Shown in pieces: positions 1 through 64,000 of a DNA stretch of 64,000 bases. The position numbers and the translations under genes are program-made. The first letter of the stretch is position 1. Every line of letters begins with the position of its first letter. Source of the stretch: an uncultured Elusimicrobia bacterium. GTDB taxonomy: Bacteria; Elusimicrobiota; Elusimicrobia; Elusimicrobiales; UBA9959. Under the pieces are notes generated by a model. That model did no database searches, had not been told where the DNA came from, and saw only the letters and a list, made by a program, of their open reading frames with translations. The stretch spans positions 1,608-65,607 of the forward strand of contig CAIXBR010000122.1 in NCBI GenBank assembly GCA_903917735.1. Direction: 5' to 3'.

Positions 1-1661
1 GCGAGGATATCACCGAACTCACCACTTATTCCCAGTCCGTTCCGCCTGACCGGATAGAGCACGGCTATGTTAAGACGGACGTGCTGGAAGTGGAAGACCT
101 GTCCGGGCCGGGGCCGCAGAAGGACTGGCTGCTTAAGGCCGTGAACGGCGCGCGCGAACGCTACCCGCTGGGCGAAATAGCCATCCTTGTGGCCAAGAAC
201 AAGCGCATAGAGCCGGTGGTGGAATGGCTGACAGGGGCCGGCATACCGGTAGCCTCGCTGAGCTCGCTGGACATACGCAAGCGGAGGGTGGTGGCTGAAC
301 TTATAGCGTGCCTCAAGTTCCTTGAAACCCCTTCCGACAACCTCTCGTTCGCGGCTTTCCTCACGGGGGATATCTTTGGCAGGCTTACCGGGCTTAAGCG
401 CGAAGAAATGACGGAATTCATCTTCAACTCCCGCGCCAAGGCTCCCGGCGCCATCCTTTACGCCGAATTCCGCAACCACGCGGAGTATAAAAAATACTGG
501 GATAAATATCTGGACGAAGTCTTTCGCAAAGTGGGCTACCTGCCGCTGTACGAGCTGGTCTCGTTAATGTACTGCAACTTTAAAGTGTTCGGGAATTTCC
601 CGGACGAGGCCGCGTTCCTGGCCCGCTTCCTTGACGCCGTCACCTCGCTTGAGGCCGAGGGTGTCACAAGCCCCCGTTCTTTCATAGAATACGCCTCAGG
701 CGCGGACGAGGACAAGTCCAAAGTTTTCTCTATAGCCCTGCCCGAATATATCGACGCCGTGCGCGTGATGACCTTCCATAAATCCAAAGGCTTGGGCTTC
801 TCCGTTGTGATAAACCTGATGTACGAAGAGGCGGACCGCTCCGACCCCATGTATTTCGAGGAGAAAGACGGGGAAATACATGTCTACCACATAACCAAAG
901 CCGCGGCCGAACAGTCGGTGAAGCTCCGACCGGTTTACGAGGGACGGCGCACCGATTCAAACGTGCAGGACTTGAACGTCCTTTACGTCATTTCCACCCG
1001 CGCCCGCCACGAACTTTATAATCTGGTAATTAAGAAAACCCGCAAGACCGCGGTGAAAGAGCCCAGGCTGTCGGACCTCTTTGAAACCCTGGAAGCCGGC
1101 CATCCCGACGCTCATAAGCCTGAGCAGCGCAAGGCCTCGAAGCCGGTGGAGATAATTTCCGCGGCCGGGCGTCAGGAACAGCGCTTCGACGCGCTGAAGC
1201 CGACCTACGCCAGTTTCTTCGAAACCGCCGAAGGCGAACTGGTGCACGACCTGCTGTCCCGCTTTGTCGGGCTGCCGGAAGACCTGGAGCCTGAACTTTC
1301 CGTACGGTTCGACGAACTGGCTCCCAAGTATCCCTTTAAGTTCGACAAGGACGGGATGATAAAGGGCCTTGTCTCCTTCCTGAATAATTCCGATGTCACC
1401 CAGTTCTTTGCCGCCGCCCCCGGCCGCCAAGTGCTGGTGGAAGCTGAATTTATAGACAAGTCCGGCGCGCTGTTCCGTATGGACCGCGTCCTGCTGGACG
1501 CCGACTCCGTAACCGTAATAGACTTTAAAACCGGCCACGAGAACACCCAAAAGTACACCGCCCAGCTGAAGGGGTATCTCGCCATAATTGCAGAAGTATA
1601 CGGCAAACCCGCCAAGGCGTGCATCGCCTACGTAGACCTGAATAAGATCGTAAATATTTAG
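1..1661 (+). CDS. UvrD/AddA-family helicase-nuclease, C-terminal part (5' end lies outside the window)
   Basis: The frame of track ORF 81..1661 stays open back to nt 3, so the gene starts upstream of the window. UvrD-type helicase motifs (VMTFHKSKGLGFSVV; VLYVISTRARHEL) are followed by RecB/AddB-type PD-(D/E)XK nuclease motifs (VTVIDFKTG; YTAQLKGYL). Confidence 0.75.
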   Translation, partial: EDITELTTYSQSVPPDRIEHGYVKTDVLEVEDLSGPGPQKDWLLKAVNGARERYPLGEIAILVAKNKRIEPVVEWLTGAGIPVASLSSLDIRKRRVVAELIACLKFLETPSDNLSFAAFLTGDIFGRLTGLKREEMTEFIFNSRAKAPGAILYAEFRNHAEYKKYWDKYLDEVFRKVGYLPLYELVSLMYCNFKVFGNFPDEAAFLARFLDAVTSLEAEGVTSPRSFIEYASGADEDKSKVFSIALPEYIDAVRVMTFHKSKGLGFSVVINLMYEEADRSDPMYFEEKDGEIHVYHITKAAAEQSVKLRPVYEGRRTDSNVQDLNVLYVISTRARHELYNLVIKKTRKTAVKEPRLSDLFETLEAGHPDAHKPEQRKASKPVEIISAAGRQEQRFDALKPTYASFFETAEGELVHDLLSRFVGLPEDLEPELSVRFDELAPKYPFKFDKDGMIKGLVSFLNNSDVTQFFAAAPGRQVLVEAEFIDKSGALFRMDRVLLDADSVTVIDFKTGHENTQKYTAQLKGYLAIIAEVYGKPAKACIAYVDLNKIVNI

Positions 1662-1804
1662 TCCGTCGCGGGGCCGCTCCGGCAGTACGCTGGTAGTGTG
1701 GCGAGCATGGTCCTTTGCGCTACAAATATTTTGCCCGGCGCAGAAAAATTGACGGTTTCCGTCGGGAAATGCTTCACTCTCTTTACGCGGTCAGGGGAGA
1801 ATTA

Positions 1805-3310
1805 ATGAACAGCATGAAAAATATAGTTCTGAAATGCGCGGCGTTATTCCTTTTTATTATTGTGCTCGGGCGTGCCGCGGCCCCGGTGTACGCGCTGGAA
1901 CCTGCCGCGCCGCAGGTGACCGTTTCGGTGGACCCCCGCGTTGAGCTCATGGCCATCATCTTCCGGCTGGCCGGCAATAAAGAATATAACGATAGCTACA
2001 TACCGTCCTACGCGCGGGACGTGGACGAGCATTTTGCGCCGTTCAAAGACCATCCCGTGGTTAAACTGGCCGCCGAGCTTAAAAAAACGCGGGGCATCGG
2101 TTACGACGGCCCCATGACGCTGGCCATACACATTACGGATACGGTGTCCCTTGGCGAAAGGGTCCCTTTCTCCCCGCAGCCCGAAGCGCTGGATTCCAGG
2201 TGGACCCCTGCGAAGGCGCGCGAGTTCCTGGCCCTGGCGCGCGATTTCGTAAAGCTGACCGGGTTCAATGATTTTTACGCCCGGCATCAGCCTTTGTACG
2301 ACATAGCGGTACAGCGCATGCAGGCGGTGCTTGATAAGAACGCGCACCTGGAGTGGTTCGACAGCTTCTTTGGCCCCAGAACGGAGACGCATTTCCGGCT
2401 GGTGCTCGGCATGGTCAACGGCGGCAACAGCTATGGCCCCAAGATAGCGCTGCCGGACGGGCGCGAAGAGATGTATTCCGTGCTTGGCGTATGGAGAATT
2501 GACGCCCAAGGGCAGCCGGAGTTCGATCCGGGGGTTGTCTCAACTGTGGCGCACGAGTTCACCCACTCCTATGCCAATCCGATGGTGGACCGGTTCGCTA
2601 AAGGGCTGCGGGCTTCCGGAGAGAAGCTTTACGGCCTTGTGCCGCAGGAAATGGCCGCGCAGGCGTACAGCAACTGGAAGACCTTGATGTGCGAATCCTT
2701 AGTTCGTGCCTGCGTATTGCGTTACCAGCTGGATAACTACGGGCCTGAGGCCATGAATAAAGCGGCGAACTACGAGAACTCGCGCAGTTTCTACTGGGTT
2801 TCGGGATTGGCCGACCTGCTTGGCAAATACGAAGCCAAGCCCCGCGCGTATAAGGGCCTGCCCGAATTCTTTCCGCAGATAATAAACTACTTCAACGATT
2901 ATGCCAAGACCGCCGGCGCCACGATAGGGGCGATAAAGGCTAAAGCCAGGGCCGACCAGGAGAAGAGGAAAAAAGATATTCTGTCCTGGAGGGAGACCGG
3001 GCCGAAGATAGTCGCAATGGCGCCCGCCGACGGGGCTAGGGATGTCCCGCCGGACCTGAAAGCTATAGTTATTACATTTGACCGCCCGATGAGCCAGAGC
3101 TGGTCCGTAGTGGATTTAAGCTCTGGGCATTATCCTAAGACCACCGGAGCGGCCGGCTATGACGCCGCGCAGAAAGTTTTTACGCTGCCGGTAGAACTGC
3201 TGCCCGGAAAGGACTATGTTCTGGGCCTGAATAGCGAGGACTATAACAACTTCAAAAGCACGGGAAATATTCCGTTGTTTCCGGTAATATATAAATTTAA
3301 AACCAAATGA
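1805..3310 (+). CDS. Secreted HExxH putative metallopeptidase (DUF4932-like) with C-terminal Ig-like domain
   Basis: Track ORF 1715..3310. Start moved to ATG 1805: GGGGAG lies 5 nt upstream, and this start yields the signal peptide MNSMKNIVLKCAALFLFIIVLGRAAAPVYA. HExxH motif VAHEFTHSY. The C-terminal ~100 aa resemble an SbsA-type Ig-like domain (APADGARDVPPDLKAIVITFDRPM). A paralog lies at 39319..41091. Confidence 0.65.
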   Translation: MNSMKNIVLKCAALFLFIIVLGRAAAPVYALEPAAPQVTVSVDPRVELMAIIFRLAGNKEYNDSYIPSYARDVDEHFAPFKDHPVVKLAAELKKTRGIGYDGPMTLAIHITDTVSLGERVPFSPQPEALDSRWTPAKAREFLALARDFVKLTGFNDFYARHQPLYDIAVQRMQAVLDKNAHLEWFDSFFGPRTETHFRLVLGMVNGGNSYGPKIALPDGREEMYSVLGVWRIDAQGQPEFDPGVVSTVAHEFTHSYANPMVDRFAKGLRASGEKLYGLVPQEMAAQAYSNWKTLMCESLVRACVLRYQLDNYGPEAMNKAANYENSRSFYWVSGLADLLGKYEAKPRAYKGLPEFFPQIINYFNDYAKTAGATIGAIKAKARADQEKRKKDILSWRETGPKIVAMAPADGARDVPPDLKAIVITFDRPMSQSWSVVDLSSGHYPKTTGAAGYDAAQKVFTLPVELLPGKDYVLGLNSEDYNNFKSTGNIPLFPVIYKFKTK

Positions 3311-3342
3311 GTTCGGTAAATTCCTGGCAAGGGGAGAACAAC

Positions 3343-3597
3343 ATGGAACTGATGCCGTTTAAAAGAGTAGATACTTATGCTTTGTATAAGCTGAAGAGGT
3401 TCAGGGTACTGGATAATAAGTTCCTGGCCCGGTTGCATAAGGGGCTGCCTGAATGGGCCACACACGCTGTGCTGCAGTTCGGGGAACCTATAAAGAACGA
3501 GTGGCGGGTAACCGAACGCATCGATAAAAAGTACAACATGGCGGTTATTATTTTAGGCGGGGGGGGATTTGATAGAATCTGGGGGTTCAGGGTATAG
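3343..3597 (+). CDS. Hypothetical small protein
   Basis: Track ORF 3307..3597. ATG 3343 is preceded by GGGGAG at 6 nt. Lower G+C than the flanks. No recognisable motif. Confidence 0.3.
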   Translation: MELMPFKRVDTYALYKLKRFRVLDNKFLARLHKGLPEWATHAVLQFGEPIKNEWRVTERIDKKYNMAVIILGGGGFDRIWGFRV

Positions 3598-3694
3598 GAG
3601 TTATGGAAAAATTCAGATAGGCTGTGACCGTGCCGGGGCCGCCGTTCTATTCAGCCAGGGCGGCCGCTTGACGCGGTCCTGATAAGGGGGAGAT

Positions 3695-4009
3695 ATGGAA
3701 CTTGAAAAAATATCGGAATATGCGAAAGGGGATCTTGAAGAAATTGTGACCACGTACGTTTGGGAGCCAATAGACGAAAATGGCGAACGCCATGATGTAA
3801 CGCTAAGAATTGAGGTCAGGCGGAAAGTCAGCGGAAAGTATTATGCTATCCCGAGCCACCAGGCTGAAAGTCCTCAACAAGCCGCGCCGTATTTCACCAT
3901 GGATGAAAAAGATACGCCGGAAGACGCGTTATATTATTGTATCTCCGGGTTAAAAAAGCATATGAGAACAGCGGAAGAAACCCAATGGCCGCTGTTAAAG
4001 TGTAAATGA
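3695..4009 (+). CDS. Hypothetical protein (104 aa)
   Basis: SD-like AAGGGGGAG sits directly upstream of the ATG, and an intrinsic terminator follows. No recognisable domain. Confidence 0.5.
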   Translation: MELEKISEYAKGDLEEIVTTYVWEPIDENGERHDVTLRIEVRRKVSGKYYAIPSHQAESPQQAAPYFTMDEKDTPEDALYYCISGLKKHMRTAEETQWPLLKCK

Positions 4010-4037
4010 TGTAAAAAGGCGCCCTGCCGTCCGCCAG

Positions 4038-4066
4038 AACCGCCGGGCAATCCCGGCGGTTTTATT
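4038..4066 (+). terminator. Rho-independent terminator
   Basis: Stem AACCGCCGGG / CCCGGCGGTT with loop CAAT, followed by TTTATT. Confidence 0.6.
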
Positions 4067-4289
4067 CTGGCTGGATTTTAACCCGAAAATACGCCGGCCG
4101 CCTGACCCGGCGCCCCCGCAGGTTTTACTCGCCAACTTTAATTAAGAAAATGTATAGTTAAAATTGGCAGGCCGAACTTAATTGTAAATATAGGCCTGAA
4201 CGCAGGTCCTTGGCCTTGGGTTTCTGGAGCAACATGGCAAAAGTAATGACCTGGCCCATCCCAATAAATTTAAGGCTAACCGGAGAATT

Positions 4290-5669
4290 ATGATAAAAAC
4301 CGACTTAAAAGAATACGCGGAACTGCTGGGCGGCTACAGCGAGCTGCGCCTGCACGAGAACAGGAACACAAACGTGATGCTGATGAACGGGAACCTGGTG
4401 GGGAACGAGAACAGCTCCTCCGGCGGTCTGTCGGCCCGCGTTTACAAGAACGGGGCTTGGGGTTTCGCCTCTTCGCCCGGCGCTGAACTGGACACCGCCA
4501 AAAAAGTCATGGCAGCCGCCTCCCGGAACGCGGATTTCCTGGATTCACGCCTTAAGAAAGGCCTGCCGCCGCTGCCCGCCATGGCCGCGCATGGCATATA
4601 CGACCTTTCCACAAAGAAACCCCGCCGCTCCCAGAAAGAGCTGGTGGACTTTATCTCCGAGATAGACGGCTACATAGCCTCCAAATACAAAGGGCTGAAA
4701 GGCCGGCGCGTGCTGATAAAGAACCTGGACATGGAGAAAGCTTTCCTAAATTCCTACGGCTCTTCCTTCTATTCGGTGACGCCGCGCTCCGTGCTGATGG
4801 TCTTCCTGTTCGCCGAAAAGGACGGCGCGGTGGTGGACCACTGGGAGGACGTCAGCAGCGTGGGCCATTTCGAGGATGTTTTTACGGAACCCTCGGCGTT
4901 GTTCAACTGGGTGGACGGGGTATATGAGCGCCTGATGCAAAAAGTCTCCGGCATCTATCCCGAAGCCGGGCATAAGGAGTGCATACTGGACGCCAGCCTG
5001 GCCGGCATACTGGCCCACGAGGCCGTGGGCCACACGACCGAGGCCGACCTGGTGCTGGGAGGCTCTGTGGCCGGAGCCCTTATGGGCAAACCTGTGGCCA
5101 GCTCCATGGTGAACCTGACCGACTTCGCGCATACAGCCTTTGGAAAGCCCTGCCATATTCCCATCTACGTGGACGACGAGGGCGTGGAGGCCAAAGACGC
5201 CGTTATAATAAAGGACGGCGTGCTGACCTCCTATATGCACAACAGGGAATCGGCTGTGCATTACGGGGCGGCGCCCACCGGGAACGCCCGTGCCTCCGAA
5301 TTTTCGGATGAACCCATCATCCGCATGCGCAACACAGCCATACTGCCCGGCACGGACAGGCTGGAGGACATGGTGGCCTCGGTTGATGACGGCTATTACC
5401 TGGCCGGCTGGACCAACGGCCAGGCCGACGCCACCAGCGAGTTCACTTTCGGCGTGAAGTCCGGCTACGAGATAAAGAACGGCAAGTTCGCCAGGTCCCT
5501 GCGCGGCGCCACGGTCTCAGGTGTGGCCTTCGACCTGCTGAAGACCGTCACCATGCTCTCTTCGGAGATGAACTGGTCCGCGTTGGGCATGTGCGGAAAA
5601 AAACAGAGCATACCGGCCGCCATGGGCGGCCCCGCCGTAAAATGCGTGATGAACATAGGGGGGCGCTGA
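4290..5669 (+). CDS. tldD: TldD-family metalloprotease
   Basis: TldD-type HExxxH metal site (GILAHEAVGHTTEAD), the conserved C-terminal GGxxx core, and typical length. The partner PmbA gene starts 2 nt downstream. Confidence 0.85.
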   Translation: MIKTDLKEYAELLGGYSELRLHENRNTNVMLMNGNLVGNENSSSGGLSARVYKNGAWGFASSPGAELDTAKKVMAAASRNADFLDSRLKKGLPPLPAMAAHGIYDLSTKKPRRSQKELVDFISEIDGYIASKYKGLKGRRVLIKNLDMEKAFLNSYGSSFYSVTPRSVLMVFLFAEKDGAVVDHWEDVSSVGHFEDVFTEPSALFNWVDGVYERLMQKVSGIYPEAGHKECILDASLAGILAHEAVGHTTEADLVLGGSVAGALMGKPVASSMVNLTDFAHTAFGKPCHIPIYVDDEGVEAKDAVIIKDGVLTSYMHNRESAVHYGAAPTGNARASEFSDEPIIRMRNTAILPGTDRLEDMVASVDDGYYLAGWTNGQADATSEFTFGVKSGYEIKNGKFARSLRGATVSGVAFDLLKTVTMLSSEMNWSALGMCGKKQSIPAAMGGPAVKCVMNIGGR

Positions 5670-5670
5670 C

Positions 5671-6966
5671 ATGTCCGACAAGAACACCGCTTTATTCTGC
5701 CTTGAAAGCCTGAAGAAAGCCGGCGCCGACAAGGCCCAGTGCGTGCTGGTCAACACCGAGAAGAACGAGCTGAACGTGGACGCGGACAAGATCTCGCTGA
5801 TGCGCACCAGCTACAACACCAACATCAGGTTCACGGCCATAAAGGACGGCCGCAGGGGCTCTTCCTCCCTTAACGGCTTTCTGAAGCCGGATATCGAGCG
5901 CGTGGCAGCCTCGGCGGTAGAGAACGCCAAGGCCTCTCCCGCCGATCCGGCCTATGACATCGCGCCGCGCCAGCCGGCCAAGGTCTTCGACAATAAAATA
6001 GTGACGCCGGACCTGGACGCCATGTACGACAGGCTCTCCACGCTGCTGGCGCAAGCCCGCGTTAAGTATCCGCTGCTGAAGCTTTCGCAGGCCATACTCA
6101 ACTTCAACCGCAGAATGGAGTATTTCCTGAACTCGAACGGGGTGGATTTCACTTCCAATTCCGGGTATTACGACGCTTTCGTCTTCTTCCTGTCCCAGGA
6201 TGGTAAAAAGACCTCCTCGTTCAATTATTCCATGTACACGGCCAGGGACATGAAGAAAGAAATAATAGACACGGTCTCCATAGACACGCTGTTCCGCCAG
6301 TCGGCCGAGCAACTGAACACCAGGCCCCTGGAGGGCAAGTTCGAGGGGGAGATCATAGTCACCCCGGTCTGCTTAATAAACTTCCTGCAGTTCATCACCA
6401 CGATGGCCATACGCGACGCGTCCCTTATCTCCGGCAGCAGTGTTTATAAGGATAAACTCGGGAAGCAGATAGCTTCCCAGGCCTTTACCCTGCGCTCCAA
6501 GCCGGTCTCGGACGAGATAGTGGACGGCTATTACGTGACCCCGGACGGTTTCGAGGCCGAGAACACGACCATAATAGAGAAAGGCGTTCTGAAGACCTTC
6601 CTGCTTAGTCTATACGGCGCCAACAAGACCGGCCTGCCGCGCGTCTCCAACACAGCCGGCTGCGACGTGATAGAGCCGGGCGATAAAACGCTTGAAGAGC
6701 TGGCCGCCCCGATAAAGAAAGGCCTGCTGGTCGCGCGCGTGTCCGGCAATAATCCCACCGAGGGCGGGGACTTCTCAGGAGTGGCCAAGAACAGTTACTA
6801 CATAGAGAACGGCAAGATACTCTATCCCGTCAGCGAGACCATGATCTCCTGCAATATCCCCAAAATGTTCATGGACATAAAGGGCATATCCAGGGAGCGG
6901 GTGCATTTCGGCAATTCCGTCTACCCGTGGATCTCATTCGGCGGGGTGACGGTGTCCGGAAAATAA
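5671..6966 (+). CDS. pmbA: PmbA/TldE-family protein (TldD partner)
   Basis: PmbA_TldD-family layout without the HExxxH site. C-terminal GDFSGVAKNSYYIENGK-type motif. Translationally coupled to tldD. Confidence 0.8.
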   Translation: MSDKNTALFCLESLKKAGADKAQCVLVNTEKNELNVDADKISLMRTSYNTNIRFTAIKDGRRGSSSLNGFLKPDIERVAASAVENAKASPADPAYDIAPRQPAKVFDNKIVTPDLDAMYDRLSTLLAQARVKYPLLKLSQAILNFNRRMEYFLNSNGVDFTSNSGYYDAFVFFLSQDGKKTSSFNYSMYTARDMKKEIIDTVSIDTLFRQSAEQLNTRPLEGKFEGEIIVTPVCLINFLQFITTMAIRDASLISGSSVYKDKLGKQIASQAFTLRSKPVSDEIVDGYYVTPDGFEAENTTIIEKGVLKTFLLSLYGANKTGLPRVSNTAGCDVIEPGDKTLEELAAPIKKGLLVARVSGNNPTEGGDFSGVAKNSYYIENGKILYPVSETMISCNIPKMFMDIKGISRERVHFGNSVYPWISFGGVTVSGK

Positions 6967-6969
6967 AAT

Positions 6970-8004
6970 ATGGAGTTCAAGATAATAAAATTCGACTTTC
7001 AGAACGCCGCGCCGGAGGTGTGGGACGGCTATTTCCGGCACGCGGACGAGATGCAGTGCGAGCTGCACCCTGAGGACCCGCTGCTGCCCTGGGAAAAAAG
7101 AAAAGCGATGATGATTTCCGGCGAGGCTAACCCCTACAGCCGGGCCTGCAGGTTCCTGGCGTTCCCGGAGGACTCCACTGGAGTAGCGGCGGGTTTCGTT
7201 TCGGCAGTCGCTGAGACGCCGCTGTCCCCTTCGTATGAGACTAACCGGCAGACGGGCGATCTAAGCCTTTACGTTTCCCCCGGCTGCCGCAGCCAGGGCT
7301 TGGGTTCACTGCTGCTGAAGCGCGTTATAGAAGAACTGGCCGCCAGGGAAACTTCAGTAACCGAACTGCTTGCTCACGTGAACCTTGACTGCGGCCGGCG
7401 CTTTATTGAACGCCGCGGGGGAACGCTTTCCATCAAGTTCGCCGAGAACTGGCTTTACTTTAAAGAAGTGGATTGGCCCATGGTGGAAGCCTGGGCGGCG
7501 GAGGGAGAGCGTAAAAATCCCGGGATGGCCATAAAGACGGTGACCGCCATACCGCTGGACGATATAGAAGAGTACTGCGTTGTCTATGCCGAGACCATGA
7601 ACCAGCAGCCCATGGGCGACTTGGCTGTGCGCGCCAAATGCACTCCGGAACAGATACGGTTCGGTGAAAAGAAGAACCTGGAACAGGGCGTTACGCGCAC
7701 CACTATCTATTCAAAAGAAGGCGACGGACACATAAGCGGGCTTACGGAAATAGTTTATTTTAAAGAAGCCGGCCACAGGGTTAAGCAGCTGCTTACAGGG
7801 GTGCGCGAGCAATACAGGGGGCGGGGGCTCGGGAAACTCCTGAAGGCCAGGATGTTGCTGCATGTAAGGAAGGAATACCCGGAAGTGAAATACGTGCTGA
7901 CAGCCAACGCCGACTCGAACGGGGCGATGCTGGCCATAAACAATAAACTCGGCTTTAAAACAGACCTGCCTACAAAGGTGTATAAACTGAAAATTCAGGG
8001 ATGA
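6970..8004 (+). CDS. Two-domain GNAT N-acetyltransferase
   Basis: Two acetyl-CoA-binding Q/RxxGxG/A-like motifs (CRSQGLGSLLLKRV; YRGRGLGKLLKARM). Starts 4 nt after the pmbA stop. Confidence 0.7.
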   Translation: MEFKIIKFDFQNAAPEVWDGYFRHADEMQCELHPEDPLLPWEKRKAMMISGEANPYSRACRFLAFPEDSTGVAAGFVSAVAETPLSPSYETNRQTGDLSLYVSPGCRSQGLGSLLLKRVIEELAARETSVTELLAHVNLDCGRRFIERRGGTLSIKFAENWLYFKEVDWPMVEAWAAEGERKNPGMAIKTVTAIPLDDIEEYCVVYAETMNQQPMGDLAVRAKCTPEQIRFGEKKNLEQGVTRTTIYSKEGDGHISGLTEIVYFKEAGHRVKQLLTGVREQYRGRGLGKLLKARMLLHVRKEYPEVKYVLTANADSNGAMLAINNKLGFKTDLPTKVYKLKIQG

Positions 8005-8033
8005 CTGGTGTTTCTACGGAGGGGCATATACTT

Positions 8034-9500
8034 ATGAAGAGCAGGACTATCGCTAAGGTCGTAGGGGCATTTCTTGTCTTCTTGGCGGCGTTCATCTCGG
8101 CGGGCTATTTCACGCTGCCGGTGAACCGCATAAACATGCGCACCAGGCTGGTAATGCTGGGGGATTTCAACGGCGACAATAAATGGGACCAGCAGGACGC
8201 CGCGCTGCTCGCCTCGCTGGTGGCGGACCCGTTCTCCGCCCCGGAAGATGCCGCCTTTAAAGCCGACGTAAACCATAACGGACTGCTGGACGACGAGGAT
8301 ATATTTTTTCTTACGGAGCTCTACAAGACCGGCGACCCCTACAAGGCCCGGGACGAGTTCACCGCCGCAGGCAAGCCCTTCCCCTATCCGCGTGAATTCT
8401 TCCGCTATATCCCCCAGACCGAATACGTACAGCGCCCGGTCATAGCGCTGAAGCACAAGGCCGAGGACGCCTCGCCTCTAAAATTCCTTAAAGAAGTGCG
8501 CCTGGAGGCCGCAGCCGGCTACCAGTCCGAACTGCTGCACGAGATCTACAGCGAAGGCATAAGGTTCTCGCTGGCATACGCCAAAAGAGCTCCCGGTCTG
8601 TTGGCAAAGGAAAAGGAATACGGTGACGGCAAGATGGACCGGTGTGCGGCCCTGTGGAAGGCCGGGCGCGACTACGAGCTGCTGCTGGAGATCATGGGCC
8701 TTACCGAGGACGCCGAGACCCTTACCGTAAAAGGCCAGCCCTCTTTTGTGGCCCAGAGCCTGTATTTCAGGGACCACCTGCGCGAACTGCTGGAGTCGAA
8801 GCTGTATAAGGATTACACAGCCGGGAAAGTTCCCCCGGCAGAAGTTTTCAAGGTGATGGAAAAACACCTGCGGGAAGACATGCACATGCAGATGGACCTT
8901 GTAACGCTCGCTCCGCCGAGGGATTTCCTGGAATTGAAGAATTATGTGGATAGGGCGCGGTGGCAGTATTACAAGACCACGGCCAGCAGGAAGGACTTCA
9001 GGAAGCTGCTGCTTTTCGCCCAGTACGACAGGCGCTACCTGCGTGCCGTTGCGCGGACCACCCCCAAGATGGAGGACGCGCCGCTGGAGAATCACAACCT
9101 GCCCATGGTGCTGCTGTTCCGTGAAGCGCTGACCATAAAACGCGGCAACAAACTGGCCGCCGTGGGCCTTATAGACGAGGCGGTGCGCATACCTTTCGGG
9201 TGGCTCAAGTCCATCCCGGCCAAGAAGCTGCCGCCCTCCGTGGCTCTGGAGAATTTCCTGTTGCCCGGCAACAAAGAGGACGGCTCGGACAAGAGCCGGC
9301 ACTGGAACGTTTTCGGCGGGATAAGCCTTTATAAATCCCCAGAGGAATCCCTGCGGCTCGCTCTGGCGCGCGAGATCAAGGACTTCAGGGACGAAGGGAA
9401 AACGCCGCAGGCCATGAACGAATTCATCCGCGACACCATGGCCAACCTGAACGGCATCTACTACGTGGTGAGCATAAACCCGGACCTGCTCAGGAAATAA
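8034..9500 (+). CDS. Membrane-anchored protein with dockerin-like EF-hand repeat pair; the rest is unknown
   Basis: Track ORF 8001..9500. ATG 8034 has GGAGGGG 9 nt upstream. N-terminal TM helix (AKVVGAFLVFLAAFISAGYF). Two dockerin-type Ca-binding repeats (DFNGDNKWDQQDAALL; DVNHNGLLDDEDIFFL). Confidence 0.6.
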   Translation: MKSRTIAKVVGAFLVFLAAFISAGYFTLPVNRINMRTRLVMLGDFNGDNKWDQQDAALLASLVADPFSAPEDAAFKADVNHNGLLDDEDIFFLTELYKTGDPYKARDEFTAAGKPFPYPREFFRYIPQTEYVQRPVIALKHKAEDASPLKFLKEVRLEAAAGYQSELLHEIYSEGIRFSLAYAKRAPGLLAKEKEYGDGKMDRCAALWKAGRDYELLLEIMGLTEDAETLTVKGQPSFVAQSLYFRDHLRELLESKLYKDYTAGKVPPAEVFKVMEKHLREDMHMQMDLVTLAPPRDFLELKNYVDRARWQYYKTTASRKDFRKLLLFAQYDRRYLRAVARTTPKMEDAPLENHNLPMVLLFREALTIKRGNKLAAVGLIDEAVRIPFGWLKSIPAKKLPPSVALENFLLPGNKEDGSDKSRHWNVFGGISLYKSPEESLRLALAREIKDFRDEGKTPQAMNEFIRDTMANLNGIYYVVSINPDLLRK

Positions 9501-9532
9501 CGGTCGGGGTAAAGGTCCGGAATGGAAAAAAC

Positions 9533-10769
9533 ATGGCGCGCTTGAACAAAAAAACAGTAATGCTTGCGGTATTTTTATCCATTACAGGCGCCTTGCCGGC
9601 GGACGCCGCTTCGGAGCTTACCTATAACGACCTGCTGGCCAACGGAAACTTTTCCGCCGAGCCTGGTAAAATACTTACACCGGAACAGCTGGAGCAGGAT
9701 AAAAAGATCCTCGTCTACGCGCTTTCAAAAGGCTATCCCGGCGGTTTCCTTATGCGCAAAAAGGTCTTCCGCGGGGCTGTTAAAAAGATAGAGGCCGTTG
9801 CCTGTTCCACCGGCACGGCCTGCACGGCCAGGTACGCCTGCGAGGAGCTGGCCGAGGCGGTCTTCAGCATACCGGATAAGCAGCTCTTCCTGAGCGTCAC
9901 TGAGCGTCAGCGAAATGGAAAAGCAGTGCGGCAAAAGCTACAATGACAGCATATCGGAGAAACCCGGCACCGGCCCCAATATACACGCGGACAAAGCCAA
10001 AGTGTGGAGCATAACCTGGAAAAAGGCCGGCGCTGAAAATATCCCGGTGCTGGCTCTGCCTGTCTTAAGGGTGGAATCTTTAGCCTGGGACGGCATGAAA
10101 GAGGCGCTGGCGGCGGCCATAAGCAGCGCCCCTGCGCTGGTGATAGACCTGCGCGGGAATGTAGGCGGTTACGACGAAGGCGTCAGGCTGGCGGGGGAGG
10201 CCCTTTACGGCCAGAAGCCGCCGCTGGCCCTGAAGCGGACCACCTTTATACGCACCCCCGAGGCCATGGCCCTTAAAGTGAATTACGCGGAGCTGGACGT
10301 TTATTACAGCTCGGTAGCGCATTCCGGCAACCTGATACAATTCGAGTACAAGGCAAGAAAAGTCAAAGCCGAGCTGGAAAATGCGGTTGCAGGAAAACAA
10401 AAACCGCTGATAAGGAACGATTTTCCTCAAGGGCCGCTTGAGGATAACGGAAAGATCTTCAAAAAGCCGGTGTATCTTCTGGTGGACAGGCTCTGCGCTT
10501 CAGCCTGCGAGATCGGCGTGTTCTATCTGAGATCGCTTCCTAACGCCAGGACCGTAGGCGAGAACACGGCCGGCGATCTGGTCTCCAACCTTACTTCCAT
10601 CGCCATTCTTCCCAATAGTCATGTGCGGGTCTGGTTAGGGGACGTTTACCGCGAGTTCAATGAGCCAGTTACGGACCGCGCCGGTCTTGCGCCCGATATA
10701 AGAACGCCGAAAGACGCCGACTCGCTGGATTTCCTGCTGGGCCAACTTGCGGCCGGCGGCGCCCGGTAG
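9533..10769 (+). pseudogene. S41-family peptidase gene split by a frameshift (track ORFs 9533..9946 and 9915..10769)
   Basis: The N-terminal ORF has a signal peptide. The C-terminal ORF has S41-type motifs (VIDLRGNVGGYDEG; LVDRLCASACE). The two frames are joined exactly if one copy of the 10-bp tandem duplication at 9891-9910 is removed. Confidence 0.7.
9891..9910 (+). repeat. 10-bp tandem duplication (TGAGCGTCAC TGAGCGTCAG)
   Basis: Read directly from the sequence. It sits at the frame switch between the two S41 ORFs. Confidence 0.9.
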
Positions 10770-10999
10770 CCAGCGTTCCTACCCACAGTGCCCGGGGTCG
10801 AAGGGCCCAATACCACATAGGTCCAAATATTCACTGAATTTAGGCATTCCGCCTCATACCTCCCTGCCAGGTACTTTCATACCATTTAATCAGGCAACCT
10901 ACGAAGATCCAGAAGAGAGCAGGTAAGTGCAGCTTGTAAAATTCCAGCGGATACAATTCGGTCAGCCTTATGTAAAAAGGAGATATTAAGGAAACTAAG

Positions 11000-11788
11000 A
11001 TGAAATTCAGCGCAAAAGCGATAACCGCGGTAACTTTTATAGCGGCCATGGGCGTATCAGCGGCCGCCGCCACGATGGAAGAGCAGTCAGCGGAGCAGTT
11101 CAAGTCTTTCAATTCAATGTCGGTAACTGAAAGTGCCAAGATCGTTACCCCGACCCCGAGCTACAATACCCTCACCAGAGACATTTTCCGCGAAGTGGAC
11201 GCGTGTTCTATACTGAACGCGCAGTTCATAATGCAGCCCACCATAAAGGACGCACTGAGCATGCTCAAGCCTTGCCTGGACGGGGTTTCCAAGATGAACG
11301 GCAACGCCCAGATCACCGCCTCCGCTGTGAATAACGGCAAAGCCATCGAGATCGTAGTGCTCGGCGAAAAGAACGAAGCCGCGAAAGAACTTGTCCGCGG
11401 CGCCCTTGCCAAGCGGAACAACCAGGTCTTCGGCTATCCCGCCACCGCGGTGGTGCATGCCGCCGAGCCGCACGCGGCTTCCCGCTTCGTCTACGCCGAC
11501 GCCTTTGCCGGCATCCAGGCCTGCATCGTGGTGGACGCCAAGTTCATAATGCAGCCCACTATGAAGGACGCGCTGGGAATGCTGAAGCCCTGCCTGGACG
11601 AGGTTTCCAAGTCCCTCAACGCCCCGGTCTTCGCCGAACAGGCGCCCAACGGCGGCATAGAGATCGTGGTGCTCGGCAGCAAGAACGAGGCCGTGATCCC
11701 GGTGCTGAACAGCACCCTTATCAAGCGGAACAACCAGCTCTTCGGTTATCCCGCCGCCGCGGTAATTCATGCAGCTGTGCCCCACTAA
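11000..11788 (+). CDS. Secreted protein made of two tandem copies of an unknown ~95-aa domain
   Basis: Signal peptide MKFSAKAITAVTFIAAMGVSAAAA. The internal repeat (FIMQPTIKDALSMLKPCLDGVSK...RNNQVFGYPATAVVHAAEPH versus FIMQPTMKDALGMLKPCLDEVSK...RNNQLFGYPAAAVIHAAVPH) is also visible at the DNA level. Confidence 0.7.
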   Translation: MKFSAKAITAVTFIAAMGVSAAAATMEEQSAEQFKSFNSMSVTESAKIVTPTPSYNTLTRDIFREVDACSILNAQFIMQPTIKDALSMLKPCLDGVSKMNGNAQITASAVNNGKAIEIVVLGEKNEAAKELVRGALAKRNNQVFGYPATAVVHAAEPHAASRFVYADAFAGIQACIVVDAKFIMQPTMKDALGMLKPCLDEVSKSLNAPVFAEQAPNGGIEIVVLGSKNEAVIPVLNSTLIKRNNQLFGYPAAAVIHAAVPH

Positions 11789-11811
11789 GGCTTAGGAGCA
11801 ACATACCGGAG

Positions 11812-11840
11812 ACGGCCCGCCTTCATGCGGGCCGTTTTCC
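11812..11840 (+). terminator. Rho-independent terminator
   Basis: Stem ACGGCCCGC / GCGGGCCGT with loop CTTCAT, followed by TTTTCC. Confidence 0.6.
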
Positions 11841-11892
11841 GGTGTAACCAACCCGACACTACGCTGACGGGTTTACCTGCTATACTATTTAC

Positions 11893-13743
11893 GTGAAACC
11901 CGAAGAAATCCTTAAAAAACGCTGGGGCTACGACACCTTCAAGCCCCTGCAGAAAGAGGCCATAGAAGCGGCGCTCTCCGGGCGTGACTGTCTGGTGGTG
12001 CTGCCCACCGGCGGCGGAAAAAGCCTCTGCTACCAGTTGCCCGCGGCCATGGGCAAAGGCCTTGTGCTGGTGGTTTCGCCCCTGATAGCCCTGATGGACG
12101 ACCAGGTGGCCGCGGCGCGTGAAGCGGGGCTGGCCGCCGATGCCCTGCATTCCAATCTGAAGGCCGGTCCCAAAAAAGAAGTCTACGCTAATTTAAACAA
12201 TGGGACCACGGAGCTGCTCTACGTAAGTCCCGAGCGCCTGCTTACCGGCGACCTTTACGGAACTATCGCCCCGCGCGTAATACTGGCCGCCGTGGACGAG
12301 GCGCACTGCGTTTCCCACTGGGGGCACGAGTTCCGCCCCGAGTACCGCCGCCTCACCGAGGCGCTGGACCTTTTTCCCAAGGCCGCGCGGATGGCCCTTA
12401 CCGCCACCGCCACGCCCATAGTGCAGGAAGACATCCGTACCCAGTTGGCCCTGCGTTCCCCTGAAATTTTAATAGGCCACCCGGACCGGCCCAACCTCGT
12501 CTACCGCGCCTTCCCGCGCCGGGACCAGCTGAAGCAGGTGCTGGAGGTAGTGCGCGCCCACAAGGGCGAGGGCGGCATAGTTTACGCCCAGACCCGCAAA
12601 GACGTGGAGCGCCTGGCCGCGGGCTTGAAAAAGGACGGCGTCTCCAGCGCCCCGTACCACGCCGGCCTCAACGCCGAGGATCGGCGGAAGGCGCAGGACG
12701 ATTTCGTCAACGAGCGGCTGGACGTGATAGTGGCCACCATAGCTTTCGGCATGGGCATAGACCGCTCCAACGTGCGCTACGTGGTGCACGCCAACACGCC
12801 GCGCTCGGTGGAGCATTACCAGCAGGAGAGCGGCCGCGCCGGGCGCGACGGCCTGCCGGCGGACTGCACTCTTTTCTTTTCCGCCGCCGACCTGGCCACC
12901 CACCGCTGGATGGCCAAAAAGGAAATGCTCAGCGCCGAGCGCCTGCGCGCGCTGGAAAAACAGCTGCGCGACATTGGCCGCTTCGCGGTGGCCCCGGTGT
13001 GCCGGCACAGCCAGCTGGCCGGGCATTTCAGCGCGCCTTACCCCGTGGAGCCCCAGGCCGAAGAAGGCTGCGGTGCCTGCGACGTGTGCCTGGGCGAGAC
13101 CAGAGGCCTGTCGGACGAAGAGGCGCGGCTGACCGCGAAAAAAGTTCTGAGCGCCGCCTGGCGCGCCGAGGGCCGCTACGGCACCGGCTATGTGGTTAAT
13201 CTGCTGCTGGGCCGCATCAACGACCGTATGACCGCCAATGGCCACGACCAGATGAAGGTTTTCGGCCTGCTGAAAGAGGCGGGGGAGCCTGCGGTGCGCT
13301 CCTGGATAGATCAGCTGATAGTGCAGGACTACCTGGAAGTGACGGAAGACAACGAATATCCGCTGCTGCGCATTACCGCCGGGGGCCGCGCTCTCTGCCA
13401 GGACAAGGGCACGGTGCGGCTTGGCCTGCCCATGCCGCCCAAGGCCGGCAAGAAAAAAGCCAAAGTATTCAAGAAAGCGGAGAAAGCCGGGCTGGATTTC
13501 CAGGAAGCCGATCGTGACCTGTTCGAAAAGCTGCGCGCCCTGCGCCGCAGCGTGGCCGACAAAGCCGGCATACCGCCCTACGTCATCTGCCACGACACCG
13601 TGCTTATAGAAATGGCCTCTACAAAGCCGCAAACTCCTGAGGCCCTGCTGGCGATAAAAGGCATGGGCGACAAGCGCGTGCAGAAATACGGCCAGCTCTT
13701 CCTGGACGCCATAGCAGGCCGGCTGGAGCTCCCGCAGAGTTGA
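11893..13743 (+). CDS. recQ: ATP-dependent DNA helicase RecQ
   Basis: GTG start. Motifs VLPTGGGKSLCYQLPA, DEAHCVSHWGHEFRPEY, the RecQ zinc-binding Cys cluster (CRHSQ...CGACDVC) and a C-terminal HRDC-like region (DRDLFEKLRALRRSVADKAGIPPYVICHDTVLIEMA). Confidence 0.9.
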   Translation: MKPEEILKKRWGYDTFKPLQKEAIEAALSGRDCLVVLPTGGGKSLCYQLPAAMGKGLVLVVSPLIALMDDQVAAAREAGLAADALHSNLKAGPKKEVYANLNNGTTELLYVSPERLLTGDLYGTIAPRVILAAVDEAHCVSHWGHEFRPEYRRLTEALDLFPKAARMALTATATPIVQEDIRTQLALRSPEILIGHPDRPNLVYRAFPRRDQLKQVLEVVRAHKGEGGIVYAQTRKDVERLAAGLKKDGVSSAPYHAGLNAEDRRKAQDDFVNERLDVIVATIAFGMGIDRSNVRYVVHANTPRSVEHYQQESGRAGRDGLPADCTLFFSAADLATHRWMAKKEMLSAERLRALEKQLRDIGRFAVAPVCRHSQLAGHFSAPYPVEPQAEEGCGACDVCLGETRGLSDEEARLTAKKVLSAAWRAEGRYGTGYVVNLLLGRINDRMTANGHDQMKVFGLLKEAGEPAVRSWIDQLIVQDYLEVTEDNEYPLLRITAGGRALCQDKGTVRLGLPMPPKAGKKKAKVFKKAEKAGLDFQEADRDLFEKLRALRRSVADKAGIPPYVICHDTVLIEMASTKPQTPEALLAIKGMGDKRVQKYGQLFLDAIAGRLELPQS

Positions 13744-13821
13744 CCTGCGGGTCAAAAGACATAATTTTGTGGGACCAAAGGCCCCCGCGCTTTTTTCCGG
13801 CGCGGGGTATACTTTTTATAC

Positions 13822-14667
13822 ATGAGAGCCTTTAAAAACGTGTTTAAGAGCGGCCTGGCTTTGTCCGCGGCCCTTTTTTTTGTAAACAGCGCAAAAGCGG
13901 CGGACCTCTCATTCGATAATTCTTCCGGCAGTATGTCCCTGCTTGAAACGGTCCGCTCCGTTGAGCTTCCCGTAGTGCCCCTGCCCCGCCTTTCCGCGGC
14001 CGCCGCCATTCCCGGAGCGCATGTCTACAACTTCAGCGCTCTTTATTCCTCACTGGGCTATCCGTCCCCGGACTTTTTCGGCTCCAGCGAGCAGGAAGTG
14101 CAGGACCTGGAAACTTATACCAGTAAGGAAGATACTTTCTACAAGGAGATAAACGACTATCTCCGCTATTATCCCAAGCCCTACGACTGGTCCGGCACTT
14201 CCCCGGCTGCCGCCAAAATCATGGTAAAGAACATTGACCGCGTTTTCAGCAGAGTGCCGGCCCTCCCGGCCGACCTTGTTTTGTTCCGCGGCCTATCCTT
14301 GAAATACCACGGCAATAAGCCCTATGAGACGGGAGAGGAATTTACCGATAAAGGCTATGCTTCAACTTCGGTGTCCTATAAAGTGGCCCGCTATTTCGCC
14401 GTAGAGATGGACAGTGATGGAACTGCCGGCGACCGCAAGGCTATCTTTGCCATCTACCTGGGCCGCCCTGGGGTAAAGGGCGTACTGATCGACGAACAGG
14501 AGGATGAGGTCATCCTGAAGCATGGTACCAGGTTCAGGGTGATGGGGAAAAAGGATGACGTTAAGAAGTACGATCTTTACCTGGTGCAGGCCTGCGCGGC
14601 CTCCTGTGAAACAGTTCTAAAAAAAGACGCCGCGGATTTCTGGGCGGGTTTTACCGTGCAGGATTAA
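13822..14667 (+). CDS. Secreted ADP-ribosyltransferase, R-S-ExE class (C3/VIP2/iota-like exoenzyme fold)
   Basis: Sec signal peptide (MRAFKNVFKSGLALSAALFFVNSAKA). Catalytic triad motifs occur in canonical order and spacing: LVLFRG (Arg), GYASTSVS (STS), EQEDEVIL (ExE). Confidence 0.8.
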   Translation: MRAFKNVFKSGLALSAALFFVNSAKAADLSFDNSSGSMSLLETVRSVELPVVPLPRLSAAAAIPGAHVYNFSALYSSLGYPSPDFFGSSEQEVQDLETYTSKEDTFYKEINDYLRYYPKPYDWSGTSPAAAKIMVKNIDRVFSRVPALPADLVLFRGLSLKYHGNKPYETGEEFTDKGYASTSVSYKVARYFAVEMDSDGTAGDRKAIFAIYLGRPGVKGVLIDEQEDEVILKHGTRFRVMGKKDDVKKYDLYLVQACAASCETVLKKDAADFWAGFTVQD

Positions 14668-14749
14668 AAATATTTAAAGGCGCAGCGCGATTTATCCGAA
14701 GTAAAAACTCCTCCGGCATAAATATCCCGAAAATATTTTTTATTACCCC

Positions 14750-14778
14750 TTGACAAGTCAAGGTACTGCTGTTATACT
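14750..14778 (+). promoter_or_regulatory. Near-consensus sigma70 promoter
   Basis: TTGACA (14750-14755), a 17-nt spacer, then TATACT (14773-14778). The flank is AT-rich, and no protein gene follows. Confidence 0.7.
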
Positions 14779-14784
14779 CGGTAT

Positions 14785-15200
14785 GTAGTCTTGATCTCTT
14801 ACAAATGCGTCGCAAGTGTAGTCGAGGTGCTCTCGGTGGTGTGCGGTGGAGCTGTTCTCGGCCAGCGTTTTCAGTCAGCGGGTTCTGCCCGCACCGACGC
14901 GGTTTTTCCCGGTTCGCGGCCAGCTAGGTTTCGGTGTTAATGCTGTAGTGCGGTCGCTGGCGCGCGTTCTGTGGGTTTTTCCCCGGTCCGTCTCCCGCCC
15001 TTTAGGGCGGCGCGGTTTGCCGGGGCCCTGGTTAGGCGGTCCGCCTTCGGCGGCTTGCTGCCGGGTGGGTGTTCCGGCCCTTGGTCTTCGGCGCTAATGC
15101 GCCACTCGGTTCTCCGGCTCGCCCCTTGTGGTTGCGGTAGAAAAGTACCCTGGCCTGTGTGCCAATTGAAGAGCCCCCGTCCGCGGGGGCTCTCAATTTT
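14785..15200 (+). ncRNA. Candidate large structured non-coding RNA, unclassified (~415 nt)
   Basis: Bounded by the promoter above and a strong terminator. G+C-rich and A-poor on the + strand. Multiple local hairpins. No credible ORF on either strand. No match by eye to tmRNA, RNase P, SRP or 6S signatures. Confidence 0.6.
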
Positions 15201-15202
15201 AT
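15170..15202 (+). terminator. Rho-independent terminator
   Basis: 10-bp stem AGAGCCCCCG / CGGGGGCTCT with loop TCCG, followed by CAATTTTAT. Confidence 0.7.
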
Positions 15203-15221
15203 GACGAGTTGTCGATGGATA

Positions 15222-15333
15222 GGGGGGCGGCGAGGGGGTGCCCTGGAGCCGCTTTGGGGAGCGGGGCCCCGTTTCGGGGGAACCGCGCAACGGTTCCTGC
15301 GCGGCGGAATGGGCACCCCCTTGCCGCCCCTCC
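15222..15333 (+). ncRNA. Second structured element: ~22-bp closing helix around a multi-hairpin core (class unknown, strand tentative)
   Basis: GGGGGGCGGCGAGGGGGTGCCC (15222-15243) pairs with GGGCACCCCCTTGCCGCCCCTC (15311-15332). The interior contains hairpins CCCCG-TTT-CGGGG and GAACCG-CGCAA-CGGTTC. Confidence 0.45.
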
Positions 15334-15367
15334 GATTTATTTTCAGACGCGTCTAAATAAAAATAAA

Positions 15368-15398
15368 GAGCCCTCTCAGCGAGGGGCCTTTTATTTGT
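15368..15398. terminator. Possible bidirectional terminator between the RNA locus and the amidase gene
   Basis: Imperfect GC stem (GCCCTC / GAGGGG), flanked by TTTTATTT on the + strand and an A/T-run on the - strand. Confidence 0.45.
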
Positions 15399-15410
15399 CA
15401 CGGGTGAATT

Positions 15411-16199
15411 TTAGCGGGGCTGGTATTGCTGGATGCCGGCGGCTATGGCCTGGGCCATTTTTTCCTGGCCCGCGTCGGATTTTATGAAGGCGGCGTCGTT
15501 CTTGTTGGTGAGTACCACCATTTCTATGGTGATGGTGGGGATCTGCGAGAAGATGGAAAATGTCAGCGCGCCCTGGGTGGAACCTACCTGCGTGCGCGAA
15601 TCGCCGAATAAGCCACGGGAAGGCATTACTCCGGCCAGCTGAGTTCTCATGGCGCCGCTCATCATGCCGCCGAAATCCTGGCTGGTCTGCATCACTTCTT
15701 TTGACGGGCCCTTGAAGCCGTTGTCCGGGTCGTCTTTGTAATCATGTGTGCCGATGCGGTCCGGATAGTAGATGGCGAAGCCGCTGCCGGGGGTGCTTTC
15801 ACAGTGCAGGTGCACGGCCAGAGCGGCGCCAGCTCGGTTGCATATCAGCGCCCGGTCCTTGTTCTCCACGTACTGCATCTCCGCGGACTTGGTCATCACC
15901 ACTTCAAAGCCTTTTTCCTTAAGGATACGTTCAAGCCTCTGGGATACCTGCCAGTTTATGTGGTTCTCATTGGTGCCGTTCACCATGTCGGTGGCGGCGT
16001 TGAAAGTGTTGGGGTGGCCGGGGTCCACGCAGATCAGATTGGGGTTGACCACGGCCTGCGGAGCCGGCGGCATTGGCAGGGGCGCGTCTGCCGCTTTTAT
16101 GCCTGTGGCGGAAGCGGGGAGGCCTGCCCAGTCGGCGTGAGCGGGCGGCAAAAAGCCCAGTGCAAGGGCGGCCGCGAAGATGAATATAAGGTGGTTCAT
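15411..16199 (-). CDS. N-acetylmuramoyl-L-alanine amidase (Amidase_3 family), secreted
   Basis: Signal peptide. Amidase_3 metal-site motifs CVDPGHP, ENHINW, AVHLHCES. Typical length. Confidence 0.85.
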   Translation of the reverse strand: MNHLIFIFAAALALGFLPPAHADWAGLPASATGIKAADAPLPMPPAPQAVVNPNLICVDPGHPNTFNAATDMVNGTNENHINWQVSQRLERILKEKGFEVVMTKSAEMQYVENKDRALICNRAGAALAVHLHCESTPGSGFAIYYPDRIGTHDYKDDPDNGFKGPSKEVMQTSQDFGGMMSGAMRTQLAGVMPSRGLFGDSRTQVGSTQGALTFSIFSQIPTITIEMVVLTNKNDAAFIKSDAGQEKMAQAIAAGIQQYQPR

Positions 16200-16319
16200 A
16201 GCCTTAATTCTATTTTAACAGGCGTAGAATTCTTGTCAAGGGCCGTAAGTCGGCCTTTTCCGGGGCAAAAGGGACCGCTCTATTATATGGTTTGTGCCGT
16301 GCGGCGGCCTGCTGGAAAG

Positions 16320-17201
16320 TCAGGGGATAGTGAACTGGCCGCCGTACGGGTTTACGGTTACCGGCCCGGAGAAATCCATATTGCCAGAGGCGCAGATGGC
16401 CAGCATGGCGTCGGCCCTGCCTACGGACTCGGCCCAGGCCGCGCTGGTGGCCGGGTCGCTGGCATGCGCAAGGGTAGCCTTGCGTATTTTCAGGAATTTG
16501 TTAAGCCAGGCCTTTTCATCCCCGCCGGCCGAGGGCGGTTTTACGGCCTTGGAGACTTTCTTTATCATGGCGCCCAGGCCGTCCGGATCGCTCCCGGTGC
16601 CGTGCTGTATGGCCGCTTCGTACAGGGCTACCTTCGAAAAGTCACGCCGCAGGCCAAGCTGCGCGGAGTAATTCAGCGCAGGCCGGTAGTATAAGTCGTC
16701 TGAAACGGCGTCCTGCGCCTCGCAAAAAAGTTTATCCTGTGCAGCCAGCTGCCACGCCTTCGGGAAGCCCTCCAGGCCTTTGGTGGAATCGCTGGAGAGT
16801 CCGGCCAGTTCCTTCAGGCGGGGGAGGTATTTCGCCAGGGGGGCGTTCGGCTTGATATTTATGTACCGCTCTACCACCAGTAGCAGATCCCCGCAGCCGG
16901 AACAAAAGCCGGCGCGCCCCGCCGTATACCCCCTCCCGTCGCCGAGGTCCTCTATGTAGCCGTACTGCGGCTCAAGCGCGGAGTTCTCGAAAATACTGAT
17001 GAGCATGTCGGCGCGTTTCTTCTGCGCCGGGCTCAAACCGGGCTCATTGGCCGCCGGTTTTAGTATGGCGGCCGGGTTTCCCGCTTCCGGCGCTTTAATG
17101 TCGCCGGCGATGGCTGTTGCCTGCAGCCAGGTCTGTCCTTGCGAGGGGACCGCCGCCAACACTAAGAGCGGGATAAGGAAATATAACCGGAAATTTAACA
17201 T
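16320..17201 (-). CDS. GH46 chitosanase, secreted
   Basis: Signal peptide. Aligns closely along its length with remembered Streptomyces N174 chitosanase blocks (FENS...YGYIEDLGDGRGYTAGRAGFCSGCGDLL; AKYLP; GGDEKAWLNKFL). Confidence 0.85.
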   Translation of the reverse strand: MLNFRLYFLIPLLVLAAVPSQGQTWLQATAIAGDIKAPEAGNPAAILKPAANEPGLSPAQKKRADMLISIFENSALEPQYGYIEDLGDGRGYTAGRAGFCSGCGDLLLVVERYINIKPNAPLAKYLPRLKELAGLSSDSTKGLEGFPKAWQLAAQDKLFCEAQDAVSDDLYYRPALNYSAQLGLRRDFSKVALYEAAIQHGTGSDPDGLGAMIKKVSKAVKPPSAGGDEKAWLNKFLKIRKATLAHASDPATSAAWAESVGRADAMLAICASGNMDFSGPVTVNPYGGQFTIP

Positions 17202-17311
17202 TCAGATTTATTTTACAAAGTTTGGCATGCGCGGTTGACAAAAAGCGGCCGGGCCTTTTTAGAACCCTGCTTTTATCTAAAATAGGTAGAATTTAGGTAT
17301 CAAGGGTGAAT

Positions 17312-17932
17312 ATGGGAAAAAAGTACGCTTTAATATTGATCGTTCTGCTGGCCGCCTGCCCGGCGGCCGCGCGGGCAGCGGACGGCAAGCCCGTCTATAA
17401 ATGGGTTTCAGCCAACGAGTATTATTTTATACTGCCCGCTCCGCAGGATATTTATTTCCCCGGCAATAAGGACACCGAGGTTGCGCACCCGTGGGGGTTA
17501 GGCGTCAGGGCGGTAGGAAACGGCGAGAGGTTTTCCAGGACGGGCGCCTTGCAGCTGCAAAGCGTGAAAATTAGCGGACGCAATCTGCCTGAGGCTAATT
17601 CGTTCTATATTCTGGACCTGCTGCTGGGCCTGGAATACATGACGCCCAAAGTGCAGGACAAGACTCTGCGCTTTACTGCTTCGGCGGTGGGGGATATCGG
17701 CCTGTCCAATACTGATTTCTTTTTAGCTCCGGTGCTTTCCGCGGGTTTCCTTTACACTACCGACCAGGCCGCAGAAACCCCTACCGGTCTTACATTCAGC
17801 GTTTTTTACCGGCCGACGGATATCGCGCTGAGCGACGTAGGCAGCGGTACGAAGGCTACCCTTAGGCCCGCCCTTGGGGTAAAGCTGGGCTATATCTTCG
17901 AAGGCTTCTGGACGACGAAGGAAAAAAATTAA
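17312..17932 (+). CDS. Hypothetical outer-membrane/secreted protein
   Basis: Track ORF 17306..17932, with an ATG at 17312. Signal peptide (KKYALILIVLLAACPAAARA). Alternating beta-strand-like pattern. No named motif. Confidence 0.55.
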   Translation: MGKKYALILIVLLAACPAAARAADGKPVYKWVSANEYYFILPAPQDIYFPGNKDTEVAHPWGLGVRAVGNGERFSRTGALQLQSVKISGRNLPEANSFYILDLLLGLEYMTPKVQDKTLRFTASAVGDIGLSNTDFFLAPVLSAGFLYTTDQAAETPTGLTFSVFYRPTDIALSDVGSGTKATLRPALGVKLGYIFEGFWTTKEKN

Positions 17933-17980
17933 GAAGGAACCCGGGGGACGGTGCCGGATCAGCCGGAACAAGAGAGAACG

Positions 17981-18679
17981 ATGTCTAAAAAATCATGCGG
18001 GAATCCCTGCTGCGGGAAATCAGCGGGGGCGGACAGCCTGCCCTGCCCCGTTTGCGGGAAGGCGGGGGAAATTGTTCCGGGGGATACGGTCAGGAAACTG
18101 ATAAAGCCCGGACTTCCGGCCGCAGGGGATAAATACTTTATCTGCAGGACTCCGGATTGCGAAGCTGTCTATTTCAGCGGGGCGGACCTGGTATATAAAC
18201 AGGCGGATGTTTCCGTGCCCGTTTATTTCAAGACCGGCGCGATGCCCCTCTACGCCTGCTACTGCGCCGGGGTTACCAAGGCCCAGGTGCTGCACGCCGT
18301 CAAGAAAACCGGAGCTACGCGCTGGTCCGTTATAATCAAGGAGATAAACGGTTCCGTTCCTAAGTGCAATTGCGCCGAAACAAATCCGCTGGGCAAGTGC
18401 TGTTCGGAGAACGCTTACGCTGCGGCTATAGCCGAGTGCGCGGTTAAGCCCGCGCCCGCCAAAACATCCAGCGATCCCCTGCACGGCATCACGCTTGAAA
18501 CCATCATCATACAGCTTGTCAAAAGGTATGGCTGGGGTAAAATGGGGCAGCGCATTCCTATCCGCTGTTTTCAATACGATCCCACCGTGAAGTCCAGCCT
18601 GACTTTTCTTAGGAACACGCCGTGGGCGCGCAAGGAAGTGGAGGATTGGTTCCTCCGCGAGTTTAAAGGGAAACATTAA
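17981..18679 (+). CDS. Cys-rich metal-binding domain fused to a VF530/DUF2132 domain
   Basis: Track ORF 17951..18679, with a likely ATG at 17981. N-terminal Cys clusters (CGNPCCGKS; CPVCGK; CYCAG...[13 protein letters not shown]). C-terminal DUF2132-like block ([59 protein letters not shown]). Confidence 0.6.
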
Positions 18680-19453
18680 ATGAAAACCAATATCTACTAT
18701 TACACCGGCACCGGAAATTCGCTTTGGGCCGCAAGGAAGCTTGGGGAAGCCCTTAAAGACGCCCGCCTGGGCAGCATGCGCCGGGTCTCTCCGGAGAACG
18801 ACGACGCCGAAGCCGTGGGTCTGGTGTTCCCGGTACATATCTGGGGACTGCCGCAGAGGGTCAGAGATTTCGTCAGCCGCCTGCCGGCGGGGAAGTCAAA
18901 GTACTATTTCGCGCTGGCCGTAAACGCAGGCCAGGTGGCGGGCACGCTTACTCAGCTGAAAAAGATCATGAAAGCCAGGGGACTGAACCTGTCCGCCGGG
19001 TTCGACCTGGTAATGCCGAGCAACTATATCCCCTGGGGCGGCGCCGCCCCGGCGGCAGAGCAGGAAAAGAAGTTCGCCGAAGCCGCTAAAAAGATAAAGG
19101 ATATAGCCGGGATTATCGGCCGCGGAGAAACGGGACCGGTGGAAAAAGGTCCGCTCTGGCAGAACCTGGTACTGTCCGGTCTGTTATATAGGCTGTCCTA
19201 TTCGAAGATACCCAAGCTGGACAAGAATTTCTGGGTGGACGATAAATGCAACGGCTGCGCCCTCTGTACCTCGGTCTGCCCCAGCGGGAACATTCTTTTG
19301 CACAACAACAGGCCGGTCTGGCAGGGGAAATGCGAACAGTGCCTGGCCTGCATCCAGTGGTGCCCGCTGGAAGCCATACAATACGGCAAAAAGACGCAGG
19401 CCTGCGCCCGCTACCATCATCCGGAAGTAACACTGTCCGACATGCGGGCGTAA
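18680..19453 (+). CDS. EFR1-type flavodoxin-like / 4Fe-4S dicluster ferredoxin fusion
   Basis: N-terminal flavodoxin-like start (IYYYTGTGNSLWAARKL). Two CxxCxxCxxxCP motifs (CNGCALCTSVCP; CEQCLACIQWCP). Confidence 0.75.
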   Translation: MKTNIYYYTGTGNSLWAARKLGEALKDARLGSMRRVSPENDDAEAVGLVFPVHIWGLPQRVRDFVSRLPAGKSKYYFALAVNAGQVAGTLTQLKKIMKARGLNLSAGFDLVMPSNYIPWGGAAPAAEQEKKFAEAAKKIKDIAGIIGRGETGPVEKGPLWQNLVLSGLLYRLSYSKIPKLDKNFWVDDKCNGCALCTSVCPSGNILLHNNRPVWQGKCEQCLACIQWCPLEAIQYGKKTQACARYHHPEVTLSDMRA

Positions 19454-19468
19454 GGAAGGAAGATAAAT

Positions 19469-19756
19469 ATGACATTGGACGAATTCAGGGACGAGGCTTT
19501 AAGGCGGTTCACGAAGGATATAGCGGACCGGTTCTTCCAGTATGTCGAGAGCGACCGGGAGCTCATGCATGAGTATCTCTCCATCCTCGGCGGCGAAAAA
19601 GGGACGGACGAGACCAATGAATACCTGGAACAGGCGCTGAAAAAATATTTCGGGCTGAACGAGCAGGGCGAGAACCATTCGCCCAAGAGCAAGCTGCTAG
19701 TCTCGTACACCGAATACATAATGCCCTGCGAAGAAGGCGCCCCGCCCAACAAGTAG
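19469..19756 (+). CDS. Hypothetical protein (95 aa)
   Basis: An ORF placed between two co-oriented genes. No recognisable motif. Confidence 0.4.
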   Translation: MTLDEFRDEALRRFTKDIADRFFQYVESDRELMHEYLSILGGEKGTDETNEYLEQALKKYFGLNEQGENHSPKSKLLVSYTEYIMPCEEGAPPNK

Positions 19757-19794
19757 GGGCGGCGCGGCAAAAGGCGGGAAAGCGGTCCTATCTT

Positions 19795-21531
19795 ATGAAA
19801 ATACTGTCCACCACCTTCAGGAAACTGAGCAAGCTGCACCTGGGGCTCTACCTGCTTTTTTCGCTGATGGTCGCCTTCGGAAGCACCACTTCCCTGTTCT
19901 TCGAAACATACTCCCTTATCGATTTTAATCTCGTTAAAACGGAATGGCAACATTTTACCGACGCCCAGGCCAGTGGAAGTTCTTACTCGCCTTCTCAAGC
20001 CGTCTGGATTAACATCTTCAGGCCTGCGAACGTTGCAAAAACCACCACCCACGTCTATGTGAACGGGAAATGGTCGAAACAGGAGGCCTACTCCGGCAAC
20101 AAAAGGACAGGAGAGCTGTATTTTCTTTTTCTGCTGTTCTGGCTCTGGCCGCTCTACCGGTATTACTTCTCAAAAAAGCCGCGTGACCTGGGGCGTATAG
20201 AACGGCGCATTATAAACCTTCCGTTGGTGATCTTCATCCTGGGCTGGGTTATAGCCCTGCAGCGATACCTTGTAAATGTTTTCTCGTACTCGGCGCAGTA
20301 CGGGCCCGTGTCCTGGCGCATAAAAGTCGTCTTCGCCGTGTCCAGCCTGCTTTTCGGCGCTTTTGTGAGCTACCTGAACCTGGAGCTCACCGGGCTCTAC
20401 ATCCGCCGGTTCATAGCCGGGCCGTTCTTCGCGGAAAACAATCCCTACGGCATTAAACGCGGTTTCGCCGTCAACCTGACCATGCGCTACGCGCTTATGA
20501 TGTTCTCGCTGGCCATGGTACCGCTGCTGCTGTGCCTGTACGTCCCGGTGTTCTCCAACCTGGACCTGTTCGCAAAACTAGCCGCCGTGCATGGCAAGAA
20601 CCTGGAATGGGCGCTCTCCTATGAAAATGTGCGCGTGTTCCTTCCCGTTTTGGTAATAGCCGTTCTTGTGGGCATCATTCTGCTCTTCCAGGCCGTTTCC
20701 ATACTGCTCTACCGCGTCAACGTGCAGACCCCGGTAAGCGCGCTGGTGAAGCGCATGAAGGCCGTGGCGGCCGGAGATTTCAACTGCAAGACCTCGGTGC
20801 TGTACGCCGACGAGCTCGGGCAGCTTAAGGGCCATTTCAACATGATGCTGGACGGCTTGGTGGAGCGGGACCATATTAAGGACACCTTCGGCCGGTACGT
20901 CTCGCTGGAGATAGCGGAGAAGATAATGAAGAGCGGCAAGGTGAACCTGGCCGGCGAGGAGATACAGGCCACGGTGCTGTTCTCCGACATCCGCGGCTTC
21001 ACCCCGCTGAGCGAGAAGCTGCCTCCCGTGGAGCTGATCCGCTTCCTGAACGAATATTTCACCTTCGTTACGCGGCCTATAACCGAAAACCGCGGCGTGA
21101 TAAATAAATTCATGGGCGACGCGGTTATGGCCATCTTCTCGCCGGTGTTCGGCGTGGAAGACCACCAGGCGGCGGCGCTGAAAGCCGCTTTGGGAATGAG
21201 GGTTGCCCTGAAGGAATTCAACGCGCAGAGCAAGTACCCTGAGGTCTTCTTCGGGGTGGGCGTGCACAGCGGCGCTCTGGTGGCCGGTAACGTGGGCACC
21301 GAGGCGCGGCTTGAGTATACCGTGCTGGGAGACACCGTGAACGTGGCTTCCCGTATAGAGACCCAGACCAAGGCGGCCGCCACGCAGATACTGCTGAGCG
21401 ACGCCACGGTACAGGGACTGGACAAAAGCCGCTTCCCGGGTGTAGACTTCATCAAGTGTGAGCCGGTGCTCATGAAGGGCAAGTCCAACAAGATGGTGCT
21501 TTACAAAGTGGAGTCCGCGGACAGAAGGTGA
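19795..21531 (+). CDS. Membrane-bound class III adenylate/guanylate cyclase with HAMP domain
   Basis: Several TM helices, then a HAMP-like segment (VSALVKRMKAVAAGDF). Cyclase motifs VLFSDIRGFTPLSE, KFMGDAVMAIF, GNVGTEARLEYTVLGDTVNVASRIE. Confidence 0.85.
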   Translation: MKILSTTFRKLSKLHLGLYLLFSLMVAFGSTTSLFFETYSLIDFNLVKTEWQHFTDAQASGSSYSPSQAVWINIFRPANVAKTTTHVYVNGKWSKQEAYSGNKRTGELYFLFLLFWLWPLYRYYFSKKPRDLGRIERRIINLPLVIFILGWVIALQRYLVNVFSYSAQYGPVSWRIKVVFAVSSLLFGAFVSYLNLELTGLYIRRFIAGPFFAENNPYGIKRGFAVNLTMRYALMMFSLAMVPLLLCLYVPVFSNLDLFAKLAAVHGKNLEWALSYENVRVFLPVLVIAVLVGIILLFQAVSILLYRVNVQTPVSALVKRMKAVAAGDFNCKTSVLYADELGQLKGHFNMMLDGLVERDHIKDTFGRYVSLEIAEKIMKSGKVNLAGEEIQATVLFSDIRGFTPLSEKLPPVELIRFLNEYFTFVTRPITENRGVINKFMGDAVMAIFSPVFGVEDHQAAALKAALGMRVALKEFNAQSKYPEVFFGVGVHSGALVAGNVGTEARLEYTVLGDTVNVASRIETQTKAAATQILLSDATVQGLDKSRFPGVDFIKCEPVLMKGKSNKMVLYKVESADRR

Positions 21532-21535
21532 AATT

Positions 21536-22105
21536 ATGACTAATGATGAATTAAAGGTTGCGCTAAGTCCGGCCGCGGTGTTGTTGGCGGGCTATCTTGT
21601 GTTGCCGCTCATAGCGCAGGCGGTTCTGGGCGGGCATGACACGGTTTTAGGCAGCATTACCATCTCCGATATTCTTCAGGCCGGGTTGGGAGTGGTCATA
21701 CTTAAAAAACTTTCCAGGCTTAAAGAGACGCTGGCGGGGGAACTGACCGACCGGTTGGGCAAGAAGGGACAGCCGCGTGAGAAGACGCTGGAGCTGTCTG
21801 GCAAGATCTCCTCTTCGGCCGGATATATAGTCATGGCTGCCTTGCTGCTGCCGCCGCTTGGGGGGATGCTGCGCGGCAACCATCTGATAACGCTTGCCGA
21901 GTTTTTAGCGGTAGGATATACAGCCTATATGGCCTTCATTATCTGGAAACTTTCCGGGCCCTTCCTGGCTTACGTCCCGCCGCCCGAACCGGCGGCTCCG
22001 GATGACGAGCAGCACACGGCTCCCATGGGCCGCTGCGTTAAATGCGGCCAGCGGTTAGACGCCTCCATGAAGGTCTGCGCGTTCTGCCGGCATCCTGTAC
22101 CGTAA
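21536..22105 (+). CDS. Membrane protein with C-terminal zinc-ribbon
   Basis: Starts 4 nt after the cyclase stop. Several hydrophobic helices. C-terminal CVKCGQ...CAFCRHP motif. Confidence 0.55.
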   Translation: MTNDELKVALSPAAVLLAGYLVLPLIAQAVLGGHDTVLGSITISDILQAGLGVVILKKLSRLKETLAGELTDRLGKKGQPREKTLELSGKISSSAGYIVMAALLLPPLGGMLRGNHLITLAEFLAVGYTAYMAFIIWKLSGPFLAYVPPPEPAAPDDEQHTAPMGRCVKCGQRLDASMKVCAFCRHPVP

Positions 22106-22307
22106 AGGTAAAGCGGGAGAAAGGCTTAAAATATCGCAGGATCTGTAACAATGTATAGGGACTATTCCCCGGAAAAAGGAGCCTGAATATGAAATTCTGC
22201 CTGCCTGCTCAGGAAAGCTAAGGGGCAAAAAACGCTATACTTATATGCCGTTGGAGGAAAGCCCCCGGCTATAAAGGCCAAGAAGCAGCTACGGGGATAC
22301 CAAAAAT

Positions 22308-23651
22308 ATGTCCACTGAATCCGCTAACGCCATTTCCATCGCAGCTGCCGGGGAGCACGTGCCCCCGCCGGTTGACGGCAAGAAGCCCGGGCATTTCGCC
22401 AAAATAACGGGAGTTCCGTATTTCGGCGTAGCGCTGATCGTGGGCTGCGGCATTTTCGCCAGCACTTTTTCCCAGACCGGCGTCATCGGCCTTTACCCGC
22501 TGCGGTTCCTGCTCAAGGATAAGCTGGGCGAAGGCCCGCTGCGGGTGGCCCTTTTCATGCAGTTGGCGGCAATGCCGTGGAACCTCAAGATCTTTTCCGG
22601 CATAATCTCCGACTCTATCCCGATATTCGGCACCCGGCGGCGGCATTACCTCATCTTCAGCAGTTTACTGGCCGGCCTGCTCTGGCTGGTGGTGGGCATA
22701 GTGCCGCCCAGGTTCATGCCTATGGTCCTGATGGCCATCACCATGAACGTAGCGCTGGTATTCGTCAGCACTATCAGCGGCGCCATCCTGGTGGAAGGCG
22801 GGCAGACCTTCGGCGTTACCGGGAAGTTAAGCTCGGTACGCGTGCTGGCCATGAACATAGCCGGCCTGGGCGTGCCGCTGGGCGCGCTGCTCGCCACCCG
22901 CATGCTGGGCATTTCGGCCATGGCCGCCGCCATTCCTCTGTTCCTGCTCTTCCTTATCGCGGTCTTCCTGTACAAAGAAAAGCCCACCGCCAAGCGAAAT
23001 CCGAAGATCTGGAAGGATGTGAAGTCGCAGCTTAAAATAGCGGTGGGGGCGAAAACCCTCTGGTTCGCGGCCGGGCTGCTTTTTTTGGTGACTTTTGCCC
23101 CGGGCTTTTCTACGCCGCTGATGTTCTATCAGACCGACACGCTGCATTTCAGCGAGCATTTTATCGGTCTCCTTACGCTGATAGACGCCATAGCCGGGGC
23201 CGCGGGGGCTTTCTTCTACGTCTACTTCTGCCGGCGTATGTCCCTGCGCCAGCTCCTCTACGGCAGCATCTCCCTTACGGCCGCGCTGTCGCTTTTATAC
23301 CTGGGCTACAACGATAAGAATTCGGCCATGCTGATAGAGGCCGTTTATTGTTTCGTCCTGAGCCTGGCGCAGCTGCCTCTTTACGACCTGGCCGCCAGGG
23401 CCACGCCAAAGGGCAGCGAGGCCGTGGGTTACTCCGTAATCATGAGCATGTGGAACTGGGGTCTTTTCTTTTCCGACCTGCTCGGGTCGGCGCTGTTTGA
23501 AAAGTATCACATGTCTTTCAAGAGCCTGGTGTGGCTGAACGCCGCCACCACGGCTCTGGTGCTGCTGGCTATCCCGTTCCTGCCATCTTTGCTGGTAGAC
23601 CACAAAGAAGTTGAAATAGCGTCCAGTAACGCTCCCATAACGCCGGCGTAA
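22308..23651 (+). CDS. MFS transporter, folate-biopterin transporter (BT1)-like
   Basis: About 12 TM helices. N-terminal region resembles BT1 family members (LYPLRFLLKDKLG...LAAMPWNLKIFSGIISDSIPIFGTRRRHYL). Confidence 0.65.
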   Translation: MSTESANAISIAAAGEHVPPPVDGKKPGHFAKITGVPYFGVALIVGCGIFASTFSQTGVIGLYPLRFLLKDKLGEGPLRVALFMQLAAMPWNLKIFSGIISDSIPIFGTRRRHYLIFSSLLAGLLWLVVGIVPPRFMPMVLMAITMNVALVFVSTISGAILVEGGQTFGVTGKLSSVRVLAMNIAGLGVPLGALLATRMLGISAMAAAIPLFLLFLIAVFLYKEKPTAKRNPKIWKDVKSQLKIAVGAKTLWFAAGLLFLVTFAPGFSTPLMFYQTDTLHFSEHFIGLLTLIDAIAGAAGAFFYVYFCRRMSLRQLLYGSISLTAALSLLYLGYNDKNSAMLIEAVYCFVLSLAQLPLYDLAARATPKGSEAVGYSVIMSMWNWGLFFSDLLGSALFEKYHMSFKSLVWLNAATTALVLLAIPFLPSLLVDHKEVEIASSNAPITPA

Positions 23652-23669
23652 AAAGCCGCGGCGGCAAAT

Positions 23670-23712
23670 AAAACTACCCTGGGCCCGGTTGGGCGCAGGG
23701 TAGTTTTGTTTG
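23670..23712. terminator. Bidirectional terminator between convergent genes
   Basis: 12-bp stem AAAACTACCCTG / CAGGGTAGTTTT, with A/T runs on both sides. Confidence 0.7.
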
Positions 23713-23728
23713 TCGGGGAGACGGCGGT

Positions 23729-25030
23729 TTATTTCTGCATCAGCTTTATGAAGCCGGGCCACTTGGTGTCGGCGAAGAGCATGGCACTGTAGTCCTTGGA
23801 GAAGCCGGTGGTGGGGGCGTAGATGGCTATGCCGTGCGCTTTCACGTAATCTTTGCTGACCTTGTTGTCCACCACCAGCGTGCCGCTGATGTAGGTCATC
23901 AGGTTCCTGGCGGCGGTCTTTACAGTGGCGTCCTTGCTTGAGGCGGCTACCAGGGAGACGAGGTCGTACAGGTCCTTGTTCTCCTTGAAGGAGCCCTGCG
24001 CCATGAAGTTCTGTGAGCTCTCGCGGGCTGCGGCGGCCACCTTGCCCTCGTTGGCGGTCTCTACCGCCGCCACGAAGGAGTTCAGTTTATCGGCGAAGCC
24101 GTCCATGGCCGAGCTCTTTATAGTGGAGAGGGTGGCGCCGGTGGTGTACTGTGGGGTGTAGGTGTCCACTACGGAGTTGGCCACTTCCTGCGCGGTCAGG
24201 CCCGAGGCGTTCACCTTCTTGAGGAAGGCCGTGTAATCCCAGCCGGTGCCGGGCTCGGTCTTCTCGGAACCCACTACGAAGTCGGTCTGGCCGCGCAGTT
24301 CATAGGCCACTTCGGCCATCTGCATCAGGCAGGCGTCGGAGCCGTACACGTCTATGTGGCCCAGGGCCTTCATGATCTTGCCCATCTGGGGGGTGCTCAT
24401 CACGTGCTTGGTCTCTTCGTCATAGGAGATGGCCTTGGCATTGGTGAAGCCGGGGGTGGTGGCCACCCAGCCGCCGCCGTGGTTCCACAGCACGTACATA
24501 TAGTGCTCGGCCGGATAGCTGGTCATGGCCCACTTGCCGAAGTCTATAGCGTGATTGTAGTCGCCCATGTCGCAGACCGGGATGGTCTGAAGGACGGGGG
24601 AGGAAATGCCATCGGTGGGTTTGGCGGTCTTAGTTATAAGGAAGCGGCGGCAGCCGGTCCAATTGCCGTCACCGGTGAAGTCTCCACCCTGGCCGTTCAT
24701 GCGGCCCACTTCCACCACCACGTTCACCTTGTCGGTGGAGCCAACGGCTTCCATCTGGTGCAGGTTGGTGTAGACGAACTTCTCAAGGGAATTCTTGCCG
24801 TCCAGGTAGACCATAATGGTCCACTTCTTGGGCGCGGCCTTGTTGGCGGCCGGGACCTGAACCGGAGCGGCTGCTACGGGCATGGGCACGGCTATCTGCC
24901 CATAAGTAGCGCCTTTAGCCATGTCGCTAGCCAGGGAATAGACCTGTGAAAGGTCCAGGTCCTGGCTGGAAGCCGCTGCGGGGAAAGCCGCCGCGAGGGT
25001 GAGAACTGTAAGCATCGTGATCTTGATCAT
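23729..25030 (-). CDS. Clostripain-family (C11) cysteine peptidase, secreted
   Basis: Track ORF 23729..25084. Start moved to the ATG at 25030: AAGGGAG lies 7 nt upstream, giving signal peptide MIKITMLTVLTLAAAFPAAAS. C11 motifs WTIMVYLDGKNSLE, VLWNHGGGW (His), YGSDACLMQMAEV (Cys). Confidence 0.8.
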   Translation of the reverse strand: MIKITMLTVLTLAAAFPAAASSQDLDLSQVYSLASDMAKGATYGQIAVPMPVAAAPVQVPAANKAAPKKWTIMVYLDGKNSLEKFVYTNLHQMEAVGSTDKVNVVVEVGRMNGQGGDFTGDGNWTGCRRFLITKTAKPTDGISSPVLQTIPVCDMGDYNHAIDFGKWAMTSYPAEHYMYVLWNHGGGWVATTPGFTNAKAISYDEETKHVMSTPQMGKIMKALGHIDVYGSDACLMQMAEVAYELRGQTDFVVGSEKTEPGTGWDYTAFLKKVNASGLTAQEVANSVVDTYTPQYTTGATLSTIKSSAMDGFADKLNSFVAAVETANEGKVAAAARESSQNFMAQGSFKENKDLYDLVSLVAASSKDATVKTAARNLMTYISGTLVVDNKVSKDYVKAHGIAIYAPTTGFSKDYSAMLFADTKWPGFIKLMQK

Positions 25031-25340
25031 ATTGTTTCTCCCTTGCTTTCCGGCCTGGCCGTCCTGCCGGTTATCCTTCTGCATATATGGTAGCCTCCGG
25101 GTTGACTTTCGTCATGGGGCGCAAGGGAAGGCTTGCGATAGGTCTAAAGGCCTAGGCCCGGGGGATAGGGCGGGCCGTACTTTCCGGCCGGGCGCGGCGG
25201 TGCCGGTTTTTCAGGGCCGAATGGCACGACGGAGCCGTCTTTTTTTAATTTTCGGGACGGGCGGGATTTGTTAAGATATAGAGGTAGCAGGCACAAAACC
25301 CCTTCACATTAGACTGGCGGGTAAAAGAGGATCATTATAT

Positions 25341-25595
25341 ATGGCTAAAAAACCTTTAAAGATCGCAACGGAAAAATACGCGAACCTTAGCGGCAAATCC
25401 ACGGTTGCGACTTACAAGATATTAAAAGACTCCGTGACCATCGGATTCACCTCGCACGCGAAATATATATATTCCAACCAGAGCGCGGGCAGCGAGAGCG
25501 TCAGCAAAATGAAAGTTCTCGCCCTGGCCGGCCAGGGCCTGGACACTTTCATTAAAACCAATCTGAAAGACAAGTTCGCCAGGAAAGTAAGGTAA
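25341..25595 (+). CDS. Small protein, KTSC-domain-like
   Basis: 84 aa. The pattern (STVATYKILKDSVTIGFTS...KYIYSN...L..AGQGLDTFIKTNLKDKF) resembles the KTSC domain. Weak call. Confidence 0.45.
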   Translation: MAKKPLKIATEKYANLSGKSTVATYKILKDSVTIGFTSHAKYIYSNQSAGSESVSKMKVLALAGQGLDTFIKTNLKDKFARKVR

Positions 25596-25614
25596 GAAGC
25601 GCGGGGGCTGGGCG

Positions 25615-26358
25615 ATGAAGGACACCATCTTCATCTACTCAGATGGCGCCTGCTCGGGGAATCCCGGGCCGGGCGGCTGGGCCGCGGTCATTATCTTCCC
25701 CGAGGGCCGCGTGCGCGAATTCGGCGGCGGCGAGCGGCCCTCAACCAACAATCGCATGGAAATGCTGGGCGCCATAGCGGCGCTCAGCGCAGTACAGGAT
25801 CGGCCCGAGCCGGTCAAGATCTTCACGGATTCAGGTCTGCTGATAAACGGCATAAAGGGCTGGATACACGGCTGGAAGCGCAACGGCTGGATGACGGCCG
25901 CGGGGAAGCCCGTGGTAAACCAGGACCTGTGGGAGCGCCTGGACGCGCTGACGCAGGCCAGGAAAGGGCGCCTGACCTGGGGACATGTAAAAGGCCACGC
26001 CGGCCACGAGATAAACGAGCGCTCCGACGTGATAGCGGTGGCCTTCTCCAAGGGCGCCAGTATACGGCTTTACGAAGGCCCCGCGGTAGGCTGCGGCTAT
26101 TCGCTGCTGGAGCCGGGGGAAGAGCACCTGCATAAGGGCGTGTCCGGCGGAAAAGCCTCCTCCTCCAACTCGAGATCAAAAGCCGGCGGCTACTACCTCA
26201 GTTTTGTCGGGGGCTGCGTGGAGCGCCACATCACCTGGTCCGGCTGCCAGGGCCGCGTGAGCGGAGTTTCCGGGGCTAAATTTAAAAAAGTCACGTCCGC
26301 GCAAGAAGAGCGGGAAGTACTGAAGCAGTGGGGCGCGGCCTGGCAGCCGGACCTGTAG
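25615..26358 (+). CDS. rnhA: Ribonuclease HI with C-terminal RNase H1-type hybrid-binding (Cauli_VI-like) domain
   Basis: RNase H catalytic motifs (IYSDGACSGNPGPGGWAAV; NNRMEMLGAIAAL; IFTDSGLLINGI; GHAGHEINERSD). C-terminal YYLSFVGGCVERHITWSGCQGRVSGVSGAKFKKVTSAQEEREVLKQW resembles the dsRNA/hybrid-binding domain. Confidence 0.8.
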   Translation: MKDTIFIYSDGACSGNPGPGGWAAVIIFPEGRVREFGGGERPSTNNRMEMLGAIAALSAVQDRPEPVKIFTDSGLLINGIKGWIHGWKRNGWMTAAGKPVVNQDLWERLDALTQARKGRLTWGHVKGHAGHEINERSDVIAVAFSKGASIRLYEGPAVGCGYSLLEPGEEHLHKGVSGGKASSSNSRSKAGGYYLSFVGGCVERHITWSGCQGRVSGVSGAKFKKVTSAQEEREVLKQWGAAWQPDL

Positions 26359-26402
26359 CTTTTTATATAATGCCTTTGATGTTTTAGGGAACAGTTGGCA
26401 TC

Positions 26403-27614
26403 ATGAAAAAAATATTTATCGTGTTGTTTCTCTTAACGGCATCCGGAGTCTGCGGCTATGCGCGCGATGTCCGCGTCCTTTTGAAAGATGGAGTAGAGCG
26501 CAAGGGCGAACTGACCGTAACCAATGAGGATTCTGTATTCATAAAGTTCAAGAACGGAGTGGTGCGGAAATTCCCGTTCGCCAATATCGACTCAGTGACG
26601 GATGAAGAGACTGGCAAGGACATTCTGCCTTCCCTCGTGGCCGAAAGCAAGTCCGCCGCGGAGAAAGCTTCTGAAACGGGAAGAGCCGCCGCCGAAAAAA
26701 CACCCGCCGAGTCTGCCGTGAAAGCGCCCGAGGCCGAAAAAGCTACCGCCGCCGAAAAAACGCCCGCAGCTGAGAAAGTCCCTGAGGCTGAGAAAGTCCC
26801 CGCTGCAAAAAAAACTCCGGCCGTCAGGAAAGCGGCGGACACTACACAATCAAAGATACTGCATAAACCCTTCTCCGATAACGTGATGGCCTGGATGGCC
26901 GCGCGCTATGACGCCAAGACCATGCTGGGCTTTAAGTGGGAACACCCGGATAAAGCCAGGCTGCACTACGCCTTTGAAGACAATAACAGCTATGGTTACG
27001 GTAAGCGCACCGGCTTTCTGGCGAAGTCCGCGGCGGGCAGCGGCCCCGCGGGACACCTCGATATAGTCCCTGTCGCCAGTGTTTTTGATTCAGCGGCCGC
27101 GAGCGCCAACACAAATTCCTACTTGGAAGCCAGGTACGCCAGGACCGGCGCCGTGGCCTCTTGGAACGCCGGCTTCATAACCTATTCCGAAACCATAAAC
27201 GACGATATCTTCGATTATACACAGACCTCCTCCGGAGATGACTTCCTCTCCGGCTCCAAATTACGGAAAACGAACGCCAGTGTTGTGTACGCCTCCCTGC
27301 TGCTGACCCTGCCGATACAGAACTTCGCCTACTACGGCTTCATCGGGCCGGCCGTAGTCAGCTACGATTATTCCGAGTCCGGAACTTTCACCAACGACCA
27401 TTATGCGCTGCCGTTCTATACGCTCACTACCACTACCGGCGTCTTCAGCGCGAAGAAGAGCGGGACCATCCTCACCTGGATATTAGGCGTGGGTTTCTCA
27501 TTCAGGCTTTCCGACAGCGGCTTTGGCATCTTCGGCGAGTATAAGCATCTCCCCCAGGCCGGGACTTACCCGGGGGCGGATATCATGGGCGCGGGCCTTT
27601 CGTTCGGATTTTAG
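26403..27614 (+). CDS. Outer-membrane protein: N-terminal domain, AEK/TPA-rich low-complexity linker, C-terminal beta-barrel-like region
   Basis: Signal peptide. Repeated AEKTPAAEKVPEAEKVP linker. C-terminus ends ...GAGLSFGF (aromatic terminal residue typical of OMPs). Confidence 0.6.
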   Translation: MKKIFIVLFLLTASGVCGYARDVRVLLKDGVERKGELTVTNEDSVFIKFKNGVVRKFPFANIDSVTDEETGKDILPSLVAESKSAAEKASETGRAAAEKTPAESAVKAPEAEKATAAEKTPAAEKVPEAEKVPAAKKTPAVRKAADTTQSKILHKPFSDNVMAWMAARYDAKTMLGFKWEHPDKARLHYAFEDNNSYGYGKRTGFLAKSAAGSGPAGHLDIVPVASVFDSAAASANTNSYLEARYARTGAVASWNAGFITYSETINDDIFDYTQTSSGDDFLSGSKLRKTNASVVYASLLLTLPIQNFAYYGFIGPAVVSYDYSESGTFTNDHYALPFYTLTTTTGVFSAKKSGTILTWILGVGFSFRLSDSGFGIFGEYKHLPQAGTYPGADIMGAGLSFGF

Positions 27615-27656
27615 CGCGGCGGACGGATCTAAAGAAAGCACGGAGGAACAACAGAA

Positions 27657-28142
27657 ATGAAAATAAAACTGACACTGGCGGCCTTAACCCTTGCGGCAAT
27701 GGGGCTGACCGGCTGCACTTCTATAAGCAAAACCTATCCTATAAACAGGGTGAACTCCGGCGTGGAGCTTATGCCTCTTAACAGGAACGAATATAAGGTC
27801 ATAGGCGACACGCAGGGCGAAGCCTGCGCCAAGTATCTGCTCGGCGGGAAGCTGCCCTGGTTCAGCGGCACCCCCACCAAAACGGTTTCCGGCATCGAGG
27901 GCGGCGGCGGCAGTTTCATGGCTTCCCTCCCCATTATCGGCGGCCTGTTCGGCGGGCAGGAAAAGGTGATACAGGAGGCCACATACGAGGCCCTTGAAAA
28001 AGTGCCCGGCGCAGACGCGCTGCTTTCCGTAAGGACCAGGACGCAGAAGAAATATTCCATCCCCCTGTTCTACCGCGAAGAATGCGCCACCGTGCAGGGC
28101 AAGGCCTTCGCCATAAAGACCGACGCCGGTTCCCTGGAGTAA
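27657..28142 (+). CDS. Small lipoprotein, unknown function
   Basis: Lipobox LTGC at the end of the signal peptide (MKIKLTLAALTLAAMGLTGC). Confidence 0.6.
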   Translation: MKIKLTLAALTLAAMGLTGCTSISKTYPINRVNSGVELMPLNRNEYKVIGDTQGEACAKYLLGGKLPWFSGTPTKTVSGIEGGGGSFMASLPIIGGLFGGQEKVIQEATYEALEKVPGADALLSVRTRTQKKYSIPLFYREECATVQGKAFAIKTDAGSLE

Positions 28143-28145
28143 GCT

Positions 28146-29162
28146 GTGAACGCCGGTTTTAAAGGCCGCGTGCGCGGGGCCGCGCTTCTGTTCGCGGCGC
28201 TGGCCCTTTGCGCCTGCGGCGGCAGTCTGCAGGTGATGCGCAACCCCAGCGCGTCGCTGCCGTCAGTGAAGAAAGTGGCGGTAGTCCCCTTCGGAACCGC
28301 CCCGGCGCAGGCCCGCATTACCGGCGAATGGGAAACGCTGCTGCTCTCCCTGGGCTACCGCGTTGTGGAGAGGGAGAACATAGAGCCTCTCCTTAAGGAA
28401 CAGGGCCTTTCCATAAACGGCATAGTTAACCCTTCCGAAGCTCCCAAAATAGGCGAGATCCTGGGTGTGGACGGCCTGGTGATGGGCCGGCCCAACACGC
28501 GCGAGCCGTATTACTCGTACAGCATGACCGGCGCGGCTAAAATATCAGAACCTGCGCCCGTTTCCGTAAAACTGCTGGACGCGGCTACCGCGCGCGTGGT
28601 GTGGAGCGTGTCCAACGAGAAGGAAGAGGCGCTGAACGTGGCGAGGGAAGGCCGCGCGGTGAATTCCCGGCTGAAAAACTCCCTGGAAGGCACGCTGAAG
28701 GAAGGCGGATGGAAAGCCGCCCAACCGCCGTATAAGGAATCTTCCGGGGCGGCTATCGCCTTCAATTCCGGCCTGCGCGCCGAAAAAGGCATGCGCGTAG
28801 GCGCTTACGCCTTCGCCGGCGGCAACGACAACGGGGACGGCGGCGCCTGGGCCGACAAGGCGGCGTCCATGCTGCTGAAGGCGGGCTATGACGTGGTGGA
28901 CCGCCAGCAGCTTGAAAAGATAATACAGGAACAGAAGCTCTCCGCCAGCGGCGCTACGCGCGCGCAGGACATGGCACAACTGGGCAAGATAGCCGGGCTT
29001 CGTGCGGTGCTGATGGGTACGGCGTCCGGCGGGCAGGTCTGCGCGTACCACGTGAAGCTGGTGGACGTGGAAACAGGCGAGCTATACTGGAGCGCCTACG
29101 GAGAGGATTGCCGCCTGGACCAGTTCTCCGAACTTGTAGGTACCGGTTTCTCCGGGCATTGA
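28146..29162 (+). CDS. Lipoprotein with two CsgG/LpoB-like modules
   Basis: GTG start 4 nt after the previous stop. Cys-containing signal peptide. A duplicated motif typical of CsgG/LpoB-type lipoproteins (GYRVVERENIEPLLKEQGLS...LGVDGLVMG and GYDVVDRQQLEKIIQEQKLS...AGLRAVLMG). Confidence 0.55.
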   Translation: MNAGFKGRVRGAALLFAALALCACGGSLQVMRNPSASLPSVKKVAVVPFGTAPAQARITGEWETLLLSLGYRVVERENIEPLLKEQGLSINGIVNPSEAPKIGEILGVDGLVMGRPNTREPYYSYSMTGAAKISEPAPVSVKLLDAATARVVWSVSNEKEEALNVAREGRAVNSRLKNSLEGTLKEGGWKAAQPPYKESSGAAIAFNSGLRAEKGMRVGAYAFAGGNDNGDGGAWADKAASMLLKAGYDVVDRQQLEKIIQEQKLSASGATRAQDMAQLGKIAGLRAVLMGTASGGQVCAYHVKLVDVETGELYWSAYGEDCRLDQFSELVGTGFSGH

Positions 29163-29374
29163 GCGTTCGCCCCGGCCGACTCGGGGACAGTGTATTCATT
29201 TCCGACAGGCCCCCCCGCCATTGCCTATATTTCAATCCGCAAAATGAAAACCCGGCTAATAAAATAGGGAGGAGAGCCGGTATTCGGAGGCCGCCGGGCC
29301 ATGGGCGGCGCCTGCGGCTAGTATTGTATTATAGTGGTAGTGGATAGCCGCAGAAACAGCGGCACAATATCATA

Positions 29375-30121
29375 ATGACCTATTTTTCCCGGCGCGCCGT
29401 ATTTCTCCCCGTCTTTTTTCTGGCGGGCCTTGTTTCTTTCCCGGCTGCCGGGCGCGCGGCCGCTCCCGCGCCCCGGGCTTACGTTAACGATTCAGCCGGG
29501 GTGCTGAACGCCGGAACGGCCGAAAAACTGAACGGCGTTCTGTCCGACCTGGACGCCAGGGCTAAAGCCCAGGTGGCGGTGCTGACGGTAAAGAGCCTAG
29601 GCGGCGCGGATATCGAGACTTACGCCACGGAAACGTATAAAAAATGGGGCATAGGCGATAAAAAAACCAACCGCGGCGTACTGCTGCTGGTGGCGGTGGA
29701 AGACCGCAAGTCCCGCATAGAAGTAGGCTACGGGCTTGAGGGCATACTCCCAGACGGCCTGACTGGCGCTATTCAGGACAAGTACATAATTCCATATTTC
29801 AGGAACGGCGACTATTCCGGCGGGATACTGCAGGGCTCCCTGGCCATTGCCTCGGTTATAGCCGGCGACAGTGGGGTGGAACTTTCCGAAAGGCCCGCCG
29901 AAAGCGAAACTCAGACCCCGGTCCCGCTCACCCGTGGCCAGAAAATAATTTCCGGCATAGTGATACTCTTCCTGCTGATCATGGTGATCCGGCACCCGAT
30001 TCTTTTCTTCTTCCTTCTGAACAGCATGAACTCCAGGGGCTCCGGCGGCTTCGGCGGGGGCGGTTTCGGCGGCTTCGGCGGGGGAATGTCGGGCGGCGGC
30101 GGCAGTTCGCGGAGCTGGTAG
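29375..30121 (+). CDS. TPM-domain protein (YgcG-like) with TM helix and Gly-rich tail
   Basis: Signal peptide. TPM block (VNDSAGVLNAGTAEKLNGVL...QVAVLTVKSLGG...NRGVLLLVAVEDRKSRIEVGYGLEG). C-terminal GGFGGGGFGGFGGG tail. Confidence 0.8.
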   Translation: MTYFSRRAVFLPVFFLAGLVSFPAAGRAAAPAPRAYVNDSAGVLNAGTAEKLNGVLSDLDARAKAQVAVLTVKSLGGADIETYATETYKKWGIGDKKTNRGVLLLVAVEDRKSRIEVGYGLEGILPDGLTGAIQDKYIIPYFRNGDYSGGILQGSLAIASVIAGDSGVELSERPAESETQTPVPLTRGQKIISGIVILFLLIMVIRHPILFFFLLNSMNSRGSGGFGGGGFGGFGGGMSGGGGSSRSW

Positions 30122-30129
30122 GAGGCACA

Positions 30130-30852
30130 ATGGCTAAAATGACACCTGAAATTTTGACGGAAGAGCTTAAAAAGAGCTGCGGCGGCAATCTGGTCTCGGT
30201 GGTGCTGTACGGCTCTTCGGTGGCTGGCGACAGCGTAAAGACTTCCGACTATAACGTGCTGGTGGTGATGGACCGCGTAGAGATGGAGGACCTGCTGGCC
30301 CTGACCGGCCTATGCTCGCGCTGGGGCAGGGAAGGTAACCACGCCCCGCTGCTGTTCACGAAGGACAACCTGGCGCGGTCCGCGGACGTTTTTCCGGTGG
30401 AATTTTCTGATATAAAGCAGACGCACAGGATGCTCCACGGCTCGGACCCCTTTACGGAGATGGAGATAGACCCGGCCCTGCTCCGGCTGGAGCTGGAGCA
30501 CGAGCTTAAGAGCAAACTCATCATCCTGCGCGAGAATTTCCTGGTTACGAAAGGTTCGCCGAAGGAAGTGGAGCGGCTGCTGGTGGCTTCGGTATCGGCC
30601 TTCCTGACGCTGTTCAAGGCGGCGCTCAGGCTTTACGGCGAGACGCCCCCGGCCAGAAAGATGGATGTGCTGCCGCTGCTGTCGAAATATATAAAATTTG
30701 ACGAGGGGATCTTCCCCATCGTTTGGGAACTTAAGGAAGGCGGGAAGGCTTCCGGCCTCACTTCCCTGCAGACCTTCAGCCGCTATATGCCGGCGGTGCA
30801 AAGTGTTACGGACGCGGTTGACCTCTGGCTGCAGCGCGCGGGAACTAAATAG
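30130..30852 (+). CDS. Pol-beta-superfamily nucleotidyltransferase domain protein
   Basis: MNT-type motif LVSVVLYGSSVAGDSVKTSDYNVLVV, followed by a helical C-terminal region. Confidence 0.6.
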   Translation: MAKMTPEILTEELKKSCGGNLVSVVLYGSSVAGDSVKTSDYNVLVVMDRVEMEDLLALTGLCSRWGREGNHAPLLFTKDNLARSADVFPVEFSDIKQTHRMLHGSDPFTEMEIDPALLRLELEHELKSKLIILRENFLVTKGSPKEVERLLVASVSAFLTLFKAALRLYGETPPARKMDVLPLLSKYIKFDEGIFPIVWELKEGGKASGLTSLQTFSRYMPAVQSVTDAVDLWLQRAGTK

Positions 30853-30871
30853 CTGAATTAAGGAGAAAATA

Positions 30872-31429
30872 ATGAAAAAGGGCTTATTGATAGTGCTGGG
30901 CGTGGTAGTGCTGGTCGGGCTCTGGGCGGGCTCGGTCTATAATAAACTTGTGAACAGTTCCGAGGCCGTACCCGCGGCGTGGGGCCAGGTGGAGACCGTC
31001 CTCCAGCGGCGTTACGATCTTATCCCCAATCTGGTAAACACGGTGAAGGGCTACGCTAAGCACGAAAAAGACCTCCTGACCGAGGTGACAAGGCTCAGGA
31101 GCCAGTGGGGTGAAGCCAAGAACCAGGGCCAGAAAATGGCGGCGTCTACAGGGCTTGAGTCCGCTTTAAGTAAGCTGATGGTGGTGGTGGAGCAGTACCC
31201 CCAGATCAAAGCCAATGAGAATTTCATAAGGCTGCAGGACGAGCTGGCCGGCACCGAGAACCGCATTTCGGTGGAAAGAATGCGCTACAACGAAACGGTG
31301 AACGCCTACAATGTCACCGTGCGGGGGTTCCCGACGAATATGGTGGCGAACATGTTCGGATTCAAGAAAGCCGAAAATTATTACGAGGGCGAGAAAGCGG
31401 CGCAGCAGGCGCCCAAAGTGGAGTTTTAA
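30872..31429 (+). CDS. lemA: LemA family protein
   Basis: N-terminal TM helix. LemA blocks (YNKLV...WGQVETVLQRRYDLIPNLVNTVKGYAKHE; YPQIKANENF..LQDELAGTENRISVERMRYNETV..YN). Confidence 0.85.
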   Translation: MKKGLLIVLGVVVLVGLWAGSVYNKLVNSSEAVPAAWGQVETVLQRRYDLIPNLVNTVKGYAKHEKDLLTEVTRLRSQWGEAKNQGQKMAASTGLESALSKLMVVVEQYPQIKANENFIRLQDELAGTENRISVERMRYNETVNAYNVTVRGFPTNMVANMFGFKKAENYYEGEKAAQQAPKVEF

Positions 31430-31453
31430 AAGGGGCGGGAAAGGGGGACTAAG

Positions 31454-31894
31454 ATGACGGAACGAAAAGCGGAACACGCGGACCTGAAGGTGCTTGCCAA
31501 GACATTCAGCCTTCTGGCCTCGGAGCTGGAGGAGACGCTGCATTCGCTGAATGTCTGCGTTTTCGAGCCCGGCGCGGTGGTGCTTAAGGAAGGTGAGACC
31601 GGGACCAGCGTCTATGTAGCGCTTAAAGGCAAATTCTCGGTGCGCAAGTCGCGGTGGATCTTCTCCTCAAAAGAAGTGGCGCGGCTGGGGCCCGGGGACC
31701 TTTTCGGGGAGATAGGCTTCCTGGTGCCGACCACCCGGTCGGCGTCCATTATAGCGGAAGGCCCCTGCGAAGCTGCCCGCATAGTCCTAGCTGATTTCAA
31801 AGAACTGCTGGCCCGCCATTGCGAGCTGCAGGCCAGGATAGAGGAAATGGCCCGCCGGCGCCTGTACTCCCTGGCCGCGTCCGACCAGGCCTGA
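31454..31894 (+). CDS. Stand-alone cyclic-nucleotide-binding domain protein
   Basis: CAP-family cNMP-binding motifs (VVLKEGETGTSVYVALKG; GDLFGEIGFL...TRSASIIA). Confidence 0.75.
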   Translation: MTERKAEHADLKVLAKTFSLLASELEETLHSLNVCVFEPGAVVLKEGETGTSVYVALKGKFSVRKSRWIFSSKEVARLGPGDLFGEIGFLVPTTRSASIIAEGPCEAARIVLADFKELLARHCELQARIEEMARRRLYSLAASDQA

Positions 31895-31931
31895 GCCGGG
31901 CTAAGACAGGCTTGTAAGGCAACATTTAGAG

Positions 31932-32708
31932 ATGACCATGAAATTCAGATCATTGTGCTCCGGCAGCGGCGGGAACGCCGCGCTGTTGTGTGCCGGCGCG
32001 GACGGGCTGCTTATAGATTTCGCGCCGGGCTGCCAGCGGGACTGCCGCGCCGCGCTGCGCGAGGTAAAAACCATCTCCGGCGTGGCCGCCGTGCTGGTCA
32101 CGCACGCCCACGGGGACCACATCAACCGCAACTCGCTGAAGGTGCTGAAGGAAGAAGGCCTGACGGTGCGCTGCCACCCGGAAGTGTGCCGGCAGATAAA
32201 TGAAAGGCACGGCGCGGAGTATGCCGGGATAATACAGCCGTTCGAGGGACGGCTGGCTATTGGGAATTTCACGGTGGCGCAGGCGCCAGTGGAACATTCG
32301 CCGCGCTGCTACACTACGGCTTTTATCGTGACCGCGGGCAAGTACAAGGCCGCCATCTTCACCGACTTCAGCCGTTTTACCGACGAGCACGTGGCGCTGG
32401 CGGCGGATTCGGACCTGCTGGTCCTTGAGGCCAACCATGACCTAGAGCTTTTGAGGACGTATGGGCATCCCGGCTCCGAGTTCCATATGTCCAACATACA
32501 GACCGCCCGGTTTCTGCATGGCATCTGCGGGCGCAGCAGCGTTCAGCCCAAGGCCGTGGTATTGGGGCATTTGAGCGAAGACTGCAACAGGCCGCATTTG
32601 CCGGTAAAAGAAATAGAGGCGTACTTCGGCCTGAATAATTTCCCGGTTAAGTTTAAAACGCAGGTGGCACCCCGCTCCGCTCCAGGCTGCCTGCTGACCA
32701 TAAAGTAG
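31932..32708 (+). CDS. MBL-fold metallo-hydrolase
   Basis: HxHxDH motif (VTHAHGDHI). Starts with the MKFRSLCSGSGGNA pattern common in MBL-fold nucleases/hydrolases. Confidence 0.75.
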   Translation: MTMKFRSLCSGSGGNAALLCAGADGLLIDFAPGCQRDCRAALREVKTISGVAAVLVTHAHGDHINRNSLKVLKEEGLTVRCHPEVCRQINERHGAEYAGIIQPFEGRLAIGNFTVAQAPVEHSPRCYTTAFIVTAGKYKAAIFTDFSRFTDEHVALAADSDLLVLEANHDLELLRTYGHPGSEFHMSNIQTARFLHGICGRSSVQPKAVVLGHLSEDCNRPHLPVKEIEAYFGLNNFPVKFKTQVAPRSAPGCLLTIK

Positions 32709-32720
32709 CCCCGCTCCCCG

Positions 32721-34754
32721 ATGCAAAACGACGCTCCCGGCTCCCTGATCCCGCCCGAGGTTCTAACCCCGGCCTCTTTCTTCGGGCCGGGCGGCAGCGT
32801 GGCGCGGGCTCTAAAAAATTTCGAGACCCGGCCCGAGCAGGAACAGATGGCCGCCGCCGTCTACAAGGCTATAGCCGCCCGTAGTCATTTGGTGGTGGAG
32901 GCTGGCACCGGAGTGGGAAAGTCAATTTCCTATCTGCTGCCGGCGGCCCTGCTGGCGTCCCGCGACAAGAAGAAGATCATTGTGGCTACCCACACCAAAG
33001 CGCTGCAGGAGCAGCTGGTAAAACACGATCTTCCGGTGGTTAAGGGCCTGCTGGAGGAACACGGCCTGCCTCTCAAGTATTTCCTGCTGATGGGTTCGGC
33101 CAACTACCTGTGCCTTTTAAGGCTTGAGCGTGCCGGCACGCACCAGAGCGACCTCTTCGAAAGCGAGGAGGAGCAGGCTTCGGCGGCCGACCTGCGCGAA
33201 TGGGCCAGGACCGGCGCCAGTGGCTGCCGTTCCGAGATACCGCTTAAAGTGGCTCAGCGGGTTTGGGAAGAGGTATGCAGGGACCCCGACATCTGCCTGG
33301 GCCGCAAATGCCCGCACAAGGAAACCTGCCTGTACCGCCGGGACTTAGCGACGGCCAAACAGGCCGATATACTGGTGGTGAACCAGCACCTTTTCTTCGC
33401 CGGCTTGCCTATTCCCGCTTTCGACGCGGTTATTTTTGACGAAGCGCACAACCTTGAGGACGTAGCCTCAGCTTTCATGGGCTTCGCGGTGACGGACAGG
33501 CAGGTTAAGCGTCTGGTGGACGATATTTACAACCCGAAGTCGGGCCGCGGGCTGGCCCGCCGGCTCAAGAGCCCGCCGGCCAACTGGCTGGCCGACATGC
33601 GCCAGGCCGTGGGCGACGTGAATTTCGCCTCCAAAGATTTTTTTCAGGGCGTAACCGAAAAACTGGGTTTCGGTTCCTTCGAAGGAAAAATGCCGGCCAA
33701 GGCCAAGCGCCTGCGCGAGCCGGGCATAATCCCTAACCCGCTGGCAGAGCCGCTGCTGGCCCTTACGGTGCTGCTGTCGCAGGCCCTGGGCCACAGCCAG
33801 TCGGACCTGGAAGAGGCGGAGATAAAAGGCTACCTCAAACGCTGCCTGGCGCTGGCCGAGCAGGTGAACGTTTTCTTAAAATGCGGCGGCTCCGAGCACG
33901 CTTACTGGGCGGAGGTCTCTTATTCTAAAAGGAACCCGGCCACCTCCATACACCGGGCCCCGGTGGACGTGGCCGACGCGCTGCGCAAGGAGCTTTTTGA
34001 AGAGGGCTACCCGGTCATCCTCACTTCCGCCACGCTGGCCGTGGACGGCTCTTTTGAAATGATAAAGGCGCGGCTGGGGCTGGACAAGACTTCCGAGCTG
34101 CTGCTGAACTCGCCTTTCAACTACGACAAGCAGGCCGTGGTGTTCGTGCCGCCTGAAATACCGGACCCGCTGGACGCCAGGGGGTATGAGGCCGCGGTCA
34201 TAAAAGAATGCGGTCTGCTGCCGGCCGCTGTGGACGGGGGAATATTTCTGCTTTTCACCAGCTGGCAGCTGCTGGTGAAGGCTTACGGCGCGCTGGCCGG
34301 GAAATTCCCGGACCGGCCCATGTTCAGGCAGGGGGACAAACTGCCGCAGCACCTGCTGGCGGAGTTCAAGCGCGCCGGCAACGGAATACTGTTCGCCACC
34401 GACACTTTCTGGCAGGGGATAGACGTGCCGGGGCAGGCGCTGGCCTGCGTGGTGATAGCGCGGCTGCCTTTTCTTTCGCCCGACAGCCCTCTTGAAGAGG
34501 CGCGGCAGGAGTGGATGGCGGCCAGGGGCATGAACGTTTTTAACGAGTACACTTTGCCCAAGGCCGTGGTGAAGTTCCGGCAGGGCTTCGGCCGGCTTAT
34601 ACGCAGCAAAACTGATTTCGGCGCGGTGGTGGTGCTGGACCCCAGAATACAGACCAAGCGCTACGGAGTGAAGTTCCTGCGCTCCATCCCAAAATGCCGC
34701 CGGGTGAACGGCCTGGCGGAACTGAAGGCGTTCTTCCGGGAGCATAAGTTTTAG
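32721..34754 (+). CDS. dinG: DinG/XPD-family ATP-dependent DNA helicase
   Basis: Walker A AGTGVGKSISYLLPA and DEAH box (FDEAHNLED). Cys cluster consistent with an Fe-S domain (YLCLL...VCRDPDICLGRKCPHKETC). C-terminal helicase motifs (FATDTFWQGIDVPG; FRQGFGRLIRS). Confidence 0.85.
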   Translation: MQNDAPGSLIPPEVLTPASFFGPGGSVARALKNFETRPEQEQMAAAVYKAIAARSHLVVEAGTGVGKSISYLLPAALLASRDKKKIIVATHTKALQEQLVKHDLPVVKGLLEEHGLPLKYFLLMGSANYLCLLRLERAGTHQSDLFESEEEQASAADLREWARTGASGCRSEIPLKVAQRVWEEVCRDPDICLGRKCPHKETCLYRRDLATAKQADILVVNQHLFFAGLPIPAFDAVIFDEAHNLEDVASAFMGFAVTDRQVKRLVDDIYNPKSGRGLARRLKSPPANWLADMRQAVGDVNFASKDFFQGVTEKLGFGSFEGKMPAKAKRLREPGIIPNPLAEPLLALTVLLSQALGHSQSDLEEAEIKGYLKRCLALAEQVNVFLKCGGSEHAYWAEVSYSKRNPATSIHRAPVDVADALRKELFEEGYPVILTSATLAVDGSFEMIKARLGLDKTSELLLNSPFNYDKQAVVFVPPEIPDPLDARGYEAAVIKECGLLPAAVDGGIFLLFTSWQLLVKAYGALAGKFPDRPMFRQGDKLPQHLLAEFKRAGNGILFATDTFWQGIDVPGQALACVVIARLPFLSPDSPLEEARQEWMAARGMNVFNEYTLPKAVVKFRQGFGRLIRSKTDFGAVVVLDPRIQTKRYGVKFLRSIPKCRRVNGLAELKAFFREHKF

Positions 34755-34758
34755 CAGC

Positions 34759-34835
34759 TTTCAGGCGAAGGAAAAGGGATGATTCCCCAGAAAAAGAGGA
34801 TAAAAGCGATAACCGCGCTTATGTTTACTACAGAT
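34759..34835 (+). repeat. Intergenic repeat family, module 2 only (copy C)
   Basis: TTTCAGGCGAAGGAAAAGGGATGATTCCCCAGAAAAAGAGGATAAAAGCGATAACCGCGCTTATGTTTACTACAGAT aligns with 53569-53648 and, more loosely, with 39245-39303. Confidence 0.75.
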
Positions 34836-34959
34836 TTTTCTCCTGGCTTGGAAAACTTCCACAGGGCGAAGATGCGGATGCCGTATTTTTATACTGCGTA
34901 TTTTACCGGGCCTTGAGGCTCTGTCCGGGAAATGCGACTGACTTAAAGGACAAGGGATA

Positions 34960-36450
34960 ATGAAAAAACAACGGTTTGCTTTTTTCCTCTGTGCGGCACT
35001 CTTGGCGCCTGCTTTGGCCCTGGGGGCGAACGGCAAACTTAGAGTTTGCGACGATGTCGCTGACCCGCTGACGCTGGACCCGGGAAAGGAGTTTTCAGAA
35101 AAGAACCACACCCTTTGCCAGCAGATTTTTGAGGGGCTGGTCCGCTTCAATCCGGACGGTCAAATGGAGCCGGCGCTGGCCGTCTCCTGGAACAGGATTG
35201 ACCCCACCCGCATGCGCTTCAATCTGCGCCAAGGCGTGACCTTTCACAACGGGGAACCCTTTGACGCCGAAGCGGTCAAGTTCACCATAGAACGGCTTCT
35301 CGACCCCAAGACCGGGTTCCCGGGCATTGCGCTCATCTCTTCCATCAGCCGTGCCGAGATTGTAGACGCGGTTACTATTGATATCGTGACTAGGTTCCCT
35401 GATGCGCTTTTGCTCAACCGTCTAGCCGGTCTGGTTCTAATTGTGCCCCCGCGCTACATCAGGGAAAAAGGGGACGGTTTTTTGGCTGAAACCCCGGTGG
35501 GTACCGGCGCCTTTATATTTAAAAAATGGGATAAGGGCAGGGAGATCTCCCTTTCCGAAAATCCAAACTACTGGATGAAGGGCTATCCCAAGGTAAAAGA
35601 ACTGACTTTTAAATTCATCCGGCAAGAAGACCAACTGGCCGCTCTTTTTTCCGGCAAGGTTGATTTATTGACAGATCTTCCCGGCACTCAAACCCTGGCT
35701 GTTATGAAACACCCCGGCTTTACCGTGAAGAAAAAGCCCGTGTTGTGCACCATGAACGTGGTGCTAAAACTGCCCTCAGCGCCTTTAAATAACCCGGATG
35801 TACGCAAAGCCCTGAACTATGCCTTGGATAAGAATGCGCTCATCCGCTACGACGTGCTAGGTAACGGCAGGCCCATCGCGACATTTAGCATGCCGGGGGA
35901 AATAGGGCACAATTCCTCCCTCCGTCCTTATGAATTTGATCTAAAGAAAGCCAGGCGGCTCCTTGTCAAAGCAGGATATCCCAACGGCTTCACGCTTAAA
36001 ATGGTTTCCAAGCCGGGCGCGGAAAGGGCGGCAAAAATCATGGCCGCCCAATTCAAGAAAATTGGTGTAAGAATGGATGTAACCATAACCACGGACGCCG
36101 CCCTCATTGGAGAATTTGCCAGCGGGAAATATGATATAGGAATAGGAGATTGCCCGGACCCCATGGCCCACGCCTATTTCGTGCAGTTCATCACGCTTCA
36201 CTCCAAATCGCCGTATTCTCTCAGCGGCATTTACGGCATTGACGCCAAGCTGGAGGATATGGCTTCCGCTGTTGATGAGAAAGCCTCTCTGAAAAAGGCC
36301 CTGGCTCTGGACCAATACATATATGACAACGCCCTAAGTGTATTTACCTATCAGAAGATAGCGGTTTCAGCGCTTAAAAAAAATCTGCGCTTTGAGTTGG
36401 CGGTAATGCGGGTACCGTATTTTTATGCCGCGTATTTTGCGAGGCCCTGA
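34960..36450 (+). CDS. ABC-transporter family-5 (peptide/nickel-type) substrate-binding protein
   Basis: Signal peptide. SBP_bac_5-like blocks (LVRFNPDGQMEPALAVSW; VTFHNGEPFDAEAVKFT; NPNYW). Confidence 0.75.
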   Translation: MKKQRFAFFLCAALLAPALALGANGKLRVCDDVADPLTLDPGKEFSEKNHTLCQQIFEGLVRFNPDGQMEPALAVSWNRIDPTRMRFNLRQGVTFHNGEPFDAEAVKFTIERLLDPKTGFPGIALISSISRAEIVDAVTIDIVTRFPDALLLNRLAGLVLIVPPRYIREKGDGFLAETPVGTGAFIFKKWDKGREISLSENPNYWMKGYPKVKELTFKFIRQEDQLAALFSGKVDLLTDLPGTQTLAVMKHPGFTVKKKPVLCTMNVVLKLPSAPLNNPDVRKALNYALDKNALIRYDVLGNGRPIATFSMPGEIGHNSSLRPYEFDLKKARRLLVKAGYPNGFTLKMVSKPGAERAAKIMAAQFKKIGVRMDVTITTDAALIGEFASGKYDIGIGDCPDPMAHAYFVQFITLHSKSPYSLSGIYGIDAKLEDMASAVDEKASLKKALALDQYIYDNALSVFTYQKIAVSALKKNLRFELAVMRVPYFYAAYFARP

Positions 36451-36456
36451 GAATTT

Positions 36457-38643
36457 ATGCGAAAAATAAGCCTAGCAAACCGGTTTTTTATTACCCTGAT
36501 CCCCATCTCTGTGGGAGGCATTCTTCTGCTTGGGCTGTTAGCCTACGGAATTGTCACGAACCACATCAAGGAGACCATTCACGGGCAAGTGCTGACCCTA
36601 AGCCGTGAAGCCGCCTTTAACATTTCAAATTTCTTCCATTGGAGGGAACTTGATCTGGAGACCGTGGCCGAAAGTCCGCTTTTCACTTATTATCATAATA
36701 ACATCGACTATGCCCTCAAGGCTGAAGCCGAACAATACCGTTTAGAGATAGAACAATACCTGCTGAAATTTTTCAAAAGAACAGGAACTTATAACTGCAT
36801 TATTTTTATTGATGACAAGGGAAAGGAAATAGTCGAGATCGGAAAATCAGCCATTGTCTCCCCAAAAAAAATATTTCCGGATCCGGCGCTCCTGAAACGA
36901 CTGACCAGCCTGCCGCCCGGCGCCTATTATGAATCCGGTGTGCGCGCCGCCCTTACGCCTGCGGCTAATATTCTTTTTGCAAAACCTCTCCGTGACTCTA
37001 CGGGCAGGTTTCGCGGCGCCATTCTGCTGGAGAGCGACCTCAACCCGGTGCTTACTGCGCTCAGCCAGCTGCAAATCGGACATTCCGGCAGCGCCTTCCT
37101 TTCTGACACGTCACTTCACCCCTTACTGATGCCGCCGTCTTTCCTACAGCAAAACCGGCCCCTGCTTCATGAGATTTTCACCAATGAACCTGTGCCGGGA
37201 ACCGATTTTCATATCGTTGTAAAGGCTGACGCCGCCGACTTTATGGCGCCGCTAAAAAAAATCGTTAATTCCACACTGCTGATGATTCTGATCTGCAGTT
37301 TATTGACAGCCATTCTTATTTACCTCCCGATCAGAGCCCTGACACGGCCACTCCTGAGGCTGGTGGAAGCCACAAACCGGATTGCGAAGGGTAATCTGCA
37401 GGAACGAGTTGAAATAAAGCGCTCCGATGAAATAGGCATTCTGGCCAATTCATTTAACACAATGACGAAGAGCCTCGCGGAACGCACCCATCAGCTGGCC
37501 GAAGAACAGCAGCGCCTCTCCGTTACGCTGCGCAGCATCGGCGACGGCGTTATCGCCACGGACATCCGGGGCCGCGTGACACTGTTAAATAAGGCGGCCG
37601 AGGCGCTTACTGGCTGGACTCAAGCGCAAGCGCAGGGAAAGTTTTTCCATGAAGTAGTCAACATCATCAATGAAAAGACCCGGAAGATTTGCGAAAACCC
37701 CATTGAACGAGTGCTGAAAAAGGACCTGGTCCTCGGCTTGGCCGACCATACCATGCTTCTCTCCCGGGACGGAACCGAGCGCAGCATCGCCGACAGCGTG
37801 GCGCCCATTCTGGACCAGGAAGACAAGGTTATAGGGGCGGTTCTGACCTTCCAGGACGTGACGCAGCGCAGAAAAGCCGAGAATGAGATCCTCAGGCTTA
37901 ATGCCGAGCTGGAAAAGCGCGTGGTAGAGCGCACTGCCCAGCTTGAAACGGCCATGGAGGAACTGGAATCTTTCAGCTATTCGGTCTCCCACGACCTGCG
38001 GGCGCCCCTGCGCGCTATGGACGGCTTCAGCCAAGCCATTTTAGAAGAATATCCGGACAAGCTTGATGAGCAGGGCCGGGACTACCTCTTCAGAATAAGA
38101 CGCGGGGCACAGCGAATGTCCCAGATGATTGACGGTTTCCTTCATCTTTCGCGCGCGAACCGCTCCGAGCTGGTCCGCCAGAGCGTGGATCTCGGTGTCC
38201 TGGCCCAAGCCGTGTCGCAGGAACTGCGCCAGTTGAACCCCGGCCGGGAAGTCGAGTTCACAACGGCAGGCGACCTGCGCGCCCAGGGAGATCCCACGCT
38301 GCTGCGGATCGTCCTTGACAACCTGCTGAATAATGCCTGGAAGTTCACCGTGAGGACCGCCAGGGCACGGGTTGAGTTCGGCGCGGCGCCTGCCGCGGAA
38401 GGAATGGTCTATTACGTGCGCGACAATGGGGCCGGCTTCGATGCCGCCCGGACGGACAAACTCTTCGGTGTTTTCCAGCGCCTGCACACCAGCGCCGAGT
38501 TCCCTGGCTCGGGTATAGGTTTGGCCACGGTCCGGCGCATAATCCGGCGCCACGGCGGCCGCGTTTGGGCCGAGGGCGAAGCCGGCATAGGCGCAACTTT
38601 TTACTTTACCCTGCCACAGATCCAAGCCCCGGAGGTTTTATAA
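36457..38643 (+). CDS. Sensor histidine kinase (periplasmic Cache-like domain, HAMP, PAS, HisKA, HATPase_c)
   Basis: Two TM helices flank a ~250-aa periplasmic region. HAMP (RIAKGNLQERVEIKRSDEIGILANSFNTM), PAS segment, H-box FSYSVSHDLRAPL, G-boxes (DNGAGFD; GSGIGLATV). Confidence 0.85.
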   Translation: MRKISLANRFFITLIPISVGGILLLGLLAYGIVTNHIKETIHGQVLTLSREAAFNISNFFHWRELDLETVAESPLFTYYHNNIDYALKAEAEQYRLEIEQYLLKFFKRTGTYNCIIFIDDKGKEIVEIGKSAIVSPKKIFPDPALLKRLTSLPPGAYYESGVRAALTPAANILFAKPLRDSTGRFRGAILLESDLNPVLTALSQLQIGHSGSAFLSDTSLHPLLMPPSFLQQNRPLLHEIFTNEPVPGTDFHIVVKADAADFMAPLKKIVNSTLLMILICSLLTAILIYLPIRALTRPLLRLVEATNRIAKGNLQERVEIKRSDEIGILANSFNTMTKSLAERTHQLAEEQQRLSVTLRSIGDGVIATDIRGRVTLLNKAAEALTGWTQAQAQGKFFHEVVNIINEKTRKICENPIERVLKKDLVLGLADHTMLLSRDGTERSIADSVAPILDQEDKVIGAVLTFQDVTQRRKAENEILRLNAELEKRVVERTAQLETAMEELESFSYSVSHDLRAPLRAMDGFSQAILEEYPDKLDEQGRDYLFRIRRGAQRMSQMIDGFLHLSRANRSELVRQSVDLGVLAQAVSQELRQLNPGREVEFTTAGDLRAQGDPTLLRIVLDNLLNNAWKFTVRTARARVEFGAAPAAEGMVYYVRDNGAGFDAARTDKLFGVFQRLHTSAEFPGSGIGLATVRRIIRRHGGRVWAEGEAGIGATFYFTLPQIQAPEVL

Positions 38644-38651
38644 AAAAGAAA

Positions 38652-39098
38652 GTGATTTTGTTAGTAGAAGACAACCCCGACGATGAAGCGCTGACCCTGC
38701 GCGCCCTCAAGAAACACAATCTCTTCGATGAAGTCGTTGTGGTGAGGGACGGCGCTGAGGCGCTTGAGTGGCTCTTCATCACCGACCGCCACGCCCAAAG
38801 GGACACGGATGTGGTGCCCATGGTCGTTCTGCTGGACCTCAAATTGCCCAGGCTCGACGGCCTGGAGGTGCTCCGGCGCATCCGCGGCGACGCCAGAACC
38901 CGGACCCAGCCGGTGGTCATCCTCACCTCCTCCCAGGAGGAACAGGACATTATCAGCAGCTACCAGCTGGGGGCTAACAGCTACGTGCGCAAGCAGGTGA
39001 AGTTTGAGAGCTTCATGGAGGCGGTCGGCAGACTCGGCCTCTACTGGATGCTGCTCAACGAGCCCCCTCTTTTCGAAAAAACTTCCGGAAGCCGATAA
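38652..39098 (+). CDS. Stand-alone response-regulator receiver protein
   Basis: Track ORF 38565..39098. A GTG at 38652 gives ILLVEDNPDDE...VVLLDLKLPRLDG...VVILTSS (receiver DD/D/T/K pattern). The start codon choice is uncertain. Confidence 0.75.
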   Translation: MILLVEDNPDDEALTLRALKKHNLFDEVVVVRDGAEALEWLFITDRHAQRDTDVVPMVVLLDLKLPRLDGLEVLRRIRGDARTRTQPVVILTSSQEEQDIISSYQLGANSYVRKQVKFESFMEAVGRLGLYWMLLNEPPLFEKTSGSR

Positions 39099-39183
39099 GT
39101 CTGAAAAGTGACCCTCGAACTGCCCCGTTCTAGGAGCCTGTCCGATATAAGCTTTTTAAGCGGTGTTGCGTTATGGAACCTAT

Positions 39184-39303
39184 CCCGGCTGACGACTGAC
39201 CCGCCCAACCACCACTCCGCACGCCCGGCCGCCGCCGGGCGCGGAAGGAACCCTCAAATCTCCGAAAAAACAAGCGATAATCGCGCTTATGTTGTCTACA
39301 AAT
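39184..39303 (+). repeat. Intergenic repeat family, modules 1+2 (copy A)
   Basis: Module 1 (CCCGGCTGACGAC...CCCGGCCGCCGCCGGGCGCGG) aligns with 53437-53498. Module 2 (...CGAAAAAACAAGCGATAATCGCGCTTATGTTGTCTACAAAT) aligns with the ends of copies B and C. Confidence 0.7.
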
Positions 39304-39318
39304 AGCGTCCCCTGCGCC

Positions 39319-41091
39319 TTATCGCTCAGGTTTTATTTCGGTGGTAAGCACCACATCTTCCCAGGCATTATTGACCACGCGCAAATCTTTGCGCATCCCC
39401 TTGCGCTCCACAGTGATGGTATACACGTCGCCATCCTTGAGAGATCCCCAGTCCCGGTCGAACTTGAGATAGCTCTCCATCGAAGTCACCGGATCTCCGT
39501 TTATTGCCTTTACAACATCCTTCCGGCGTATACCCGCAAGGTATCCGGCCTTGTCCTGGTCCGCATCATAAACATACGCGCCATCGATAGCTTCCGAGTC
39601 CACTACGGACAGACCAAGTCCGATATGCCGGTGCGTGGCGACGTTGCTGTATTTATCCCCGAGTTTTACGATCCGCGGAGTTTTCACCATGAATTTTTTC
39701 ATGGAGATATCTACGGTCTTGCCTGCGCGAAGCACCGAACAAGGGATGGCGCCGCCTGGCGGCAGTGCCTCAAAGGACGACCGCAGCTCCGCAAGGGCAT
39801 CCTTCCCGGCCAGTGCATCCCCTTTCAGCGCTGTAATTTTTTCGCCGCACCGTAGGCCTGCCCGATATGCGGCCTCAGTTATTTTAACGCCGTCCACCCG
39901 AAGACCTTCAGGCACGGAGGAGCTTACCATTATCCCCAGTCCGGCCGGTTCCTCATCATATATCAGACCGAGCTTCGCGTAGGAAGCCACCAGTTGCGGA
40001 TAAAAATCGTACAACGTCCGGTACTTGGTTCTGTCATCCTCGTAATCGCCCAGCAGGGCAAAATAGTCGCGTATGAAAACGTAGCCGCGGTCCTCAAGAT
40101 CTTTCAGGAATGTTTCTGCGGCTGCAGGGCCGTTCCTGCGGTATATTATCCGCGAGGCGATGGCGTTGGTAAGAAGTTCACCGCCGGCAAAATCGCTCCA
40201 GTTTGAATACCCCCAGCGGCTGGCCTTTTTGACGACTCCGGGGAAAAGATAAGAATAGGCGGCAAGCTGCGGGTCGAACTTGTCCGCCACCGGGTTGGAG
40301 AAGGAATGACCGAACTCGTGCAAGGCCAGCGATGTCCATTCGCCGTTGAACCCGTACGCCCCGTTCTTTTCATCCTCAATTATCCCCATAAGGTAGAACG
40401 CCGTGGTCTTGCCGTCGTCATGCGTAATGGAAATGCCGAAATTGCCTCCGTTCGGCAGTTGCATGGGCGATGGGGCCAGCACGAAGCCGGCAAAATCGCG
40501 CCTGGCATGGAAATCCTCAAGGTCGCCAATGAGGTCCCACTCGGGCAGGGAGGCGGCGGTCTGCGCTACGTAGGAAGAATAGATCTCCTCATGGGCTTTC
40601 AGGAAAGCGGGAAAATCGGCCTTCCGGTAGAAATCGCGCACCTTCTCCCAGTAGGCGTCCAGATAAGCGGCTTTGGCGGCGCGGTCTCCTGCGGGAACAC
40701 CTTCAGCTACCACGCCGTCCAATAGAGAATTCTTGTATGGGGCTATGCGTTTACCATCCGGCAGGTCGGCGAAATACAGCGGCAGTTCGGCGAAGTCGCT
40801 GAACCCATCCGAAGTCCAGCCTTTTTTATCGTTGCTGCAGACGCCGCGCACGGCCGGATGCGTCTTGAAGGCGGAAAAAGTATTGATCGCGTCCTCGGTA
40901 AGTGGGAGATGGATCTTCGGGTTCCGCAGTTCTCCCGCGCAATCCGCCATGTTCAGAACGGCGTTCATCACTTCGCTGTTCAGATTTATTTTCACCAGCA
41001 TCTTGCCGTTCTGCTTTTGAGGGAGTTCCACTGCCCCAAGCAACTGCACGGGCAGCAACAGAACGAAAGAAATAAAAGCACGCGTCCCCAT
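39319..41091 (-). CDS. Secreted HExxH (DUF4932-like) putative metallopeptidase with C-terminal PDZ domains
   Basis: Signal peptide. HExxH (LALHEFGHSFSNP), similar to the 1805..3310 product. PDZ-like segments (GLRCGEKITALKGDAL; GYLAGIRRKDVVKAINGDPV). Confidence 0.65.
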   Translation of the reverse strand: MGTRAFISFVLLLPVQLLGAVELPQKQNGKMLVKINLNSEVMNAVLNMADCAGELRNPKIHLPLTEDAINTFSAFKTHPAVRGVCSNDKKGWTSDGFSDFAELPLYFADLPDGKRIAPYKNSLLDGVVAEGVPAGDRAAKAAYLDAYWEKVRDFYRKADFPAFLKAHEEIYSSYVAQTAASLPEWDLIGDLEDFHARRDFAGFVLAPSPMQLPNGGNFGISITHDDGKTTAFYLMGIIEDEKNGAYGFNGEWTSLALHEFGHSFSNPVADKFDPQLAAYSYLFPGVVKKASRWGYSNWSDFAGGELLTNAIASRIIYRRNGPAAAETFLKDLEDRGYVFIRDYFALLGDYEDDRTKYRTLYDFYPQLVASYAKLGLIYDEEPAGLGIMVSSSVPEGLRVDGVKITEAAYRAGLRCGEKITALKGDALAGKDALAELRSSFEALPPGGAIPCSVLRAGKTVDISMKKFMVKTPRIVKLGDKYSNVATHRHIGLGLSVVDSEAIDGAYVYDADQDKAGYLAGIRRKDVVKAINGDPVTSMESYLKFDRDWGSLKDGDVYTITVERKGMRKDLRVVNNAWEDVVLTTEIKPER

Positions 41092-41587
41092 TTGTGTAGC
41101 CTCCTGTAGCGTAAGCTATCCGTATTATATGAAAAGCGCGGATGAGTGACGCACGGACCTCCTTGTTTCATACCCGACGCCTACGGAATCATATGAACAT
41201 GATGCGCCGGCCCTCCGAAAAGTTCAATATGTATCGATATCGTACGCGAGCTTGCGGTTCACTATCGCCATTGCGTCAAGCCGCGCCGCGCCCTGTTCGA
41301 CCAAAACAAAACCGCCGGGCTTCCCCGGCGCCTGTGCGCAATGCGACGAATGTTAATAACAAGTCAAAAAGTTACCAGCGTCCTATCCTTTGTTGATACT
41401 GCCGCGCTATGTATAGTCTTACGGAACGCAATTCCCAGGTTGGGGATATGTGCGCTTATGAACAGTTTAAGTCATTGGAACCACCGGTTAACTGGTTAAC
41501 AATGCGCGGCCTGTGCCATATAGCAAAGTGCGTTTTCGGGCAACAAATCCATTTTTCTATTTTGTTTTGGCAAAAAAGTGAAAATAA

Positions 41588-41617
41588 TTGACAAAGCGGG
41601 TCTATTTGCTGTATTCT
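41588..41617 (+). promoter_or_regulatory. Candidate sigma70 promoter of the pilus-like cluster
   Basis: TTGACA (41588-41593), an 18-nt spacer, then TATTCT (41612-41617), about 115 nt upstream of the receiver gene, in an AT-rich 640-nt intergenic region. Confidence 0.45.
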
Positions 41618-41733
41618 AATATAGTCATAGGGGGGGGTGTTGACACCAGTTGCGAGCTGTTCATTCCATAGCTAAAAAGCATATAAATCATGCACAGCAA
41701 ACCCGAAAGACCCGAAAACTGAGGTAAAGTTCA

Positions 41734-42102
41734 ATGAGAAAAAAAATATTGATTTGTGATGACGATAGCACTTTGCTGAACGTGTACCAGTTTATCCTTG
41801 CAAAAGAGAATGCTGATATAATAACACTATCCAGCTCCAACGAACTTTTCTCAACGGCCAAGCAGCAGGTTCCCGCACTGATCATTCTTGATATCATGAT
41901 GCCTGACAAGGACGGCATCAGGGTGCTGCAGGAATTACATGGCGACCCCGTAACCGCCTCCATACCGGTGATAATGGCGTCCGCCGTTGTGAAACCGGAA
42001 ATATGGAAACAGGCGATAAAATTCGGCGCGAGGGAATTTTTGGAGAAACCGTTCAATATGACCAAGATGCGTGAGACGATCCGCAAATATATTGCGCCGT
42101 AA
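41734..42102 (+). CDS. CheY-like single-domain response regulator (first gene of the pilus-like cluster)
   Basis: Receiver pattern ILICDDDSTLL...LIILDIMMPDKDG...IPVIMASA...K. Confidence 0.8.
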   Translation: MRKKILICDDDSTLLNVYQFILAKENADIITLSSSNELFSTAKQQVPALIILDIMMPDKDGIRVLQELHGDPVTASIPVIMASAVVKPEIWKQAIKFGAREFLEKPFNMTKMRETIRKYIAP

Positions 42103-42134
42103 ACGATAGTCAAATAATGGATTAAAATCCAACT

Positions 42135-43889
42135 ATGAAAAACAAATCAGACCGGGAAACACTCGGTTCGGCATTAATTTCTGTCGGCGTGATATCTTCT
42201 GAGAATTATCAGGCCGCGCTGGAAAAAGCAGGGGGCGATGAGAGAAAGATACCCGAAGCGCTGATCTCTCTCGGGTTATGCACCGAAGACCAGATAATAA
42301 AAGGCCTGGGTGTAAAAAGCAACATGCCCTGTTTTACTTCACTGGAAGGGCTTGTGGAAGCCGACATTAAAACGCTGGTGCCCGAGTCTATCTGCAGAAG
42401 ATACCAGGTAATGCCGTTGTTCAGGCAGGGCGAGTTGTTAATGGTGGCGATGCTGGACCCCTACGATATTTATGCGATCGATGAAATAGCCCGGTGCACG
42501 AAAATGCATGTGCAGCCCGTGATCAGCGGCAGGAAAGCTATTTTTGACGCGATCCAGTCAGAATACACAAAATCCAAAGAAGAGCTGAAAAAGGAAGAAA
42601 AAACCGAGGTAACCGCTAATATCCAGAAGGCGGTGGAGGATTTTAAAACCGATCTTCTGCCCGAACATGAACAACTTGAGATAGTTACAGGCATCATGGA
42701 AGGTAAAGCGTCGGAGGATGGGCAACCCATAATTAAACTCGTGGATCACATCATCTATGACGCCATAGACAGGAAAGCCTCGGACATACATATTGAACCC
42801 TGGACGGATAAGCTGAGCGTAAGATACAGGCTGGACGGAATATTGCACAAGGTGATGGAGCTGCCGAGGGAACTCGGCGCCTCAATTACCGCCAGATTAA
42901 AAATAATGGCCCGGATGGATATTACAATAACCAGAAGCCCGCAGGACGGTAAAATTCAGGTCAAACTTCCCTCCGGGCTTATTGATCTGCGCGTAAGCAC
43001 CCTTCCGCTGACCACGGGAGAAAAAACCGCGATAAGAATACTTGACAAGCAGGCCATGACGCCCGACCTGACGAAGCTCGGCTTCCCCCCTGAAATGTTC
43101 ACTGAATTTGCGAAAATAATCAGAAGCGCCAATGGGATTATCCTTGTAACGGGTCCCACCGGGTCGGGTAAGACAACCACGCTTTACTCGGCTTTGAAAA
43201 CGATAACCGATGAAACAAAGAACATTTCCACGCTGGAAGATCCGGTGGAATACCAGATCGACGGCATCTGCCAGGTGCAGGTCAATCCAGGTACGGGAAT
43301 GACCTTCGCCAACGGGCTCAGAGCGCTGCTAAGGCAGGACCCTAATGTGATCCTGGTGGGGGAAATCCGGGACACTGAAACAGCGGAAATAGCTATCCAG
43401 GCCGCGCTGACGGGGCATCTGGTCCTGTCAACGCTCCATACCAACGACGCAGTCGGCGCGATAGCCCGGCTCAATAACATGAAGACAGACCCTTTCCTGC
43501 TTAATTCGTCGTTAAGGGGCGTTCTGGCGCAGCGGCTTGTCCGGTTGCTTTGCCCTATTTGCCGCGTGCCTTATACGCCCGCAGAGGCGCTGCTTAAAAA
43601 CCTGGGTCTGAAAAAAGAAAACGGACCCTACACATTTTACGCAGAAAAAGAGAAAGGCTGCGATAAATGTTACAATTCCGGCTTCAAAGGCCGGAGAGGA
43701 ATTTTTGAATTTCTTCCGCTGGTTTCAGGTGTCCGTGAACAGATAACCCAAAAAGGCGCTTATGACAAGATTGAAGAAGCGGCGGTAAAGGCGGGTTTTA
43801 AGACCATGCGCCTGCATGGCATTGAAAAGATAATACAAGGCGAGACAACGGTGGAAGAAGTTTTGCGGGTTACCAGGGCCGAAAACTGA
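42135..43889 (+). CDS. GspE/PilB-family type II/IV secretion assembly ATPase
   Basis: N-terminal T2SSE_N-like domain. Walker A GPTGSGKTTTLYS, Asp box, Walker B (ILVGEIRD), His box (GHLVLSTLHTNDA), tetracysteine motif (CPIC...CDKC). Confidence 0.9.
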   Translation: MKNKSDRETLGSALISVGVISSENYQAALEKAGGDERKIPEALISLGLCTEDQIIKGLGVKSNMPCFTSLEGLVEADIKTLVPESICRRYQVMPLFRQGELLMVAMLDPYDIYAIDEIARCTKMHVQPVISGRKAIFDAIQSEYTKSKEELKKEEKTEVTANIQKAVEDFKTDLLPEHEQLEIVTGIMEGKASEDGQPIIKLVDHIIYDAIDRKASDIHIEPWTDKLSVRYRLDGILHKVMELPRELGASITARLKIMARMDITITRSPQDGKIQVKLPSGLIDLRVSTLPLTTGEKTAIRILDKQAMTPDLTKLGFPPEMFTEFAKIIRSANGIILVTGPTGSGKTTTLYSALKTITDETKNISTLEDPVEYQIDGICQVQVNPGTGMTFANGLRALLRQDPNVILVGEIRDTETAEIAIQAALTGHLVLSTLHTNDAVGAIARLNNMKTDPFLLNSSLRGVLAQRLVRLLCPICRVPYTPAEALLKNLGLKKENGPYTFYAEKEKGCDKCYNSGFKGRRGIFEFLPLVSGVREQITQKGAYDKIEEAAVKAGFKTMRLHGIEKIIQGETTVEEVLRVTRAEN

Positions 43890-45193
43890 TGGCTATATTC
43901 ACGTATAAAGCGATTGACCGCTCAGGTAAAGAAATTTCCGGGCAGACCTTCTCACCCACAAAGGATGAGCTGATCGCAAGACTGGGAAAGGACGGCCTGT
44001 ATCTTATCACCTGGAAAGAGATCGAGGATTTATCGTCCCAGGGCAGCGAAGTCCGGTTTCCCGACATGAAACTGTCTTTGTGGCGTAAACTTTCCCACGC
44101 CTGGCGCGCCTGGACTCCCCGTCGTAGCACCTACACGGATAGTAGGCAGATACGAGGCAGTATTAATGGTAAAACCCTGGCAACAATTACCTGGCAGATG
44201 TCCATCGGCCTAAAAAGCGGAATAACTCTGGCCGCAATACTGAATGCGATTGGAAAAGAAACCGAGGACGGGAAAGTAAGGTATATTTTTAATTTTATTT
44301 ACGAGAGAATAAATTCGGGACATACCTTGGCGGAGTCGCTGGCCTTTTTCCCGAGTGTTTTTTCCGTTATCTACATTAACATGGTGCGCGCCGGCGAGGC
44401 GGGCGGTTTCCTGCCAAGGGCACTTGAGGAAGCCTCCGCTTACCTGAAAAAACAGGACCGGCTGAATAAAAAAATCAAATCCATGATGATTTATCCCGTC
44501 ATGCTTACCGTGATCGCGACGTGTATTATTATTTTCATGGCGACTTTTATCATGCCTGTTTTTGCGCAGGTGTTTGCGGGCCTGAATGTGGAACTGCCGC
44601 TGCTTACCAGAATGCTCCTTTTTAGTTTCGGCTTGCTCCGGAAATTTCTTTTTGTGTGGCTGGGACTGCTTGCCATAGCGCTTTATTTTGCCCGTAGAAT
44701 TTACAAAAATATCGGTTTCAATCTGACCATTGACAGACTTATCCTCAAAATCCCGTTTTTAGGCGTGCTTTTGCTGAAACTCGCTCTTTCCAGGTTTCTG
44801 GGAACGCTTGCGGTTCTGCTTAAGACCAGCGTCAGCATACTTGATTCCCTGGTGATTGGCAAGGCCGTGGCCGGCAATACCGCGCTGGCGCTGGAGATAT
44901 CCGAAATTTACAAAGCGGTCCAATCGGGAAAACCGTTGGCGGAGAAAATGACTGTAAGCCAGTATTTCCCGACGATGGTGGCTATGATGGTTTCAAACGG
45001 CGAGAAGTCCGGAAATTTACCCGAGGCGCTGGATAAAGTGACGGAATATTATGTTGAAGAAGTGGATATCGCCGTTTCGGATACGCTGGCCATCATGGAA
45101 CCGCTGATTGTTGTGGTTATGGGGTTCACTATCGCTGTAATAGCGGCGGGGCTTCTTCTGCCGATGTTTGACCTCCCCGGTTACATTGAGTAA
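43889..45193 (+). CDS. GspF/PilC-family platform protein
   Basis: Start overlaps the ATPase stop. Duplicated T2SSF-type domains with 3 TM segments (e.g. GHTLAESLAFFPSVFSVIYINMVRAGEAGG; GKPLAEKMTVSQYFPTMVAMMVSNGEKSGNL). Confidence 0.85.
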   Translation: MAIFTYKAIDRSGKEISGQTFSPTKDELIARLGKDGLYLITWKEIEDLSSQGSEVRFPDMKLSLWRKLSHAWRAWTPRRSTYTDSRQIRGSINGKTLATITWQMSIGLKSGITLAAILNAIGKETEDGKVRYIFNFIYERINSGHTLAESLAFFPSVFSVIYINMVRAGEAGGFLPRALEEASAYLKKQDRLNKKIKSMMIYPVMLTVIATCIIIFMATFIMPVFAQVFAGLNVELPLLTRMLLFSFGLLRKFLFVWLGLLAIALYFARRIYKNIGFNLTIDRLILKIPFLGVLLLKLALSRFLGTLAVLLKTSVSILDSLVIGKAVAGNTALALEISEIYKAVQSGKPLAEKMTVSQYFPTMVAMMVSNGEKSGNLPEALDKVTEYYVEEVDIAVSDTLAIMEPLIVVVMGFTIAVIAAGLLLPMFDLPGYIE

Positions 45194-45323
45194 AAAGGTT
45201 TTTCACTAAATGTCGCTGTAAGTTATATAAATGCCGGCTTAAAGATTTTCACTGCAACGTGGTGGAATAGAACAATCTCCGTAACTTGCAAAAAATGATT
45301 CTTGAAAAGCCGGAGGGAATATA

Positions 45324-47975
45324 ATGGTTAACGAGTCCGTCGGTGCCAAGCCCGCCGCTGCGCGATCCCTTGCCGCCGAGGAAGACGCGGGGGGGGGTGT
45401 GCCCCCGCCGTCTATTTTGCGGCCGGAATGGTCCGCCAAAACCAGGAAAGCGGGCAGTGGAATGACACTGGTGGAATTAATGATAGCGCTCGCAATTCTC
45501 ATCATAGGCATTGTGGGCCTGGTGAACTCTTTAGCGTACATACAAAAAGCCGTGCAGGCCTCCAAAAACAAAACGCTTGCTTCCCACCTGGCGCAGGAAA
45601 AGATGCAGATCCTGAAAAATATGCCATATTATCAGGTGATTGCCACCTCCAGCCCGGTGCATAACACCACTGACTTCGCCCCGGAGTCCCTGGATTATGA
45701 TGCCGGCTATTTTCCTCCGGATGAGATTACGGAAGGGGGGGTTTCATATACGCGCTATACCTATGTGCAGGCGGTCAAGGAGGACTCAGGCGTACTTACA
45801 ACGCTTGCGCCGAACATTCCTGATACCGGCATGAAACGCATCACCATAACCATGGTGTGGGGGCGCGGCAGCGGCGGAAAGCGCAAATTAACCGTGCGCG
45901 GCGTTATGGCTAATCCGGATACCGTATTGGCCAACGTGGTTTTCAACGGCATAGTCCAAACCACATCTTCCGTGGCTATCGGCGGGGCGATGGTCCAGCT
46001 GGTGGAGGGGGTCGGCTGGGGCGACACCACTAATTCTTCCGGGCAGTATAATTTTAACGCCACACCGGGGTCTTATACCCTTATGGCTTCCGCCACCGGC
46101 TATTACTCCGGACGGCTTCCCGTAGTTATACCGGCCGGCGCCACACGAACTAATAATTTAAGCCTGACTAAAATAGCCACGGGCTCGATTAAGGGCTATC
46201 CATGGCTTACCGACCACCTTGTTATCAGTCAGGTGGTCGGCAGCACTACTAACGCCTCCGTTACTCCCCACTATGACCAGGAGTATGTGGAGGTGTTTAA
46301 TCCGACCACATACACCTGGACAATGAATGGTAATATCGGCCTTAAATTCCAGGGCGCTTCCGATCCGTCGAAAAAGACTATACTGATAGATTATCTCCGT
46401 TCCGCGGTTCTCAGCGGCGGTTATTATCTTTTCGCTAACACCGGCAACATCGTTGCCGGCGGGGTGAGCGTAACGGCGGATGCCGTCTGGGCAAGCGGCA
46501 ATTTCGGCTTTCCGTATTTCGCGGCGCAAGGCAACATAATTCCGGTTGACGGAGACGGAGGTATAGGCACGGTCGAGAACAGCGGAGCCATTGAACTTTA
46601 CAAGGTCTCGGATGGAACTACTCTTGATAAGGTGGGTTGGAGAAAAAGCGGCTACTTCGCGCCTTTCTATGAGAACACGCCCATCCAGACCGCCGGGCTT
46701 ACCCCTAACGAACTTTACGCGCGTCGCACAAGTACAAGCGACAGCAGCGGCGTCAACGTGTCTTTCGGCCCTGCTTATGACTCGAACAACAATAACATTG
46801 ACTTTTATGATTATTCATCGGCAATCGGCCTGCCGCCGCACAACTCGCTTTCCGGCGGAAAAACTGTAATATCAGGCACACCGGCCGCCGGGGCCTTGGT
46901 AACAGCTTCAGACGGTCTGTCGTCTTCAACCGAGGCCTGGCTGAGCGGAACGCCGCCCTATGCGTATTTTTCCCTGGTGGATGTTGCCACTGGTTCCTGG
47001 ACGGTTCTTATTAGCAGCGGAGTATACAGCCTGGAGCAGGCCATGGTTCCCATACCCTCCGCCGGCTCGGTTTACACTTTCGTCAACACCACCACCTTCC
47101 TGACTACAGCAAGTACAGACGGACTTATTACGGGCCGCATTACCAACGCTCTTGGGGTTCCCCTTCCGGGTATAGTGGTCGCGCCCGGAGGAGTTACAAC
47201 CGATTCAGACGGCCGCTACCGGTTAAGAGCGGCCTCCGGCATGGCAAATGTGACCGCAAACCCCACCGTAGGCGGAACATCTCTTTATGTCACGCTTTCC
47301 TCAAACACCATACCGGTTGAAACGGGAAAAGTGCATGCCGGAGTGGATTTTGTGCTTTACCAGGGCGGCCGGGTAAGTGGTTTTGTCACCGGGGACGGCA
47401 CTAACGGCCTGTCCGGAATTGCGGTGGTTATACTTGACGCGAACAGCATCGCCCAAGACCAGCAGGTGAGCGACGCGAATGGCCGTTTCTCTTCAGTAGT
47501 CCTGTCCACCGGCTACTACATCGTGCAGCCGGTTATAGGCGCGATCGCAAAATCCAGCCCCGTTAGCTCCACAACTACGCTCCTTGCAACGGCTCCCAAC
47601 CAGTTCTCATCCACCTTCACTATTTCCGGCGCACTGGGTTATATAACCGGCTCTGTCACATACGGCGGTAACCCCATAAAGACCGGAGTGCTTATAGTAG
47701 TGACCACCGCCACGCTTAGCGGTACGCCGCCCGTGCCGCCGGATTTAAGCACCGCATCGCTTGCCGGAACGCCTTATTATGTCGTTTCCAGCGTAGAGAA
47801 CGGCACCTACAAGGTCGCGGTCCGGAACAGCGTCACCCCGCCATATAACGTTTACGCCTATTACCCGCTGTCGGTCAGCGCCGCCTCCGACGCCGTAATT
47901 TATTCAGCCAAGACGGCCGGCGTTTCCGTTACAGCGGGCAATACCCATTCGGGGGTCGATTTCTCATGGCCATAG
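45324..47975 (+). CDS. Giant (883 aa) prepilin-type N-terminal cleavage/methylation-domain protein with CarboxypepD_reg-like repeats and a lamin-tail-like domain
   Basis: GGAGGG lies 6 nt upstream of ATG 45324. Class III signal G|MTLVELMIALAILIIGIVGL at aa 46-66. Several CarboxypepD_reg-like segments (GSYTLMASATGYYSG; GRITNALGVPLPGIVVAP...DSDGRYRL; GRVSGFVTGDG...DANGRFS; NGTYKVAV). LTD-like segment (QEYVEVFNPTTYTWTMNG...GAIELYKVSDGTTLDKVGW). Confidence 0.75.
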   Translation: MVNESVGAKPAAARSLAAEEDAGGGVPPPSILRPEWSAKTRKAGSGMTLVELMIALAILIIGIVGLVNSLAYIQKAVQASKNKTLASHLAQEKMQILKNMPYYQVIATSSPVHNTTDFAPESLDYDAGYFPPDEITEGGVSYTRYTYVQAVKEDSGVLTTLAPNIPDTGMKRITITMVWGRGSGGKRKLTVRGVMANPDTVLANVVFNGIVQTTSSVAIGGAMVQLVEGVGWGDTTNSSGQYNFNATPGSYTLMASATGYYSGRLPVVIPAGATRTNNLSLTKIATGSIKGYPWLTDHLVISQVVGSTTNASVTPHYDQEYVEVFNPTTYTWTMNGNIGLKFQGASDPSKKTILIDYLRSAVLSGGYYLFANTGNIVAGGVSVTADAVWASGNFGFPYFAAQGNIIPVDGDGGIGTVENSGAIELYKVSDGTTLDKVGWRKSGYFAPFYENTPIQTAGLTPNELYARRTSTSDSSGVNVSFGPAYDSNNNNIDFYDYSSAIGLPPHNSLSGGKTVISGTPAAGALVTASDGLSSSTEAWLSGTPPYAYFSLVDVATGSWTVLISSGVYSLEQAMVPIPSAGSVYTFVNTTTFLTTASTDGLITGRITNALGVPLPGIVVAPGGVTTDSDGRYRLRAASGMANVTANPTVGGTSLYVTLSSNTIPVETGKVHAGVDFVLYQGGRVSGFVTGDGTNGLSGIAVVILDANSIAQDQQVSDANGRFSSVVLSTGYYIVQPVIGAIAKSSPVSSTTTLLATAPNQFSSTFTISGALGYITGSVTYGGNPIKTGVLIVVTTATLSGTPPVPPDLSTASLAGTPYYVVSSVENGTYKVAVRNSVTPPYNVYAYYPLSVSAASDAVIYSAKTAGVSVTAGNTHSGVDFSWP

Positions 47976-48487
47976 TAGCGCCCCGGAAAGGCTTTACGCT
48001 GGTTGAAATAATGGTGACGATATGCATAATATCGATCCTGTTCGCCATTGTGGCGCCAATTTTTTTACAGGTCAACCGACAGTTCATACAGGTGCGCACC
48101 AGGCTGGAACTGCAGCAGGAGGCGCGCGGAATACTGTATACACTGACGCGCTCTCTGCGCCAGGCGCATATCGGCAGTATCACAATAAGCCGCGCCAATA
48201 CCAGCCAGCCGTTTTATTCAAAGATCACGTTCACCACTGAGCAGAGCGCCTCCGCATATGTTTCAAATACGATGGTGTTCCAGCAGGAGAGAACGGTTTT
48301 GTACCAGCTTGTGGGGGGCACAGGCAAACGCGTGCTCAGCCGTAATCTGAATTACCTGGCCTTCACTTTTCCGCGCTCCGACGATATGAGCCTGGTTTCA
48401 GTTACAGTTACGCTTCGAAAAAGTATTTATGAGGCCAATAAATATGCCCTTATCACGGCTTCGGAACAGGTGCGGATAATGAACTAA
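47966..48487 (+). CDS. Type IV pilin / pseudopilin (173 aa)
   Basis: Canonical prepilin signal MAIVAPRKG|FTLVEIMVTICIISILFAIVAPIF (G-1, F+1, E+5). Overlaps the preceding gene by 10 nt. Confidence 0.8.
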   Translation: MAIVAPRKGFTLVEIMVTICIISILFAIVAPIFLQVNRQFIQVRTRLELQQEARGILYTLTRSLRQAHIGSITISRANTSQPFYSKITFTTEQSASAYVSNTMVFQQERTVLYQLVGGTGKRVLSRNLNYLAFTFPRSDDMSLVSVTVTLRKSIYEANKYALITASEQVRIMN

Positions 48488-48497
48488 GGTTAATGAT

Positions 48498-49907
48498 ATG
48501 AAACAAAAAGAAGGGTCTCTGCTTATTGGTATGTTGCTGGTGTTCATGCTGCTTATAATTGTAGTGCCGGTGATGGTGAAGTGGGTGGAGAACGACACTA
48601 AATCCTCGGTAAAAGACCAGAAATCAACCCTGGCGTTCAATCTGGCGGATGCGGCCGTGGACCGCGGCTACTGGAAGGTTAAGAGTTCAACCATCACCTT
48701 GGCGCAGGTGTCGTTGGGGACTTCCCTGGCCGGTTACAATTTTGATGCCGCCTATAGCGACATACCAGGCGGCAGTTACCGCATTATGGTCACTTCCGGG
48801 CCTGGCACGGACCAGATCACAATTTACGGCGAAGGCCGCGACTCGGGCAATAAGGAAACCCGCTCCATTAAAGCGGTTTATACCAATGCCAGTGTGCCTG
48901 GAACCGTGCTAGCCGGCGGGACGATGAGCATGAGTGGAACCAGTGTGGCGCACTGGGGCCCCCTTATGTCAAAGGGCGATATCGTATTGTCCGGCTCCGC
49001 CCTAACCAATCATTACCCGCGCAAGCTCGCAATGCAGACGGTGAAGCCTTTTGACCCCACCGGCGACACGAATCCCCCCAATACCGACAGCCTTGAATGG
49101 TGGTCCAACTACTATGTGCAGGATCTGCCCATATTTGACTTTGATACAATGCGCGCCTCAGCCGCCGCCTCCGGCACGCTCAACTGCGGATCCGCTACAG
49201 GTTCCTGGAACAGCTCAACACGGGTGTGGTCCGGCCTTAAGCCGGAATCCTCCAATAATTTTACACTGCCCTGCAATGGCACGGCTTCGGAATGTACGGG
49301 TTCGGTCTGTAAGGTCGGGGATATTTACGCCGACAGGCGTTATGACCAAAATAAGGTCTGGTATTGGGACAAAGGTAAAACCGTTACCCTGTATAATACC
49401 GGCGTGCGTGGCACTGTCGTAGTCAGGGGCGACCTTTTGCTTGACGGGGATGACTGCTATGGCCCCAACTACGACATAAATGATTCCTCCCACTATTGCG
49501 GGAAGGCTCACGCCTGGAATCCTACGGGCCCGGGGAACGTTAAGGTCCAGGTGCCGCCCAATGCCTGGAGGGAATATCAAAAAATCGACACTGTCGCCAC
49601 AAATCAGTACCCCGGTGATCTGGGGTTAAGCAGCAGCACGCTGACTTACATAATCGGCACCAGCGCTACCGAGAGTTCGCTTACGGAGGGCGATATAGGC
49701 ATTAATGGGCTACTCTATGTCGGCGGGAACCTTACCCAGACCCTCGCCTGTGATGTATACGGTTCCGTATGGGTAGAGGGCACCACTACTCAGAGCGGCA
49801 ACACCGTTATTTTTTTTAATTCAAAACTGAAGGAACCCACGCTGAATGTGGTGCTTGTAAGAGAGTCCTGGAAGGAGCAACTGCCCAGCGCCCAGGCTTG
49901 GCCGTAA
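48498..49907 (+). CDS. PilX-N-like pilus-associated protein (membrane-anchored, 469 aa)
   Basis: N-terminal hydrophobic anchor GSLLIGMLLVFMLLIIVVPVMV, followed by an AFNLADAAVDRGYWKV segment as in PilX N-terminal domains. The remainder is unknown. Confidence 0.5.
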   Translation: MKQKEGSLLIGMLLVFMLLIIVVPVMVKWVENDTKSSVKDQKSTLAFNLADAAVDRGYWKVKSSTITLAQVSLGTSLAGYNFDAAYSDIPGGSYRIMVTSGPGTDQITIYGEGRDSGNKETRSIKAVYTNASVPGTVLAGGTMSMSGTSVAHWGPLMSKGDIVLSGSALTNHYPRKLAMQTVKPFDPTGDTNPPNTDSLEWWSNYYVQDLPIFDFDTMRASAAASGTLNCGSATGSWNSSTRVWSGLKPESSNNFTLPCNGTASECTGSVCKVGDIYADRRYDQNKVWYWDKGKTVTLYNTGVRGTVVVRGDLLLDGDDCYGPNYDINDSSHYCGKAHAWNPTGPGNVKVQVPPNAWREYQKIDTVATNQYPGDLGLSSSTLTYIIGTSATESSLTEGDIGINGLLYVGGNLTQTLACDVYGSVWVEGTTTQSGNTVIFFNSKLKEPTLNVVLVRESWKEQLPSAQAWP

Positions 49908-49978
49908 ATAATGCCGGATACAACTTCAACACAAATATTTGTAAAATAATCCCGATAGCTGTTTTTTGTCCCAACTGA

Positions 49979-51646
49979 ATGGAGGGAGGCATCGTTTCCG
50001 TAGCCCCGGGCGAATTTGACGCAGCATATCTCAAAATTATGAAATTTATCCCATTTTTCGAAAAAACCATGCTTGGTATTGACATGGGTTCCTATGCGAT
50101 AAAAGTTGTTGAGGCCCGGTTTTTATTTGGAAAACCGGTAGTGCTGCGCGCCGTTTGCGAGGAGATAAATTCCGACAGAATAAATGACCCGGAAGAGAAG
50201 AGAGAAGCATATGTAGCCACGCTGAAAAAAATTATTCAACAAAACAAATTTACAACAAAAAACACCGTTATAGCGATTCCGGCAAACCATGCCGGAGTGA
50301 GAATAATAGAATTACCAAAAACCGGGGGCGGGGACGCGGGAAACGCCCATACCCCCGCCGATTCGAGCGGCATGCCTTTTGAAATACAGGAGGCGGAGAC
50401 GTATACCCAGCCTTTGGAGGGAACAGATAAAGACGGAAACCCCGACAAAAAAATACTACTGGTGGCCGGAAACAGGAACACGATAATAGACAACTATAAA
50501 ATAGCCACGGAGGCCGGTCTTAATCCCGTAATCGCCGACATCGATATTTTTGCCGTGCTGAATATCTATATGCTGGGTGATAAGCCCACCAAAAAAGAGT
50601 TCATCATCATCCTTGACATAGGAGCCGGCACAACCAATATCGCGATTGTGGAGAACGGCATAATAAAGGCGGTAAGAACCGTGTTCTTAGCGGGGAATAA
50701 TTTCACCAGAACGCTCCAGCAAGAGTTCAATATATCCCAGAAAGACGCGGAAGAGCTCAAGAAAAAACACGGGTTGGCAATAAAGCGGACCACGGATAAT
50801 AAAGACGCAACAGATGATGCGCACGTGGACAAGATACACGACTTGCTTTCCGGCCAGGTGGACCAGATCAGCACTGAAGTAACAAGGACTATCTCCTATT
50901 TTACCGAGAAAATGATGGTTTCCGACATTCATATTTCCAAGGTAGAGCTTACTGGTGGTTCGGCGGATATGCCCGGACTTGCGGACTATCTAAACGGGAA
51001 GCTGGAGATCCCTGTCGAAATTTTCCGGCCGCTTGAAAAGCTCGATTCAGGCCATCTTAAAAATAAATCCTGCGTGAGCCTCCCGTGTTTTGCCGCGGCA
51101 GCGGGATTATCATTAAGAAGGCCGCAGGATCGCGGAAGGATGCTCACACGGATAAACCTTTTGCCTAAAACGTTGATTAAAAACTCTTATTCCGCCGCAG
51201 CGACCGCCGTTTGTTTTATTGGCCTCGCGCTTCTGTTCGCGGGCTATTACTGGTATACAAATCTCTCGAAAAAAATACAAGCCGGAACAATAAAAAGTAA
51301 AGCGGAATTGTCCGCGGTCCGAATACGGCTGGATCGAACTAAAGAAGACCTAAATAAAAAGAAGGCCGCAGCAGAATCAAAAAAAACAATAACCGTTCGC
51401 GCAAAGCCGCCTGCCCCTAAAGTAAAATACGCTTATATCAAAAAACTGGCAATTTCCGGGGTTTTTGCGGACTCGTCCGGTTCCTTCGCAATGCTTACCG
51501 GCCCCAACAAAGCGTTTGTCGTGAAAAACGGTAAGATGTACGATGAAAACGGGGAAGTTATCCCCGGTGTTTCCGCGTTAATAACGCAAAACAATATTAT
51601 ATTGTCCGCAGGAGATGAAGAATATGAACTTCCGATCCCTCAATAA
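49979..51646 (+). CDS. PilM-like actin-fold ATPase fused to a PilN-like TM/coiled-coil segment
   Basis: PilM start pattern MLGIDMGSYAIKVVEA, ILDIGAGTTNIAIV and LTGGSADMPGL. Then a TM helix (AATAVCFIGLALLFAGYYWY) and a Lys-rich coiled region. The start codon is uncertain (49979, 50039 or the ATG of MLGID). Confidence 0.7.
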   Translation: MEGGIVSVAPGEFDAAYLKIMKFIPFFEKTMLGIDMGSYAIKVVEARFLFGKPVVLRAVCEEINSDRINDPEEKREAYVATLKKIIQQNKFTTKNTVIAIPANHAGVRIIELPKTGGGDAGNAHTPADSSGMPFEIQEAETYTQPLEGTDKDGNPDKKILLVAGNRNTIIDNYKIATEAGLNPVIADIDIFAVLNIYMLGDKPTKKEFIIILDIGAGTTNIAIVENGIIKAVRTVFLAGNNFTRTLQQEFNISQKDAEELKKKHGLAIKRTTDNKDATDDAHVDKIHDLLSGQVDQISTEVTRTISYFTEKMMVSDIHISKVELTGGSADMPGLADYLNGKLEIPVEIFRPLEKLDSGHLKNKSCVSLPCFAAAAGLSLRRPQDRGRMLTRINLLPKTLIKNSYSAAATAVCFIGLALLFAGYYWYTNLSKKIQAGTIKSKAELSAVRIRLDRTKEDLNKKKAAAESKKTITVRAKPPAPKVKYAYIKKLAISGVFADSSGSFAMLTGPNKAFVVKNGKMYDENGEVIPGVSALITQNNIILSAGDEEYELPIPQ

Positions 51647-53306
51647 GTCAGAGTTGAAAATACCGATGCTTTTAATATTCGGCTTGAGCCTGCTGCTGCC
51701 TGCGGGCGCGGCACTGGCGGATGAAAAAACGGAACCACCCGCGCCCCCGGCCTTGTCGGACGTAAAAATAGCACCGCCCGCGAATGTGACTGTGCCGGAT
51801 GCGAAAACGGAACTGTCCACGGCTCCGGCCGAGGTAAAAATTGTGACGCCCGCGGCCCAGCCTTTGCCTGAAGTAAAAACTGTGACGCCCGTTACCCCGG
51901 TACAGCCGGAAGCAAAAGCGGTAACGCAGGCGGCCGCGGTACAGCCGGAAACAAAAGCGGTAATAACGCCGGCGGCCCCGGTACAGCTGGAAGCAAAAGT
52001 AGTAACGCTCGTTACCCCGGTACAGCCGGAAGCAAAAGCGGTAACGCCGGCGGCCGTTAAACCGGAGGGACGCCCCGCCGTAGCGCCTGAAAAAAATTTC
52101 CAGGCCGGTGCCCTGATGGAGCCCCTGAGCGTTGATCCCACCGACTTCAATTTCAACAACACCGACATACTGTTTATTTTGAAGACATTTGCTCTCAGAT
52201 TCAATAAAAATATCATTCCTTCCGCCGCCGTCGCGGGGAAAGTAACGCTGTTCCTGAAACAGGTCCCTTTTGACGAGGCTTTTCAGATACTGCTGGATAA
52301 AATGGACCTGGTGGCTATACAGCGAAGCCGGAATATCATTGAGGTAATGGGAAAAAAGGAAATGCCGCTTTCCAGGGAAACCTTCTCGCTCAAAGAAAGG
52401 CTTGCCGGCGATATAAAGACCACTCTTGACTCGCTGCTGACACCGCAGGAACAGGAGCGTCTTACAATTGCCGTTGACGGCGCTTCCAATTCTCTGATAG
52501 TCACCGCGACCGCGGCGCAACTCGGTAAAGTAAGAAGCCTGGTCAATCAGATGGACATTAAAACCCCGCAGATAAGGATAAAGACCCGGATAGTTGAACT
52601 TAAGACTGGAGACGACTTAACACTGGGTATCTCCTGGGCCGGGGCTATAAAGCACGGCGGTGTTACCGCCAGGGCCGCCAAAGATATAGGCGGCCTCCAG
52701 ACTGTTACCCCCACCGGAATTACGCCCACAGACACCCTTATCAATACCACTTACAAGAGCGGGGCATTTTTTGACCTGTCACAGATTATGGACAAGGCCG
52801 CGCTGTATGGTGTGCTGAACATGCTAGCCGCAACCACCGACGGCAAGACCCTGTCCGAGCCTTCAATCATGACCGGAAACAATAAAACCGCAAAAATACA
52901 CGTGGGACAAAATCTCCCGGTAAAAACGGTCCAGGTAACCCAGAATACCTCGATCGAAAGCATCAGTTATGTTCAGGAGGGAATAGACCTTGAAGTGACT
53001 CCTGTCGTTTCGCCCGGCAGCAAACAGATCTCGCTTAAAATCCGAATAAATGTTTCTGATTTTGTCGCATACCAGGATGGCAGCCCGATAACCGCGGAGA
53101 GATCCGCCTTTACCGAAATAACCATGGAAAGTGAAAAGACGGTGGCCATCGGAGGGCTTGTAAGGGAAACCACACTAAAAACAGTAAGCGGTATTCCTAT
53201 TTTGAAGTCGATCCCGCTTCTGGGTGCCCTTTTCCGGAGTAAAACAAATAACACGACCAAAACCGATATGCTGATACTTCTCACTCCTGAAATTGTGAGG
53301 GACTGA
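51615..53306 (+). CDS. Secretin (PilQ/GspD family) with repetitive N-terminal linker
   Basis: Signal peptide, then a Pro/Ala/Val/Thr repeat linker. Secretin N-domains and the C-terminal secretin block (TVAIGGLVRETTLKTVSGIPILKSIPLLGALFRSKTNNTTKTDMLILLTPEIV). Confidence 0.85.
   Translation: MKNMNFRSLNKSELKIPMLLIFGLSLLLPAGAALADEKTEPPAPPALSDVKIAPPANVTVPDAKTELSTAPAEVKIVTPAAQPLPEVKTVTPVTPVQPEAKAVTQAAAVQPETKAVITPAAPVQLEAKVVTLVTPVQPEAKAVTPAAVKPEGRPAVAPEKNFQAGALMEPLSVDPTDFNFNNTDILFILKTFALRFNKNIIPSAAVAGKVTLFLKQVPFDEAFQILLDKMDLVAIQRSRNIIEVMGKKEMPLSRETFSLKERLAGDIKTTLDSLLTPQEQERLTIAVDGASNSLIVTATAAQLGKVRSLVNQMDIKTPQIRIKTRIVELKTGDDLTLGISWAGAIKHGGVTARAAKDIGGLQTVTPTGITPTDTLINTTYKSGAFFDLSQIMDKAALYGVLNMLAATTDGKTLSEPSIMTGNNKTAKIHVGQNLPVKTVQVTQNTSIESISYVQEGIDLEVTPVVSPGSKQISLKIRINVSDFVAYQDGSPITAERSAFTEITMESEKTVAIGGLVRETTLKTVSGIPILKSIPLLGALFRSKTNNTTKTDMLILLTPEIVRD
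51891..52047 (+). repeat. In-frame imperfect tandem repeats inside the secretin gene
   Basis: GTTACCCCGGTACAGCCGGAAGCAAAAGCGGTAACGC occurs identically at 51891-51927 and 52011-52047. Two diverged GGTACAGC(C/T)GGAA(A/G)CAAAAG units lie in between, at about 39-42 bp spacing. Confidence 0.85.
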
Positions 53307-53342
53307 CACCGTCAGAGACAACTGGCGCTCTGCGGATAAAAG

Positions 53343-53370
53343 ATGGCGGCTTTATGCCGCCATTGAAGTT
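53343..53370 (+). terminator. Possible terminator after the secretin gene
   Basis: Stem ATGGCGGC / GCCGCCAT with loop TTTAT, followed by TGAAGTTT. Confidence 0.5.
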
Positions 53371-53436
53371 TAAGAACCCACAAGGCGCAGCCGGTCCAAT
53401 CCCTCAAACGCTCACACAGTAAGCCGCATAGACCCG

Positions 53437-53648
53437 CCCCGGCTGACGACAGACCCGACCAGCAACCACCCGACACACCCGGCCACCGCCGGGCGCGGGG
53501 GGACTCGGCAAAATTTAAAAGAAAACTCCACTTTTTGTTATTATAGCGGTAAGGGAAGTTTCGGCAAATTTCAGGTGAAGGGAAAGGGACGGTTCTCCGA
53601 AAAAAAAGAGGATAACAGGCGGTAATCGCGTTTACGTTTACTACAGAT
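53437..53648 (+). repeat. Intergenic repeat family, modules 1+2 separated by a ~70-nt spacer (copy B, longest copy)
   Basis: Module 1 at 53437-53498 matches 39184-39244. Module 2 at 53569-53648 matches 34759-34835. Confidence 0.75.
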
Positions 53649-53689
53649 TAAACACGCAACAAGAAAATAAAAGCTGGGATCAAGAATAC

Positions 53690-54346
53690 ATGAATATAAA
53701 TATTTTCTATCACATAGCCATGGTGGGCAGGTGGAAAGACGTGGTCGAAGAGCAAATTATGCGATTAGCTTCTCGCGGTCCCCGGAACGCACCGATATTC
53801 GCGTATGCGGTTGGGCCGGAATCGCTATTTGAGGAATGTAAACGATTGACTTCAAAAGATCATATTGTCCTAAAGTACGGCGGGCCTTTGGACAATTTTG
53901 AGTTCCCTACTTTACGGGGGCTTCATGATTTTTCTGTTCAACATGGTACCGGTTATCTTTTGTATTTGCATACAAAAGGCGTCTCTAAATTTGCCACCAA
54001 CAATGACGTTCCTTGCACGGACTGGAGACGTTTTATGGAACACAGCGTTATAGACAACCATTTGGAATGCATAAAGCTATTGGCGAAATTTGATGCCTGC
54101 GGAACCAATTTTGTGGCTGATAACTCATGGGGGACGCATTTTTCAGGAAACATGTGGTGGACAAAGGCGGAATACGTAAAGACGCTTTCTGCCCCCGTAT
54201 CTTCGAACAGATTTGATGCCGAGCGTTGGATTTGCAGCAAGAAAGGTAATTTTGTATCGACGGTTGTAAGTGAAGCCGCCGGGTACGATTACCTGCTTCC
54301 AGAATGGAAATATGCGGATGCGCAGCGAAGGCCTTTCAGCCTATAA
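53690..54346 (+). CDS. Hypothetical protein at the head of the glycan cluster
   Basis: Low-G+C ORF. Conserved-looking motifs (YLHTKGVS; DWRRFMEH; HFSGNMWW), but I cannot assign a family. Confidence 0.55.
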   Translation: MNINIFYHIAMVGRWKDVVEEQIMRLASRGPRNAPIFAYAVGPESLFEECKRLTSKDHIVLKYGGPLDNFEFPTLRGLHDFSVQHGTGYLLYLHTKGVSKFATNNDVPCTDWRRFMEHSVIDNHLECIKLLAKFDACGTNFVADNSWGTHFSGNMWWTKAEYVKTLSAPVSSNRFDAERWICSKKGNFVSTVVSEAAGYDYLLPEWKYADAQRRPFSL

Positions 54347-54445
54347 TTCCGGACATTGCGGTTAACCCATTTAGGCCTGCCTGCTGATTTACCGAAGTTC
54401 AACCACGCTTTCAGGCGAAAAAACTGGCGATAAGAGGTTATTGAA

Positions 54446-56149
54446 GTGAGTAAATTGATCAGTGTGATCATCCCGGCTTACAACTGCGGAGCGTTCATAG
54501 AAGAGGCCCTTAACAGTGTTTTCGTTCAAACCTTTACTGACTACGAAGTAATCGTGGTCGATGACGGCTCCACCGATAACACCCGGGGAGTTGTCGGCCG
54601 TTTTCGGGAAAAAGCTCGATATATTTACCAAGAGAACAAAGGTGTTTCAGCTGCTCGCAATACCGGAATAAAAAGCGCGCAGGGACGGTTTATAGCCTTT
54701 TTGGACGCGGACGATGTCTGGCTGCCTAAGAAGCTGGAATTGCAGATAGCGGCTATGTTGGAGAACGATTTGATAGGGGTGGTGGCCTGCGGACTTTTTT
54801 GCGTCAGAGGCGACGGTACTATAGAAAAAGAGGTCATTGCTGGGAACCACCGCGATAAGAATCAACTGATCCGGGAGTTGTGTTGCGACCCCGGCATCTT
54901 TTTTGGCGCGGGTTCATCTGTTCTTGTCCGCAGCGAATGTTTTCAGACTCTGGGTTTATTCGACGAAAGTCTTCATGCGGCTGAAGATTGGGAGATGTGC
55001 CTGAGAATAGCGAAAAGTTATGAGGCGAGGTTCATTCAAGTGCCGTTGCTTGAATACCGGGCAAGAGACGGCAGCGCTGTTTCGGGCCCAAACGCCGAGC
55101 AGTTTTTAACCCAGGAGCTCCGGTTTGTGCGTAAACTCTTCCAGAGCGGCGATCTTAAGTGGCGGTTGATCCTGAAAGCCAAGGCCTGCAGCCATCGTTA
55201 TCTTCGTGCCGCCGGAGCCTGCGAAGCTGCAGGCCGGCGGGCGGGGGTTAGAAAGCACCTGCTCAGGGCTATTCTGTTTTATCCGCCCATACTGTTTACG
55301 CCCGCAGCCCGCGCGCGCCTTTCATACGCAAGGCCGGGCAGGAACCTGTCCCAAAGATTCCGGCACAGATTGCACCTTGTGGCAGTATATTTTAAGTTGA
55401 AAGCGCGCTTTAAAAAGCTGGCTGCCGGTTTCAGGTCTTCAATTGTGCGGCCGCTCCGGGGGCGGCGGCAAGAGCTGATTCTTGTTGTGCCCTACCGCAA
55501 CCGCGAAGAAAACCTTAAAGAGTTTATTCCGCATATCCGGCATTTCCTGAAAGACGTCAGACACCGCATCGTAGTGATAGAGCAGGCAGAGGATGGCTTG
55601 TTCAATAGAGCCAAATTGCTGAATGTCGGCTTTAGTCTGTATCGGGACGCAAACGCCTATTTTTGTTTTCATGATGTCGATATGCTGCCGGAATCCGCAT
55701 CCTGCGGTTACTCTTATCCCGTCATGCCGACACATCTCTCCGCTTACTGTTCACAGTTCGATTATCAGTTCGATCCTGATTACTTCGGGGGCGTTCTTTT
55801 GGTTAACAAAGAAGACTTTCTGAGAGTTAACGGGTTTAGCAATCAATACTGGGGGTGGGGAGCGGAGGACGATGATTTAAGAAAGAGGTTCGACCAGACT
55901 TGGACCATCCCCCGGGCCCGGAGGATGGGAAGGTACAATTCCATTGAGCGCGCAGCTTTTGGTCATCCCCGCGCTCATGAAAATGTTAAGCGCAGCGGAA
56001 ATCCGCAATATCAAAAGAACTGTATGCGCCTCGGAGGGGGGGAACGTCTTCCCTATGATCCGAAAACTGACGGCCTGTCCGATTTGAGGTTTAAGCTTCT
56101 TAAAACGGTCGCCGGGGATGGCTTCGTCAAACACATTGTCCGTCTTTGA
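54446..56149 (+). CDS. Bifunctional glycosyltransferase: N-terminal GT2 domain fused to a C-terminal beta-1,4-galactosyltransferase-like (GT7) domain
   Basis: GTG start. GT2 motifs (VIIPAYNCGAFIEEALNSVFVQTFTDYEVIVVDDGSTDNT; FLDADD). The C-terminal half carries B4GALT-type motifs (LVVPYRNREENL; FNRAKLLNVGF; HDVDMLP; YFGGVLLVNKEDFLRVNGFSNQYWGWGAEDDD). Confidence 0.8.
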   Translation: MSKLISVIIPAYNCGAFIEEALNSVFVQTFTDYEVIVVDDGSTDNTRGVVGRFREKARYIYQENKGVSAARNTGIKSAQGRFIAFLDADDVWLPKKLELQIAAMLENDLIGVVACGLFCVRGDGTIEKEVIAGNHRDKNQLIRELCCDPGIFFGAGSSVLVRSECFQTLGLFDESLHAAEDWEMCLRIAKSYEARFIQVPLLEYRARDGSAVSGPNAEQFLTQELRFVRKLFQSGDLKWRLILKAKACSHRYLRAAGACEAAGRRAGVRKHLLRAILFYPPILFTPAARARLSYARPGRNLSQRFRHRLHLVAVYFKLKARFKKLAAGFRSSIVRPLRGRRQELILVVPYRNREENLKEFIPHIRHFLKDVRHRIVVIEQAEDGLFNRAKLLNVGFSLYRDANAYFCFHDVDMLPESASCGYSYPVMPTHLSAYCSQFDYQFDPDYFGGVLLVNKEDFLRVNGFSNQYWGWGAEDDDLRKRFDQTWTIPRARRMGRYNSIERAAFGHPRAHENVKRSGNPQYQKNCMRLGGGERLPYDPKTDGLSDLRFKLLKTVAGDGFVKHIVRL

Positions 56150-56158
56150 GAGATTAAA

Positions 56159-57352
56159 ATGAATATTTGTTATTTGATCCGTGCCTTTAGCAATCAGGCG
56201 GGCACAGAGAGTTATGTTTATAATATGTCGAGAGCTTTAGCCGGGTTGGGACACCAGGTGCATATTGTCAGTTTAACCGGAAAAGGACGGAGGAATTTTT
56301 GTGGTTATGAGGATAAAATATTTATCCACCGCCTAAATTTTAAAGAAGCGTCTTTTAAGGGATCTTCCCTGTTAGGACAGGTCTTTCCTTTGGACATATG
56401 GCGTTATGGGCGGTTTATTAATAAAATTCTGCCTGGGCTGACAGATAAACATGCTATTGATATAATTGAAGCCACAGACTGGGGGATAGATGCCTGGGCT
56501 TATTGCGCCAGAAGGAAAGTCCCCGTTTGTGTAAGACTTCACGGTTACCCCGGTTTTAAAGGTGAGTTCGACCGTGGGCTCTTAAAAAAATGGCCTAAAA
56601 ACTATTTTCAGTGGTATTTATTCAGGAAGCACCTTTTGGGCGCGGATCTTGTGACCGGGGTGTCGAACGCCTATATTGACTTTGTGCGGCAGGCATGGGA
56701 ACTAAAAGAAAAAGAGATTCAGAATATTCCCATTACCGTCGATTTAGATATTTTTCATCCGGCGGAAGTTCCAAGGGAAGCGCAGACGGTTCTCTTTGCG
56801 GGCAGACTGGAAAAATCTAAAGGCATAGAGGTGCTGGCGCAGGCTATTCCTTTGGTCTTAAAAGAATTGCCGGGCGCCAAATTCTATCTGGCCGGCCAGG
56901 ATCATGGGCGCGGGGATAGCCGGCGGACCTGGTCGCAATATTTAACGGAAAAATATGGCAGGGAAATAATTATTTATCTGGGTTCCTTAACCACGCAGGA
57001 GTTGGTCCGCTATTATCGATCGGCGACCGTCTGTGTAGTGCCCTCGCTGTATGAGCCCGGAGGCACCGCCGTTTTTGAGTCTATGGCTTGCGGCTGTCCG
57101 CTTATTGCCAGCGCGGTAGGCGGCCTTGTGGAGATAGTTGACGACAGGCGAACAGGTTTGCTGATCCGGCCGGCCTCGGCGCGGGCCCTTGCCGACGCGA
57201 TAATAGAATTGCTGCGGAAACCTGAAATGAGGCGCGAGATCTCACAAAACGCGGTTGAAGTTATACGAAAAAACTACGACCTGAACAGCGCCGTCCGGCA
57301 AACGCTGGCCGCTTATACGCGCACGATAAAGTCTTTTAAAGGCCGCAAATGA
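56159..57352 (+). CDS. GT4-family (GT-B, Glycos_transf_1) glycosyltransferase
   Basis: C-terminal EX7E-type block (PSLYEPGGTAVFESMACGCPLIASAVGGLVEIVDDRRTGLL). Confidence 0.8.
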   Translation: MNICYLIRAFSNQAGTESYVYNMSRALAGLGHQVHIVSLTGKGRRNFCGYEDKIFIHRLNFKEASFKGSSLLGQVFPLDIWRYGRFINKILPGLTDKHAIDIIEATDWGIDAWAYCARRKVPVCVRLHGYPGFKGEFDRGLLKKWPKNYFQWYLFRKHLLGADLVTGVSNAYIDFVRQAWELKEKEIQNIPITVDLDIFHPAEVPREAQTVLFAGRLEKSKGIEVLAQAIPLVLKELPGAKFYLAGQDHGRGDSRRTWSQYLTEKYGREIIIYLGSLTTQELVRYYRSATVCVVPSLYEPGGTAVFESMACGCPLIASAVGGLVEIVDDRRTGLLIRPASARALADAIIELLRKPEMRREISQNAVEVIRKNYDLNSAVRQTLAAYTRTIKSFKGRK

Positions 57353-58122
57353 ACAAAGACCAGGTGTTTTTATTCTTAACGCATGTGTATTCGGAAGAAA
57401 TACACGGGGAATTTAAGAAGTTACAGCGTGCCACCCGGACAATGGGGGAGTGCGTCCTGCTGTATCAGCAAAAGTCCGGCAGTTCTGTCGACCGCAGGAT
57501 CTCAGCTATTCCTCACTGCATACATGCCGATCGGGATTTAATAAACTTGTCTGACGCGCCGTATTTCGCCGATTCCCCGGATTGCTTTAAGCCGGACAGG
57601 TCGCTGATAAAGTTTTCCAGAGAGCATAAATTTAAATATTACTGGGTTATCGAATACGATGTCCGTTTCTCCGGCGATTGGGAGCGCTTCTTTAGTTATT
57701 TCTCCGAAGGCAATGAGGATTTCCTGACCTCCCATATACGCAGCTATGCCCAGGAGCCTGGCTGGTTCTTTTGGGGGCTGGAGGGTTTTGATAAAAAAAT
57801 AGAGCCGGCCAAAGCTCTCAGGTCTTTTAATCCTATATTCAGGATCTCCTGCCCGGCCCTGGAATATATGCAACAGATGTATTTAAAAGGCTGGACGGGG
57901 ATCTACGAGGCGCTCATCCCTACCTTGTTGCGTCAGGGGAACTTCACTCTGCGGGATTTCGGGGGCAGTGGTGATTTTGTTCTGCCGCAGGACATTAACC
58001 ATTTTTATCTCGACTCGTCCGGTGCTGAACTTTCAGACGGCACCATGCGCTATCGCCCGCCCCACAACTCTTCAGCCGGCTGGCCTGAAAACAAACTTAT
58101 TCATCCGGTAAAACCGCTATGA
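57349..58122 (+). CDS. Hypothetical protein in the glycan cluster
   Basis: Overlaps neighbouring genes by 4 nt on both sides (operon-like). No family recognised. Confidence 0.55.
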   Translation: MNKDQVFLFLTHVYSEEIHGEFKKLQRATRTMGECVLLYQQKSGSSVDRRISAIPHCIHADRDLINLSDAPYFADSPDCFKPDRSLIKFSREHKFKYYWVIEYDVRFSGDWERFFSYFSEGNEDFLTSHIRSYAQEPGWFFWGLEGFDKKIEPAKALRSFNPIFRISCPALEYMQQMYLKGWTGIYEALIPTLLRQGNFTLRDFGGSGDFVLPQDINHFYLDSSGAELSDGTMRYRPPHNSSAGWPENKLIHPVKPL

Positions 58123-58892
58123 ACAACCGGAACACATTGCGCCACTACGCGGACCTGGTCATCGTCCTGTTCGTAAAGGAGATGCGGGTCCGCTACAAAA
58201 GCACGGCCCTCGGCTACTGGTGGTCTATTCTTCACCCGCTGGCTTTCGTATTAGTGTTTTTCATAGCCTTCCGCGTGGTGATGCGGATACAGATGGAGGC
58301 TTACCCCCTGTTCCTGATCGTCGGCCTTTTTCCCTGGCAGTGGTTCGCCAACTCCGTAGGCGCGTCGCCGCTGATATTCCTGGGCAACGCTTCTGTAATA
58401 AAAAAAGTCAAGTTCCCAAGGAATATCATGCCGCTGGCCGTAGTCCTTCAGGATATGGTGCATTTTCTGCTCTCCCTCCCCGTGATAGCGGGCGTTATGT
58501 TCTGGTACGGAAAATCGCCCTTTCTTTCCTGGCTGTACGGTATCCCCGTACTGCTGGCCGCGCAGTTCTTTATCACCTACGGGATAGCCCTGGTGGTTTC
58601 ATCGCTTAACCTGTTCTTCAGGGACCTGGAGAGGCTGACCACGATAGCGGTTACGCTGCTGTTCTACCTGACCCCGGTAGTTTATTCCGAAGCGATGGTC
58701 CCGGAACAATACCGCAGCCTGATCTACCTGAACCCGCTGGCGCCCCTGATGATAAGCTGGCGGACCCTGCTGCTTAACGGGGTGCTGGACCCGCGGCTGC
58801 TGGCCGCCAGCATGGCCTACAGTCTGCTGTTTTTCGCTTTGGGAACGGCGGTATATGGACGGCTTTCCTGGAAGTTCGGGGAGGTCGTATGA
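58119..58892 (+). CDS. ABC-2-type polysaccharide export permease (Wzm/TagG-like)
   Basis: Six TM helices. N-terminal LVKEMRVRYKSTALGYWWSILHPL motif typical of ABC-2 O-antigen/teichoic-acid exporters. Confidence 0.85.
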   Translation: MNNRNTLRHYADLVIVLFVKEMRVRYKSTALGYWWSILHPLAFVLVFFIAFRVVMRIQMEAYPLFLIVGLFPWQWFANSVGASPLIFLGNASVIKKVKFPRNIMPLAVVLQDMVHFLLSLPVIAGVMFWYGKSPFLSWLYGIPVLLAAQFFITYGIALVVSSLNLFFRDLERLTTIAVTLLFYLTPVVYSEAMVPEQYRSLIYLNPLAPLMISWRTLLLNGVLDPRLLAASMAYSLLFFALGTAVYGRLSWKFGEVV

Positions 58893-59629
58893 AACCGTCC
58901 ATTATAACCTTCAGAAATGTCACCAAAAATTACACGCTTTCCCGCGAGCTCGGCGGCGGGTTAAAGAATTTCCTGTTCCGGCTGCCCAGGTCCGTAAAGG
59001 AGATCAGGGCCAGCGGCTATTGCGCGCTGAAGGACGTCTCGTTCGAAGTGCGCTCCGGGGAGACCCTTGGCATAATAGGCCGCAACGGCGCGGGAAAAAG
59101 CACGCTCCTCGGGCTGGTGGCCGGAGTTTTGCACCCCTCCGCCGGTGAGGTGGAGGTTAACGGAAAAGTCACGCCCCTTCTGGAATTGGGCGGCGGCTTC
59201 CACCCGGACCTGACCGGCATGGACAATATCATGCTTAACGGCGTGCTGCTGGGCCTTAACAGGAAGGATGTAGCCCGGAAGATGGAAGAGATAATAAAGT
59301 TCGCCGGCCTGGGGGATTACATAGGGCAGCCTATCCGGACCTATTCCGGCGGAATGCTCGCCCGGCTCGGCTTTTCGGTGGCGGCGCATCTCGACCCGGA
59401 AATACTCCTGGTGGACGAGGTTCTCGCCGTAGGGGACGCGGACTTCAGGAAAAAATGCCTGGATAAAATAATGGGCTTTAAGCGGGCCGGGGTTACGATA
59501 GTATTCATCTCGCACTCTATGGAGGACGTCATCAGGATCTGCGACCGGGTGATCTGGATAGAGGAGCGCGGAGTAAAGATGGCCGGCGACGCCGCCTCCG
59601 TAACCGGCGCCTACCTGGGCGGCGGCTGA
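58889..59629 (+). CDS. Polysaccharide ABC exporter ATP-binding protein (Wzt/TagH-like, short form)
   Basis: Walker A GRNGAGKST, signature YSGGMLARLGF, Walker B LLVDEVLAVGD. There is no C-terminal carbohydrate-binding extension. Confidence 0.85.
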   Translation: MKPSIITFRNVTKNYTLSRELGGGLKNFLFRLPRSVKEIRASGYCALKDVSFEVRSGETLGIIGRNGAGKSTLLGLVAGVLHPSAGEVEVNGKVTPLLELGGGFHPDLTGMDNIMLNGVLLGLNRKDVARKMEEIIKFAGLGDYIGQPIRTYSGGMLARLGFSVAAHLDPEILLVDEVLAVGDADFRKKCLDKIMGFKRAGVTIVFISHSMEDVIRICDRVIWIEERGVKMAGDAASVTGAYLGGG

Positions 59630-59634
59630 AGCTT

Positions 59635-60762
59635 ATGAAGATAGCCATCAACGCCACGCCGCTGCTTTCCCCGCTTACCGGCGTCGGCAACTACACGCAC
59701 CAGCTGGTCCGGGAGCTGGCGCGGCTTGGCCCGGAGAACGATTACAGCTATTATTACGGCTTTTTCTCAAAGCGCATTTTTACGGTCAAGCCTGAAGGGC
59801 TTCTGGACGGCCTGAAAGAATTCGTGAAGAAGATCCCTGTCGCCGGGCGCGCGGCGCGGCATGTAAAGAACAGCCTGCCGCTCTTGAGCCTAAGGTCGTT
59901 CAAGCTTTATTTCGAGCCGAACTTCATCCCCCTGAAGATCCGGGCCCAACGCCGGGTAGTTACGGTGCATGATTTTTCTTTCAAGCTGCACCCGCAGTGG
60001 CATCCGAAGGACAGAATTGAATATTTCGAGAAGAATTTCTGGAAGAATATAGACAGCGCGGACAGGATAGTGGTGGCCTCCGATTTCATCAAAGATGAGG
60101 CGGTGAACAGGTTCGGCCTGCCGGCGGAGAAGATACGGACCATCCCTAACGGCGTTAACCCGGAATTATTCCGCCCCTGCGCCTACAGCGAGGCCGCCGC
60201 GGTCAGGAAAAAGTATTCATTGCCGGAGAATTTCATCCTTTTCGTGGGCTCCATGGAGCCGCGGAAAAATCTTTTGAACCTGCTGAAGGCTTACGCCAGC
60301 CTGCCGGCGGGGCTGCGCCGGGAATTCAAGTTCGTCCTTGCGGGGTTCAAGGGCTGGGAGAACAGGGAAATAATGGAATTGATCGGCAGGGTGAAGGAAG
60401 ATGTGGTCTACCTGGGCTATATTCCTGAGGCCGAGCTGGGGCCGCTGTATAACCTTGCGGCGTTTTTCGCCTATCCGTCTTATTATGAGGGCTTCGGCTT
60501 CCCGGCGCTGGAGGCCATGGCTTCGGGTTGCCCGGTGGTGGTTTCGCGCGCCGCCAGTCTGCCGGAAGTGTGCGGGGACGCCGCCCTGTACGTGAACCCG
60601 CTGGATATAGAGAGTATAGCGCACGGGCTCCGGACGGCGGCGGAGGGGGAGTCCCTCAGGAAAACCATGAGGGCGGCCGGGCTGGAAAAGGCGGGACAGT
60701 TCAGCTGGGAAAAGTCGGCGCGGGCGCATTTGGAACTCTTCGAGGAAGCCGCAAAACAATGA
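59635..60762 (+). CDS. GT4-family glycosyltransferase (mannosyltransferase-like)
   Basis: GVGNYT N-terminal motif. C-terminal PSYYEGFGFPALEAMASGCPVVVSRAASLPEVCGDAALYVNP. Confidence 0.8.
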   Translation: MKIAINATPLLSPLTGVGNYTHQLVRELARLGPENDYSYYYGFFSKRIFTVKPEGLLDGLKEFVKKIPVAGRAARHVKNSLPLLSLRSFKLYFEPNFIPLKIRAQRRVVTVHDFSFKLHPQWHPKDRIEYFEKNFWKNIDSADRIVVASDFIKDEAVNRFGLPAEKIRTIPNGVNPELFRPCAYSEAAAVRKKYSLPENFILFVGSMEPRKNLLNLLKAYASLPAGLRREFKFVLAGFKGWENREIMELIGRVKEDVVYLGYIPEAELGPLYNLAAFFAYPSYYEGFGFPALEAMASGCPVVVSRAASLPEVCGDAALYVNPLDIESIAHGLRTAAEGESLRKTMRAAGLEKAGQFSWEKSARAHLELFEEAAKQ

Positions 60763-60920
60763 GAACTGCGGTGGTCCATGCCCGGCTTATCAGCCGCGGG
60801 GGGGCCGAGAACGCCCTGACGCAGATACTGCGTCTTTTCCCTGAAGCGGACCTGCGCGGCCTTGCCAGAAGTAAATTATTAAAATGCAGTATAATAATTA
60901 CGGCGGGATACAGATTATGA
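60759..60920 (+). pseudogene. Truncated N-terminal remnant of a GT4 glycosyltransferase
   Basis: The ATG overlaps the upstream stop. MRTAVVHARLISRGGAENALTQILRLFPEADL matches the usual GT4 N-terminus (MKIAxVHDWLxxxGGAExVLxxLxxLFPxADL). The frame then degenerates and stops after 53 codons, at a G+C drop. Confidence 0.6.
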
Positions 60921-60940
60921 GATTTTAGTAAGGATAATGT

Positions 60941-61768
60941 ATGAACTCAATTAAGCCGATTAACAGGAGAATCACCGTTGAAGATCTGCGAATCCCGGAA
61001 TGGAAGAATATCGTCCTGGAAATGCACTCTATGATGCGGGTCCCATCGGAAAACATGCATAAATTCGCCTATTGCACGGATAGGCGGGGGCTTGTCTACC
61101 GTGCTGAGTTTGAATCTTTTAAGCATTGGGAATACCCTTGGCTTATAAAGCACGGGGAATTTAAACCCGGCGCGAAAATACTTGATTGCGGTTGCGGTCG
61201 CGGCATCCTCCAATTCTACCTGGCAAAAAAAGGGTATAGCATCACATCTGTGGATATAAGCACTCTCAAAACCCACCAAGTGCAGGGCTTTTGGGAGATC
61301 GTGAAAAAATTAGGGCTGCCAATTCCGGAGGACAAAGCCTCAGCAATGAAAGCTATTGCCCGCCGTTATGACACTTCTATAGATTTCCGCGTGGCGAATA
61401 TCGCGAAACTCCCGTTTGAGGATGAAACTTTTGACCATGTTTATTCCATTTCCGTACTTGAGCATATGGCAAAAGGCGAAGATGTTATGGCGATAAAGGA
61501 AATGAGCCGGGTACTAAAAAAGGGCGGGACAATGCTCGTTACCGTTGATTTCTCTCCAGTTAAGATGGAAAGAAAAGCTTACACTAAGGAAGAAGTGCTT
61601 GATTTGATATCAGCTTCCGGGTTGTATTTTGATAATGTGTATGATTTTGAAGTCCAGGACTGGCAAAAACATTTATCTGAATTGGATATCGCTTTCAGCA
61701 AAAAGAATAAATGTCAGGTGTCGTCTGCGGCATTTGTATTAAAAAAAGCGGTGATCAAATACTGTTAA
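60941..61768 (+). CDS. Class I SAM-dependent methyltransferase
   Basis: Motif I ILDCGCGRGI, and post-I/II pattern (FDHVYSISVLEHM; LKKGGTMLVTVD). Lower G+C than the upstream GT4. Confidence 0.8.
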   Translation: MNSIKPINRRITVEDLRIPEWKNIVLEMHSMMRVPSENMHKFAYCTDRRGLVYRAEFESFKHWEYPWLIKHGEFKPGAKILDCGCGRGILQFYLAKKGYSITSVDISTLKTHQVQGFWEIVKKLGLPIPEDKASAMKAIARRYDTSIDFRVANIAKLPFEDETFDHVYSISVLEHMAKGEDVMAIKEMSRVLKKGGTMLVTVDFSPVKMERKAYTKEEVLDLISASGLYFDNVYDFEVQDWQKHLSELDIAFSKKNKCQVSSAAFVLKKAVIKYC

Positions 61769-61805
61769 GAATTAACTTTACAGCGTACTAGGCTGCAAGT
61801 GGCGG

Positions 61806-62180
61806 CTAGCCGGGGGCGAAATATTTAGTTACCAGCTTGTTTAACTCCTCAAACTTAAAGGGTTTATTAAGATAGGCGTCCGCGCCGCAGGCAGCTGCTT
61901 TTTCGCTGAGACCGGCGATCCCCGAAGACATTAATATAACCGGGATATGTTTCAGCTTTTCGTCCGCTTTGAATATCCGGGCCGCCTCATCACCGTTTAC
62001 TATGGGAAGCTGGACATCCAATATCATCAGGTCGGGTATAAGCCGGGGCGCCAGATCTAGTGCCTCCCGGCCGTCCCGGCCGCTGAACACCTCGTAGCCT
62101 CTTTTTTTCAAGGCATAAGTTACCATAAACAGCAGGCTCGCCTCATCGTCAACGACTAAGATCCTTTTTGCCATTATCAT
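61806..62180 (-). CDS. Single-domain response regulator
   Basis: Receiver pattern ILVVDDEASLL...LMILDVQLPIVNG...IPVILMSS...K. Overlaps the upstream kinase gene by 4 nt. Confidence 0.85.
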   Translation of the reverse strand: MIMAKRILVVDDEASLLFMVTYALKKRGYEVFSGRDGREALDLAPRLIPDLMILDVQLPIVNGDEAARIFKADEKLKHIPVILMSSGIAGLSEKAAACGADAYLNKPFKFEELNKLVTKYFAPG

Positions 62181-64000
62181 GTTCCGCCTTTCGCTATGGG
62201 CAGCGTGAAATGAAAGACCGATCCTTTGTCCGGCTCCGACTCCACCCAGATCTTTCCGTTATGGGCGAGAATTATCTCTTTTGAGATAGCCAGCCCCAGC
62301 CCGGTGCCGCCTATTTTTCTGCCCTTTCCGCTGTCCAACTGCTCGAATGGCTGAAAAAGTTTACCCAGGTCCTTGGCTTTAATACCCTGGCCGGTATCCC
62401 GGACCGCAACATGCAGCATATCGTTTTCCAGGGCGGCGTTAATGGTAATAACTCCTTTTTCAGTATGCGCTATAGCATTGCCCAGCAGGTTTGTAAGCAC
62501 CTGGGTGATTTTGTCTTTATCGAACATTGCCCGGTGAGGGCCACCGCTCATGTCCACTATTAGCTCCAGTCCTTTGTCCTTAGCCTGAAGCCGCATAGAC
62601 TGGGCGGTTGTCTGGACTACGCCGTTAATATCATTTTCCAGGATATCAAAAGTCATTTTTCCGGCCCCTATTTTCTGGAAATCCAGGACATTGGTGATCA
62701 AACGGCCCAGCCGCTCCGTATTCTCATGCACGAGATTAAGCAGGGTTTTGTTGTTCTCGCTCAGGCCGCCGGGCTCCTCCAAAACAAAACTGACACCCAT
62801 CAGAATGGTGGTCAGCGGGCTTCTCAGTTCATGGGAAACCATGGAGGCGAACTTTGATTTTACATCCGCGGCTTCTTTTAAGGCCTCCTCCGCCCGCTTG
62901 CGCATCAGCGCTCCGCCGATATCCATCGCGATGTTTTCTAAAAACTCAATTATATTGAGAGTAAAACATCCTTTGCGCCGGTCGTCCAGGTGGAGCAGGC
63001 CGATAATCTCTTTTTCGTTGCGGATAGGCACCAATGCCATGGAGGTATAGCCGTGATACATGCATTGGTTGCGCGGATGATACCTGGGGTCCTCGCCGGC
63101 AGGAAGGTCGAGCAGCGGCATTGAATCGTTGGTCCAGAAGCTGCCCCCCCGCGTAAACAGCGGGCTGGAGGGATCGGTTTGGCCGGAAATAACCAGCCCG
63201 CAGGTGCATTCCAGCTTAGCTTTACCGTCTTTGTCTCTTATCACATTGCCGTTCGTTTCACGCCCGACAAGGGTGTTCTCGGTCCGCATAAAATCTTTGG
63301 AAAAGCCGTCCTGGGAAAAGTACGGGAAGTCGTCCCCGTCCTGCAGGCGTATGCCCACGGCGTCTAGCCCAGTCCCTTTTTTCAATGCGGCTAGTACCTG
63401 CGGGATCAAATTCTGTAACTCTTCAGGCACGTTCAGTATCCGCAGCACTTCCTGGCGCATCTCTCCATAGGTTTCCGCTTTCCTGCGTTCGGTGATGTCG
63501 CGGATGTTGCACTGGATGACCTTTTTGCCGCCGGCTTCGTAGACGTTGCTGACGAATTCCACCTCCATTATCTTCCCGTTCTTCGTTTCAAGCGGCAGGT
63601 CCTCGTAGCGGATATAGTCCAGGGCCTTCAACTGCTGGAAAGCCTCCTTTGACGACGCGACATCCTTAAAAAAGCCCACCTCCCAGATATATTTATCCAG
63701 GAAAACCTCTTTGGAATAGCCCAGCTTTTCAACCAGGAACGGGTTGACCCCCGTTATCTTTCCGGTTTCAAAGTCGAGCAGTATTATTCCGTCTCTTGCC
63801 GCCTCGAACAACCTGCGGTAGCGCTCTTCGCTTTCCTGTATCATTTTCCGCCCGGCCCGGTCTTTGGAAGACTGAATACTATAAAACACTGCGTAAATCA
63901 GGCCCGCCAATATCAGTATCACCAGCAGTTGCAGGTATTCCCTGGTTTTGATGGGGGCAAGTATTACAGCCCGGTCGATCTTGGTTATTACCGCCCAGTT
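62177..64000 (-). CDS. Sensor histidine kinase (PAS, GAF-like, HisKA, HATPase_c); the N-terminus lies beyond the window edge
   Basis: The frame stays open from the track start (63922) to nt 64000. H-box FASMVSHELRSPL. G-boxes DTGQGI and GTGLGLAISKEI. PAS (EERYRRLFEAARDGIILLDF) followed by a GAF-like segment. Confidence 0.85.
   Translation of the reverse strand, partial: NWAVITKIDRAVILAPIKTREYLQLLVILILAGLIYAVFYSIQSSKDRAGRKMIQESEERYRRLFEAARDGIILLDFETGKITGVNPFLVEKLGYSKEVFLDKYIWEVGFFKDVASSKEAFQQLKALDYIRYEDLPLETKNGKIMEVEFVSNVYEAGGKKVIQCNIRDITERRKAETYGEMRQEVLRILNVPEELQNLIPQVLAALKKGTGLDAVGIRLQDGDDFPYFSQDGFSKDFMRTENTLVGRETNGNVIRDKDGKAKLECTCGLVISGQTDPSSPLFTRGGSFWTNDSMPLLDLPAGEDPRYHPRNQCMYHGYTSMALVPIRNEKEIIGLLHLDDRRKGCFTLNIIEFLENIAMDIGGALMRKRAEEALKEAADVKSKFASMVSHELRSPLTTILMGVSFVLEEPGGLSENNKTLLNLVHENTERLGRLITNVLDFQKIGAGKMTFDILENDINGVVQTTAQSMRLQAKDKGLELIVDMSGGPHRAMFDKDKITQVLTNLLGNAIAHTEKGVITINAALENDMLHVAVRDTGQGIKAKDLGKLFQPFEQLDSGKGRKIGGTGLGLAISKEIILAHNGKIWVESEPDKGSVFHFTLPIAKGGT

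Follow-up and report, generated by a model that had tools for sequence, protein, structure and literature searches.

What is encoded between a sigma70-like promoter and an intrinsic terminator when no protein-like reading frame lies in between? This question is raised by positions 14750-15200 of a 64-kb stretch of DNA (hereafter the window) from a member of the Elusimicrobiota, bacteria that are almost entirely uncultivated. The original prediction, made from the sequence alone, had proposed a non-coding RNA of unknown class that runs on the + strand from promoter to terminator. Our analysis strongly supports this proposal: the segment (+) is a self-contained gene for a folded non-coding RNA of about 415 nt, whose 5' and 3' ends are predicted.

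The promoter (14746-14778, +) consists of TTGACA (14750-14755) and TATACT (14773-14778) with a spacer of 17 nt, a match to the sigma70 consensus at 11 of 12 positions that agrees with the proposed promoter at 14750-14778 (+). TG precedes the -10 element, and the extended -35 element lies within the palindrome ACCCC TTGAC AA GTCAA GG. The promoter is unchanged across the first five homologues aligned, and its pattern served as query for retrieving members of the RNA family. Other Elusimicrobia genes, encoding signal-peptide proteins and other small RNAs, carry the same promoter type, which fits a strong promoter. At the opposite end, an intrinsic terminator (15165-15200, +) contains a 10-bp G+C stem (15170-15179 with 15184-15193; eight G-C pairs, loop UCCG), followed by CAATTTTAT, with a U tract at 15197-15200, so that the stem and T-run expected at 15170-15193 are indeed present. 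The stem, extendable by AAUUG/CAAUU to 15165-15198, is nearly identical in all aligned members (GAGCC(C/U)CC / GGGGGCUC) with a variable loop, the loop-closing pair covaries (G-C in 28 and U-A in 9 sequences), and its motif has only one further occurrence in about 1 Mb of fetched loci. In five sequences aligned with their flanks, conservation runs from just upstream of the -35 element to the terminator U tract. A GC-rich hairpin at 15209-15336 was considered as part of the unit, but it has no relatives in any locus and was therefore placed outside the family unit. An ART gene (13822-14667, PF03496) lies directly upstream, while the next gene downstream, an amidase gene (15411-16199, − strand), is convergent. 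A reading as riboswitch or cis-leader was rejected, since the terminator ends the unit, the convergent amidase gene follows and the genes downstream of the RNA units differ among loci; that no + strand gene follows which could be regulated had been stated from the outset and is correct.

Open reading frames are present in all six frames across the unit, so an unusual protein had to be considered, encoded either by an A-free sense frame (composed of F, L, S, C, W, P, R, V, A and G) or by a T-free antisense frame. Long stop-free frames do exist on both strands, and gene callers occasionally predict an antisense frame (L008 2442-2813; three database proteins). Such frames arise automatically where A, or T on the other strand, is missing, because an A-free strand cannot hold a stop codon on either strand. 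Across 78 sequence pairs with at least 80% identity, indel lengths modulo 3 were 1 in 512 cases, 2 in 186 and 0 in 126; that 85% of the indels among these relatives are not multiples of 3 indicates a non-coding sequence. Length differences further include 25-nt and 19-nt blocks as well as pentamer arrays, and the body contains neither ATG nor a Shine-Dalgarno site. A protein search with the antisense shadow frame, intended to widen the family, returned only three proteins among 5.8 billion. The earlier claim that no frame is protein-like stands, as the indel pattern excludes coding and the frames follow from the lack of A; we consider the probability of an encoded protein to be practically negligible.

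The unit stands out by its base composition. A accounts for 5.3% of the 300 nt starting at position 14826, compared to a mean of 23.4% (sd 4.5%) in the 64-kb window, which substantiates the strong A depletion described for the + strand. Nowhere else in the window is A as scarce as in the RNA body: the fourteen lowest-A segments of the scan all overlap the unit, the next lowest A value elsewhere is 13.7%, the lowest T value anywhere is 12.3%, and the AT skew within the unit goes down to -0.73. A predicted jump in G+C was found relative to the immediate upstream flank (0.62-0.665 inside the unit versus 0.415-0.49), but the unit is only moderately above the 64-kb average of 55%. Family transcripts average 7.3% A overall and about 5% in the body, and their predicted unpaired bases comprise 47.5% U, 28% C, 18.5% G and 5.7% A. 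In comparison RNAs from the fetched Elusimicrobia metagenome-assembled genome (MAG) loci, an RNase P RNA and a c-di-GMP riboswitch, A amounts to 19-20% and U to about 10%. The G/U excess had been taken as the trace left by G-U pairs; it mainly reflects avoidance of A together with U/C-rich unpaired positions and not G-U pairs alone. We know of no described structured RNA with a comparably A-poor composition. An RNA without adenosine cannot form the A-minor, GNRA or K-turn contacts on which most large RNAs rely.

Is this unit an isolated curiosity? A search for homologues, as suggested together with the original prediction, yielded 44 distinct units, 237-627 nt long, from MAGs and metagenome contigs of Elusimicrobiota; promoter and terminator are conserved in these homologues. 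The unit is hence one member of a multi-copy family and no singleton. Genomes hold one to three or more copies, arranged as dispersed triplets (L008) or tandem pairs (L035, L039), and one MAG holds two subtypes (L039 and L064). Conserved across the family are the promoter, the BoxA-like leader, all five hairpin domains, the small hairpin near the 3' end and the stem of the terminator. In the 237-nt variant L132, just the leader, a body rich in GGU and the 3' module are left. The position of the unit after recQ is kept across genomes with 81-90% RecQ amino-acid identity. At nucleotide level the unit is 74-84% identical to four closer relatives and 62% to L085, whereas the neighbouring recQ shows 80-85%; a divergence comparable with that of recQ fits vertical descent. 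The covariance-model search that had been proposed gave no match to any Rfam family: with Rfam 15 (4227 families), the whole 64-kb window had no match at gathering score, and relaxed E-values at 14500-15500 gave matches at chance level only, the best one overlapping the unit being RNAI with 17 bits against a threshold of 47. Nine other units in six loci had no overlapping match at E<=1, and ARAGORN detected no tmRNA or tRNA. Together, these searches bear out that tmRNA, RNase P, SRP and 6S signatures are missing from the unit. A full-text literature search with Elusimicrobia terms found no description of such an RNA or of regulatory RNAs from Elusimicrobia, and the promoter-plus-leader pattern had no match in 2.9 million viral contigs. 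The unit represents a new RNA family of unusual composition, and the evidence strongly supports that this family is previously undescribed, multi-copy and restricted to uncultivated Elusimicrobiota.

Judging from the position of the -10 element, we infer that the RNA starts at about 14785-14787. Its 5' leader (14785-14806, +) contains a conserved GUAGUC and a BoxA-like GAUCUCUUACA at 14793-14803; the consensus of 42 sequences is N-U-G-U-A-G-U-C-Y-U-G-N-U-C-U-Y-U, in which the G, UCU and U are nearly invariant. The gamma-proteobacterial boxA consensus is GYTCTTTAANA (PMC5725501). The leader in the window (GATCTCTTACA) agrees with this gamma-proteobacterial consensus, from which that of Elusimicrobiota may differ, at 8 of 11 positions, and those of L100 (GATCTTTAAAG) and L035 (GCTCTCTAAAT) do so at 9 of 11 each. 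An Elusimicrobiota rRNA operon for comparison was not found in the fetched loci, the sole 16S gene being located in a Bacteroidota locus. By sequence, the leader appears to resemble a BoxA (NusB/NusE) antitermination signal. As in the BoxA/Nus leaders of rRNA operons, suhB and CRISPR arrays, G-N-UCU-Y-U-...A is placed about 10 nt into a long untranslated transcript; in contrast to the boxA consensus, position 2 is often A in the family and positions 6, 8 and 9 deviate. Pairing of the leader with the A-rich linker near the 3' end was also considered and discarded, as conserved complementarity was not visible by eye.

Our model depicts the RNA body as five G+C-rich hairpin domains in a row, in which the unpaired positions are rich in U and C and nearly devoid of A; this predicted architecture is strongly supported. 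All of its elements lie on the + strand. Domain 1 (14807-14900) is closed by P1 (14807-14812 with 14895-14900), whose middle pair is C-G in 17, U-A in 12 and U-G in 6 of 42 sequences and which encloses a variable number of small hairpins, for example at 14822-14834, 14849-14859 and 14878-14892. The interior of this domain varies in length, a 25-nt hairpin being present or absent, and the (GGUCU)n array of L041 aligns to it. The modelled hairpin 14878-14892 is poorly supported, with 44% of cells paired in the MAFFT alignment; it competes with a long-range pair 14841-14846/14889-14894 that had been suggested earlier and that turned out not to be conserved, the complementary segment missing in relatives such as L008. 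In domain 2 (14908-14975), P2 encloses a variable region to which the GGUCU/GGUUC arrays of L035 align. RNAalifold analysis of 20 close relatives pairs CCC at 14908-14910 with GGG at 14973-14975 and CGCG at 14915-14918 with CGCG at 14963-14966; support for P2 is moderate (77-95% of cells pair), and CCCCGG/CGGGG is replaced by CCCAGG/CCUGGG in L106 and the L074/L100 group.

Next comes domain 3, a long hairpin (14981-15025) composed of P3 (14981-14986 with 15020-15025), P4 (14988-14991 with 15012-15015) and P5 (14995-15000 with 15005-15010, loop UUUA). Its mean pairing probability is 0.5-0.8 when the 42 sequences are folded singly; in the model-based alignment, 94-95% of cells pair and four of the six P5 pairs change on both sides. 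Domain 4 (15027-15065) contains P6 (15027-15031 with 15061-15065), which pairs in 99.5% of cells and is C-G in 24 and U-G in 20 sequences at one pair, a 3-bp middle helix (15035-15037 with 15057-15059) and P7 (15041-15045 with 15049-15053, loop UUC), with an outer pair that is C-G in 31 and G-C in 6 sequences. The hairpins recognised from the outset at 14995-15010 (UUUA loop) and 15041-15053 thus exist in the family and are conserved with compensatory changes. In domain 5 (15067-15124), P8a joins GGGUG (15067-15071) to CGCCC (15120-15124) with an averaged pairing probability of 0.31-0.35 and changes to GAGUG/CGCUC in L008b, L008c, L058 and L131, while P8b joins CCGG (15074-15077) to CCGG (15114-15117), with 94% of cells paired and two covarying pairs. 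The apical hairpin at 15090-15103 (GGCGC-UAAU-GCGCC), also noticed early, is present in the window, but this region is variable among relatives. An alternative hairpin, 15061-15064 with 15074-15077, which is also terminator-like, competes with P6 and P8b and was left out of the model, since averaged pairing probabilities favour the latter two. Behind domain 5 lies a single-stranded tail (15125-15150; UUGUGGUUGCGGU, (GCRGUY)n-like), for which averaged pairing probabilities gave no consistent partner and which reads CGCGGUCGCAGUCGCGGUACAAACUAAAGUA or similar in relatives, together with the sole A-rich stretch of the RNA, the linker AGAAAAGUAC at 15139-15148. The pre-terminator hairpin UGGC-CUGUGU-GCCA (15151-15164) has an invariant GGC/GCC in 42 sequences and a closing pair that is U-A in 19, C-G in 8 and U-G in 5 of them.

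Covariation, which had been named as a check, was assessed against controls. A naive scan counting G-U as paired was uninformative, since with little but G, C and U present nearly every G column 'pairs' with every pyrimidine column; it was replaced by averaged pairing probabilities and explicit counts with controls. In the core, 93.8% of cells pair compared to 36-55% with the partners slid, the alignment having been fitted to the model, and 11 pairs or 31 cells change on both sides versus 4.3 or 5.9 in shuffles and 3-7 pairs or 6-17 cells in the slid controls. For the whole RNA in an independent MAFFT alignment, 84.7% of cells pair (controls 43-54%) and 100 cells change on both sides (44 in shuffles), whereas neither the count of pairs showing two-sided change (25) nor that of pair types exceeds the controls. 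Helices are thus kept by compensatory and G-U-compatible changes beyond controls, but covariation is moderate: many core pairs are invariant, and the best counts come from the model-fitted alignment. The fold fits the + strand only, since its G-U pairs, such as U-G in 36 of 42 sequences at 14991-15012 or C-G in 21 and U-G in 19 at 15029-15063, would be A-C mismatches on the other strand. Folding z-scores of the single sequence (-2.7 on the + strand, -4.5 on the − strand) do not identify the strand; the G-U pairs and the orientation of promoter and terminator do.

The RNA body is also marked by enriched sequence motifs. Compared to dinucleotide shuffles, CGGU is 2.6-fold, GCGGU 3.7-fold and GGUUC 3-fold enriched and GGG/GGGG is 2-3-fold depleted; the z-scores of these enrichments are inflated because the family sequences are related. 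GGU motifs spaced by 5 nt are 5.3-fold enriched. In L035 and L041, TRF detected GGUCU repeated 4.6-8.6 times with period 5, and (GGUYY)n tracts of variable length occur at two alignment positions in the regions of domains 1 and 2, whereas positions 14700-15250 of the window contain no tandem repeats and no long (GGUYY)n tract. Internal direct repeats are GGUUUUUCCC(C)GGU and CGRCGCGGUUU. Thermodynamic predictions pair the GG of most GGU motifs and leave only the U free, so the GGU enrichment would largely represent helix ends (CCGG followed by U) rather than exposed motifs.

What could such an RNA be good for? As best explanation overall we tentatively propose, while regarding it as somewhat doubtful ourselves, that this independent structured RNA gene of a new family acts in trans as a multivalent platform. 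In this working model, which we infer from the sequences, the RNA would be produced in large amounts and would serve as sponge or scaffold for an RNA-binding factor that might recognise reiterated YGGU(Y) or pyrimidine-rich elements. Valency could be set by gene copy number and by growth and shrinkage of (GGUYY)n in the regions aligned with domains 1 and 2. By avoiding A, the RNA would escape translation, as it has neither AUG nor GGAGG, and would forgo the usual A-dependent tertiary motifs; RNases and binders that depend on A would act on it poorly. We count the multi-copy genes, the CGGU/GGU enrichment, the GGUCU arrays, the shortened L132 variant, the U/C-rich unpaired bases and the promoter type in favour of the platform; the predicted pairing of GG in most GGU motifs, the missing long (GGUYY)n tract of the window copy and a conserved five-domain fold more elaborate than known sponge RNAs need count against it. 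Searches by tblastn with RRM, CspA, Hfq, CsrA and NusB proteins returned nothing relevant in the about 1 Mb of fetched loci, which are small parts of the genomes.

Known sponge RNAs offer one close comparison. Like CsrB/CsrC and RsmX/Y/Z (RF00018, RF00166 clan), the units are independent genes, each having a promoter of its own and ending in an intrinsic terminator, consist of many hairpins with little constrained loop sequences, repeat a short G-rich motif often and occur as several paralogues per genome that differ in length and motif number. Unlike in CsrB/RsmZ, the GGA (ANGGA) loop motif is missing, as the near-absence of A from the RNA body precludes it; enrichment is seen for CGGU, GCGGU and GGUUC instead, and the five ordered domains have a far more conserved fold. 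CsrB/RsmZ-type covariance models matched no unit, one weak PrrB/RsmZ match (L008 8621-8759, E = 0.7) being located outside the RNA, and tblastn with E. coli CsrA gave nothing in the 64-kb window or the Elusimicrobiota loci, which are genome fragments. OLE, GOLLD, ROOL, HEARO and raiA are likewise large, lineage-restricted, strongly conserved RNAs found by comparative analysis, before a function could be assigned to them. As described, their base composition is ordinary and their folds use A-dependent tertiary motifs; the RNA presented here, in contrast, nearly excludes A, and the Rfam models of these families do not match it.

The platform has to be weighed against other functional readings. 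A role as riboregulator acting by base pairing, after the manner of RNAIII or Hfq-type sRNAs, appears rather unlikely to us. In this reading one or a few accessible segments, candidates being the A-rich linker (15139-15148) by the 3' hairpins, the conserved GCGGUUUCCCCCGGUUCGCGG and the U/C-rich loops, would pair with purine-rich mRNA regions such as Shine-Dalgarno sites while the rest forms a stable scaffold. A stand-alone unit with promoter and terminator, a multi-hairpin architecture and a 3' module of A-rich single strand, small hairpin and terminator with U tail in all subtypes would suit such a regulator, as would pyrimidine-rich unpaired positions that are complementary to purine-rich ribosome-binding sites. 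The S. aureus RNAIII type shares the length of several hundred nt, the own promoter and terminator, the hairpin chain and the pyrimidine-rich unpaired regions, but the family comes from another phylum, is not similar to it in sequence and lacks both a conserved loop motif of the UCCC type and a peptide gene within the RNA. Moreover, loops are conserved only in their U/C-rich character and not in sequence, the A-rich linker differs by subgroup (AGAAAAGUAC, ACAAACUAAAGUA, missing in the L041 group), and a regulator of the seed type needs no global compositional constraint, variable repeats or multiple copies. Even less probable is a self-associating structural RNA, whose helix strands of palindromic CC(C)GG type, many of them almost identical, would pair between molecules, or whose GG-N3-GG tracts would form two-tier G-quadruplexes, giving multimers or condensates that serve as scaffold or store. 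This idea takes up that P2, P3, P6 and P8b are built of interchangeable CCCGG/CCGGG-type strands, that the internal direct repeats point to reiterated modules, that GG tracts with 3-nt spacers are fivefold enriched while GGG runs are avoided, and that a lack of A excludes the usual tertiary contacts (A-minor, GNRA, K-turn). Its basis is the sequence, however; local intramolecular hairpins are thermodynamically favoured, two-tier RNA quadruplexes are weak, and many members including the window copy lack long (GGUYY)n tracts.

Two further readings do not see an independent functional RNA in the unit, and both appear highly improbable to us. As a selfish or mobile repeat, for instance a MITE-like promoter-terminator cassette, or as a DNA-level element with a functionless transcript, the unit might well occur in multiple dispersed and tandem copies per genome, and some loci do contain tandem partial duplications of the terminator 3' half plus 30-50 nt after the unit. 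Yet terminal inverted repeats and flanking direct repeats are missing, the only inverted repeats at the locus being the terminator and an A+T-rich pair wholly upstream of the promoter. The post-recQ position is kept across the genomes with 81-90% RecQ identity, the unit diverges to a similar or greater extent than the neighbouring recQ, compensatory changes and strand-specific G-U pairs maintain the helices, and the 2.9 million viral contigs lack the promoter-plus-leader pattern. The other reading, to which we assign a still slightly lower probability, attaches the RNA to the ART gene, of which it would form the 3' UTR, or whose product, the ADP-ribosyltransferase, it would regulate or counteract as an RNA antitoxin in a type III toxin-antitoxin-like system. 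The RNA indeed follows the ART gene on the same strand at a distance of 83 nt from its stop codon, a gap for which no terminator-like site was reported; the same order recurs in L006 and L008, and ToxI is likewise a non-coding RNA adjoining a gene annotated as toxin. ToxI, however, consists of tandem 36-nt repeats upstream of its toxin in one operon, whereas the RNA has no tandem repeats of this type, is located downstream and has its own conserved promoter. The neighbouring 'toxin' is an ART with signal peptide and exoenzyme-type motifs, which would therefore act outside the cell, and the adjacency is not conserved. Relatives of the ART, of which a genome scan with the protein confirmed none, were obtained through protein database and contig look-ups: only three unit-bearing loci have an adjoining ART; in L085 it is found on the far side of recQ, about 3.4 kb upstream; for other units the preceding gene is recQ, a TldD/PmbA-like gene or an unrelated one; and the ART orthologue loci L003-L005 and L009-L011 are without the RNA. 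This distribution largely refutes a link, and ART plays no part; the originally noted position 3' of the ART gene is correct as adjacency, whereas a functional connection is not upheld and the arrangement is an accident of local synteny.

The family deserves attention as a strongly conserved multi-copy group of large RNAs (about 400 nt) with about 7% A overall and about 5% in the body. Folding without adenosine excludes A-minor, GNRA and K-turn contacts and thus tests what RNA function is possible with three letters. Should it serve as sponge or scaffold, a so far undescribed RNA-binding partner and regulatory circuit would be indicated in Elusimicrobiota. More speculatively, and with considerable doubt, we consider that the unit may be the first known example of a class of RNAs whose hallmark is that they almost exclude adenosine, and which would work by a principle undescribed in bacterial RNAs. 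Such RNAs would be abundant transcripts, possibly Nus-protected, whose helices contain G-C and G-U pairs only and whose loops consist of pyrimidines. They might serve as sponge for a GU/pyrimidine-specific RNA-binding protein or Rho, as self-assembling RNA scaffold, or as RNA that survives A-specific ribonucleases (toxin or CRISPR-ancillary RNases) under stress. By-products of the analysis are a phylum-typical strong promoter with palindromic -35 element and several candidate small RNAs, which are useful for annotation. On L071, a low-GC Elusimicrobiota contig, the same promoter and a similar leader precede a G/U-rich, C-poor transcript, which hints that a property rather than a sequence is conserved across the phylum.

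The unit at window positions 14750-15200 on the forward strand is very probably a genuine non-coding RNA gene, with a predicted transcript of about 415 nt that we refer to as the A-poor RNA. Its sequence is as the original prediction described: the promoter TTGACA-17-TATACT (14750-14778, +) matches at 11 of 12 positions with a TG preceding the -10 element, and the terminator consists of a 10-bp stem (15170-15193, eight G-C pairs) followed by CAATTTTAT. G+C is 0.62-0.665 within the unit compared to 0.415-0.49 just upstream, and AT skew falls to -0.73. In a 300-nt sliding scan of the whole 64-kb window, the 14 windows lowest in A all overlap the unit, with a minimum of 5.3% (scan mean 23.4%, sd 4.5%) and a next lowest value elsewhere of 13.7%; since the lowest T in any 300-nt window is 12.3%, the A depletion is an outlier on either strand. 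The open reading frames seen in all six frames across the unit, already taken for shadows in the prediction, are an automatic outcome of the missing A, as every stop codon contains A and T, and an A-less strand and its complement are thus free of stops.

First homologues were obtained by searching contigs that encode relatives of the neighbouring ADP-ribosyltransferase (ART, PF03496) with nhmmer. The JGI contig Ga0079306_1000104 (L008; L-numbers denote contig loci fetched from MAGs and metagenomes) carries three full-length copies inside 7 kb, which adjoin Amidase_3, ART and GH46 genes, and GCA_030651035.1 (L006) carries one; nhmmer found no copy in the ART loci L003-L005 and L009-L011. The five-sequence alignment extends from a near-invariant ACCCCTTGACAAGTCAAGG...TATACT to the terminator, and similarity drops directly outside. 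A scan of a genome collection for the promoter 17-mer and of metagenomes for a promoter-plus-leader pattern extended the family to 44 distinct units of 237-627 nt (typically 380-510 nt), with a mean composition of 7.3% A, 32.5% C, 35.3% G and 24.9% U. Their sources are MAGs of Elusimicrobia/Elusimicrobiota, unbinned contigs and MAGs whose only label is 'bacterium'; in viral contigs, the promoter-plus-leader pattern gave no match. Genomes hold one to at least three copies, which are dispersed (L008), tandem (L035, L039) or of two subtypes (L039 and L064 in MAG JBFXJL01), and the short variant L132 (237 nt) retains no more than the leader, a GGU-rich body and the 3' module. Directly past the RNA terminator, L006 (~3099-3170), L074 (~6040-6190), L140, L141 and L147 contain one to three extra tandem copies of the terminator 3' half plus 30-50 nt, which may have arisen by slippage or recombination at the RNA 3' end.

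The proposal of a non-coding + strand RNA was borne out. Indel lengths modulo 3 left remainders of 1, 2 and 0 in 512, 186 and 126 cases (unit pairs with at least 80% identity), and the blocks by which unit lengths differ include a hairpin of 25 nt, one block of 19 nt and arrays of pentamers. Single-sequence folding z-scores do not settle the strand; it is fixed by the orientation of promoter and terminator and by G-U pairs, which would be A-C mismatches on the other strand. Among 42 sequences, U-G accounts for 36 at pair 14991-15012, whereas C-G and U-G account for 21 and 19 at pair 15029-15063 and for 27 and 15 at pair 14982-15024.

RNAalifold, pairing probabilities averaged over 42 singly folded members and inspection of the alignment agree on a succession of domains (+ strand). 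A single-stranded leader (14785-14806) is followed by five hairpin domains: domain 1 with closing helix P1 (14807-14812/14895-14900), domain 2 with closing helix P2 (14908-14918/14963-14975), domain 3 with P3-P5 (14981-15025), domain 4 with P6-P7 (15027-15065) and domain 5 with P8a, P8b and an apical hairpin (15067-15124). A GGU-rich tail from 15125, the sole A-rich stretch (15139-15148), a small hairpin (15151-15164) and the terminator (15165-15200) complete the molecule. Paired cells exceeded controls on two alignments. When 45 matches were realigned to a covariance model of domains 3-5, an alignment biased towards the model, 93.8% of cells paired compared to 36-55% with slid partners, and both-side changes affected 11 pairs and 31 cells (shuffles: 4.3 and 5.9; slid: 3-7 and 6-17). 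In an independent MAFFT alignment of the whole RNA, 84.7% of cells paired (slid controls: 43-54%) and 100 cells had both-side changes (shuffles: 44), while the numbers of both-side-changed pairs and of pair types were not above controls. Covariation is clear in P5, the middle pair of P1 (C-G 17, U-A 12, U-G 6), P2 (CCCCGG/CGGGG to CCCAGG/CCUGGG), the outer pair of P7 (C-G to G-C) and P8a (GGGUG/CGCCC to GAGUG/CGCUC), and equally so in the small 3' hairpin (U-A 19, C-G 8) and the loop-closing pair of the terminator (G-C 28, U-A 9). As many core pairs are invariant, support for a conserved fold is solid but not overwhelming.

In the predicted structures of the family, 67% of body positions are paired, and the unpaired ones are 47.5% U, 28% C, 18.5% G and 5.7% A. 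RNase P RNA and a c-di-GMP riboswitch from Elusimicrobia MAGs in the fetched loci contain 19-20% A and about 10% U, hence A avoidance is specific to the A-poor RNA. Since GNRA loops, A-minor contacts, K-turns and T-loops are out of reach for an RNA that lacks A, a compact fold like that of a ribozyme or aptamer is disfavoured.

The class had been called unknown, and cmscan with all 4227 Rfam 15 families indeed left the whole window without a match at gathering score and gave no more than chance-level matches at relaxed E-values at the unit locus. The nine homologous units examined in six further loci were likewise free of overlapping Rfam matches, ARAGORN detected neither tRNA nor tmRNA, literature searches for RNA in Elusimicrobia came back empty, and a looser search listed no paper mentioning Elusimicrobia. 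The A-poor RNA belongs to a new RNA family whose three-letter-like composition is unusual, in line with the original prediction as a whole. Its sequence family, architecture and exclusion of A are unfamiliar; the kind of RNA, a stand-alone bacterial ncRNA that is probably of sponge or regulator type, is familiar.

The unit does lie 3' of the ART gene (13822-14667, +), but this adjacency is not a conserved trait. In the window, recQ (11893-13743, +) precedes ART, and the unit is convergent with Amidase_3 (15411-16199, -), followed by a GH46 chitosanase gene (16320-17201, -). Of the unit-bearing loci, just the window, L006 and L008 have an ART gene beside the RNA; the ART gene of L085 is ~3.4 kb upstream, past recQ. 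recQ is directly upstream of the unit in L058, L106 and L085 and one gene apart in L095 and L119 (RecQ 81-90% identical to the window protein), and L058 shows the order RecQ-RNA-amidase-VF530, the window order minus ART and GH46. Given the few loci and the shifting order, a link of RNA and ART is largely excluded and their adjacency is an accident of a rearranging neighbourhood. A mobile repeat is likewise largely excluded: at the nucleotide level the RNA is 74-84% (L058, L095, L106, L119) or 62% (L085) identical to the window copy, similar to or below the 80-85% nucleotide identity of the adjacent recQ genes, which fits vertical descent and not recent spread. Distribution, end structure and indel data are what largely excludes these two readings and that of a protein-coding gene. 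The ART family itself comprises about 100 relatives, the named sources being nearly all Elusimicrobia/Elusimicrobiota MAGs. The window ART carries a signal peptide that looks cleavable (MRAFKNVFKSGLALSAALFFVNSAKA/AD) as well as the motifs LFRG, YASTS and EQEDEV (R/STS/ExE-type), typical of a secreted exoenzyme-type ADP-ribosyltransferase, and sits among secreted-amidase and GH46 chitosanase genes. Between the RNA terminator and the amidase terminator (15371-15385) lies a very stable G+C-rich hairpin of about 128 nt (15209-15336; -95.5 kcal/mol for 15201-15345), of which no further copy exists in the window or any fetched locus.

As to function, we tentatively favour a sponge or scaffold, because constraint spans the whole molecule and is not confined to a single seed or pocket: it shows in the composition, in motifs that recur, in copy number, in tracts that can expand and in the short L132 variant. 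Two rivals are a seed-type base-pairing regulator and a self-associating or quadruplex-forming scaffold. Compared to dinucleotide-preserving shuffles, CGGU (2.6x), GCGGU (3.7x) and GGUUC (3x) are enriched, as is a GGU-to-GGU spacing of 5 nt (5.3x); ratios are given since z-scores are inflated by kinship of the sequences. GGG/GGGG is depleted 2-3x in the family units. Period-5 GGUCU/GGUUC arrays of 4.6-8.6 copies occur in L041 (domain 1 stretch) and L035 (domain 2 stretch of the alignment), a (GU)n-like, GU-rich stretch is present in L148, and the window copy has no such array. Within the RNA there are two copies each of GGUUUUUCCC(C)GGU and CGRCGCGGUUU, which suggests growth by module duplication. 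The leader consensus UGUAGUCYUG-N-UCUYU-NNA (G, UCU and U nearly invariant) matches boxA, GYTCTTTAANA (PMC5725501), at 8-9 of 11 positions, this consensus being gamma-proteobacterial and possibly not that of Elusimicrobiota; the likeness hints at possible Nus-factor antitermination of a long untranslated transcript. As a sponge or scaffold, the RNA would be highly expressed, possibly Nus-protected, and act in trans as a multivalent binding platform. Against it, predicted structures place the GG of most GGU motifs in helices, tblastn of RNA-binding queries against ~1 Mb of fetched loci found no partner protein, and the ordered five-domain fold exceeds the needs of a sponge. What is observed is a conserved, structured, multi-copy, non-coding + strand unit, bounded by promoter and terminator, A-depleted, GGU-enriched and with variable repeat tracts. 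Its terminator stem, conserved family-wide and nearly unique to the family, probably has a role beyond ending transcription. Its sole other occurrence in the fetched loci outside RNA units (GAAGAGCCCCCG...CGGGGGCUCUUC, L129 5062-5083) is a bidirectional terminator between two genes on the contig that also holds unit L085.

The promoter is of a type characteristic of the phylum: in other Elusimicrobia loci, CCCTTGACAAGTCAAGG-N9-TAYAMT likewise stands before varied genes and RNAs, and it may mark a strong or co-regulated promoter class or regulon. The palindrome TTGAC-AA-GTCAA, which overlaps the -35 element and spacer, could speculatively be an operator. The 17-mer CCCTTGACAAGTCAAGG also turns up in unrelated contexts, namely inside a scattered, conserved, G+C-rich repeat of roughly 75 bp in low-GC rumen 'Rickettsiales' MAGs (L015, L016, L023, L044, L072 and others), inside a different dispersed repeat in Desulfamplus/Desulfobacterales (L025, L066, L078, L092, L012) and in a promoter-like site in Oscillospiraceae (L027, L079, L088, L104). 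Within Elusimicrobia, the promoter lies upstream of signal-peptide protein genes (L028, L030, L032, L037, L038, L040, L081, L096, L098), of a conserved hairpin leader with an ORF beginning MIKFQTKKSK (L068, L070, L117, L123, L124) and of c-di-GMP-I riboswitches matched by Rfam (L049 3593-3666, -; L076 5620-5698, -), a leader in L115 (about 2912, +) being similar to the latter by eye only. On a low-GC Elusimicrobiota contig (L071 407-690), it is joined to a similar GUAGU...UGUUGUUUUGA leader; the predicted transcript, G/U-rich, C-poor, about 240 nt long and ending in a terminator, could resemble the A-poor RNA as an analogue in composition, though not as an established homologue. The promoter further precedes a conserved unit of ~90 nt with its own terminator (L055 2146+, L087 4807+, L089, L102 7285+, L116 1936+). 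This unit, GGACGCC.GCAAA..GGCCUCCAA.UGUGAACUCC...GCGAAAACCCGCCAAAAGCGGGUUUUCG, had no Rfam match at gathering score in L055, L087, L089 and L116, and has the appearance of a second small RNA that is as yet undescribed.
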